45,435 bases of DNA from a bacterium. Its GTDB lineage: Bacteria; Zhuqueibacterota; Zhuqueibacteria; Oceanimicrobiales; Oceanimicrobiaceae. Positions 1 to 45,435 of the stretch are shown piece by piece (positions within the stretch are counted from its first letter, which is position 1; each line of letters starts with the position of its first letter). Both the position numbers and the translations under genes were made by a program. Under the pieces are notes generated by a model. That model was not told where the DNA came from, ran no database searches, and saw only the letters and a program-made list of their open reading frames with translations. Location of the stretch: the NCBI GenBank assembly GCA_046758765.1, contig JBHIAW010000003.1, forward strand, positions 1 to 45,435. Direction: 5' to 3'.

Positions 1-985
1 TCTTGGAGTGATCTCCCATAAAAAGTCCTACAAACTGAGAACCACTGTCAACCCATTTCCCATCCACGTAGACTTTCACTGTTCCGAAGTTATTTTTCAA
101 ATCGCTGTTGTTGGTATCGGCTCCGAGGTTAATCCGCTGTCCTAAATAAGCATGGCCTAAAAACCCTTCATGCTGTTTGTTACTGTAAGAATGAATAATC
201 GACCTTTCTATTTCGCCACCAACTTTACAGACTTCGCCAATGGATGTCCCTTCGTAAATCCTCGCCCCAATTTTGATTGTAGAATTATCACCAACAAAGG
301 CTGGGCCCACAATGACAGCATTAGGCATGACCGTTGTATTATTACCTATATAAACAGGTCCCTGCGCTGCATCCAAAACAACACCTGGTTTGATCTTGGA
401 GTTTTGTCCTATGTAAATCCGCTGTTCAGTTAATAAAGCTGCATGTTCAGAGATTTCTCCCTGTATTTGACCGCCAAGGTCTAAATAATTAAAGTCATGT
501 TCTATTTCCTTTTCATTCTTATTGATCAAATCCCAAGGATAGTTGATTATTTCCGCGTGTATCTCTACTATATCGACATTACTAAACCATTCAACCTGAA
601 ATGGTTTCTCAGAAATCAATTGCATTTTTTTAACATTGGCTCCACGTAAGAAAGCCGCTACCACCTCACCTTTGCACATACAAATGCGTTCTTGTCTGGT
701 TTCTACCGATTCTAAAAGTTTTGATTCAAACAAAACTCGGCCGTTGATAAAAAGACAATTCTCAGCATCAATTTGATTTACTCTGGCTCTGGGATTTTGC
801 TCTTTAACAATTTCTGCTAAATAATCTCGACAAAATAAGTAGGTAGAAGCCTGGGAAAATTGTCTCAAGACTTTGTCTTTTAAACTTGATATTCCGCACC
901 GCAACTCCCATGAAGGTCGCGTTAAAGTTAACGGATATAGTTGATTGGAATAAGAATCTTCAAATATACAGATGCTAAATACCAT
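1..985 (-). CDS. GlmU-like putative sugar nucleotidyltransferase / hexapeptide acyltransferase (FCB alternative GlmU family), 3' end runs off the window
   Basis: Not in the ORF track because it is open at the window edge. I translated it from ATG 985 (RBS GGAGGG upstream): MVFSICIFED...LYPLTLTRPSWELRCGI...IINYPWDLI...GVVLDAAQGPVYIG...KVGGEIERSIIHSYSNKQHEGFLGHAYLG..INLGADTNNSDLKNNFG. This is an N-terminal NTP-transferase-like region followed by left-handed beta-helix repeats. Confidence 0.8.
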   Translation of the reverse strand, partial: MVFSICIFEDSYSNQLYPLTLTRPSWELRCGISSLKDKVLRQFSQASTYLFCRDYLAEIVKEQNPRARVNQIDAENCLFINGRVLFESKLLESVETRQERICMCKGEVVAAFLRGANVKKMQLISEKPFQVEWFSNVDIVEIHAEIINYPWDLINKNEKEIEHDFNYLDLGGQIQGEISEHAALLTEQRIYIGQNSKIKPGVVLDAAQGPVYIGNNTTVMPNAVIVGPAFVGDNSTIKIGARIYEGTSIGEVCKVGGEIERSIIHSYSNKQHEGFLGHAYLGQRINLGADTNNSDLKNNFGTVKVYVDGKWVDSGSQFVGLFMGDHSK

Positions 986-1014
986 ATTCCCTCCATCTTA
1001 ATTTCCAATTAATC

Positions 1015-1671
1015 TTACTTTATGTTAATGTTTTTATAACCATGAATCGTTAAATTCTTCCGACCATTAGCAATATAATTAAAACGAAATAGCGAGGCAA
1101 TTACAAACTTTTTCCTTTTTTGCCACCATTTTTCACAAAAAATAAGATTTTTACGTATTGTTCGTTCAGCATCACCAGTTGTACATCCATCAGTAATCAT
1201 TTTTATAATACCAGCGTTAGCACATCGACCAAAACTTTTTTCTAAAAATGGAATAAAAACAAAACGATCTTGAAAGCCAATATAAGAAAAAGCTTTTTTC
1301 TCCGCTGAAATCGAATCTTTGCCGAGGATATGAGCTGAGAAACATGCAATCATATAACAAATCTTATTTTTAAGCAATTGATTGTTTTGTAGGTCAATTA
1401 AAGCTTTTCCATCACTTCCAAACAAAGAAGTGCCGGAATCACCACCATGACCATAGAATACCACAACACCAACCTGACTTACGATTTTATGAAGAACCCC
1501 TTCAACTTTTTTCCTCATAGCTTCCTTATGTTTAAGGTCAAAAACAATATAAACATCTGCATCCAAGAACTTTTTTAGTACCTTTGAGGCCCAAATGTAT
1601 GTAAATTTCGTTGCATCATTCTTTGTTGTTTTAAGTCTGGGTCTAATTAATACGACTTTCTTTTTTTCCAT
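1015..1671 (-). CDS. Standalone caspase/gingipain-fold (clan CD, peptidase C25-like) cysteine protease-like protein
   Basis: Hydrophobic strand + GHG (VVVFYGHGG, H75) and hydrophobic strand + AC (ICYMIACFSA, C110) form the His-Cys dyad pattern of clan CD peptidases. There is no signal peptide. The start overlaps the upstream stop (TAATG). Confidence 0.6.
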   Translation of the reverse strand: MEKKKVVLIRPRLKTTKNDATKFTYIWASKVLKKFLDADVYIVFDLKHKEAMRKKVEGVLHKIVSQVGVVVFYGHGGDSGTSLFGSDGKALIDLQNNQLLKNKICYMIACFSAHILGKDSISAEKKAFSYIGFQDRFVFIPFLEKSFGRCANAGIIKMITDGCTTGDAERTIRKNLIFCEKWWQKRKKFVIASLFRFNYIANGRKNLTIHGYKNINIK

Positions 1672-2315
1672 TATTCCCCCCTAAAAAACTCTGCCTCCAT
1701 TCTTTTGAGGTCTTCTTCATCAATTTTTTCGCTAGCTAGTGAATCAATTATGGTCTCCAAGATAGCTTTCCTTTGGGCTAATCCAATCGGAGTCTTCTTC
1801 TTAATTTGGTTATAAAGTTCTTCAAGTGAATATTTTTCACCACTTGTAGTTATAAGAAAAATCTTTTCGGGATGAGGGCTACGCTTTACAACGTCCTCAA
1901 TGGCTTCAAGGATTTCATCTTCTTTTAATTCAAGTAGGTCTTTTATAGTTAAAATAAGTTTCTCTTCATCCCAGGGTTTTCCAAAGTAAGCATCCGCATT
2001 ACCTTCTTTAAACGCGAAGCCGATGTCATCGTAACCAGCTTTGCCTGTAAGAAGGATCTTTTTAATCCATGGATATTTCTCATTTATATCTTTAAATAGT
2101 CTTGACCCTTGGTCATGACCAGGCATAATTTCATCTGCTATAATTACTATTGGAACGTTTCTGTTCTTAAGATTTTCCAGAAACGATAAAGCTTCCTCTG
2201 GATTTTCAAAGCACTCAACCTCCACCGATTTACCCAAAGCTTCTTCTAGTTTAGATCTTAGCGCAACCAAAACTTGTTGATTATCATCAATACAAATTAC
2301 TATACCTTCGCTCAT
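1671..2315 (-). CDS. Response regulator: receiver domain plus an uncharacterised ~85-aa C-terminal domain
   Basis: Receiver motifs ICIDD, IIADEIMPG (phosphoacceptor D61), LLTG and YFGKPW are intact. The C-terminus has no recognisable HTH. ATGA overlap with the kinase stop and RBS AGGAGGTGA. Confidence 0.9.
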   Translation of the reverse strand: MSEGIVICIDDNQQVLVALRSKLEEALGKSVEVECFENPEEALSFLENLKNRNVPIVIIADEIMPGHDQGSRLFKDINEKYPWIKKILLTGKAGYDDIGFAFKEGNADAYFGKPWDEEKLILTIKDLLELKEDEILEAIEDVVKRSPHPEKIFLITTSGEKYSLEELYNQIKKKTPIGLAQRKAILETIIDSLASEKIDEEDLKRMEAEFFRGE

Positions 2316-4684
2316 TTTGCATCACCTCCTATGGGCAATATAACTGAAAATGTTGTTCGCTTTTTGTTAGAAGTAAAAGTTAGTTTTCCCCCACATCTTT
2401 CAACTACTAATTTGCTAAAGTACAATCCATAACCTGCCCATGGCCTATTACTTCCCTTTGTAGTAAAAAATATGTCAAAAATTTTATCCCTAATCTCTCT
2501 AGGAATTTCAGGACCGTCATCTCCTATCTTTACAATGATTCTATCGTTCTGTCGTTGGGTTTCAATATAAATATTTCCTTCATTCTTAATAGCTTCAATG
2601 GCGTTTTCAATTAGGTTATGCCATACCATGTTTAGAGTACCAATTTGTGCCCTAATCTTAGGAATCCCAGAAGAATAAGCTTTCTTTATCTTTATTCTTC
2701 CGTTAATCATATTCCGAAATATATTCAAAACGCGTTCCAAACCATCATGAACATCAACTTCCTCAAATCGAGATACATCAATATTTGAATATTCTCTTAA
2801 GGAGTTTGCGCTTACACTTAATTGATTAATAGAAGTTTCACAATTCTTCAAATTACTTCCGATTTCCCACACTGTTTCCAGAAAATTAAGAAGTTTTTCC
2901 TGATCATAGTTCTGTAACAAATATACAATTTTTCTCAACTTCTCTGTTATACCAACTTTAGCCAAAATTCGGCTCACTGAAATAGCATTTGAGATTTTGT
3001 GCTTAGATAAGAATTTTCCCAAACGTTTTCGATCTTTTCGCTCCTCCTTGAAACTATGCATTTCGCTGGAACTTTTCTCAAAAACATCAGCTAATAACGA
3101 CAAGTAAAACTGTTCGTCTTCCTCCGCCAACCTGAGAGTCTTAAAACTCATGTATAGCTCAATTAGATTTCTAAGAAAGTTTTTAGCATTTGCCGTTGAC
3201 TGTTTTATCGAGCCAATGGGGGAATTAAAACTGTGAAGTACACCGCCAATGATCCTCTGAGTACTGGTAACTCTTTCGATTTGTATTAATTGATTCTCCA
3301 CTGCTAGTTTTCTGCTTACATCTTCCACTAGAATCAGAAGGGTCTCTACTTCATTGGCTGTTTTGAAAAGAGGCTCGCATCTGAGACTAAGAAAGGATTT
3401 TTTACCAAATAAAGAAGTAAACTCCCTTCTTCCCCATTCGAAAGGGTTTCCTGTTTTTAATGCTTCTTTAATAAGCTCTTTAAGATCGTTAGGAACCGTA
3501 CCCAACTCAAAAATATTTTGACCAGTCGCATTGCCACCCATAATATTAATATGTGCTTGATTGACTTCGGTAATAGTTCCATCTCTATTCACACAGGCTA
3601 TGCCTATCGGCGCATGCTTAATGATTCTTGTACGAAGCTCAGATTCTCTCTTCGCTTCCTCAAGAAGTTTCATGTTTTCAATCTTAATAGCGATGAAGTT
3701 TGCCAAAGTTGTCAAAATACTTTCATCGGCCGCAGTGAACCCTCTCCCCGCCTTAACACGAGATAAACGAATGACACCTGTGACTTCACTTCTAAACTTC
3801 AAAGGCACGCCCAAATAAGGCTCTGGGTCTCCTTCTTCACCCAATATTTCAGACCACTTTGGAAATTTTCGCTGTAACCCAGGAGCTTTTTGGGCTACTT
3901 CTTCTTCATCTTTAGTGTCATAAATCCTTAGCGGTTTTCTAGATTTGGCTATCCAACCTGTCAAGCCTTCTCCAATGGAATAAACCATTTCATGCTTTTT
4001 TCCTACATTTAAGATTCCAGTTGTTGCCTCCAACATAAGTTTATTATCTTTTTTTAGAAATATTGAACAACCATCTGCTTCGAAAGCCTCGTTAATCTGC
4101 TCAACTAATTCGTTTAAGCTTAATGCCTTTATTAGAGACTGCTTGAGACGATTAAGAATCATTTCTTTCTTAAATCGAAAAGAATTTCTAATTGAATAAG
4201 CCGCGAAATCACAGACTAATTTCATAAGTCGTTCATGAGTTTTACTAAATTTTTTCACTTCTGAAGAAGTAATAGCTATAGCACCCATTGTTTTTCCATA
4301 CCTTTTTATAGGGAACACCAGACAAGATACAATCAAGTCATCAAAGAATGTCCTAAACAAAAAAGGCTCCATTTTTCTTGCATCAGATACATTATAACTT
4401 TTGCCTGTTTGGATTGTAAGACAGAGCCGTGTTACTTGTTCTATAGGATCTGGCCTGTTTTTTTTTCTTTTCTTGATATGGAAGTTTTGATCTAAGTAGT
4501 ATGCAATCAAATTCTTGTCTTTTTCGTCAACAATTAAACAAAGTCCTTTTTCACCAGCAACTAATTTCACACTTTCATCAACTAACAATTTCAGCAACCT
4601 ATCTAGTTGATGTACTTTGTTAAGCTTTCGCTGAATATTGATCAGCTTTTCATATTCTTCTATATTTTTAATTTGTTTAATCAT
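2312..4684 (-). CDS. Soluble GAF-GAF-PAS sensor histidine kinase
   Basis: Two GAF domains (LVFPIKRYGKTMGAIAI; GEGLTGWIA...YLGVPLK..VTGVIRL), a PAS domain (APIGIACVNRDGTITEVN), H-box VLHSFNSP, N-box NLIENAIEA, G1 DDGPEIP, F-box IFDIFFTTK and G2 AGYGL. The start is moved from 4753 to ATG 4684, which has RBS GAGGTG overlapping the anmK stop. No transmembrane segments. Confidence 0.9.
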   Translation of the reverse strand: MIKQIKNIEEYEKLINIQRKLNKVHQLDRLLKLLVDESVKLVAGEKGLCLIVDEKDKNLIAYYLDQNFHIKKRKKNRPDPIEQVTRLCLTIQTGKSYNVSDARKMEPFLFRTFFDDLIVSCLVFPIKRYGKTMGAIAITSSEVKKFSKTHERLMKLVCDFAAYSIRNSFRFKKEMILNRLKQSLIKALSLNELVEQINEAFEADGCSIFLKKDNKLMLEATTGILNVGKKHEMVYSIGEGLTGWIAKSRKPLRIYDTKDEEEVAQKAPGLQRKFPKWSEILGEEGDPEPYLGVPLKFRSEVTGVIRLSRVKAGRGFTAADESILTTLANFIAIKIENMKLLEEAKRESELRTRIIKHAPIGIACVNRDGTITEVNQAHINIMGGNATGQNIFELGTVPNDLKELIKEALKTGNPFEWGRREFTSLFGKKSFLSLRCEPLFKTANEVETLLILVEDVSRKLAVENQLIQIERVTSTQRIIGGVLHSFNSPIGSIKQSTANAKNFLRNLIELYMSFKTLRLAEEDEQFYLSLLADVFEKSSSEMHSFKEERKDRKRLGKFLSKHKISNAISVSRILAKVGITEKLRKIVYLLQNYDQEKLLNFLETVWEIGSNLKNCETSINQLSVSANSLREYSNIDVSRFEEVDVHDGLERVLNIFRNMINGRIKIKKAYSSGIPKIRAQIGTLNMVWHNLIENAIEAIKNEGNIYIETQRQNDRIIVKIGDDGPEIPREIRDKIFDIFFTTKGSNRPWAGYGLYFSKLVVERCGGKLTFTSNKKRTTFSVILPIGGDAK

Positions 4685-4694
4685 AGCAATCACC

Positions 4695-5873
4695 TCATAA
4701 ACAAATTTTACCCAAAATGGTTGGCTTAGCTGCGCCAGTTGCACCGGGAACATTATTAAGATTTCCCGAAATAGTTTCGTTGGCTAAAACAGCAAAACAG
4801 ACCGCCTCTTTAGCCTCCGAGGGAATGCCAAACTCATCAATAGTTTTCACTGAAATATCTTGGAATTTGTTTCGTAATGAGTTCATGATGTGCTGGTTTT
4901 CGGTGCCGCCGCCGCTAACAATCAATTCATCAATCATGGTTTTTGGGGCAGCAAATTCTTGACAACTTTGCCAAATGGCCATGACTGTGAATTCTGCGGC
5001 TGTGGCGATTAAATCAACGGGTTTCAATCTTAATCTGCTTCCCTTTGCTAAAAATTTGTCACAAAAAGCGCTGCCAAATTCTTCTCGACCCGTCGATTTC
5101 GGGGGTGGCTTCTTAAAGAATGTCTGTTCTAAGCCAAAGGCCAGAAGCTCTGGTGAGACCCGTCCGGATTCCGCCGTATGACCCTCGTCGTCAAAAGGTT
5201 TATTAAAAAGTTTCTGCATGAGGGCATCGATAACCATATTTCCGGGACCCGTGTCAAAGGCCACCACATCCTCTAAGCTACCATTTTTCTTCAAGACCGT
5301 AAGATTAGCAATGCCTCCAATATTTAGCAAGGCTCGATTTTTCTCGGAAGAACGAAACATTATGAAATCAAAATAGGGGATAAGCGGGGCACCCTGCCCA
5401 CCCTCTGCCATATCCGCTGGACGAAAATCAGCCACCGTCAAAATTCCCGTACGCTTGGCAATAACCGACGGTTCCCCCAACTGCAAAGTCGACCTTATTT
5501 TGTATTCAAAAAGAGTGGTTTCCTCAGGAAGATGCTGAACCGTCTGACCGTGTGAACCGATGAAATCCACTTGTTCTGGTTTGATAGGTGTGGCCTGCAG
5601 AAGCGCCATAACCGCATCGGCAAAGATTTCGCCTAATAGAACATTGAACCTACATATCTCATCAATCTTACCCTGCATCGAAATTTCTACAATCTTTTCT
5701 CTTAGGCCTACCGGATAAGGATAAGTAATAAAATGAATCAGATCAAGAGTGGTTTCCAACCCGTGATTTCTTATTTTCACTAAAGCGGCATCAACCCCAT
5801 CCATCGAGGTGCCTGACATAAGGCCAACGGCTACCTTTTGGCTTTTTCGTTGGATTGTTTGGAGATATTGCAT
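4695..5873 (-). CDS. anmK: Anhydro-N-acetylmuramic acid kinase
   Basis: Signature motifs GLMSGTSMDGVD, GSHGQT, DFR..D.A.GGQGAPL, NIGGIAN, FDTGPGN, PPKSTGRE and KEA..FA.LA. Confidence 0.96.
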   Translation of the reverse strand: MQYLQTIQRKSQKVAVGLMSGTSMDGVDAALVKIRNHGLETTLDLIHFITYPYPVGLREKIVEISMQGKIDEICRFNVLLGEIFADAVMALLQATPIKPEQVDFIGSHGQTVQHLPEETTLFEYKIRSTLQLGEPSVIAKRTGILTVADFRPADMAEGGQGAPLIPYFDFIMFRSSEKNRALLNIGGIANLTVLKKNGSLEDVVAFDTGPGNMVIDALMQKLFNKPFDDEGHTAESGRVSPELLAFGLEQTFFKKPPPKSTGREEFGSAFCDKFLAKGSRLRLKPVDLIATAAEFTVMAIWQSCQEFAAPKTMIDELIVSGGGTENQHIMNSLRNKFQDISVKTIDEFGIPSEAKEAVCFAVLANETISGNLNNVPGATGAAKPTILGKICL

Positions 5874-5984
5874 ATCACGCTATTTCTTTCACTAATATTT
5901 CATTTCATATTCAAAGGAGGTGTCAAGATGACTTCTGACTCTTTCAGCAAAAGTTCTGTGAGGATTTCTTTTGGTGCCACAATT

Positions 5985-7001
5985 TTACTTCCAGTCACCC
6001 CGCTGCAGTTCACCATAAACTTCACCCAAAACTTGCCAAACCTTTCGGGGGTTGTCGCTGCGGATGTAAGACATATAAGCAGTACCGTAGTAGCTCCAGG
6101 CGGCAAAATTGCGTATCCCTTCAGAGTAGGCCACAGCTACCGCCTCCTTGATTTCCTCTTCTCGTCCTGCCGGTATCTTATAAGCTTGAATCCAGATTTG
6201 TGACTCCTTATTAAATTTGTTACAGAGATTTTGTACCTCGCCCGCAAAGTCTCCAACAAATTGCCGAAGCTCTTTTTTAAAAAATATCCAGTAAGGGTCC
6301 GTACCGAAAACATCAAGACTAGGGATACTTACAACCCTAGACCAATCGGAGAGACCAAGGCTTTTTTCCTTGATAGGTAAGAGACAAACGCCATTTCTTA
6401 CGCCTTTGTCCTGAGTTGTATCACACAGCTCTTTTAAAAAATCCACCACCGACTGCTCTTGAAAACGACTGATCTCTGCAGGGGCCGCTTCTGACATTTC
6501 TTGATTCATGCTTTCTCGAAATTTTTCAATACACGCGTTGCACCGGCAATACCAATGATTGAAGCGATTCTTATCTTGAAGATTCACAAAAAAATGGGGT
6601 TCATCCCAAAACAGGACATCGGCACCAAGTTCCACAGCATCATCAATCCAGTTTAGCATAAATTGACGAAATTTAGGATGGTTCAAACAGGCTGCTGGGG
6701 CTAACTTGCCATCGGGCAAAACCTGACAGGCGTCTCTATTTTTCAACGCAAAACTGCTGTACGCTTCGCCACCGAAAACTCTGCCAATGCCCCAGGGGTC
6801 CACATAACATTCCAACCCTGCGTCCTTTGAAAGAGAAATTAATTCTTTAATGGTATCCCTATAAAATTCTTGATCATTTTCAGAAAAAGTGTGCACAATG
6901 AAATTGCAATTGTGGTTCAGAATCTCCTCCAAATCACTAACAAAGTGACGAGGATTGCGATTGCCAAAATAGCTAATTCCAGTTTTCACCGTTGCTACCA
7001 T
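5985..7001 (-). CDS. Putative TIM-barrel glycoside hydrolase-like protein
   Basis: Motifs AACLNHPKFRQFM, VLFWDEPH (acid/base-like DEP), YCRCNAC (Zn-binding-like, as in GH42-type enzymes), GTDPYW and WIQAY. No signal peptide. It lies immediately upstream of anmK. Confidence 0.55.
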   Translation of the reverse strand: MVATVKTGISYFGNRNPRHFVSDLEEILNHNCNFIVHTFSENDQEFYRDTIKELISLSKDAGLECYVDPWGIGRVFGGEAYSSFALKNRDACQVLPDGKLAPAACLNHPKFRQFMLNWIDDAVELGADVLFWDEPHFFVNLQDKNRFNHWYCRCNACIEKFRESMNQEMSEAAPAEISRFQEQSVVDFLKELCDTTQDKGVRNGVCLLPIKEKSLGLSDWSRVVSIPSLDVFGTDPYWIFFKKELRQFVGDFAGEVQNLCNKFNKESQIWIQAYKIPAGREEEIKEAVAVAYSEGIRNFAAWSYYGTAYMSYIRSDNPRKVWQVLGEVYGELQRGDWK

Positions 7002-7039
7002 CAATTAAATATAGTTTTTTTGGACGATTTATGCAATGT

Positions 7040-7636
7040 CTAAAAATGTTTGAGAGCTTGCAGAATGCGATATAGTTTTACAGTGATGAAGGAGCTGAGA
7101 AGAATTTTTATGATATCTCCTGGAATGAAAATCACGAAGCCGCCCCAGAGTGCCGTGCCAAGAGTAATCGGTTTTCCGACTATCATCTTGATATTCAAGT
7201 AAAGCACCGTAACGCCAAAAACAAAGATGATAAGCACGCCCATCAGGTTAGAGAAGCAGATGCGAAGGAAACCAGGGAGATTTGACCTATTAGAGTCATT
7301 CTTTCCCCATATCATATAGCCGATAGCATAGGCAGCTATTGGATAGCCCACAAGATACCCAAAGGTTGGTTGAAAAACATAACCGGGGCCCCCGCCATGA
7401 GCAAAAATTGGGGCGCCAAGAAGTCCAACCGTTAGATAAATGATTTGACTTATCGCTCCAAATTTCGCTCCAAGAACGGAGCCCGCGAGTATAACAAAAA
7501 ATGTTTGAAGCGTGATGGGTACATAAAAAGTCAGCGGAATTCTTAGAAACGCACCGGCAGCCGTTAAGGCAGCAAACAGACTGGACATGAGATAATTTTG
7601 ATATCTTACTCTGCCCTGATGTGTGCTTAGTGGCAT
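7040..7636 (-). CDS. bioY: Biotin transporter BioY
   Basis: Motifs VPITLQTF, LG...GA.SQIIYL.VGLLGAPIFA.GGG, PTFGYLVGY and FIPGDIIK, with multiple TM helices. Confidence 0.93.
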   Translation of the reverse strand: MPLSTHQGRVRYQNYLMSSLFAALTAAGAFLRIPLTFYVPITLQTFFVILAGSVLGAKFGAISQIIYLTVGLLGAPIFAHGGGPGYVFQPTFGYLVGYPIAAYAIGYMIWGKNDSNRSNLPGFLRICFSNLMGVLIIFVFGVTVLYLNIKMIVGKPITLGTALWGGFVIFIPGDIIKILLSSFITVKLYRILQALKHF

Positions 7637-7645
7637 AGGACGTCT

Positions 7646-8992
7646 TTAAGAAAAATAGCGAGAAAATACAACATCCCCCAAAAGGATGGCCTCCTTAGAA
7701 TATGGTTTAATACCTCGCTTTTCAAGTTCTGCATCAATTATGGCCTTAGCCTCTTTCCATTTGTCCTGTTTTTCAAGCCGTTGAATGAATTCAATGTATT
7801 GCTGACCGTCTTTTCTGAATATCTTTTTTATGAATATCTTTCGATTCTTTTGATCAATTAAAGTGTGGAGAGCAGGATAAGGACCTGGGGGTTGGCTTTC
7901 TATGTCACGTCTGTTAATAATGAGAGTGTCTTCAAACCCGGAGATGGTCTTAGATTCCTTGAATCTTCGGCTTGCAGTAAATCCTGAGTCTGCTTCAGGT
8001 TTTGTCTCTGCTCTATCCTCAACTAATTGAAACCTTATAGTATGGGGTTCAGCAGTGGACTCTCGTTTTCTTGAAATTTCGCTATCCAAGCTCGTGTCTA
8101 TTTCATCGAACGCATCTAAAGATATAGCATCCTTCCGCGAACTGAGAAACCTTTTACTATCTTTTCTATCATGCAAAGTAGCCTCTTCATTGGCGGGAGA
8201 TTTCAAGTGTTCAAGCCCTCCTACTAAGAGGTGTCTTTCTAATGCATTCTCAATTTCCTTAAATGTCCAAAATTCCTTGCTCAAAGCTTCCTCTTTCATA
8301 CCATCCGCTATTGGTCCCAATCCTCTTTCATTTAGCATCCCCAACAGCACTTGAGAATTCACACTTCGGTTCTCTTCACCAGTTATAGAAGCTTCAAATT
8401 TGATTAGCAAATTTATTTCTTTAAGAAAGGTAGAGATTGGCTTTTCATTATAAACCTCTATCTCTAACGGTCGTGTTAATTCTTCAAAATCTTGACGGGT
8501 TATGGTTTCGGTGTCCAGATTCTCAATCGCGCTAACAAGCCTTTGAATAAATGGACGATTTTCACCGAGACCTTGGACGACTACAAGAACGTCATCCTTA
8601 TCTCTTTGGTTGGTTGTATTAAACAGAACTTCGATTGTGGTTTGCCGAGGCCGCACCAAAGCATCAAATTGGAGATTTACCGAGACCTTGGCAAGATGGA
8701 TAATTTCTTCTTTCGTAAAAAGCGTCTCTCGTATTAGTGTTTCTTTCAAATCTTCAAGCTGTTTTTTGATTTGCTCACCCTGGAGGTCATAATGGCTTTG
8801 GGTAGAGATTTGCAGTGGCTTTTCTTGCTCAAATACTCTGCGGGCGTAATTTTTGAGACAAACTTGGAAAACCTCTGGATATTCCCCGTCTATTATCTCT
8901 TCATGTCTAATCTTTTCCTTTCCGTGGGAAATTCTCCTCAACAAAATCTCCACTAATCGCTTCTTCTCAGTTTCCCAGAGTTTCGATACCAT
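7646..8992 (-). CDS. Conserved hypothetical protein: helical N-terminal region, acidic linker, small C-terminal helical domain
   Basis: Long ORF co-oriented with gyrA. SD GGAGG lies 6 nt before ATG 8992. The C-terminal FIKKIFRKD...Y..FI..L....WKEA....VFSRYF pattern is recalled from FCB-group hypotheticals. Confidence 0.7.
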   Translation of the reverse strand: MVSKLWETEKKRLVEILLRRISHGKEKIRHEEIIDGEYPEVFQVCLKNYARRVFEQEKPLQISTQSHYDLQGEQIKKQLEDLKETLIRETLFTKEEIIHLAKVSVNLQFDALVRPRQTTIEVLFNTTNQRDKDDVLVVVQGLGENRPFIQRLVSAIENLDTETITRQDFEELTRPLEIEVYNEKPISTFLKEINLLIKFEASITGEENRSVNSQVLLGMLNERGLGPIADGMKEEALSKEFWTFKEIENALERHLLVGGLEHLKSPANEEATLHDRKDSKRFLSSRKDAISLDAFDEIDTSLDSEISRKRESTAEPHTIRFQLVEDRAETKPEADSGFTASRRFKESKTISGFEDTLIINRRDIESQPPGPYPALHTLIDQKNRKIFIKKIFRKDGQQYIEFIQRLEKQDKWKEAKAIIDAELEKRGIKPYSKEAILLGDVVFSRYFS

Positions 8993-9075
8993 ATGCATCC
9001 TCCCCCATCAAGTAAGAAAGGAAAAAATAAGGACTATCAAGTCAGACAGCCCTCACAATACCAGCGGCAATCTAA

Positions 9076-11505
9076 TTACTCTTCTTCTTTGATTACCCGC
9101 GCCACATCGGCTACTTTATCATCATCATCTAATTTGATTAAACGAAATCCGCGAGTGTTTCTCCCCTGTATACTCAGCTTCTTAACCCCCTGTCTTATGA
9201 CTACTCCATTGTTTGTAATTATCATGATATCATCTTCGTCCACCACTTCTTTTATCGCCACCAATTCAGCGGTTATATCTGTTACTTTAATGGTTATGAT
9301 ACCTTTCCCGCCTCGATGGCTAACCCTGTACTCTTTTATATCTGTGCGTTTACCATAGCCATTATATGTTACCACCAAAACCGTACTTTCGCGTTTTATG
9401 ACTATCATCCCTATAACACAATCATCTTTACCCAACGCAATTCCCTTTACACCGGCAGCCGTCCTTCCCATGTCTCGCACTTCATTCTCATGAAATCTTA
9501 TCGCCAGTCCCTTACGGGTAGCAAGTAAAATATCATGGGTCCCATCAGTTAATTCGGCGTCAATTAAATCATCTCCTTCACGAATAGTAATAGCATTTAT
9601 TCCACCCCTTCGTGGATTTCCATAAGCGGAAAGTCGAGTCTTCTTAATTAATCCTCGTTTTGTAGCCATCACCAAATAGAGCTCATTGTTAAAATCCCTT
9701 ACATTGACAAATGCGGCCAGCTTTTCATTCTTAGACAATTGAAGTAAATTAACAATTGCACGACCTTTTGAAGCCCGACCGGCTTGCGGAACTTCATGTA
9801 CTTTAAGCCAATAACAACGACCTTTGTTTGTGAAAAATAGAATATAGTTATGGGTAGAAGCTACAAACAGATGTTCAATAAAATCCTCTTCCTTGGTAGA
9901 GGCACCCGTATAACCTCGACCACCGCGCAGTTGTCTCTTGTAACTAGAAACCGGAAATCGCTTTATAAAACCTGAATGGGAAATGGTAATTACCATATCC
10001 TCTTCGGCTATCATATCTTCAATGGAAAACTCCTCGGTTTCATATATTATTTCTGTTCTTCTATCGTCATCATATTTTTCTTTTAGTTCTAATAATTCTT
10101 CTTTGATTAACTGCATTCTTTTGGGTTTACTTTCTAATAAGGACCGCAGTTTTTCTATTACCTTTATGGTTTCTAAGTATTCGTCTTCTATCTTTTTTCT
10201 TTCCAATCCCGTCAACCGTTGTAGCCGCATATCTAAAATTGCTTGGGCCTGGATTTCAGTAAGACTGAATCGTTTAATCAGCGAGTTTCGCGCAGTGTGC
10301 GGATTCCTCGATTTCTTAATAATGGCCACGATCTCATCTATGTTGTCAAGACAAATCTTTAGACCTTCTAAGATATGGGCGCGACTCTCGGCCTTTTCTA
10401 GATCGAATTTTATCCGTCGGACAACGACTTCGTGGCGGAAGCTAATAAAATGCTCAAGAACCTCTTTGAGATTCAAAATCTTGGGAGCCCCCTCCACCAG
10501 TGCCAACATAATTGTCCCGAACGTTGCCTGCATTTGCGTATGTTTGAAAAGCTGGTTGAGAATAACTTCAGCCGGTGCATCTCGCTTTAACTCAATGACA
10601 ACCCGCATCCCGTCTCGGTCCGACTCGTCTCGCACATCGCTGATTCCCTCAATCTTCTTATTTCTAGCTAAGTCTGCAATCTTTTCTATCAAGTTGGCCT
10701 TGTTAACCTGGTAAGGCAGCTCGCTCACAATAATATTCTCGCGTCCACTGCGAACCGTTTCGATATTTGCTCGTGCACGAAGGACAATGCGGCCGCGCCC
10801 AGTTCGATAAATTTCATCAATCCCTTCATCACCGTAGATGATAGCTCCGGTAGGAAAGTCTGGGCCTTTAATATGTTTCATTAAACTGTCAACAGTCAAA
10901 TCGGGTCGATTGATTAAAGCAACTAAAGCATCAACGACCTCGCCTAAGTTATGAGGCGGGATATTTGTAGCCATGCCCACTGCAATGCCTGAGGAGCCAT
11001 TTATTAACAAATTTGGTAAAACAGAAGGTAAGACCGTAGGTTCTTGCAATGTTTCATCAAAGTTGGGTACGAAATCGACCGTGTTTTTTTCTAAGTCTCT
11101 TAGAACTTCCATCGCAATGGAAGCGAGTCTCGCCTCAGTATAACGCATGGCAGCCGGCGAATCGCCATCCACAGAACCAAAATTTCCTTGACCGTCCACC
11201 AAAGGATATCTTAGCGAGAAATCTTGCACCATACGGACCATACTATCATAGACCGCAGCATCGCCGTGCGGGTGATATTTACCTAAAACTTCTCCGACAA
11301 TACGCGCGCTTTTTTTGTATTGGGAATTGGGCCGTAAGCCCAAATCGTTCATTCCGTAAAGCACTCTTCTGTGGACTGGTTTTAAGCCGTCTCGGACATC
11401 GGGTAGAGCCCGAGAAACTATGACAGACATAGAGTAGTCGATATAGGAGTCCTTCATCTCCTCTTCTAAGAAAACCGGGACTATTCGATCGCGTTGTATT
11501 TCCAT
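9076..11505 (-). CDS. gyrA: DNA gyrase subunit A
   Basis: [33 protein letters not shown] (catalytic Tyr), GyrA-box QLRGGRG and C-terminal beta-pinwheel repeats. Confidence 0.99.
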
Positions 11506-11533
11506 AACTTTATTCGCAGCACCCTATACTTTA

Positions 11534-13468
<1,935 letters not shown>

Positions 13469-13759
13469 TTATAAGAACCTAATGTCTTTAATAACCCCCA
13501 TTCCAATGGTTTCGTCAATCTTACGCAGTATATCTCTTTTTAAAAATACAAGTTCCGTTCTCCAAGCATTGTTCTTAACTTTAACAAATAGAATACCATC
13601 AACCGTTTTGTTAGCTACGGTAACCTTTGATATTTTTTGTCCCACAATTTGCGGCCATTTAACAATGGCTTCGTGTTCCTTTACCTTCGTTTCAAGCCCC
13701 AAGCGCTGCAACAGATTAGAAATTATGTTGCTCAGGGGCTCCGGTTGCTTTTGTCTCAA
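13469..13759 (-). CDS. dciA: DUF721 / DciA family replicative helicase-loading protein
   Basis: Pattern W..IVG..I...T......G.L.V.V...AW..EL (KWPQIVGQKISKVT...NNAWRTELVF), in the canonical position between recF and gyrB. Confidence 0.85.
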   Translation of the reverse strand: MRQKQPEPLSNIISNLLQRLGLETKVKEHEAIVKWPQIVGQKISKVTVANKTVDGILFVKVKNNAWRTELVFLKRDILRKIDETIGMGVIKDIRFL

Positions 13760-14870
13760 TTCCTCCGCTCTCTATAAAAAAACATGAAACTTCGTTCTCA
13801 CCAACCGAAGAATGAAAATGTCTGGCAAACACTTCCTCTTTTGGGCTCGTTAGAAAAATCTGCCCCAATCCATCTAACAAATAGAAGAACTTTTCTTCTC
13901 TTAAATTGTCAAGTTCAGAATAATAATCATCCAACAAAAAGATTGGTGTTTCCTCTTTCTTTTGGCTTATGAATTTAAACTCAGCTATCTTGATCGAAAT
14001 TAATACGGATTTGTGCTCACCCCGAGAACCAAATTTTCTTAAATCCAATCCATTAATCTTAAAGACAATGTCGTCTCGATGGGGCCCAACCAAAGACATG
14101 CCCAGCGCCCTCTCTCTATTTTTGACCTTCAGGAGGGAGGTCTCAAAATTCTCTTCGTGGCGCCTCTTTTCATTCAACACTACGGAGGACTCAATTGCAA
14201 CTTCTAACTTATCTTTTGACTTTGTGACCTCTCTGTAAGTAGGATTAATTATGGATGAAAAGTCATCAATAAACCTGCACCTTTCTTCGATTATTTTGCT
14301 TCCAACCTTAACTAAATTTTCCGTCCATGGTTCGAGAGTCGCCTCTCTTATTGGTAGGCCCTCTCTCATCTGCTGCAAAATCTTGTTTCTCTGTTTAAGG
14401 ATTCGCACATATTCCTGAAGGTGCCTAAGGTATTTTATACTGACTTGCGATAAAAGTAAATCAAGAAACCTTCTCCTTTCTGCCGGCCCACCAGAGGTAA
14501 TCCTATAATGTTCGGGAGAAAAAACCACAATGGGAAAATTACCAAATATTTCAGAATGGCTCGTTAGTCTCTTATGATCAATTGCTATTTCCTTTTTCCC
14601 TTCTTTAAAGTGTATCACAACATTCTTATTAATACCACACTCGAGAACCACATTGCCTTCTATAAGAAAAAACGAATCACCGCTTGTAATCAGTTCCTGA
14701 TTGTTTGCCGTTCTGAAACTTCTACCCAAACAGAGAAGATATATGGCTTCTAAGATATTTGTTTTACCCTTAGCATTTAACCCGAAGATTAGATTTGTTT
14801 TTGGTGAAAAGTTAACTTCAGCTTTTAGGTAGTTTCTGAAATTAACAAGAGCCAGTCTTTCAACAAACAT
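13716..14870 (-). CDS. recF: DNA replication/repair protein RecF
   Basis: NFRNY, Walker A GLNAKGKTNILEAI, GGPAERRRFLD, GPHRDD, GSRGEHK and LLDD..SELD. Confidence 0.97.
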   Translation of the reverse strand: MFVERLALVNFRNYLKAEVNFSPKTNLIFGLNAKGKTNILEAIYLLCLGRSFRTANNQELITSGDSFFLIEGNVVLECGINKNVVIHFKEGKKEIAIDHKRLTSHSEIFGNFPIVVFSPEHYRITSGGPAERRRFLDLLLSQVSIKYLRHLQEYVRILKQRNKILQQMREGLPIREATLEPWTENLVKVGSKIIEERCRFIDDFSSIINPTYREVTKSKDKLEVAIESSVVLNEKRRHEENFETSLLKVKNRERALGMSLVGPHRDDIVFKINGLDLRKFGSRGEHKSVLISIKIAEFKFISQKKEETPIFLLDDYYSELDNLREEKFFYLLDGLGQIFLTSPKEEVFARHFHSSVGENEVSCFFIESGGIETKATGAPEQHNF

Positions 14871-14885
14871 TTAAAGCTTCTAAAA

Positions 14886-16007
14886 CTAATCTTCATTTAA
14901 CCGGATAGGCATTAAAAGCATAAGAAGGTCTTCGTCCTCTCTTTGATTACCAGGATAAACAATCCCAGCACTGGTGGCGTCCTTCACTTTGAACATAACT
15001 TCGTCAGTCTCTAGGTGACGCAAAATATCCAGAATATAATTGGCATTGTAACCAATCTCTAAATCGTCTCCCTGGTACTCGGCGCCAATACTCTCTTCGG
15101 CTTCACCTCCAAATTCTATATCTTCCGACTGAATCTTAACGTTATCTTGTGAAATACAGAAGCGAATTTGGTGAGTGATTGAGTTAGAGAAAATAGCCAC
15201 TCTTCTCACTGATGAGCTCAGTAACTCCCGGTTTATTACCACTTTCTTATCATTATCCAACGGTATAACTCTCTCGTAATTAGGAAATTGACCTTCAATA
15301 CACTTACTTAGAATGGTCGTATCTCCGAGCTCAAAAACAACGTGATCTTCACTTAAGTTGACTTTTGTTTTCTCATTGCTCTGGATGTTCTTTAATAACA
15401 GGTTTAAGGCTTTTGTTGGTATTATCATATCTTTCTGAAATTCCGCAGAGTTGAACTTCTTGTCAACAATCTTCACCAAACGGTGCCCATCAGTAGAAAC
15501 CATCCGAAGTTCCTTTTCCATTACTTGAAGGTACACACCCATTAAGGTGGTTCTCAATTCATCGGTAGAAACAGCAAACAAGGTTTTATCAATCATTCTC
15601 GCTAGAAGCTCAGAGTCTATTAAGAAATATTCCTCACTTTCTTCTATTGAAATCTTGGGAAAGTCTTCTTTCGCTTCACCTGAAAGTCGATAAAATCCTT
15701 TTTCTGTGGTAATGGTAATTTTGTGGTCTTCCTCGTTGCATTCTAACTCCATAGGGATATCTGGAAGTTCTCTGACAATTTCAAATAGAACTTTAGCGGG
15801 AATAGCCACTCCACCATCCACCTCACCTTGTACTTTCATTCGAGTAGAGATAGATACTTCCAAATCCGTTCCTGTCAAGGTTAGATTATTTTCTTCCAAA
15901 TGTAAAAGGACATTACCCAATATCGGAATGGTTGTCTTAACAGGAACTACGCCAATGACATTCTGTATTGCTTGGTAAAAATCTGTTTTATTGATTTTGA
16001 ATTTCAT
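14886..16007 (-). CDS. dnaN: DNA polymerase III beta sliding clamp
   Basis: TTIPILGNVL, GTDLE, STDELRTTLMGV, STDGHRL, GQFPNYERVIP and LLMPIR. The start is moved to ATG 16007, which has RBS GGTGGAGG. Confidence 0.98.
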   Translation of the reverse strand: MKFKINKTDFYQAIQNVIGVVPVKTTIPILGNVLLHLEENNLTLTGTDLEVSISTRMKVQGEVDGGVAIPAKVLFEIVRELPDIPMELECNEEDHKITITTEKGFYRLSGEAKEDFPKISIEESEEYFLIDSELLARMIDKTLFAVSTDELRTTLMGVYLQVMEKELRMVSTDGHRLVKIVDKKFNSAEFQKDMIIPTKALNLLLKNIQSNEKTKVNLSEDHVVFELGDTTILSKCIEGQFPNYERVIPLDNDKKVVINRELLSSSVRRVAIFSNSITHQIRFCISQDNVKIQSEDIEFGGEAEESIGAEYQGDDLEIGYNANYILDILRHLETDEVMFKVKDATSAGIVYPGNQREDEDLLMLLMPIRLNED

Positions 16008-16052
16008 AAAAGCCTCCACCCAAATTAATTGTTCATAAATTAAATCTAACAA

Positions 16053-16341
16053 ATAATAGTATATTTATCAAGTAAATTTTATTTAAATAGTTATAGTAGT
16101 GGGTGTGGGTATGTTGATAAAGCTCTGAGATATATATATCAAATAATTAATTCTTAGATTAATTATCACGAGTTAAAAAGTCTGTCCGCTTGTGGATTGG
16201 TCGTGGCGGAAATGTTCATAACTTAAATAGTATAGTCAAAGTGGTTGCTTAAATTTGTTAAGGAGCATAAAGTTGTATGTTGTCCACACAGAATGATGGT
16301 GAAAAGCAGAGTTATTAACATGTGAAAGTGGATAACTTTGG
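16053..16341. other. oriC (dnaA-dnaN intergenic part): DnaA boxes, DnaA-trios and AT-rich unwinding element
   Basis: The minus strand reads TTATCAACA-TACCCACA-CCCA-CTA CTA TAA CTA-TTTAAAT, with boxes at 16104-16120 and trios at 16088-16099, followed by an AT-rich stretch. Further box-like 9-mers lie at 16213-16221, 16280-16288, 16312-16320 and 16327-16335. Confidence 0.85.
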
Positions 16342-17691
16342 TCACATGGTGGACAGTTCGATCTTGCTTTTCAAAGTTTGTACATCGTCCCAAACCCTTT
16401 TGTCCTCTCTTATTTGATTTTCAATACATTGTATGGCGTGAATAACCGTGCTATGGTCGCGACCTCCAAAATGAAGGCCGATAGTTTTTAAGGAATATTT
16501 GGTAAGCTCTTTAGTAAGATACATAGCTAATTGACGGACATAGGCAATCTCTTTTTTTCTTGTCTTGGCTCGCAACATATCGTCTGGAATATCAAAATGT
16601 TGGCTAATTGTCCTTTGAATTTCTTCAATTAGAATATTTTTTTTCTTTCCTAACCGAAGATCTTTTAGTACGTCTTTTGCTAAAGGTAAGGACATGTCCT
16701 TTACTTTTAAGGATGAGAAGGCCAAAAGCCTGATCAAAGCTCCTTCCAATTCACGGATGTTGGAAGTAACGTTTATGGCTATGAATTCAATGATTTCGCC
16801 AGGCATATCTATGCCGTTTTCATCTGCCTTTTGTTGAAGGATAGCAATTCTGGTTTCAAGGTCTGGTGGCTGAATATCAGCGACTAACCCCCACTGAAAT
16901 CTGGAAATCAGCCGTTCTTCCATACCATCCAGTTCCTTCGGCGGCCTATCAGAGGAAAGCACAATTTGTTTTCCAGAATTATGTAGGGCATTAAACGTGT
17001 GGAAGAATTCCTCCTGAGTTCTCTCTTTATTTATGAAGAATTGAATGTCATCAACCAAGAGCAAATCAACGTTGCGGTATATAGAACTAAATTCTGTGGT
17101 TTTGTTGTTTTGAATGGAGTTTATGAAATCGATGGTAAAGCGTTCACTGTCGACATAGAGAACGTGCCGGGCCGTGCTTTCAAGTAATGAGAAGTTACCG
17201 ATCGCCTGAATTAGGTGTGTCTTTCCTAGTCCGACACCGCCATAAACAACCAGGGGATTAAAAGTGGTTTTCCCTGGAGCTTCAGCGACTGCAAGAGACG
17301 CGGCTCTTGCAAATTGATTATTTGCGCCTTCGACAAAATTCTCAAATTGATAACGCTCATTTAGATTACTCCTTTTGTCAGGTTTCTTTAGAGGCTGTTT
17401 CTGATTAATGGAAGGAATATGCATTGACTTGCTGTTGCCGTTAACGACTACCGAATAGGTCAACCGAGAATTGTCGCCGAGGACTTGCAACAATGCTTGG
17501 TTAATCAGGCCGCTGTAATGACCCTCAAGCCATTCGTAAAAAAACTGACTAGGGACTTCTACTGTAAGATTTTGTTCTTCGAGCTTCACTGCTCTAATGG
17601 GTTTGAACCAGGTAGTAAAGCTTTGTGGATTAATACTGTCTTTAATTATGGAAAGACAATCGGTCCACACAGTAGCACAATTAGGTAGCAT
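16342..17691 (-). CDS. dnaA: Chromosomal replication initiator DnaA
   Basis: FENFVEGANNQFA, Walker A YGGVGLGKTHL, LLVDDIQF, QEEFFHTFN, SNIRELEGAL and FGGRDHSTVIHA. Confidence 0.99.
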   Translation of the reverse strand: MLPNCATVWTDCLSIIKDSINPQSFTTWFKPIRAVKLEEQNLTVEVPSQFFYEWLEGHYSGLINQALLQVLGDNSRLTYSVVVNGNSKSMHIPSINQKQPLKKPDKRSNLNERYQFENFVEGANNQFARAASLAVAEAPGKTTFNPLVVYGGVGLGKTHLIQAIGNFSLLESTARHVLYVDSERFTIDFINSIQNNKTTEFSSIYRNVDLLLVDDIQFFINKERTQEEFFHTFNALHNSGKQIVLSSDRPPKELDGMEERLISRFQWGLVADIQPPDLETRIAILQQKADENGIDMPGEIIEFIAINVTSNIRELEGALIRLLAFSSLKVKDMSLPLAKDVLKDLRLGKKKNILIEEIQRTISQHFDIPDDMLRAKTRKKEIAYVRQLAMYLTKELTKYSLKTIGLHFGGRDHSTVIHAIQCIENQIREDKRVWDDVQTLKSKIELSTM

Positions 17692-17798
17692 TTTACCGAA
17701 TCCTCACTATGTTGGTGGTTAATAAATTAAACAATTGTTATTGGAGGTTGGGGCATAGTATATGCCCTCAAATCACCTCCTTTGGCTTACCGTTGGGG

Positions 17799-17963
17799 TT
17801 ATCCACAAAATACCCACATTGTGAACAACACGCCAACATTAATAAACATAACAAGTTATAGTAAACCAATTGGTCGAAATCAACCGTGTGGATCACAGCT
17901 TATCGGCCATCTGTTGGGGGCTGAGCCATTTAATAAAATGTAAAGTTTGTAAAGTTATCCACA
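17799..17963. promoter_or_regulatory. DnaA-box cluster upstream of dnaA (second part of a bipartite oriC / dnaA autoregulation)
   Basis: Perfect TTATCCACA at 17799-17807 and 17955-17963. Near-matches are ATACCCACA 17810-17818, TGTGAACAA 17820-17828 and TGTGGATCA 17887-17895. Confidence 0.85.
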
Positions 17964-18001
17964 TATTTTAATGGTGATCTTCCTTTTGGTGAGATATTGA
18001 A

Positions 18002-18029
18002 AATTTAGCAAAAACGAGATCAATGTCAA
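18002..18029 (-). promoter_or_regulatory. Putative sigma70 promoter for dnaA
   Basis: Minus-strand TTGACA (18029-18024), a 16-nt spacer ending in TGC (extended -10), and TAAATT (18007-18002). Confidence 0.55.
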
Positions 18030-18071
18030 GGGAAAAAAGTTGTTTCAAAAAAATAGCTAAGTAGAATTTGC

Positions 18072-18100
18072 TTGACTTTTAATTTAATATTTAATATTTT
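18072..18100 (+). promoter_or_regulatory. Putative sigma70 promoter for the rpmH operon
   Basis: TTGACT (18072-18077), a 17-nt spacer and TATTTT (18095-18100), about 50 nt upstream of rpmH. Confidence 0.55.
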
Positions 18101-18147
18101 GTATGGATTTTGTGAACGTAACTCATTGAGTAATTTAGAGGTATTAC

Positions 18148-18291
18148 ATGAGAAGAACTTATCAACCGCACAACCGTAAGCGCTTAAACAAACATGGGTT
18201 TCGGGCAAGAATGCAGAGCAAGTCTGGGCGTGCAATCTTGAATAATCGCCGAGCAAAAGGGAGAAAGAGCTTGACGGTCAGTGACCGATAA
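18148..18291 (+). CDS. rpmH: 50S ribosomal protein L34 (below the ORF-track size cut-off)
   Basis: Manual translation gives [47 protein letters not shown] (47 aa). RBS GAGG; canonical position. Confidence 0.98.
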
Positions 18292-18302
18292 TTTGGCTGA
18301 AT

Positions 18303-18653
18303 ATGTCTGATTTTCGTTTGAGAAGAGAGAGGATTATTAAGAGATCAGACGTTTTCAACGAGTTGTTTGAGAGCGGTGTTCGTTTACATTCAGATCATAT
18401 TTTGCTTTTGTTTTTAGCATCCGATCAATGTCGCGTTGGGTTTGCTGTTTCACAAAAAATAAAAGGGGTAGCTAGACGCAACCGGGCTAAAAGAAGACTG
18501 CGAGAAGTTTTGAGACTAAACCAGGATAAATTACCCCAAAAGATGAATATCGTTTTGGTTGCAAAACCAGGAATCGAACGTGTAAAATTTGAAATCTTGG
18601 ATAAAGAATTTTTGAGTCTATTAAGAAAACTGGTTTCAAAAGCCGCAGAATGA
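18303..18653 (+). CDS. rnpA: Ribonuclease P protein component
   Basis: RVGFAVSQK and the RNR motif ([11 protein letters not shown]), in synteny after rpmH. Confidence 0.95.
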
Positions 18654-18859
18654 AGTATATTGGGATTGCTATAATAAGATTATACCAGACATTCATATCA
18701 CCCCTCTTTCCGCCCTCTTGTCGATTTTATCCGAGTTGCTCTGATTACACTTTACAAGCACTAAAGAAATATGGATTTTTTAGGGGAATTTGGTTAGGTG
18801 CAGTCCGGCTTTTAAAATGTCATCCCTTTAATTCCGGTGGGTATGATCCCTTAAATTAA
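18650..18859 (+). CDS. yidD: Membrane protein insertion efficiency factor YidD
   Basis: [20 protein letters not shown]...[12 protein letters not shown]. Confidence 0.97.
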
Positions 18860-18877
18860 TTTAATAAGACAAGTGAT

Positions 18878-20689
18878 ATGGAATTCGATAAGAGAACAAT
18901 TTTAGCATTTCTTCTGATAGGCCTGATTTTTGTTATTATGTCTACTGATTATTACAAAAGATTGGTTCAGCCCACTAAAAAGGTCATACCTAAAGAGGAA
19001 ATTGAAAAAGAAGTTGTTGCTAAAGATAAAGGTTTAGAACCGTCAGAAGAGGAGCCGGCTTACCCGTTGGAGGCTCCGGCGGGGAGTGTTTCGCGCGCAA
19101 AAGAAAAAAAGGGCGATCTGTTGGAAGAGGCGCACAAATATTCACAATTGTTGGGAGCCGGAGAAACCGTAACCGTTGAAACGAATTTGTACAAGGCCAT
19201 GTTATCAACGCAAGGCGCCACGCTTCGCTCCTGGACGTTAAGAAATTATATAGCTGCCGACAGCTCGCAGGTGCAGCTTATTGGTGAAGATGGTTTTGGA
19301 AATCTTGCTCTTCTTGTGCCAACTTTTGAAGACACGATTGATACCAGCCCATTTGTCTTTTCCGTTAATAAACATAAGATAGTCTTAGGCGATCGAAATG
19401 TCAGCGATCAACTCGAATTTGAATTGAATCTCGGTGAGAACAGAAGCATCAAGAAGATATTCACATTTTATCAAGATAGATATTCGGTGGACTTGAAAGT
19501 TGAACTTCATAACTTCGACAGAATTGTCGAGGGTTTTCGTTATTATCTGATTTGGCGCACGGGACTGAGATCGACTGAGCACAATTTTGTGGATGATATG
19601 AACAATGCTCATGGCTATGCACTGCAGGGAGACTTAGAAAAATTTGATGCGAAAGACAAATACAAATCTTTGGATGATCCGACAGATTGGGTGGCCATTA
19701 GAACAAAATATTTTTCTGTGGTAGTGATTCCTGAGGAGGTGAAGGCAGAGGCTGTTAATTATTATGGTGAACAGATCCCTGTAAGTGAGAAGAAGAAGTG
19801 GAAAAAATACGGGTTTGATTTACAGATGCCGTTTTATGATGAACCGAAGAATGTGAATAATTTTACTCTGTACGTAGGACCACTGGATTATGACATATTG
19901 AAGAGCTACCAGGTTCAGTTAGAAAAGATGATGAGCTTTGGATGGGCGCCAATTCGACCATTTGCGAAATTTGTGTTGTGGAGCTTCAAGGAGATGCACA
20001 AAGTCATTCCGAATTACGGGTGGGTGATCGTTGTCTTTTCAATTCTTATAAAATTAGTCCTTTATCCCTTAACCCGGAAAAGTTATAAGTCAATGAAGGA
20101 AATGCAGGCTCTACAACCTGAAATGCAAAAGTTAAACGAGAAATATAAAAATGAACCGCAAAAAAAACAGCAAGAGCTCATGAAGCTGTACAAGGAGCAT
20201 GGTGTAAATCCTTTAGGTGGCTGCATACCAATGCTTTTGCAAATGCCTCTTCTAATAGCTCTTTTTAATGTTTTTCGTTCTACTATACAATTGCGCGGAG
20301 CTCATTTTATCTGGTGGATACAAGACCTATCGCGTCCAGATACAGTAGCCACGCTTCCCTTTTCTCTACCACTTTACGGAAATTTGGTGAACATTCTTCC
20401 ACTCTTTATGGGTATCACGATGTTCGTTCAGCAAAAAATTTCTATGAAAGATCCAAAGCAAAAGGCGATGATCTATTTTATGCCAGTTTTTTTCACGTTA
20501 CTTTTTAATAGTTTTCCGTCTGGATTGAATCTATATTACGCGTTATTTAATCTATTCTCAATTTTTCAAGAGAAATTGATACCTTATCATCCCAAGAGTG
20601 ACAATGCTGCAAAAACTGGAAAAGCGAAGGTTGAGAAAAGAAATGCGTTCAGATACAATTATTACAGAAGGAAACTTAAGAAGTTTTAG
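18878..20689 (+). CDS. yidC: Membrane protein insertase YidC
   Basis: N-terminal TM, a large periplasmic domain, NYGWVIV, LYPLT.KSYKSM, NPLGGCIPMLLQMP, WIQDLSRPD and PSGLNLYY. Confidence 0.97.
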   Translation: MEFDKRTILAFLLIGLIFVIMSTDYYKRLVQPTKKVIPKEEIEKEVVAKDKGLEPSEEEPAYPLEAPAGSVSRAKEKKGDLLEEAHKYSQLLGAGETVTVETNLYKAMLSTQGATLRSWTLRNYIAADSSQVQLIGEDGFGNLALLVPTFEDTIDTSPFVFSVNKHKIVLGDRNVSDQLEFELNLGENRSIKKIFTFYQDRYSVDLKVELHNFDRIVEGFRYYLIWRTGLRSTEHNFVDDMNNAHGYALQGDLEKFDAKDKYKSLDDPTDWVAIRTKYFSVVVIPEEVKAEAVNYYGEQIPVSEKKKWKKYGFDLQMPFYDEPKNVNNFTLYVGPLDYDILKSYQVQLEKMMSFGWAPIRPFAKFVLWSFKEMHKVIPNYGWVIVVFSILIKLVLYPLTRKSYKSMKEMQALQPEMQKLNEKYKNEPQKKQQELMKLYKEHGVNPLGGCIPMLLQMPLLIALFNVFRSTIQLRGAHFIWWIQDLSRPDTVATLPFSLPLYGNLVNILPLFMGITMFVQQKISMKDPKQKAMIYFMPVFFTLLFNSFPSGLNLYYALFNLFSIFQEKLIPYHPKSDNAAKTGKAKVEKRNAFRYNYYRRKLKKF

Positions 20690-20738
20690 ACTAATAGTAG
20701 ATAGAATTAGCACACTCTGAGATTAAGTAATTTTTTTG

Positions 20739-20769
20739 AGCCCTGCCGTTTGCGTAGGGCTGTTTTTTT
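20739..20769 (+). terminator. Rho-independent terminator after yidC
   Basis: Stem AGCCCTGC/GTAGGGCT (one G-U pair) with a 7-nt loop, followed by GTTTTTTT. Confidence 0.75.
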
Positions 20770-20787
20770 AAGAGTGCAAAAGTTCTT

Positions 20788-22236
20788 ATGTATAATCAAG
20801 AAGATACAATTGTGGCTATTTCTACACCTTTAGGAGCCGGAGGTATTGCAGTCGTGCGTCTAAGTGGTCCTTCAGCGATCTCTATTGTGGAGCCGATATT
20901 CCGGGGTAAGGTTCGGCTTTTGCAAGCAGAATCGCACAAAGCGTACTGGGGAAGAATAGTGATGCCATCAAAAGATGAGGAAGGAAAGTCTTCGGAAAAG
21001 AGTAAGCCAGGTGGCGAATTCTTAGACGAGGTGGTTGTAACCATATTCCGGACCCCCAATTCCTACACTAAAGAAGATATTGTGGAAATAAGCTGCCATG
21101 GTGGACAATTTCTAAGCCGTAAAATCTTAGAACTACTGTTGGACCTTGGAGCGAGATTGGCTCAACCGGGCGAGTTTACCCAAAGAGCCTTTTTGAATGG
21201 ACGTTTTGATCTTTCGCAAGCTGAAGCAGTTGCGGATATAATTCATGCAAAAACAGAATGGAGTTTGAAAACCGCTCTTTCCCAATATCAGGGTGCTCTT
21301 TCGCGCAACGTTGAGAATATTCGTCAAAGTCTTATAGAAATCTGTTCTCTATTGGAGCTTGAATTAGATTTTGCGGACGAGGACGTAGAATTTGCAGATA
21401 GAGGGGAGATTGAGCAAAAGTTAAAGAGGACCGCCGAAGATATAAAAGCATTTCTTTGTACATACGAGCGTGGAAAAATTTTGCGTGAAGGGGCGAAAGT
21501 CGTGATTGTCGGTAAGCCGAATGTTGGGAAGTCCAGCTTGTTGAATGCTCTGCTAAAAGAGGAAAGAGCGATTGTGACAGAAGTGCCTGGAACGACTCGG
21601 GATGTTCTGGAAGAGCAAATAGATATTCGAGGAGTGTTGTTCAGGTTGGTGGATACGGCTGGAATTTGCAAGTCGGGCGATAAAGTGGAACAGGAAGGCG
21701 TGCGCAGAGCAGAAAGTCAGATAAAAGAGGCGGATATCATACTTTTTGTTTTTGACGGCTCATCGCTACTAACCACTCATGATTTTGAACTAATCAATCA
21801 GGTGTTTACCATAAGAAAGCCTCGCAGAGAGAGTCAGAACGGTTTTGTGGGTTTGATCAATAAGATAGATCTTGAACGAAAATTGGGACGAGAGGCGTTG
21901 AAGAAACAATTAGGCGGCTATCGAATCTTAGAAATATCTGCCAAGGAACATTTGGGATTCCGGGAACTCGAAGACACACTTATAAAGTTGGTTTTGGGAA
22001 ACCAAGGCTTTTCTCAAGACGAAGCCATATTGACTAATGTGCGTCACAAACAGGCACTAAACTTAGCGCTTACGTCGCTGGAGGCAGCGCTTAATTCCTT
22101 CGTGCATGGATTGTCGTCAGAGTTTGTGGCCTTAGATTTGAGAGCGGCCTTGGATCACTTAGGAGAAGTGATTGGGGTGGTCACAACGGAAGACATACTA
22201 AGTAATGTATTTTCAAATTTTTGTATAGGGAAATAA
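20788..22236 (+). CDS. mnmE: tRNA modification GTPase MnmE (TrmE)
   Basis: DTIVAISTP.G.GGIAVVRLSG, GEFTQRAFLNG, GKPNVGKSSL, GTTRD, DTAG, NKID and C-terminal FCIGK. Confidence 0.98.
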   Translation: MYNQEDTIVAISTPLGAGGIAVVRLSGPSAISIVEPIFRGKVRLLQAESHKAYWGRIVMPSKDEEGKSSEKSKPGGEFLDEVVVTIFRTPNSYTKEDIVEISCHGGQFLSRKILELLLDLGARLAQPGEFTQRAFLNGRFDLSQAEAVADIIHAKTEWSLKTALSQYQGALSRNVENIRQSLIEICSLLELELDFADEDVEFADRGEIEQKLKRTAEDIKAFLCTYERGKILREGAKVVIVGKPNVGKSSLLNALLKEERAIVTEVPGTTRDVLEEQIDIRGVLFRLVDTAGICKSGDKVEQEGVRRAESQIKEADIILFVFDGSSLLTTHDFELINQVFTIRKPRRESQNGFVGLINKIDLERKLGREALKKQLGGYRILEISAKEHLGFRELEDTLIKLVLGNQGFSQDEAILTNVRHKQALNLALTSLEAALNSFVHGLSSEFVALDLRAALDHLGEVIGVVTTEDILSNVFSNFCIGK

Positions 22237-22240
22237 GATA

Positions 22241-22256
22241 TGTTTCACGTGAAACT
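22241..22256. promoter_or_regulatory. parS centromere-like site (15/16 match)
   Basis: TGTTTCACGTGAAACT versus consensus TGTTTCACGTGAAACA, in the mnmE-mnmG intergenic region. Confidence 0.88.
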
Positions 22257-22300
22257 ATCGAACTTTCAGCTTCATGCTTCGAATCTAGGGAAGCAGTTGT

Positions 22301-24211
22301 ATGCCAAGTGACATATACGATGTTGTGGTTGTGGGCGGCGGACATGCCGGCACAGAAGCGGCCTTGGCTTCTGCCAGAATGGGAGCCAAAACCATGCTGC
22401 TAACCATGAACCTTTTTACCATCGGTCAGATGTCCTGCAATCCTGCTATCGGAGGATTAGCTAAAGGCCAACTGGTGCGGGAAATCGATGCCTTGGGAGG
22501 CGAGATGGGTCTGGCCACAGATGATGCCGGCATTCAGTTTCGGATGCTCAATCGCTCCAAAGGCCCAGCCGTATGGTCTCCGAGAGCGCAATGTGACAGA
22601 GCGTTTTATGCAGCAAGAATTCGTCAAGCCTGTGAAAAACAAGAAAACTTGGACTTACGCCAGGGCATGGGGATAGGGCTTGTAATAGAGAATAGCAAAG
22701 TTTGTGGCGTACGCACCGAAACTGGGAGTGTGATAGAGGCCCAAGCAGTGATTTTAACCGCCGGGACGTTTCTTAATGGGATAATCCATATAGGCGAAGT
22801 TAAATATTCGGCCGGTCGTGCTGGCGAGTTCGCAGCCCAAGGCTTGACCGAATGCTTGGTGGAACTGGGTTTTGAGGCTGGACGATTAAAAACAGGCACA
22901 CCACCCCGAGTTGATGGAACCACCATCGATTTTTCCAAAACAGTGGCTCAACCAGGAGATGAGAATCCTGTACCATTTTCTTTTCGACATGATAAGCTCG
23001 AGGTAGCTCAGCTTCCCTGTTATTTGACTTACACTAACACAAGAACTCATGATATTTTGCGTACAGGATTTGACCGTTCGCCCATGTTTACCGGCAGGAT
23101 AAAAGGGGTTGGGCCTCGCTATTGTCCATCCATCGAAGATAAGATTAACCGCTTCGCTGATAAAGACCGCCATCAAATATTTTTAGAGCCAGAGGGCAGA
23201 AACACCACAGAGTATTACGTCAATGGGTTTTCAACCAGTCTACCCGAGGAAGTGCAATTAGAAGGTATTCGAACCATTCACGGCTTGGAAAAAGTCAAAG
23301 TGACTCGTCTGGGGTATGCCGTCGAATACGATTTTTTTCCGCCGATACAGATAAAAGCTAATACGGAAACCAAACGCATTAGCAATTTATTTTTCGCCGG
23401 ACAGATAAATGGGACTACAGGCTATGAAGAGGCTGCTTGTCAAGGCTTTATGGCTGGGGTGAATGCGGTCTTGAAAATTCGAGGACAAGAGCCATTTGTG
23501 TTGGACCGTACCGAAGCTTACATTGGGGTCTTAATAGACGATTTAGTTACAAAGGGTACCATTGAACCATACCGGATGTTTACCTCCAGAGCGGAACACA
23601 GGCTTATTCTTCGCCAAGACAATGCAGATCTTCGTCTGATGGATTACGGATATCGTTTGGGTCTGATTGCGTCAGAGGGTTATCAGAAATTAAGCTTGAA
23701 GCGGAAAAGAATGCAACAGGCTTTAGAGGAGCTCAAGAAAGTTAGGGTTCACCCCGACGACATTAATCCCATTCTTAACAGACTGGGTTCATCGCCGATT
23801 ACGGAAAAAGAAAGTTTGTACAATTTGCTAAAAAGGCCAGAAGTTCCTATATTCCAATTAAGAGGGGTTAATGGGTTAGATGCTCTCAGTCATTGGGGAG
23901 AGAAAGCTTGGGAGGAAGTCCGCGAACAGGTGGATATTGAGATCAAATATGAAGGATTTATCCGTCGGCAAAATGAGCAAGCTGAGCGAGTGCGGCAATT
24001 GGATTCGAAGCCGATCCCCAAGGGATTTGATTTTTTATCTATTGACACCTTATCTGCTGAAGCGCGAGAAAAACTACACAAGATTCAACCACGAACCATT
24101 GGTCAGGCATCAAGGATTTCTGGAGTATCGCCAGCGGATATCTCTATTCTTCTCATCCACTTAACTCGACAATCTTATGGCAATGTTTCACGTGAAACAC
24201 AGCGAATATGA
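22301..24211 (+). CDS. mnmG: tRNA uridine 5-carboxymethylaminomethyl modification enzyme MnmG (GidA)
   Basis: VVGGGHAG.EAA, MSCNPAIGG, RLKTGTPPR, GPRYCPSIEDK, AGQINGTTGYEEAA and EPYRMFTSRAE. Confidence 0.99.
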   Translation: MPSDIYDVVVVGGGHAGTEAALASARMGAKTMLLTMNLFTIGQMSCNPAIGGLAKGQLVREIDALGGEMGLATDDAGIQFRMLNRSKGPAVWSPRAQCDRAFYAARIRQACEKQENLDLRQGMGIGLVIENSKVCGVRTETGSVIEAQAVILTAGTFLNGIIHIGEVKYSAGRAGEFAAQGLTECLVELGFEAGRLKTGTPPRVDGTTIDFSKTVAQPGDENPVPFSFRHDKLEVAQLPCYLTYTNTRTHDILRTGFDRSPMFTGRIKGVGPRYCPSIEDKINRFADKDRHQIFLEPEGRNTTEYYVNGFSTSLPEEVQLEGIRTIHGLEKVKVTRLGYAVEYDFFPPIQIKANTETKRISNLFFAGQINGTTGYEEAACQGFMAGVNAVLKIRGQEPFVLDRTEAYIGVLIDDLVTKGTIEPYRMFTSRAEHRLILRQDNADLRLMDYGYRLGLIASEGYQKLSLKRKRMQQALEELKKVRVHPDDINPILNRLGSSPITEKESLYNLLKRPEVPIFQLRGVNGLDALSHWGEKAWEEVREQVDIEIKYEGFIRRQNEQAERVRQLDSKPIPKGFDFLSIDTLSAEAREKLHKIQPRTIGQASRISGVSPADISILLIHLTRQSYGNVSRETQRI

Positions 24212-24908
24212 AAAAGAAAAAGGATTTGAAAAAGACCTCTTGCCCCAATTAGTCGTTCAATTGCATGATGTAGGCATCAATTTGTCTGACTGTCAGCAGA
24301 ATCAGTTTAGAATTTATTATCATGAAATTCTGAAGTGGAATGAGAAAGTCAATTTAATTTCAAAAAAAGACGAAAGTAAAATCATTGAAAGGCATTTCTT
24401 AGAATCATCTGCAATTGCTCTTTTTGATGTTTTTCGAAAAGGGCTTTTTGTCTTGGATTTAGGCTCGGGGGGAGGGTTTCCCGGCGTGCCTCTGAAAATT
24501 GTTCGTCCGGATTTGTCTATCACTTTGCTGGATTCAAAGAGGATGAAAATACTTTTCTTAAGAAGTCTGGTAGAAAAATTGAATCTGAAAGATGTAGATT
24601 TTATATGTGAACGGGCCGAGGAGGCAGGCTTGAAACATAAATTGAGAAAGAATTTTGATATTGTTACGAGTCGGGCGGTTGCGGCTCTTCCGAGACTTTA
24701 TCAATGGGCACAACCGTTTCTCAAAACACATGGTCTGCTCATAGCCATTAAAGGCTCAAATGTGGCAAAGGAAATTCAAGAATTGAAGCTGCAGTTTCCA
24801 GAGGTGCCCTACGAAATAAGATCCCTCCCTCTACAAACTTTAAGCAGAACAAATAAAGCAAGGATAGTATTTGTTTATCCAGTGGGGCCATTGCATGTTA
24901 GTAGATAA
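24177..24908 (+). CDS. rsmG: 16S rRNA m7G527 methyltransferase RsmG (GidB); exact start uncertain
   Basis: WNEKVNLIS, RHFLES, DLGSGGGFPG.PL, LLDS..K, RAEE, SRAVA and KG. Confidence 0.95.
   Translation: MAMFHVKHSEYEKEKGFEKDLLPQLVVQLHDVGINLSDCQQNQFRIYYHEILKWNEKVNLISKKDESKIIERHFLESSAIALFDVFRKGLFVLDLGSGGGFPGVPLKIVRPDLSITLLDSKRMKILFLRSLVEKLNLKDVDFICERAEEAGLKHKLRKNFDIVTSRAVAALPRLYQWAQPFLKTHGLLIAIKGSNVAKEIQELKLQFPEVPYEIRSLPLQTLSRTNKARIVFVYPVGPLHVSR
24184..24199. promoter_or_regulatory. parS site (perfect 16-bp palindrome)
   Basis: TGTTTCACGTGAAACA within the mnmG/rsmG overlap. Confidence 0.92.
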
Positions 24909-27900
24909 GATAAAAGAGAAGATTCTGAGTACCCCCTCTTTGGGTAAAGTCAGGAATTTACTTCTACAGGAAGGAGAGGTAAATATCAAAGGTGTTTTTG
25001 GCTCACTGAAATCAATCCTCTTGGTTAATCTTTTTGAACAATATTCGAGCCAAATTCTTTATGTCCACCCCGATTTGGAGGAAGCTGAGACGGTCAAAGA
25101 AGACGTGGAATTGTTTTTGGGTCCAGAAAGAGTGCGATTTATTTCTGCAACACAACTTCACCAATTGGGATGGCACTACTCAAATCAATGGCAAAAAGCG
25201 TCGCAGCAGTTTGCTTTGGAATCGCTTGCAGAAGGCAAAGATATGATCTTAATTGCGCATGCGCCAAGCCTGTTGTGGAAATTGCCATATTCTAATAATT
25301 TTCGAAAGCAGAAGCTTTCAGTAAATGTTGGGGAAGACTTAGATTTCCAACAAACAATCCGCCGGTTAGCAGAGTTAGGGTTTGCGCGTGAAGAGCTGGT
25401 GGAAAGTCCCGGCGAAATGAGCGTCCGAGGGGGCATAATTGATGTATTTCCCTACTCTAACGAGTACCCGATCCGTATTGAGTTTTGGGGGGATCGGGTT
25501 GAATCCTTACGTGAATTTGATCCCCTGACTCAAAGATCTAAAAGGCAAATTGAGCATATTCACGTATATCCACAAGAACTTGATGAGGACATTGCAGAAG
25601 AATCTTTAAAGAATCATACTCTGCTCGACTATCTTAAGAATGAGGCCGTTGTGGTTTTGGACGAACCAGAACTTATTCGCAAAAATATTGATCCAAACCT
25701 CGTTGAACTAAAGCATGATTATTATGAAGGGTTTGACTATCAAGCTAAATCCACAAACGAATCAATTTGGACCAGACTTACAGAGAAAATTGACAAATTT
25801 CGGAAGGTAAGTTTTGTTTCATTTGGTGCAACAAATGCCAATTTGATCGATCTTAAGGCGCGAAATCAGGAAGTTTTTAGGGGCAATTTTAAACAATTTA
25901 AGGGCACTATCGAAAGACTTAATCGAGAAAAACTAAACGGGCACAAACAACCACCTACAATTTTATTCCTCTGCGACAACCAGAATCAAGCCTTTCGATT
26001 AGATGAAATATTTGCTGAAGAAGGTATTTCGGTGCCTAATCTCACTATTGGCACTTTAGGACTTCATAGGGGATTTATTTTTCCTGAAGGGAATTTGGCC
26101 ATATTTACGGATCATCAATTCTTTGGCCGAACGAAGAGACTTCGGCTTCCTCGAAGGATTCATCGAGGTCTTTCAACACGCCAGTTGAAATCTTTGAATA
26201 TTGGGGACTATGTGGTACATGTAGATTTTGGTATAGGCGTTTTTAAGGGATTGGAAAAAATAACCATCCGAAGACATGAAAGGGAGTGTATTCATTTGGA
26301 GTACCGGGATGGAGACAAAGTGTATGTGCCCATTGAACGGATGGATCGGGTTCATAAATATTCAGCAAAAGAGGGAATGAAACCAGCGCTTAGCAAGTTA
26401 GGAGCACCTAATTGGCAGAGACTAAAAAATAAGACTAAAAAGAAGATAAAAGATATCGCTCAAGAATTAATTGATATTTATGCCAAACGGAAAGCCCAAG
26501 CTGGACATGCTTTTTCTGAGGATGCCCTTTGGCAGCGGGAACTGGAGGCTTCTTTTCCCTATGAAGACACCCCGGACCAAATAAGAGCTACAATAGAAGT
26601 AAAACAAGACATGGAAAGTTCAAGACCGATGGACCGTTTAGTCTGTGGAGATGTGGGATATGGTAAGACTGAGGTGGCTGTACGTGCGGCTTTTAAAGCG
26701 GTCATGAGTGGAAAACAAGTGGCCATGCTTGTGCCAACGACCATTTTGGCCTATCAACATTACATGACTTTCCGAGAGCGATTAGAAAAATTCCCTGTGG
26801 AAATTGAGATGCTTTCCAGATTCCGGAGCACAGCGGAACAGAAAAGAATAGTAGAGAAATTGAAAAATGGGCAAATTGACATCGTGATTGGTACTCATCG
26901 TCTGTTATCCAAGGACGTCGCCTTCAAGGACCTTGGGCTATTGATAATTGATGAGGAGCAGCGATTCGGGGTACGCCACAAAGAACGACTGAAGCGTTTT
27001 AGAGCGACCATTGACATATTGACCCTCACAGCTACGCCTATCCCGCGAACCCTTTATCTTTCTTTGATGGGAGCCAGGGATATGACCAACATCGATACGC
27101 CTCCCAAGAATCGTCTTCCTATTGTCACTGAGATATTAACGTTCAATAAATCTTTCCTTCGAGAAGTGATCCTACGAGAATTAGAACGGGGAGGGCAGGT
27201 CTTTTTTGTGCATAATCGTATTCACTCCATTGATCGCGTTGCCAGCATGATAAGCAGCTTAATTCCAGAAGCGCATGTAGCAGTGGCCCATGGTCAGATG
27301 CATGAGAAGGATCTTGAACAGGTTATGATAGATTTTATGGACCGCAAATACCAAATCCTTGTTTCCACCATGATCATCGAATCTGGATTAGATATGCCAA
27401 ACGTTAACACTATCATAATAAATAGAGCTGATAAATTTGGACTGGCGCAGCTTTATCAACTTCGTGGTCGTGTTGGGCGGTCTCACCATCGGGCCTACGC
27501 TTATTTACTCATTCCTCCAATTGAGACTCTCACGGATGAAGCTTTGAAGCGACTGCAAGCCATTGAAGAATTCTCAGAATTAGGCTCTGGCAGTCAACTT
27601 GCAATGCGCGATTTGGAGATTCGTGGGGCGGGGAATTTATTAGGAGCTGAGCAAACGGGGTTCATCGATGCTTTAGGATTTGATCTCTACAACAAAATTG
27701 TAGACGAGGCGGTGCAGGAACTTAAGTCGGAAAAGATGCCCCTTGAAGAAACAGCTCCGCACATCGAGACTCAAATAGATATTGATTTGGATGCTTATCT
27801 TCCAGAAAATTACGTAGAAATAGCATCTGAGAGGGTGAATATTTACCGCCGGTTGACGGAAACAAAAAATATGGAGGAGATCGATGAGATTCGATTAGAA

Positions 27901-28254
27901 TTAGTTGACAGGTTTGGAAGGCTTCCTGAGTCAGTTGAAAACTTGCTTGGTTTTGTATCTTTAAGAATTCTTGGAGCAAAGCTTGGATTAAGAAATATTA
28001 GCGTTAACGGAGAAAATGTGCAAGCGGTGTTCGGACCCCATCTATTAAAAGATGATGGGGAACCATTTAAAAAGTGGATAGGTTCAATGGTGGAAAATGC
28101 TTCTAGACCTTTTGAGTTTTTTCAAAATGATGGCTTAGGGATCCGGATGAAAATAGAATCAATCGATGATAATAAGCTTCTGGAAATTAGAAGTTTCTTA
28201 GAAAGTTTATTAAAGGCCAATAAATCATATTCTAAATGTTTGCTCACTAAATAA
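24895..28254 (+). CDS. mfd: Transcription-repair coupling factor Mfd
   Basis: RGGIIDVFP, CarD-like GDYVVH..GIG.F.G, DRLVCGDVGYGKTEVA, DEEQRFGV, TATPIPRTL, QLRGRVGRS and DLEIRGAGNLLG. The start is moved to ATG 24895. Confidence 0.98.
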   Translation: MLVDKIKEKILSTPSLGKVRNLLLQEGEVNIKGVFGSLKSILLVNLFEQYSSQILYVHPDLEEAETVKEDVELFLGPERVRFISATQLHQLGWHYSNQWQKASQQFALESLAEGKDMILIAHAPSLLWKLPYSNNFRKQKLSVNVGEDLDFQQTIRRLAELGFAREELVESPGEMSVRGGIIDVFPYSNEYPIRIEFWGDRVESLREFDPLTQRSKRQIEHIHVYPQELDEDIAEESLKNHTLLDYLKNEAVVVLDEPELIRKNIDPNLVELKHDYYEGFDYQAKSTNESIWTRLTEKIDKFRKVSFVSFGATNANLIDLKARNQEVFRGNFKQFKGTIERLNREKLNGHKQPPTILFLCDNQNQAFRLDEIFAEEGISVPNLTIGTLGLHRGFIFPEGNLAIFTDHQFFGRTKRLRLPRRIHRGLSTRQLKSLNIGDYVVHVDFGIGVFKGLEKITIRRHERECIHLEYRDGDKVYVPIERMDRVHKYSAKEGMKPALSKLGAPNWQRLKNKTKKKIKDIAQELIDIYAKRKAQAGHAFSEDALWQRELEASFPYEDTPDQIRATIEVKQDMESSRPMDRLVCGDVGYGKTEVAVRAAFKAVMSGKQVAMLVPTTILAYQHYMTFRERLEKFPVEIEMLSRFRSTAEQKRIVEKLKNGQIDIVIGTHRLLSKDVAFKDLGLLIIDEEQRFGVRHKERLKRFRATIDILTLTATPIPRTLYLSLMGARDMTNIDTPPKNRLPIVTEILTFNKSFLREVILRELERGGQVFFVHNRIHSIDRVASMISSLIPEAHVAVAHGQMHEKDLEQVMIDFMDRKYQILVSTMIIESGLDMPNVNTIIINRADKFGLAQLYQLRGRVGRSHHRAYAYLLIPPIETLTDEALKRLQAIEEFSELGSGSQLAMRDLEIRGAGNLLGAEQTGFIDALGFDLYNKIVDEAVQELKSEKMPLEETAPHIETQIDIDLDAYLPENYVEIASERVNIYRRLTETKNMEEIDEIRLELVDRFGRLPESVENLLGFVSLRILGAKLGLRNISVNGENVQAVFGPHLLKDDGEPFKKWIGSMVENASRPFEFFQNDGLGIRMKIESIDDNKLLEIRSFLESLLKANKSYSKCLLTK

Positions 28255-28270
28255 ACATAAAGTTAATAAC

Positions 28271-29152
28271 ATGCATAACATGTTGTCTTTTAAGAGGTTA
28301 AAGATGCCCCTGTTTCTTGGATTTTTCATTCTCACATGCTTGGGCTGTAATAATCTTGAAAAAGAAGAAAAGCAGGTATTGGCAAAAGTCGGGAAAGAGA
28401 CCCTAACCCTTGAAGAAGTAATGGCTGAGATACCGAAGGAAATTCGTTCCAATCTCTCTTCATCTGACATTCGGGAGTATGTCCGGAGATGGATAAATAA
28501 TCAGGTGCTTTATCAAGAAGCTCGACGGCAGAAGTTAGACGAAAGAATTGATCTGCAAAAAGAATTCGAAAAACTTAAAAAAGAACTTCTTATTAACAAA
28601 CTCATAGAAGTTGAGTTAGACAATGAGGTAACTGCGACCGACGAAGAAATCCAAGCCTATTTTGATTCTAACAAAGATAGTTTTGTTTTAACCGAAGACG
28701 TCGTTCATGCTTATCATATTTTAGTTAAAACTCAGAAGGAAGCCAATGCAATAAGAAAAAGGCTTAGGAGTGGTGAGACGTTCGAGGCATTGAGTAAAGA
28801 GGTCAATAGTGATTCCGACACAAATGCTTGGGATTTAGGTTATTTTTCAAGAGATGAAGTTATTCCTCAAATCTCCAAGGTTGTGTTTAATATGCCAATC
28901 GGAGCGCTTTCCTTTCCCATAAAATCGGATTTCGGTTATCATATCTTAAGGTTAGTAGATAAACAAAATAAAGGTGATATAAAGAAATTTGAGACAGTTG
29001 TTGAAGAAATTAGGCTCAAATTAGAAGCCCAAAAGAAGCAGGAGCGATTTCATCGCTTTCTATTGCAAATGAAAAGTAAAACCATAATTGAAACTAATTT
29101 TACGTTATTGGACTCTGTTACTTTGGATTCTTCAACTCATGTTGCGGAATAA
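28271..29152 (+). CDS. Parvulin-type peptidyl-prolyl isomerase lipoprotein (PrsA/SurA-like)
   Basis: Lipobox-like LTCLGC, LAKVG...LT, HILV, G..F..L, WDLGYF and SDFGYHIL. Confidence 0.85.
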   Translation: MHNMLSFKRLKMPLFLGFFILTCLGCNNLEKEEKQVLAKVGKETLTLEEVMAEIPKEIRSNLSSSDIREYVRRWINNQVLYQEARRQKLDERIDLQKEFEKLKKELLINKLIEVELDNEVTATDEEIQAYFDSNKDSFVLTEDVVHAYHILVKTQKEANAIRKRLRSGETFEALSKEVNSDSDTNAWDLGYFSRDEVIPQISKVVFNMPIGALSFPIKSDFGYHILRLVDKQNKGDIKKFETVVEEIRLKLEAQKKQERFHRFLLQMKSKTIIETNFTLLDSVTLDSSTHVAE

Positions 29153-29167
29153 AAAAAGGTGGTGTTT

Positions 29168-30451
29168 ATGAGAAGGTTTTTATCTTTAATATTATTATCG
29201 CTGGTAATTTTGATAAAGAGCCTTTGGTCTCAGGAAGTAGTTGACAGAATCGTGGCCATCGTGGATGATAATATCATACTCCAATCAGAGCTTTATCAAT
29301 ACACTTACAATTTAGCGTTGCAGCTTGGTTTGGACCCTCAGAAAGAGCCAGATAAATTTGATAGATTGCGAGAGGAGACCTTAAGTAACTTGATTACACA
29401 GAAAGTTCTTCTTGTCAGAGCCAAAGAAGACAGCATTGTTGTCAATGACAAACAAGTAGAAGAGGTTCTTGAAAATCAAATTCAACAAATGGTAGCTCAA
29501 TTGGGCTCTGAAAAAAGAGTTGAAGAATATTTTAATCTCACCATGAGGGAAATCAAACGGGATTTTCGTGATGAAGTAAGAGAGGGGCTCTTAGTGAGAA
29601 CATTAAGAGATAAAAAAGACCGTGAAGTTCAGATTTCTCGAAGGGAAGTAGAGGCGTTTTACAAGGCCTATCGAGACAGCCTTCCCGAAGTAAAAGAATC
29701 GCTAAAGATTAGCCATATACTCTTGAAAGTGGAACCTAGTGAGGCAGCGATTAATGAAGCAAGAAAGAAAGCGGAAGAGATTTTGTCTCGAATTAAGAAT
29801 GGTGAAAGTTTTGCAGAATTAGCCAAAGATTTTTCTGAAGACCCAGGCTCCGCTTCTAAAGGCGGCGATTTGGGATTTATTGAGAGGGGGGATTTTGTTA
29901 GAGAATTTGAGGAGGTGGCTTTTCTTTTGAACCCCGGTGAAATATCTGACATCGTTAGAACGCGGTTTGGATTGCATATTATCCAGCTTATTGAAAAAAG
30001 GGGAGAAAAGATTAATACGCGTCATATACTTATTCGTTTGGACACCTCACCGGAGGATGAAACCGTCACCGTAGAGAAGCTAAAGAGCTTCAAAAAGCAG
30101 ATAGAGAATGGCGAGGCAACGTTTGAAGAGTTAGTCCAAAAATATTCCAACGATGAGTCAACGGTTGCTAAAGGCGGCGATTTGGGCTGGTTTCAGGTAG
30201 ACCAATTTCAAATAGAGTCTTTTCGAAAGGCTATCTTAGGATTAGAAGTTGGAGAAATATCAGACCCTGTGAAAACTAAGTTTGGCTACCATTTGATACG
30301 GCTTGATGCAAGAAGACCAGCCAGAAAACTCAACATATCTGAAGATTGGGAACAGATTGAACAGTGGGCTTTGAATCTCAAACGTCAAAGAGAATTTGAG
30401 AAATGGGTAGCAGATATAACAAAGGATGTTTATATCGAAGTCAAAGAATAG
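29168..30451 (+). CDS. surA: SurA-like periplasmic chaperone/PPIase with two parvulin domains
   Basis: Signal peptide, VVDRIVAIVDDNIILQSEL (SurA N-domain) and two rotamase domains (SHILL..FAELAKDFSEDPGSASKGGDLG; RHILI..YSND..KGGDLGW..FGYHLI). Confidence 0.85.
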   Translation: MRRFLSLILLSLVILIKSLWSQEVVDRIVAIVDDNIILQSELYQYTYNLALQLGLDPQKEPDKFDRLREETLSNLITQKVLLVRAKEDSIVVNDKQVEEVLENQIQQMVAQLGSEKRVEEYFNLTMREIKRDFRDEVREGLLVRTLRDKKDREVQISRREVEAFYKAYRDSLPEVKESLKISHILLKVEPSEAAINEARKKAEEILSRIKNGESFAELAKDFSEDPGSASKGGDLGFIERGDFVREFEEVAFLLNPGEISDIVRTRFGLHIIQLIEKRGEKINTRHILIRLDTSPEDETVTVEKLKSFKKQIENGEATFEELVQKYSNDESTVAKGGDLGWFQVDQFQIESFRKAILGLEVGEISDPVKTKFGYHLIRLDARRPARKLNISEDWEQIEQWALNLKRQREFEKWVADITKDVYIEVKE

Positions 30452-30459
30452 ATTCATAT

Positions 30460-30969
30460 ATGTTTATTTTGGAAATAATAGGGCAAATTGTCTTTTGGAT
30501 TCTAATGCTGGTTAGTATACTCATCGTCCCTTTTGGAATTCCCGGGACTTTTGTCATAGTTGGCAATGCTCTCATATACGGCTGGCTCACAAACTTTGCT
30601 GAGATGACATGGAAATTTATTGGAATATTATTGCTCATCTCCGTATTAGCCGAGGTCGTTGAATTTTTCATGGGTGCGGCTGCGGCCGCTAAGTATGGCG
30701 CCTCTAAGCTTGGGATATTTGGAGCCATTTTGGGTGGATTCGTAGGTGCCATTTGGTTAACCCCCCTGTTTCCAGTAATTGGAACTATTTTCGGCGCTTT
30801 TCTTGGCGCGTTTGTAGGAGCCACTTTGTTTGAATATTTTGCTTCCAAAGATATGCAAAAATCGCTGCGTGCAGGTTTTGGAGCTTTTTTAGGTTCTGTT
30901 GGAGGTAAGCTGACCAAAATTGCGGCCGCTGTGGCCATGGTGGTAATGGTAGGTTTTAAAATATACTAA
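30460..30969 (+). CDS. DUF456 family membrane protein
   Basis: Gly-rich hydrophobic helices: P.GIPGT, AKYGASK.G..GAILGG, GAFLGAFVGA..E. The start is moved to ATG 30460. Confidence 0.8.
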   Translation: MFILEIIGQIVFWILMLVSILIVPFGIPGTFVIVGNALIYGWLTNFAEMTWKFIGILLLISVLAEVVEFFMGAAAAAKYGASKLGIFGAILGGFVGAIWLTPLFPVIGTIFGAFLGAFVGATLFEYFASKDMQKSLRAGFGAFLGSVGGKLTKIAAAVAMVVMVGFKIY

Positions 30970-30977
30970 GTGTCCCA

Positions 30978-31646
30978 ATGAAAAAAGTTGTTTTACTCTT
31001 ATTTCTCTGCGTCACATTTTCGAATATTTTTGCTCAAATAAAAGTGCCTAAAAGCGAATTTGTTTTGGCTCGATTAAAATATCACGGTGGCGGAGATTGG
31101 TATAACGACCCTTCCATTATTCCAAACCTTTTGGATTTTATGTCCGATAATACCATCATCGATGTAGGGAATGCGGAAGCTATCGTTGAAATTATGGAAG
31201 AAGATTTGTTTTCTTATCCTGTGATTTTTATGACCGGTCACGGCAAAATAACATTTTCAAAACAGGAAGTAGAAAGATTGCGTCATTATCTGACCCATGG
31301 TGGATTTTTATATGCCGATGATGATTATGGCATGGACAAGTCGTTTCGCCAAGAAATTAAGAAGGTTTTTCCAAACGAGGAGCTCATTGAAATTCCATTT
31401 TCTCATGAAATCTATCACTGCCACTTTGATTTCCCCAATGGCCTTCCTAAGATTCATGAGCACGACGGTGGCCCTCCACACGGGTACGGAATTTTTTATG
31501 AAGGTAGAATGGTTGTATTCTACACGTTCAATACTAATATCTCCGACGGCTGGGCCGACCCAAACGTGCATGGAGACCCACCGGAAGTCCGGCATAGAGC
31601 TTTTGAGATGGGAACGAACATCATGGTTCATGCTTTAACCCATTAA
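30978..31646 (+). CDS. DUF4159 domain-containing secreted protein
   Basis: Signal peptide, ARLKY.GGGDWY.DP, YP.IFMTGHG, LR.YL..GGFLYADD.YG, PKIHEHDG and DGW.D..VH.D. Confidence 0.85.
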   Translation: MKKVVLLLFLCVTFSNIFAQIKVPKSEFVLARLKYHGGGDWYNDPSIIPNLLDFMSDNTIIDVGNAEAIVEIMEEDLFSYPVIFMTGHGKITFSKQEVERLRHYLTHGGFLYADDDYGMDKSFRQEIKKVFPNEELIEIPFSHEIYHCHFDFPNGLPKIHEHDGGPPHGYGIFYEGRMVVFYTFNTNISDGWADPNVHGDPPEVRHRAFEMGTNIMVHALTH

Positions 31647-31654
31647 GGTAAATA

Positions 31655-34600
31655 ATGAGTGCTTACGAAGAAATATTTCAAAATATCCTTCATCGCTTAC
31701 ATCTCCTCAGACAAAGAGAAAAAAAACTAAGTCTGGCGCAAGGGTTCATCACCTTTCTTATTGTTTTACTCGCGCTGATTTTGTTAGCGCTGGCTACAGA
31801 AGCAATTTTACGATTGGACCCTTTACCCCGTCTCATTTTACTTGGTGTGACTATTTTGATTTTGATGGGCTCGTTAATTTGGTTTGTCTTGCGCCCGGTC
31901 TATTCCATTTTGTTTCGGCCCCACTCTCCTGATGATATCAGTTTGGCCTTGAAAGTAGGTAATCATTTTACCCAAATACGGGACAGATTTGCCGATGCTT
32001 TGCAGGTGTTTCAAAAACACAGACAAAATCCTGAGGGCTATTCCTTAGAGCTGGCTGACGCTTCTTTGACAGAAATAAATGAAGAAATTAGCGAGGTCAA
32101 ATTTGATGCGGTAGCCGATGTCTCTTCTGTAAAAAAAACTTTCAGATTTTGGCTTGGAAGTGCTGCGGTAATTTTATTAGTCACGAGTATTTTTTCGAGT
32201 GATTTTCTGAACGCATCGTACCGCTTAATTCATCCCTTGCGGGAATTCTCCAAGAATCCCGACCTTAGGCTCAACGTTACTCCAGGCGATATTGAAGTGG
32301 TAAAGGGAGACCATATCGAAATACGGGCTAAAGTGGAGGGAGTCCAAATCTCAGAGGTTGTGCTCGGCTTGAAGAAAGAAGAAGCCAAAGAATTTGAACA
32401 CCATGTTCTTTCCGCTGAAAAGGAGAACGAATTTTCCTTTAATCTTGAGAACGTAAAGGACAATATGAAGTACCAAGTACACGCCGCTTCGCACTCAAGC
32501 CCTGAATATTCGATATCTGTTGTTGAGCTTCCCTTTGTAAGGAATCTGCAGATAAAACTGAAATATCCCTCCTATTCGAAGTTAGGGAGCCAATTCTTAG
32601 ACGAGAATGTAGGAGATCTCACGGCGTTGAAAGGCACTAGAGCTGAAATATCACTAAAGACCAACAAAACGGTTAAAGCAGGGAAATTAGTTTTTGACAA
32701 TAATGCTGAGCTACCTCTAAGGATAGTGGGTCAAGAGGCAAAAAGTAGTTTTACCCTACTCAGGGATGGGAGTTACCATATTGAATTGGTGGACAAGAAA
32801 GACCGAACTAATTCCGACCCGATTGAATATCGGATGACGGTTTTAGAGGATCAGTTTCCTTTGGTGCAAATTACTTTTCCTGGTCAAGATGTGGATTTAA
32901 GTGATGATATGCTTTTGCCCTTAACAGTAGAAGCAGAGGATGATTTCGGATTTTCTAAGGTTCGAATTGGATATCGAATTCTGCACGGCGGTCTGCAGCA
33001 AGGAGCGCTCCAGTTTTTCGATTTGCAATTTCCACAGCCAGGTAAAGATAAGATACTTCTGAATCATACATGGGATCTTTCAAATTTAGATATTTATCCA
33101 GAAGACGTAATAACTTATTTTGCCGAGGCTTTTGACAACGATGTAGTCTCTGGTCCTAAAAGTTCTCGCAGTTTGACTTTCCGGGTGCGGTTTCCTTCTA
33201 TCTATGAAATCTATGAGGAGGTCGCTCGCAGCCACGAAGAGACCTTCGAAGGATTAGAAGAGTTGTATGAGCAAAGCAAATCCCTTAAGGAAAACTTAGA
33301 TGAGATTGTTCAAGAAATGAAAAGGGATCCAGAATTAAATTGGGAAGAAAGGCAGAACGTCCAAGATGCGGTTCAATCACAAGAGCAGATGCGGCAAAAA
33401 TTAGAACAGCTTGAAGAGAAACTGGAAGACATGGTTAGCCGGATGGAACAAAATGATTTAGTGTCGCTTGAAACGCTGGCAAAGTATCGCGAACTTCAAA
33501 AGCTTATGGAGGAGATGCTCACACCTGAGCTAAAAGAAGCCTTGCGGAAACTACAAAAATCGATCAAGGAGATTGATCCTCAGAAACTCAAAGAAGCCAT
33601 GGAAAAATTTACCGCCTCGCAGGAGGAATTCTTAAGAAACGTTGAACGTACTTTGAATTTGCTGAAACAATTGCAAATTGAGCAAAAATTAGATGAGGCA
33701 GTACGGAGGGCCGAGGAGCTTCGTCGCCGTCAAGAGGAGCTCAACAAAAAGGCAGCCGAATCTAAAGAGATACAAAATGGCAGCAAATATGCCCAAGAAC
33801 AAAAAGGAATTCGAGAAGAAACAACTGATTTGGAGGAGGTGTTGGAGGAGCTTCGTAACCGTATGAATGAGTTTCCGCAGATGCCTCAAAATCGCATCGA
33901 AGCTGCCCAAGATCTGGTCCAGCAAGATGGCTTACCGTCAAAGATGCAACAAGCTATTCAACAATTTCAATCGGGTAACATGACGGGTGCGCAAAAGAGC
34001 GGCCAACAGATTTCTCAAGGTCTACAAGAACTACTGGAAACCTTGCAAACCGCCCAGAAGGAGCTCTCAGAAAATCAGAGGCAGCGGGTCATGGAAGCGC
34101 TTAACCGTTCTTCCCACGATCTGTTGACACTTTCAAAGCAACAGGAGAATTTGATGCAATCGACTCAAGGCCTGCATAAGAACTCACCGCGTGTGAACCA
34201 ATCGGCGGAGAAACAGCAGGATTTATTTTCAGGGCTGACCCGAGTTACGAACCAACTTTATGAGTTATCCCAAAAAACCTTTTTCGTAACACCAGAAATA
34301 GGAAAAGCCCTCGGAAAATCCATCCACGGAATGCAAAGTGCATTGAAAAGCTTAGAGGCGCGAGACAGCGGCAGAACCGTCAAAAACCAAGGTATGGCCA
34401 TATCGGGTCTAAACGAAGCGGCGGCCGAAATTCGTAAATCTATGCAGAGCTTAGGCGGCGCTTCCTCAGCCATAGGGTTTCAGCAAATGATGCAGAGGTT
34501 AATGGGCATATCAAATCAACAGCAAGGAATAAATCAGCGCACCTCTCAATTAGGTGAAAATCCTTCTATGAGTTTAGAAGAGCAGGCTGCTTTGTCCCGG

Positions 34601-35035
34601 TTGGCCGCCGAACAACAAGCTGTAAGGAAGTCCTTAGAACAGTTACGGAAAGAAATCGGAAATCGAAGCGATATACTCGGTGATTTGGGGCAGATTACCA
34701 AAGACATGGAAGAAGTTGTAAAAGAATTGCAGCAGCAGAATGTAAGCAGACAAACGATAGACCGGCAAAAACGCATCATATCAAGACTGTTGGATGCCCA
34801 GCGTTCTGTGCACAATCGTGACTACAGTAGAAAGCGTAAAGCAGAAACTGGCAAAGTATATCATGCCCTCAGTCCTAAAGGATTGCCGTCAAATTTGGAA
34901 AATGAGAGGTACCGGTTTAAAGATGAATTGCTTAAAGCGATGAAAGAAGGATATTCAAAAGACTACAGATACCTTATTCAGAAATATTTTGAGGCATTAG
35001 CAAAAGAGCAACAAATAGAACGATCGAATAATTAG
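31655..35035 (+). CDS. DUF4175-like membrane-anchored protein with Ig-like domains and a long Q/E-rich coiled coil
   Basis: Three N-terminal TM helices, a beta-rich middle (YPSY..L, DQFP.V.I..P, AEDDFG, A.DND.VSGPK), then ~600 aa of coiled coil ending RLLDAQRS...Y..LI.KYFE.L. Confidence 0.75.
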   Translation: MSAYEEIFQNILHRLHLLRQREKKLSLAQGFITFLIVLLALILLALATEAILRLDPLPRLILLGVTILILMGSLIWFVLRPVYSILFRPHSPDDISLALKVGNHFTQIRDRFADALQVFQKHRQNPEGYSLELADASLTEINEEISEVKFDAVADVSSVKKTFRFWLGSAAVILLVTSIFSSDFLNASYRLIHPLREFSKNPDLRLNVTPGDIEVVKGDHIEIRAKVEGVQISEVVLGLKKEEAKEFEHHVLSAEKENEFSFNLENVKDNMKYQVHAASHSSPEYSISVVELPFVRNLQIKLKYPSYSKLGSQFLDENVGDLTALKGTRAEISLKTNKTVKAGKLVFDNNAELPLRIVGQEAKSSFTLLRDGSYHIELVDKKDRTNSDPIEYRMTVLEDQFPLVQITFPGQDVDLSDDMLLPLTVEAEDDFGFSKVRIGYRILHGGLQQGALQFFDLQFPQPGKDKILLNHTWDLSNLDIYPEDVITYFAEAFDNDVVSGPKSSRSLTFRVRFPSIYEIYEEVARSHEETFEGLEELYEQSKSLKENLDEIVQEMKRDPELNWEERQNVQDAVQSQEQMRQKLEQLEEKLEDMVSRMEQNDLVSLETLAKYRELQKLMEEMLTPELKEALRKLQKSIKEIDPQKLKEAMEKFTASQEEFLRNVERTLNLLKQLQIEQKLDEAVRRAEELRRRQEELNKKAAESKEIQNGSKYAQEQKGIREETTDLEEVLEELRNRMNEFPQMPQNRIEAAQDLVQQDGLPSKMQQAIQQFQSGNMTGAQKSGQQISQGLQELLETLQTAQKELSENQRQRVMEALNRSSHDLLTLSKQQENLMQSTQGLHKNSPRVNQSAEKQQDLFSGLTRVTNQLYELSQKTFFVTPEIGKALGKSIHGMQSALKSLEARDSGRTVKNQGMAISGLNEAAAEIRKSMQSLGGASSAIGFQQMMQRLMGISNQQQGINQRTSQLGENPSMSLEEQAALSRLAAEQQAVRKSLEQLRKEIGNRSDILGDLGQITKDMEEVVKELQQQNVSRQTIDRQKRIISRLLDAQRSVHNRDYSRKRKAETGKVYHALSPKGLPSNLENERYRFKDELLKAMKEGYSKDYRYLIQKYFEALAKEQQIERSNN

Positions 35036-35107
35036 ACCCAGATTTGGACTTGAAAAATCAAACCCTGAAGGTTACTGAATTGATGGATCAATAAGAATCT
35101 ATTTACC

Positions 35108-36964
35108 ATGTTGACCGTGAAAGTCTTGCCAAAATTTATACTATTATTAGCAATCATTTTAGGGATATCTTTAACCCAAAATGTCTTTGCCCAAAGTGAG
35201 AAGCAATTAAACAGTCGCGTTCGTGTCGCTCGAGACTATGAGCGCATGGGCAAGTATGAGGCCGCCCTCGGTATTTACCGCAACCTTCATGAGCTCGTGC
35301 CCAATAACCAACTTTACTATGAAGGGGTTAAGCGAAATATGCTGCGGCTTAAAATGTATGACGAACTGATTGGGCTCATTAAGTCGAACCTCCAGTACAG
35401 AAACAACTTGCGATTGCAGGCCGATTTAGCCAATGTTTACTATAAAAGCGGAAATCAAGCTTTGGCAAAGCAGATTTGGAATAAGATGTTAAACGAAAAT
35501 AAACGGAGTAAAGCCGTTTATATTTTTGTAGCCAATGCCATGATGGACAATCGTCTTTACAGTGAGGCTATTGAGGTCTATAAGTCAGCTCGTCAGACTA
35601 TTAAACAGGACGCTCTCTTCGTTTTTGAATTGGCTAATATTTATGCAGCGCGACTCCACTATAAGGAGGCTACGTTAGAATTGGTCAAACATTTAGAAAA
35701 AAATCCCAGACAATTTTCTTATATCGAGGGAAGAATCGCAAGTTATACCAAAGACCGCGAACATGCTCGAGAGGTGGCCGAAGTTTTGCAGGGATTTCTC
35801 CACCGCAGTCAACAGGAATACCTGATTCGAAAACTTTTGGCCGGCCTCTATTTGCGAGTTGGTGAGTATGAAAATTCTCTCGAAGAATTTAAGATTCTTG
35901 AAAGTATGCAGAACCCTATGGAAGGGCGAAACAAGGTGGCTGGAAGAGAACTGTTTCACTTTGCTGAACAGGCTGCAAGCGCAGGTGAATACCAATATGC
36001 TCAACAGGCGTATGCCTTAATACTCTCCAAATATGGCAGCTCACCTTATACAGTCCGGGCTCAATTTGGGATTGCGCTGGCCAAGCAGAAGCTAGGGCTT
36101 GCTCATGAGGCTTTACAAAGTTACGATGCGCTGATTAGGTCTGCCCCGCGTAGTCCCTGGGCTCATGAGGCTATTTTTCAAAGGGGCGAGATATATTTTG
36201 TTGATTTATTTGAGGTGGATAAGGCTTTACAGGCCTATCATTTCATTGTACAGAATTACCCTAAAATTAAAAACATAGCCAACACCTATTTTCGAATCGG
36301 CGATTGTTATGCTGCCAAAGGCCAACTGCAAGAAGCTCAAATATGGTATGAAAAGCCGCTAAGAACATTCAGAACCAATCAAAGTGTCAAAGAAAAGGCA
36401 ATGTTCAAGGGCGCTTATTTGGATTTCCTTACCGGTGACTTTGACCAAGCTCTGCAAAAGCTGCATAAGATTACAGACAATTTAGGTGAAATCATACCCA
36501 AGGATGAAAGTTATGTGAACGATGCGCTTGAATTGATTTTCTTGATTGAGGAAAATAAGAAGGCATCTTCTGAAGCTTTGAAAGCGTACGGGAAAGCTCA
36601 AATTCTGACGCTTCAAAGGCTGTACTCCGATGCTATCAAAAAGCTGCGGGAAATATTAGAACAGTTTCCCAATGCAGGTATTATTGATGAATCCCTGTTG
36701 GACTTGGGGGAATTAGAAAATACTCGAGGAAATTATGCCTCGGCGATTGAGTACTTTCAAGGATTGTTGAAGGAATATCCTGAAAGTGTTTATAACGCCT
36801 TGGCCCAAAAACGAATTGGCGAAATTTATGAACAAGGTTTGGGGGATTTTCAAAAAGCCCAGGAGGCCTACGAACTGGTTTTGATTAATTATCCGCAGAG
36901 TGTCTATCTCGAAGAGGTTCGCCAGAAGCTGAGAAATTTAGAGTCTCGGCAGTTGAGTAATTGA
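35108..36964 (+). CDS. Secreted tetratricopeptide-repeat protein
   Basis: Signal peptide and many TPR motifs (A...Y..LI..YP.S), with a C-terminal YPQSVYLEEVRQKLRNL. Confidence 0.85.
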   Translation: MLTVKVLPKFILLLAIILGISLTQNVFAQSEKQLNSRVRVARDYERMGKYEAALGIYRNLHELVPNNQLYYEGVKRNMLRLKMYDELIGLIKSNLQYRNNLRLQADLANVYYKSGNQALAKQIWNKMLNENKRSKAVYIFVANAMMDNRLYSEAIEVYKSARQTIKQDALFVFELANIYAARLHYKEATLELVKHLEKNPRQFSYIEGRIASYTKDREHAREVAEVLQGFLHRSQQEYLIRKLLAGLYLRVGEYENSLEEFKILESMQNPMEGRNKVAGRELFHFAEQAASAGEYQYAQQAYALILSKYGSSPYTVRAQFGIALAKQKLGLAHEALQSYDALIRSAPRSPWAHEAIFQRGEIYFVDLFEVDKALQAYHFIVQNYPKIKNIANTYFRIGDCYAAKGQLQEAQIWYEKPLRTFRTNQSVKEKAMFKGAYLDFLTGDFDQALQKLHKITDNLGEIIPKDESYVNDALELIFLIEENKKASSEALKAYGKAQILTLQRLYSDAIKKLREILEQFPNAGIIDESLLDLGELENTRGNYASAIEYFQGLLKEYPESVYNALAQKRIGEIYEQGLGDFQKAQEAYELVLINYPQSVYLEEVRQKLRNLESRQLSN

Positions 36965-36972
36965 TTATCAAT

Positions 36973-38247
36973 ATGAAAAAAATATTTTTAATTTTGCAAT
37001 TTGCAATTTTCTTTTTGAATTTATTTCCAAATAACGGTATAGCTCAAAAGCTTCTCATTCCCATGGATTTGAAGCAAACCGACCACCTCAAAGCCTATGG
37101 TGTGGCCTATTGGGCTTTAGAGCGTAGTATAAATGTGGAATGGCTGCTTAATTACCGTGGCGGTTCGTTTATGCTGGATTACTATCCTGCGGTGGAACGG
37201 GAACTACGGTTACGCGGGGTGGCCTTTTCTACCATTGGCGGCACAGATGCGGCTCAGGTTTATTCTGAAATTGAAGAAGGCAACATGGATGTGATCTTAC
37301 TGGAAAAGGCGCCTAAGATTGCTGTTTATAGTCCACCCAACAAACAGGTTTGGGACGATGCGGTCACGTTGGCGCTCACCTACGCAGAGGTCCCCTACGA
37401 CGTCCTCTGGGATCAAGAAGTGTTACTGGGCGAATTAGAAAAATACGACTGGTTACATCTTCATCACGAAGATTTTACCGGCCAATACGGCAAGTTTTAC
37501 GCTAATTTCCGGAACGCACCCTGGTATATTGAAGAGGTCTTGAAAAATGAGACCATGGCAAAATCTGCTGGGTTTTCAAAAGTTTCTGAAGAAAAGAAAG
37601 CGGTGGCGCGAATGATAAAGGAGTATGTTCTACGCGGTGGATTTGTTTTTGCCATGTGCTCGGCCACCGATACCATCGACATTGCCTTGGCCGCAGAAAA
37701 TACCGACATTGTAGAAGGAGTCTTTGACGGTGACCCTGCGGACCCCGATTGTCAATCCAGACTTGATTATTCTAAGAGCTTCGCTTTTGAGAATTTTACC
37801 GTTGAATTAAATCCGCTGGTTTATGAACACTCTGATATCGACTTACCTCCCAGCAACATGCCTCGAGTAAGAAATGCGGAGGCGGATTATTTTACATTGT
37901 TTGAATTCTCTGCTAAATATGATCCGGTGCCCACCATGCTAACTCAGAATCACGTATCAGTAGTTAAAGGATTTATGGGTCAGACCACAGCCTTTAAAAG
38001 AAGCTTAATCAAGAAATCGGTAATTATTTTGGGAGAGGTGGAGGCTACCGAGGAAGTGAAATACATTCACGGAAACTTAGGGCGTGGTACGTTTACGTTC
38101 TACGGCGGTCACGACCCTGAAGATTACCAGCATTTTGTCTACGACCCGCCAACGCAGCTTTCGCTGCACAAAAATTCCCCAGGCTATCGGCTAATTTTGA
38201 ACAATATTTTGTTTCCTGCCGCAAAAAAGAAGAAAAGGAAAACATAA
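36973..38247 (+). CDS. Secreted FCB-conserved protein with class I glutamine amidotransferase-like fold (family often mis-annotated as asparagine synthetase B)
   Basis: Signal peptide, LIPMD..Q.DHLKAYG, WLLNYRGGSF, WDDAVTLALTYAE, DWLHLHHEDFTGQYGKF, nucleophile-elbow-like FAMCSATD and GGHDPEDY. The start is moved to ATG 36973. Confidence 0.7.
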   Translation: MKKIFLILQFAIFFLNLFPNNGIAQKLLIPMDLKQTDHLKAYGVAYWALERSINVEWLLNYRGGSFMLDYYPAVERELRLRGVAFSTIGGTDAAQVYSEIEEGNMDVILLEKAPKIAVYSPPNKQVWDDAVTLALTYAEVPYDVLWDQEVLLGELEKYDWLHLHHEDFTGQYGKFYANFRNAPWYIEEVLKNETMAKSAGFSKVSEEKKAVARMIKEYVLRGGFVFAMCSATDTIDIALAAENTDIVEGVFDGDPADPDCQSRLDYSKSFAFENFTVELNPLVYEHSDIDLPPSNMPRVRNAEADYFTLFEFSAKYDPVPTMLTQNHVSVVKGFMGQTTAFKRSLIKKSVIILGEVEATEEVKYIHGNLGRGTFTFYGGHDPEDYQHFVYDPPTQLSLHKNSPGYRLILNNILFPAAKKKKRKT

Positions 38248-38355
38248 CTCAATGGTCTCAATTGGATGATGGGGGAAGACTATTTGATCTACCCTCTTGC
38301 AGAATGACATGAACCCTCCCGTAACCGAGGTGTTACTGTTCCCACCGATTTTCTC

Positions 38356-38384
38356 TTGACATTTATTTCAATTTCAAGTACTTT
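38356..38384 (+). promoter_or_regulatory. Putative sigma70 promoter for yjbQ-thiL
   Basis: TTGACA (38356-38361), a 17-nt spacer and TACTTT (38379-38384), 30 nt upstream of the ATG. Confidence 0.6.
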
Positions 38385-38413
38385 TGATGTTGAAAAATGG
38401 ATAGGTTTTTGTC

Positions 38414-38806
38414 ATGGTTAAAGAGTTTTCAGTCAGGACAGGCCAACAAGTTGAATTTGTCAAAATAACCAGTCAGATTCAAAAGTTGGTGGACGAAAGT
38501 GGGAGCAAAGATGGCCTCTGTGTCGCTTATGTACCACATACCACGGCTGGCATAACCATCAACGAAGGCGCGGACCCGGATGTGGTGCGAGATATAGTGA
38601 TGGAGTTGAACAAGATCGTTCCATTTGAAGACGGCTATTTCCATGGTGAAGGCAATTCGGCTGCGCATATTAAAGCAAGCTTAATAGGGTCTTCCGTTAC
38701 TGTTCTCATTCAAAATGGACAATTGGTGTTAGGCACCTGGCAGTCCATTTTTTTCTGCGAATTTGATGGTCCAAGAAATCGACGCGTCTTGGTTCAGATA
38801 AGCTGA
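38414..38806 (+). CDS. yjbQ: YjbQ/UPF0047 family protein (secondary thiamine-phosphate synthase)
   Basis: PHTTAGITINEGADPDV..D, H.EGNS.AHIKASLIG and LGTWQSIFFCEFDGPR.R. Confidence 0.93.
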   Translation: MVKEFSVRTGQQVEFVKITSQIQKLVDESGSKDGLCVAYVPHTTAGITINEGADPDVVRDIVMELNKIVPFEDGYFHGEGNSAAHIKASLIGSSVTVLIQNGQLVLGTWQSIFFCEFDGPRNRRVLVQIS

Positions 38807-38809
38807 CCT

Positions 38810-39820
38810 ATGAATCTCAAAGAAATTGGCGAATTCGGCCTGATTGAGCGGATTAAGAAGATTGTTGACCTTCCCTCCCAGGGTCTCCTTGTTGGGATAG
38901 AAGATGATGCGGCAGCTTTCAGAATTTCAAAGAATCAAATTTTACTGCTCTCTACGGATGCCTTAATAGAGAGGATTCATTTCGATGTAAAATACTTTAG
39001 CTTTTTTCAACTTGGCTGGCGCGCCATGGCTGCCAATCTTAGCGACATCGCGGCTATGGGTGGATGGCCTCAATATGCAGTCGTGACTCTGGCAATTCCT
39101 CACACTATGCAAGTAGAATCTGTGGAGGAGATGTATCGAGGAATGAAAACCGTGGCCGACGAGTTTCACACTACCATCATAGGCGGTGATACTTCGCAGT
39201 CGCCAAACGGGATTTTGATCTCTTTAGCAGTAGTTGGGCAGGTGGCAGAAAGCGAGTTAACTCGGCGTTCCGGTGCTCAAATTGGGGATCCCCTTTTTGT
39301 CACAGGAACCTTAGGCAGCTCTCAAGCAGGCTTAAGAGTTTTGAAATCCCAAAATGCCTGGCTTAAAGAAAAATATGCTACGGTGATCGAAAGACATCTT
39401 TCACCTAAGCCTCGACTAAAAGAAGCCAACTTTCTTGCTACTCATTTTCCTATTCATTCTATGATCGACATTAGCGATGGCCTGGCACCGGACCTGGGTC
39501 ACATTTGCAAACAAAGTGGCGTTGGGGCCATCGTTTTTGGCGACCAGCTCCCTATCGATGCTGACACCAAAGGTACGGCTGAATATTTTGGCGATGATCC
39601 TGTGGAATATGTTTTGTACGGTGGTGAAGATTTTGAGTTACTTTTTACGGTTCCAGAGGAGAATGCTACTGAACTTCAAAAGAAATTTCATAAAATGTTT
39701 GGAATTTCTTGCGCAAAAATAGGCCAGATAATTGATAAGACTGAGGGCATCTATTTGGAAAAGTCAGATAATAAAAAGACCGCACTTATTTCCAAAGGAT
39801 ACGACCATTTTCGGGAATGA
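38810..39820 (+). CDS. thiL: Thiamine-monophosphate kinase
   Basis: GEFGLIERI, GI.DDAA, NLSDIAAMGG, IIGGDT, VTGTLG.S, MIDISDGL..DL.HI and GGEDFELLFT. Confidence 0.96.
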   Translation: MNLKEIGEFGLIERIKKIVDLPSQGLLVGIEDDAAAFRISKNQILLLSTDALIERIHFDVKYFSFFQLGWRAMAANLSDIAAMGGWPQYAVVTLAIPHTMQVESVEEMYRGMKTVADEFHTTIIGGDTSQSPNGILISLAVVGQVAESELTRRSGAQIGDPLFVTGTLGSSQAGLRVLKSQNAWLKEKYATVIERHLSPKPRLKEANFLATHFPIHSMIDISDGLAPDLGHICKQSGVGAIVFGDQLPIDADTKGTAEYFGDDPVEYVLYGGEDFELLFTVPEENATELQKKFHKMFGISCAKIGQIIDKTEGIYLEKSDNKKTALISKGYDHFRE

Positions 39821-39860
39821 GTACCCCTGGATAAGAGAGCCGAACTGATATTTTCTGTTT

Positions 39861-40469
39861 ATGAAACTCAAGGGCCTTATTGTTAGCATGAAAACAAAAG
39901 TTACTGACAATTTTGATCAATTTAAAAGCGAATATGAAAAATTAGCTGGGAGTGTTTATCTTGCTAATAACCCAACTCAAGCCATCCAATTTGTAGAACA
40001 AATTCTGTCGACCACGCACGTAACCAAGGCGGTGGTCGCTCCTATTCTCAAGGACATAGAAACCGGACTAATTAGGTTTCTTAAGAAGGTAAACTTTCCA
40101 ACCGTGACGATTAAGTCAGATGGGACTCCAATAGCTCACCAAATCAACGAAGCCGATGTCGGAATTACCACAGCGGAGTTTGCCATTGCTTTTACAGGTA
40201 CGATTGTTGAAGTGACGACCGAGGACGCCCATCGCTTGATTTCTTCTTTGCCCAGAGTACACATCGCGTTTCTTGATTCTTCCGAGATTGTTACGTCCTT
40301 AGACGAAGCTGCCCCAAAATTGAGAGAAATCTACCGAAGACATCAAGCAAATTGCACAGTGACTTTTATTTCGGGACCCAGTCGGACTGCAGATATCGAG
40401 ATGAAGTTATTCTTAGGAGTTCACGGACCACAGGAATCCCACATAATTGTGTGCGATTGGCAATGTTGA
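39861..40469 (+). CDS. lutC: LUD-domain protein (LutC/YkgG family)
   Basis: ADVGIT.A.FAIA.TGTI, SSLP.VHIA and FISGPSRTADIE..L..GVHGP. Confidence 0.88.
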   Translation: MKLKGLIVSMKTKVTDNFDQFKSEYEKLAGSVYLANNPTQAIQFVEQILSTTHVTKAVVAPILKDIETGLIRFLKKVNFPTVTIKSDGTPIAHQINEADVGITTAEFAIAFTGTIVEVTTEDAHRLISSLPRVHIAFLDSSEIVTSLDEAAPKLREIYRRHQANCTVTFISGPSRTADIEMKLFLGVHGPQESHIIVCDWQC

Positions 40470-40519
40470 AACCCTTAAATTCTAAATCGGAATATCGAAA
40501 TATGGAAACAATGCCGAAA

Positions 40520-40591
40520 TTTACCCCGTTAGATAACACATTAAATAATATGGCCACTATTGTTAGATAATCCTGTATCTAACGGGGTGAA
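40520..40591. repeat. Short inverted-repeat (MITE/REP-like) element
   Basis: Perfect 13-bp inverted repeat ACCCCGTTAGATA (40523-40535) / TATCTAACGGGGT (40576-40588) around a 40-nt AT-rich spacer, between lutC and the lutB-like gene. Confidence 0.7.
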
Positions 40592-40599
40592 AAATTCGA

Positions 40600-42768
40600 A
40601 TGTTCGAAACAATCTCAGCTCTTATGGGTTTGGTCATAAGCCTAAATCAAATGAGTTCACTCAGATATAGAAATCTTAATAATAAAATTTCGGAGACCCT
40701 AAAGGCGGAATCCCAAAGGAAGGCTCTTTTGAGTGCGGTACAGCGCGGTCGGAACGCACGCATGGAGGCGGTTCGCACTATCCCTGGAGGGGAAGCGTTT
40801 CGTGTTGAGGTTCGAGCGGCTAAAGAAAGGTGCATCGAAAGACTGGAGGAACTGCTTTCTCTATTTGCCGAAAAAGCCTCAGAGCGGGGCGCTAAAGTAT
40901 TTTTTGCCAAAACGGGTGAGGAGGCTTGCAATTACATTTTGAACCTGGCCAAAGAAAAAAACGCCCAAACCATCATTAAGTCCAAATCCTTGACCAGCGA
41001 GGAGATCGAGTTAAACCAACCATTAGAACAGGCAGGATTGCAAGTGATTGAAACCGATTTAGGCGAACGGATTATTCAAATGGCTGAAGAGAGGCCATAC
41101 CATCTGGTGTTTCCAGCGGTTCATAAAACCACTGCACAGGTTGCCGAGCTTTTCAGCAAAGAGACCGGGGAACGGGTCAAGAGCGAGCTCGGGGATATCA
41201 TGAGCCTGATGCGGCGGACTCTACGTCCGATATTCTTAAATGCTGATATGGGCATAACAGGCGCGAATGTCGCTATTGCTGAAACCGGCGCTATTGTTAT
41301 AGAAACTAACGAAGGAAATGGGCGGCTGGTAAGTTGTATTTCACCAGTGCATGTGTGTATTATGGGAGTTGAGAAGGTGGTCGAATCCATTGAGGACGCC
41401 GTGAAGATGATCTTAGCGCATCCGATTAGTGCGGTAGGCCAAATGCTGACGACTTACGTTTCTTTTATCGCCGGGCGGTCTCCTCTTGTTGTCGAAGATG
41501 GCCGCGAGTTTCACATTGTCATTTTAGACAACGGCCGCTCTCAAATGCGCAAGGATGCTTGGTTTCGCGAGGCGTTGAACTGCATCCGTTGCGGGGCCTG
41601 CATGAATATCTGTCCGACTTATGGTGTGTTAGGAGGTCATGTTTTTGGCTATATCTATCCCGGTCCCATTGGAATTCCTTGGACGGCCCAGGCTCATGGT
41701 CTAAATCGCGCGGCAGCATTTTGTGACCTTTGCATCTCTTGTGGGCTTTGTAAAGAGATTTGCCCGGCTGACATTGACCTCCCGATGATGATTACGAAAG
41801 TGAAGCACCAAGTTTTACAGAAGGAGTCCCAGCCGCTCGTAAATAAAGTTTTGATGGCGAATGAAACCTTTGCCAAAATCGGCTGCGCCACAGCGCCTCT
41901 CTCAAACTGGATTCTTAAGAGCAACGCAGTCAAAATCTTAATTGAAAAATTGGCTGGAATTGACAGACGAAGGAACCTTCCAAGATTTACACGCAAGACT
42001 TTTAAGAAGCGATTTATTAAGAGCTGGGTCAACGCGGAATCGGTAACTGGGTATAAAGTTGCCCTGTTCGTCGATTATTATGCCAATTATGTTGAGCCTG
42101 AACTTGGCATGTACGCCGTCAGTCTTCTAAAAAAAGGTCAAATAGAAGTGGTACTGCCTAAGCAAAGATCGAGCGGCTATCCTTACATTTCTTATGGGGA
42201 ATTGGATAAGGCAAAAACAGCAGCGGCTTATAATGTTCAGCAACTGTTCCCTTTTGTCAAGGAAGGCTACGATGTCGTTTCCATCGAGCCTACAGCGGTT
42301 TACGCCATGAAATTTGTCTATCCAAAATTGTTGGAGTACTCACCCGAGGCTCAGGCCGTAGCGGAAAATACGTTTGAGATTTTTGAATATGTAATGAAAT
42401 TAAATCAGGAAGGTTTCCTGCTATTTCCACCGCAGATTACAGAAAGGCGTAGATTCGGATTTCATATTCCGTGTCACCAGAGGGCGCTGAGCTCGTCCAC
42501 CCACTCCTTAGGTCTTTTGCGCTCTTTGGGATTTGATGTTCAAGTGATTGAAACAGGAACCTGCTGCGGCATGGCTGGCACCTTTGGCCTGAAACACGGT
42601 GCTTTGGGCTACGACCTTTCCACTACTATAGGTGAACCCCTTTTCGAGCTGTTTGAGAACAGTGACGTGGATGCCATTTTAACCGAAAGCAGTGTCTGCA
42701 AGATGCAATTGGAAGATGGTACGGGGTTGGAGGTTTTGCATCCGTTGGAATTGATTGCACGGGTTTGA
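40600..42768 (+). CDS. LutB-like protein (LUD + 2x[4Fe-4S]) fused to GlpC/LutA-like CCG domains; lactate-utilisation-type oxidoreductase; start may be ATG 40651
   Basis: KSKSLTSEEI, ETDLGE.IIQ, GITGAN..IAETG...TNEGN, ILDNGR, CIRCGACMNICP, YPGPIG, CISCGLCKEICP, then HIPCH...CCGMAGTFG...SVC..QL. Confidence 0.85.
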   Translation: MFETISALMGLVISLNQMSSLRYRNLNNKISETLKAESQRKALLSAVQRGRNARMEAVRTIPGGEAFRVEVRAAKERCIERLEELLSLFAEKASERGAKVFFAKTGEEACNYILNLAKEKNAQTIIKSKSLTSEEIELNQPLEQAGLQVIETDLGERIIQMAEERPYHLVFPAVHKTTAQVAELFSKETGERVKSELGDIMSLMRRTLRPIFLNADMGITGANVAIAETGAIVIETNEGNGRLVSCISPVHVCIMGVEKVVESIEDAVKMILAHPISAVGQMLTTYVSFIAGRSPLVVEDGREFHIVILDNGRSQMRKDAWFREALNCIRCGACMNICPTYGVLGGHVFGYIYPGPIGIPWTAQAHGLNRAAAFCDLCISCGLCKEICPADIDLPMMITKVKHQVLQKESQPLVNKVLMANETFAKIGCATAPLSNWILKSNAVKILIEKLAGIDRRRNLPRFTRKTFKKRFIKSWVNAESVTGYKVALFVDYYANYVEPELGMYAVSLLKKGQIEVVLPKQRSSGYPYISYGELDKAKTAAAYNVQQLFPFVKEGYDVVSIEPTAVYAMKFVYPKLLEYSPEAQAVAENTFEIFEYVMKLNQEGFLLFPPQITERRRFGFHIPCHQRALSSSTHSLGLLRSLGFDVQVIETGTCCGMAGTFGLKHGALGYDLSTTIGEPLFELFENSDVDAILTESSVCKMQLEDGTGLEVLHPLELIARV

Positions 42769-42889
42769 GAATGTAAGAATTAGGATTTAGCTGCTTAGCT
42801 CTAATAAAGTCTTCTTCTTTTCTGTTTTAAAAGGTAAATCTCATTCCCTTCATTAAATGTAAATTTTTTCAGAGAGTTTATATTTTCTA

Positions 42890-42918
42890 TTGACTTCTGT
42901 CTGGATTTTTGTTAATTT
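42890..42918 (+). promoter_or_regulatory. Putative sigma70 promoter
   Basis: TTGACT (42890-42895), a 17-nt spacer ending in TGT (extended -10), and TAATTT (42913-42918). Confidence 0.5.
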
Positions 42919-42967
42919 TATTCGGTTTGCAAATAAGATTTTACACCAACAACAAGAAGGAGGAAGT

Positions 42968-44395
42968 ATGAAACTGCTTAAAATGGGCAGATCTCTGTCA
43001 ACTCATTTTTCAGAGTTACTAGGGGTGATTATTGCATTCTTAATTTCGGGGGCTATCCTGTTATCTAGTTCCTACCTCTGGGCGGGTGGGGGCCCAAATG
43101 TTAGTGGAGCAAAACTCTACATCCAGCAAAACAATTTGGACCAGGCTTTGACAGTCCTATTGAAAGAAATTCAAGAGGTAAAACCAAATAACGAGGATGC
43201 GTGGTATCTTCTGGGATATGTGTACGCACGACAACAAAAATACGATAAAATGATGGAAGCCTTCAACAAGGCCTTAGAGTTAAAACCTAAGTTTATGGAC
43301 AAAGGTATTAAGATTAACAAAGATACTGGGACTCAATTTCATTCCCAGTTTGGGGTAGAAATGATTACACGGATTGTATGGGGTAATTCTTTTAATCGTG
43401 GCGTCAGATATTTTAACGATGCCATAAGTTCAGAATCAGACTCCGTTAGAACTGCTAATTTTGAAAAAGCTGTTGATGCTTTTAGAGCGGCTGCTCTCAT
43501 TAAGCCAGACAGCACGCTTTCTTATAGAAATATGGCAGCGGCTTTATTAAACATGGGTAAAATCGAGGAATGTATTGAACCCTTAAAACAAGCAATTGCG
43601 CGTAATCCAGCGGATTTTGAAACTAAAATTATGCTTGCTACGGCCTATATGAACTCACAGCGAGATAGTCTGGCTTTACCAATTCTCGAAGAGCTTTGGG
43701 CCGACGGACACCGTAGTGAGGAGGTGGCGGATTACCTTTCTCAAGTTTACGTTCGGACCGGCAAAACGGAACAGGCGAAATTGGTTTACAAAGAAGCGAT
43801 CGAAACCAATCCTGACAATTTTCATTTTCGGTATAATTATGGCACGATACTTCTTGAAGCCAATGAATATGATTCAGCCATTGAACAATTTCTAGGCGCT
43901 TACGAAATTGATCCTGAGTCTGCGGATATAAACTACAATCTCGGAGCGGCCTACTTGAACCGAGGGGTAGCCAAGCGCGACGCCTTACCCGAAGATTCTG
44001 AAGACCGGTCCTATATCGAAGATTTTAAATTGGCATTTCCATATCTTGAAAAATCCATCAAAATGAATCCGTATGATGAAAAAACCTGGTTTACTTTTGG
44101 ACAAATCGCAGGTAAGCTAAACAAAATTGCTTTAGCCGGATATGCTTTTTCCAAGGCTGAACCTCAAAGGAGTGTACTCGATGACAAAGTGATTGTGGGT
44201 ATGCAGAGCTCTACTCTTAAGATGATCCTCGGTGAACCAGATCACATAAATCCAATTGAGTCGGAAGTGTTCAGCACTGTGGAAGAATGGGTTTATAAGA
44301 AACGCCCCGCTTCTAAGGGCAAATTAGCCATACCTGATCAGTTGAATGTGTATGTCGATAATGGCCGTGTAGAGGCATTTATGGTCTTCAAATAG
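42968..44395 (+). CDS. Exported TPR protein with a C-terminal SmpA/OmlA(BamE)-like domain
   Basis: RBS AGGAGG before ATG 42968, a hydrophobic signal/TM segment, multiple TPRs (AWYLLGYVY, YNYGTILL, YNLGAAYLN) and C-terminal VGM......ILGEP.....EEWVY.....VYVDNGRV. Confidence 0.75.
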   Translation: MKLLKMGRSLSTHFSELLGVIIAFLISGAILLSSSYLWAGGGPNVSGAKLYIQQNNLDQALTVLLKEIQEVKPNNEDAWYLLGYVYARQQKYDKMMEAFNKALELKPKFMDKGIKINKDTGTQFHSQFGVEMITRIVWGNSFNRGVRYFNDAISSESDSVRTANFEKAVDAFRAAALIKPDSTLSYRNMAAALLNMGKIEECIEPLKQAIARNPADFETKIMLATAYMNSQRDSLALPILEELWADGHRSEEVADYLSQVYVRTGKTEQAKLVYKEAIETNPDNFHFRYNYGTILLEANEYDSAIEQFLGAYEIDPESADINYNLGAAYLNRGVAKRDALPEDSEDRSYIEDFKLAFPYLEKSIKMNPYDEKTWFTFGQIAGKLNKIALAGYAFSKAEPQRSVLDDKVIVGMQSSTLKMILGEPDHINPIESEVFSTVEEWVYKKRPASKGKLAIPDQLNVYVDNGRVEAFMVFK

Positions 44396-44577
44396 TCAAA
44401 TAATTTTTGAGAAGTTAATGATATTTTTAGAGGCCACTCAATTTCAATTCTTGCAATGGCTTGTTGGTTACCATATCAAGAAGTTGGATGAAATTGGGTG
44501 GCCAACTAATTTATTTAAATACCGACGACATTACTCTCCTTTATTGCTTTCCTTTTGTATTGGATATATTATAAGAA

Positions 44578-45435
44578 TTGAACACACCACAATTTACACA
44601 ATACGAAAACTTTCGTGACTTTTATGAATCAGTTGGACAACTTTATCCAGAAGAAAGAATAGTTTATGATACACTCAGGGGCAGGCTACGCCGGCGGTTT
44701 GTACTAAATTATTTGAATAGATTTCGCGGCAAATTATTAGACCTGGGCTGCAACCGCGGATTCTATATTTCACAATACAAAAATGGTGATGCGGTTGGGA
44801 TAGATATTGCTTATGCTGTTCTTGAGAAAGCTCATGAACGCTTTCCTCAAGGTTGCTTCATCCAAGCTGATGCTCAGGACCTTTCATTTCTTCGTTCCGA
44901 GTCTTTTGACTCAATCTTATGCTCTGAAATGATAGAACATGTACCACATCCTCAAAAAGTGTTTGCTGAATGCTTTCGGGTTTTGAAGCCACAAGGAGTG
45001 TTACTAATCACGACTCCTAATTATAAAAGAAAAAAGCCGACTTGGACGTCTGTGGGCCAAATGAAGGATTTTGGAGTAAGAGGCATTAAGGGAAATCACT
45101 ATTTTCACACCGCATTTCGTCCTGAGGAATTGAAATCGTTGGCTGAAAATAATGGATTTCAAGTTCTCGAATATGGAACTTTTGAAAAAGAAGTAAAGTA
45201 CTCAACACGTATTCCAGTGTTATTCTATCATATTCTACGTCTTCTTAATAGGTCTTTATTTCGGAGTAAGAGAATCGAAGATTTTGATGAAATGATGTTA
45301 GAGCGATGTAGTCTTTTGATTTACAAACTCTGCGCTCGACTGAGATTGAATAATCTCTTGATGCGACTGGTCAAAGAGGGTGTACGCTCTTACCTATTCG
45401 CTACGAAAATTGGTGACTATTCAGGCTGTCATTCT
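44578..45435 (+). CDS. Class I SAM-dependent methyltransferase, 3' end runs off the window
   Basis: Manual translation from TTG 44578 (in-frame TAA just upstream): ...LLDLGCNRG...VGIDIA...IQADAQDL.F..ESFDSILCSEMIEHV..P......RVLKPQGVLLITTPN. Confidence 0.85.
   Translation, partial: MNTPQFTQYENFRDFYESVGQLYPEERIVYDTLRGRLRRRFVLNYLNRFRGKLLDLGCNRGFYISQYKNGDAVGIDIAYAVLEKAHERFPQGCFIQADAQDLSFLRSESFDSILCSEMIEHVPHPQKVFAECFRVLKPQGVLLITTPNYKRKKPTWTSVGQMKDFGVRGIKGNHYFHTAFRPEELKSLAENNGFQVLEYGTFEKEVKYSTRIPVLFYHILRLLNRSLFRSKRIEDFDEMMLERCSLLIYKLCARLRLNNLLMRLVKEGVRSYLFATKIGDYSGCHS

Follow-up and report, generated by a model that had tools for sequence, protein, structure and literature searches.

The window analysed here, a 45,435-nucleotide stretch of contig JBHIAW010000003.1, carries three overlapping genes on the reverse strand: a sensor histidine kinase (2312..4753), a response regulator (P0001, 1671..2315), and a small protein with a predicted caspase-like, or clan-CD-like, fold (P0002, 1015..1671). 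The kinase, identified from Pfam matches and the list of open reading frames, is 813 aa as the longest frame and is built of two GAF-type stretches and a PAS domain, with HATPase_c at its C-terminus (Pfam GAF, E 1.4e-20; PAS_4, E 6.5e-5; HATPase_c, E 1.8e-16). This longest frame runs into the end of an upstream anmK-like frame (4695..5873), and the overlap suggests that translation may instead begin at an internal Met. The kinase stop and the regulator start overlap as ATGA, and the regulator stop and the start of the caspase-fold protein overlap as TAATG. Scans for promoters and terminators stayed at chance level (19 against 16.9 expected, and 3 against 4.3 expected, respectively). Contigs of the public runs X4 and X5 gave no cover of 900-2209, a gap that carries no evidential weight.

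The regulator, 214 aa in length, comprises a receiver, a domain that we named X, and an acidic C-terminal tail, all on the reverse strand. The receiver (1944..2300, residues 6-124) matches PF00072 (E 2.3e-12, 47.5 bits against a cut-off of 30.2), and D10/D11 (IDDN), D61 (IIADE), T90 (LLTG) and K113 (FGKPW) are found in the expected motif contexts; judged by that context, these would be the canonical receiver positions, with D10/D11 as the acidic pair and D61 as the phospho-acceptor. An initial annotation of this DNA had set the C-terminal part of the regulator apart as a module of its own. That part is real, and both peptides quoted for it are present exactly in the 214-aa protein, but its end coordinate, 1930, was one base out of frame, with residues 129-214 occupying 1674-1931. 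Homologues and an AlphaFold model delimit the X domain within it (1722..1931, residues 129-198), and alignments delimit the acidic tail (1674..1721, residues 199-214), which is missing from the receiver-X proteins P0004, P0005 and P0009, all three of which stop just past X.

Going by its sequence, the stretch from residue 129 to 214 is a real but rare domain, an unnamed family defined here with a core of about 65 residues. No Pfam or NCBIfam family fell below E 0.01 when this 86-aa piece was searched (Pfam came closest at E 0.13 and NCBIfam at E 0.019, the latter with 14 bits where its cut-off is 283), and X had no matching entry in PADLOC, PHROG, PDB or BFVD (best non-significant scores: PDB fold, E 0.46; PDB profile, E 0.56; BFVD, E 0.6). 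When seven members of the X family were compared with family profiles, the receiver alone rose above noise. These results bear out the claim that the tail carries no helix-turn-helix, GGDEF, HD-GYP or other significant family in Pfam and NCBIfam, and a match to any known DNA-binding or enzymatic output was looked for in these databases and in PDB fold and profile searches, with none found. In the AlphaFold model (pLDDT 78), X is laid out as a helix (H4-17), a beta-hairpin (E25-27 and E33-35), a second helix (H36-44) and a long helix (H48-67), with a further helix (72-84) modelled at lower confidence in the region of the acidic tail. The core is acidic in the window (pI 5.1), as are all homologues (pI 4.7-5.9), and X is without DNA-binding features. 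An HU or HU-HIG identity was tried and rejected: HU-HIG matched 2 of 7 members with a best E of 0.13, no HU or IHF chain came out of the PDB-sequence profile search, and the fold search and the acidic pI of the whole family also speak against an HU fold.

Members of the family share a conserved core, G..(Y/W/L)(S/T)...L..EI(K/R)..T..G...(I/L)..(T/I)ID(L/S)L, which agrees with the pattern that the initial annotation had given. The window copy fits this core and is the most divergent one, reading IIDSLAS where other members read TIDLLFR or TIDLLMR. Relatives are few. An exhaustive search of 1.84 billion proteins returned the X query itself and P0003 only (E 8.5e-5), a protein with two tandem copies of X, and a two-sequence profile run against 5.8e9 proteins returned P0004 and P0005, both consisting of receiver and X (E 5e-7 and 1e-6), together with standalone X proteins of 112 aa. 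Phages also encode standalone X, in proteins of 86-110 aa, and a further architecture joins X to a helical N-terminus with a weak match to DivIVA (E 0.06 for P0006, best E 0.039 among members). The occurrence of X alone and as a tandem pair upholds the suggestion that the regulator's tail is a separate, mobile domain.

Other searches for X brought little. A word-index search with the X piece found only itself (1 of 157 candidates), and none of the 166 further genomes searched within the phylum contained X. Three weak matches (E 0.0015-0.005) in a sample of 401 genomes fell in open frames unlike X proteins (316, 169 and 574 aa), with about two such matches expected by chance at the threshold used; the 316-aa and 169-aa frames were read by eye, without a family call, as hemC-like and rlmH-like. 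Pattern scans of species genomes yielded 145 matches and 0 confirmed on each of two occasions, and may miss relatives because the patterns would not match the regulator of the second bacterial locus described below. Viral scans likewise confirmed none (0 of 193 with X alignment A2, 0 of 129 with X alignment A4, 0 of 30 with P0003). For an occurrence in CPR bacteria and DPANN archaea, as had been proposed, the support amounts to two structure-only archaeal look-alikes.

The protein encoded downstream of the regulator (218 aa, pI 9.9) has, in predicted models, a caspase/CHAT/gingipain-like fold. Its Atlas model (pTM 0.89) has neighbours in the CHAT (TM by query 0.67-0.71), Peptidase_C14 (0.73) and Peptidase_C25 (0.74) clusters, and the nearest structural clusters are unnamed proteins of 213-253 aa from phages and Bacteroidota. 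Our own AlphaFold model, built on a two-row alignment, was poor (pLDDT 47) and unfit for fold search, so that the fold call rests on the Atlas model and on a co-fold run in which the same chain reached pLDDT 91. The candidate catalytic residues, assigned by motif alignment, are His75 (YGHGG; codon 1447..1449, reverse strand) and Cys110 (IACFS; codon 1342..1344, reverse strand). His75 aligns with SHGSESG of P0008, the equivalent protein at the second bacterial locus, and with GHG of a phage family; the counterparts of Cys110 are VACLTG in P0008 and the WCN cysteine in the phage family; and P0002 and P0008 have H75-G76 and C110 in common without change. As in the clan CD peptidases (C14, CHAT, C25), the His-Gly and the Cys each follow a hydrophobic strand, but the window protein is much smaller than these enzymes and is without accessory domains, and sequence profiles place it in no named clan CD family: Peptidase_C25 alone was returned by Pfam, at E 0.17 and 11.5 bits against a cut-off of 23, and neither P0008 nor the phage protein P0011 had a Pfam match. 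The start motif attributed to this protease is present as VLIRP and DAT..T..W, but with a spacer of seven residues, not four. A word-index search with the protease found only itself (1 of 166 candidates), 60 other genomes held nothing real (one other match, at E 0.0045, contained an internal TGA), a viral scan with the protease alignment (A5) confirmed 0 of 188, tblastn of P0002 against phages gave no match, and PADLOC and PHROGs returned nothing for the proteases.

The same gene order recurs on an unrelated metagenome contig, L004, which encodes a histidine kinase (P0010), a regulator composed of receiver and X (P0009), and P0008, a protein of 208 aa whose His-Gly and Cys motifs align with those of the window's caspase-fold protein. 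The window regulator and P0009 are colinear in BLASTP over residues 6-197 (24% identity, E 5e-6), P0002 and P0008 share 19-20% identity (pairwise E 1e-3), and the regulator and protease genes of L004 overlap by 4 nt. Both receiver-fused X loci read at the DNA level, the window and L004, therefore have an overlapping next gene for a small His/Cys caspase-like protein; these two loci make up the bacterial neighbourhood evidence. The kinase inputs differ, with HATPase_c_3 in L004 and GAF/PAS in the window, and because the operon recurs while these domains change, the regulator and the protease are its constant core. The L004 kinase has a restriction-enzyme-type GHKL head (PADLOC REase_II models, E 9e-15). 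Among the PADLOC models, nothing scored better than E 0.005 with P0001, P0002, P0008 and P0009 had no match of any kind, and tblastn of P0009 against plasmids found no match. L004 adjoins a cytosine methylase gene. The glyA of L004 had a best identity of about 60% in the genomes searched, too distant for sampling its class.

Among phages the association is looser. Standalone X is found in three related phage contigs and a caspase-like gene lies nearby in one of them (L006), where the X gene is one gene downstream of the 183-aa caspase-like gene P0011; the records of the other two, 30% and 60% complete, hold no P0011-like gene. Counted from the caspase-like side, X occurs within 3 kb in 1 of 77 phage loci, so that genes of this family are, unlike those of the window/L004 operon, solitary in 76 of 77 cases, and the family has no conserved neighbour (the top neighbour family is present in at most 18 of 77 loci). 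Members carry an N-terminal L.IH..D.(S/T)T.F, a GHG and a WCN, in a register that aligns with the window protein, and H, G and C occupy the catalytic columns in 60 of 61 phage relatives. The relation is nonetheless remote: hhalign gives E 3e-4 (probability 39%) for P0011 against A5 and E 7e-4 (probability 27%) for the phage family against P0002, and P0008 does not match (probability 2%). The initial annotation had held that X homologues neighbour such proteases; this is true of both receiver-fused loci that were read but of one in three related phage contigs with standalone X, and the phage counts do not support it as a general rule for the standalone form.

Co-folding of the regulator's tail with the protease, a check proposed at the outset, passed weakly. 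With alignment A5 for the protease and A2 for X, the median ipSAE was 0.43 (runs of 0.55, 0.38 and 0.43), against controls of 0.00-0.01, with partner pLDDT of at least 70 and 91% or more of the contacts shared between runs. The tool grades this as weak support: of 80 solved complexes 58 attain its mark, as do 2 of 110 mismatched pairs, and scores past the mark but no higher than 0.60 come from only 7 of those 80 complexes, plus both mismatches. A charge match between acidic tail and basic protease, also suggested early on, fits the window (X pI 5.1, protease pI 9.9) but is not conserved, the protease having a pI of 5.8 in L004 and 5.5 in the phage.

Our view is that X is probably a response-regulator output of a new sort, with a clan-CD-like protein as its binding partner. 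Because X is found twice beside a gene of this kind, the phosphorylation signal may act directly on the caspase-like enzyme rather than on gene expression. We would give an even chance to the fuller reading, in which the three overlapping genes constitute one signalling module whose output is a protein-protein contact, not transcription, and X binds and switches the caspase-fold protein. The kinase would phosphorylate the receiver at D61; X, an acidic helix/hairpin domain fused to that receiver, would bind the caspase-fold protein that the next gene encodes under translational coupling; and phosphorylation would alter the presentation of X and so switch its partner. Both the direct binding of X to the protease and the sign of control are what we infer, and the version that we prefer has the unphosphorylated regulator keeping the protease inactive in a 1:1 complex, whereupon phosphorylation would dimerise the receiver, bring two X-bound proteases together and activate them, much as adaptors do for initiator caspases. 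Such induced proximity would fit both the tandem X-X protein and the proteins that join a helical N-terminus to X, because both would present two copies of X, the latter provided that the N-terminus pairs as a coiled coil, as the weak DivIVA match might suggest.

A somewhat doubtful alternative is that X serves more generally for oligomerisation or partner binding and acts on another cellular target, and that the caspase-fold protein sits in the operon without touching X directly, for instance processing the same target or being controlled by the kinase pathway in some other way. The two of three phage contigs with standalone X and no caspase-like gene, the 76 of 77 phage caspase-like loci with no X nearby and a co-fold score in the weak band would all be expected on this account, but in both bacterial loci the regulator gene runs into the protease gene despite the differing kinases, and the co-fold score of 0.43 stands well clear of its controls. 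It is also conceivable, if distinctly unlikely, that the protein encoded downstream, though it retains a caspase fold and its His/Cys pair, is no peptidase but, for example, a binding scaffold, in which case the module would do something other than proteolysis. The protein's lack of close homologues and of a Pfam peptidase family by sequence (C25 at E 0.17) would sit well with this, but the window protein, its L004 counterpart and 60 of 61 members of the phage family all retain the His-Gly and the Cys, which argues for selection on catalysis. As a special case of partner binding, X could be a substrate of the protease or a detachable pro-segment, cut between receiver and X or in the acidic tail, with the freed piece as the signal. 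This version draws on the same co-occurrence and co-folding evidence as the main reading and on the extra 16-residue acidic tail of the window regulator, which other members lack, but that tail is not conserved and no cleavage motif can be named without the specificity of the protease, and we regard it as improbable. Least probable is that X binds nucleic acid, as a small output of degenerate helix-turn-helix or HU-like type in an ordinary transcriptional two-component system controlling the adjacent gene, as the modelled helix-turn-long-helix (H36-44, H48-67) and the HU-HIG matches in 2 of 7 members might hint, since those matches are all far below threshold, the PDB profile search listed no HU or IHF chain and the PDB fold search nothing better than E 0.46, X is acidic in every member, and the regulator overlaps its supposed target gene with no intergenic operator.

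Almost every response regulator characterised so far terminates in a DNA-binding, enzymatic or chemotaxis output. RssB and CpdR are response regulators that serve ClpXP as protease adaptors, and RssB, which carries a PP2C-like domain, delivers its substrate to an AAA+ protease encoded elsewhere. The regulator with X would resemble them in a receiver output that makes a phosphorylation-gated contact with a proteolytic machine and binds no DNA, but its output is an unrelated domain of about 65 residues, and its presumed partner is a small clan-CD-like protein from the overlapping next gene. CARD and DED adaptors activate initiator caspases by induced proximity. X, which exists in tandem, joined to a helical N-terminus, or fused to a dimerising receiver, would similarly be a small adaptor domain with helices that unites caspase-fold monomers, but it has no sequence or fold relation to death-fold domains, and the parallel at the window is one of inferred mechanism.

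Caspase-like and CHAT effectors with effector-associated modules have been described in conflict systems (Kaur et al. 2020, PMC7159879), and the TIR-caspase type IV Thoeris system (PMC13243611) is reported as another example. The likeness lies in a caspase-fold protein under an adjacent signalling component and, in L004, in the methylase and the restriction-type kinase head, but the signals in those systems are NTPase, TIR or nucleotide based. In the passages of PMC7159879 considered here, receivers are sporadic among the effectors and no histidine kinase is reported. Our literature search met no description of a receiver fused to X or of a kinase-regulator-small-caspase operon, though the supplementary tables of PMC7159879 may list receiver-caspase contexts.

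Because standalone X is found in large phages, and because the L004 copy neighbours a DNA methylase and its kinase bears an ATPase head of restriction type, the module may belong to phage-host conflict. A broader proposal, which we think unlikely as a whole, would make X a dedicated caspase-recruitment domain of bacteria and phages, with two-component phosphorylation dimerising receiver-X and activating a minimal caspase-fold protease by induced proximity, as a prokaryotic counterpart of adaptor-driven caspase activation. In L004 at least, the module would then be a switch for anti-phage suicide or immunity, and the standalone X proteins of large phages would either bind the host protease as decoys or control the caspase-like protein of the phage itself. 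If a receiver does control a caspase-fold protease directly through its own small adaptor domain, this would be a new class of response-regulator output, and the three genes at this locus would be among the simplest known circuits from a sensor to a caspase-like enzyme, with proteins small enough for structural and biochemical work.

The window carries three tightly packed minus-strand genes. At 2312..4753 lies the gene for a sensor histidine kinase, 813 aa in its longest ORF, that carries GAF, PAS and HATPase_c domains; next come the genes for a response regulator of 214 aa (1671..2315) and a caspase-like protein of 218 aa (1015..1671). The kinase and regulator genes overlap in the stop/start sequence ATGA, and the regulator gene and that for the 218-aa protein in TAATG. 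By its PF00072 match (residues 6-124, E 2.3e-12) and the usual motif contexts of D10/D11, D61, T90 and K113, the receiver of the regulator is sound. We give roughly even credence to a two-component system whose output would be direct contact between the regulator's C-terminal domain, here called X, and the co-translated caspase-fold protein, with phosphorylation of D61 toggling that contact.

The upstream anmK-like ORF (4695..5873) shares 59 bases at its 3' end with the longest ORF of the kinase (window 4684-4753). Because an internal Met (residue 24) of the kinase would start just past the stop of the anmK-like ORF, the kinase is probably ~790 aa. Contigs of two public runs (X1, 900-1962; X2, 1672-2086) cross the receiver-X boundary without differences, and the regulator-protease junction is also on contigs of one of them; the window itself may derive from these runs, and so they are not independent support. 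The public-run contigs stop at 2271-2272, just within the regulator gene at its 5' end; in run X2, one contig of 55 letters has 25 unlike letters past 2271 (region 2271-2301), and loose contig ends and a 1-base shift occur at 2457-2489, at the 3' end of the kinase gene. Judged from the contigs, strain variation where kinase and regulator meet may explain these features.

The regulator tail (residues 129-214; 1674-1931, minus strand) is a real, rare and unnamed domain. The initial annotation located it properly, and both peptides quoted there are present in the regulator, but its end at 1930 was one base out of frame. Its view that the tail has no known output signature holds, with no Pfam or NCBIfam family assigned (the best matches, at E 0.13 and E 0.019 respectively, fall well short of the cut-offs). 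There was likewise no match to PADLOC or PHROG families, or to PDB sequences by single sequence or profile. An AlphaFold model of X from a 6-row alignment (pLDDT 78) predicts the order helix, beta-hairpin, short helix and 20-residue helix, and has no significant neighbour among solved or viral folds (best E 0.46 in the PDB and 0.6 in BFVD). Structure-only look-alikes of residues 129-199 in the ESM Atlas, which are leads and not tests, comprise Bacteroidota clusters of 205 and 208 aa and two small archaeal clusters of 83 and 70 aa; they are the sole results that bear on the suggested occurrence of the domain in CPR bacteria and DPANN archaea.

Searched exhaustively with phmmer, 1.84 billion representatives gave two proteins at E <= 0.001, the X query itself and P0003 (193 aa, E 8.5e-5 to X), in which a helical N-terminus precedes two tandem X copies. 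P0003 is without a receiver, and its gene lies on a 25,188-bp contig. A profile of the window X and P0003 drew 1618 candidates from a word-index search, with six proteins at E <= 1 including both inputs; P0004 and P0005 join a receiver to X (200 and 204 aa; E 5e-7 and 1e-6), and P0006 and P0007 (112 aa each) join a helical N-terminus to X. The conserved core reads G..(Y/W/L)(S/T)...L..EI(K/R)..T..G, then (I/L)..(T/I)ID(L/S)L, and the motif given in the earlier reading fits it.

A pattern scan of JGI metagenomes, with at least 589 matches, yielded one confirmed locus, L004, with the same gene order as the window: a kinase (P0010, 703 aa) comes first, a receiver-X regulator (P0009, 198 aa) starts immediately past it, and the gene for a small caspase-like protein (P0008, 208 aa) overlaps the regulator gene by 4 nt. 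The two regulators are colinear across residues 6-197 (24% identity, E 5e-6), and P0008, at 19-20% identity to the window protein (pairwise E 1e-3), has its His-Gly and Cys in matching columns. In place of the GAF and PAS domains of the window kinase, the L004 kinase has an N-terminal HATPase_c_3 head, giving it two GHKL ATPase domains together with the usual C-terminal HATPase_c (L004:2508-4619). Because L004 keeps both the regulator and the caspase-like protein while its kinase has nothing but the catalytic ATPase domain in common with that of the window, these two proteins are the constant unit, and the sensors are exchangeable.

Type II restriction-enzyme models of PADLOC recognise the HATPase_c_3 head (E 9e-15). 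Adjoining the cassette is a C5 cytosine methylase gene (PF00145, E 1e-70; L004:5768-6904), which is convergent and overlaps the P0008 gene at the 3' end of the latter. Judged by eye from their translations, the ORFs around the cassette resemble housekeeping genes (ABC-F ATPase, glyA, nrdR, ribD). The restriction-type head and the methylase hint at a DNA-modification-linked defence cassette amid housekeeping-like ORFs.

Standalone X of the P0006 type occurs on three related IMG/VR phage contigs. On one, L006, a 183-aa caspase-like protein (P0011) is encoded one gene upstream of X on the same strand; it matches our protease profile, A5, with motifs in register (hhalign E 3e-4, probability 39%), and no Pfam or PHROG family. 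The other two contigs, from records an estimated 30% and 60% complete, have no P0011-like gene nearby or record-wide. A ~220-aa gene adjoins the X gene on all three (L005:4007-4681, L006:1890-2639, L086:1725-2387); by eye its product resembles a class II aminoacyl-tRNA-synthetase or HisZ-type protein, and in L006 and L086 the next gene looks like a GIY-YIG homing endonuclease.

The P0011 family is sizeable in phages (77 loci confirmed from 86 pattern matches), with His, Gly and Cys each kept in 60 of 61 distinct sequences. It is remotely related to the window protein (probability 27%, E 7e-4) and has no detectable relation to P0008 (probability 2%). The phage proteins (L008-L084, IMG/VR; e.g. 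L006:4137-4688) are solitary and ~180 aa long, many on contigs >100 kb, with the motifs L.IH..D.(S/T)T.F, GHG and WCN.D. A search with the X profile through every ORF of 40 aa or more lying up to 3 kb from the 77 loci placed X at one of them, the L006 contig itself (next best E 0.034). Neighbour families reach at most 18 of the 77 loci once two clusters (25 and 24 loci) are set aside, the example ORFs of which run antisense within the caspase-like gene itself.

The expectation that X stands beside a caspase-like gene is borne out at both receiver-fused loci, where the genes overlap, but fails on two of the three standalone phage contigs and at 76 of the 77 phage loci. Among five readable X loci, a small caspase-like gene lies at most one gene away in three and overlaps the X gene in two, which are exactly both receiver-fused forms. 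That X binds another target is doubtful, though we give it real weight.

The window 218-aa protein is almost an orphan by sequence: its sole Pfam match is Peptidase_C25 (E 0.17), no named clan CD family was matched, a word-index search returned itself alone, and 60 other genomes held no real match. AlphaFold on a 2-row alignment performed poorly (pLDDT 47). The confident Atlas model (pTM 0.89) comes closest to unnamed proteins of 213-253 aa from phages and Bacteroidota (TM by query 0.83-0.87), followed by clusters named CHAT, Peptidase_C14 and Peptidase_C25 (0.67-0.74). As in clan CD enzymes, H75-G76 and C110 each lie behind a hydrophobic strand. On this modelled fold the protein is caspase-like; that it keeps the fold and is not a peptidase we consider unlikely.

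Direct binding of the partners was also proposed, and when the protease of the window was co-folded with X, the median score was 0.43 (runs 0.55, 0.38, 0.43) against 0.01 for the best control, with partner pLDDT of at least 70 and contact agreement between runs of at least 91%. By the tool's own grading this is weak support. Its mark was reached by 58 of the 80 solved complexes and by 2 of the 110 mismatched pairs, yet scores of <=0.60 came from just 7 of the 80 and from both mismatches. A substrate role for X or the tail seems improbable. For contact toggled by D61, we favour, by inference throughout, a 1:1 inactive complex of regulator and protease at rest, with phosphorylated receivers then dimerising, which would bring two protease molecules together and activate them. 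Other architectures would also offer two X copies, namely the tandem protein P0003 and the proteins with a helical N-terminus, provided that this segment forms a paired coiled coil, an idea for which there is a weak DivIVA match alone (E 0.06 for P0006, best E 0.039 among members).

The contrast drawn between an acidic X and a basic protease suits the window (protease pI 9.9) but not L004 (5.8) or the phage protein (5.5). X itself has an acidic pI in every member (4.7-5.9), a property that speaks against DNA binding, and a nucleic-acid target for X is very unlikely.

The original interpretation, of a standalone protease partner captured by a receiver, is partly supported. The module works like the adaptor regulators RssB and CpdR, yet is not a member of that group and is without a PP2C-like domain. 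It also works like the partner-controlled caspase/CHAT effectors of bacterial conflict systems, yet is not one of them; passages of PMC7159879 mention receivers only sporadically among effectors and report no histidine kinases there. Neither regulator nor protease matched PADLOC, and we found no description of this architecture in the literature searched. On the evidence of two loci and a weak co-fold, the module probably represents a new type of output for response regulators, here attached to a minimal caspase-like protein.
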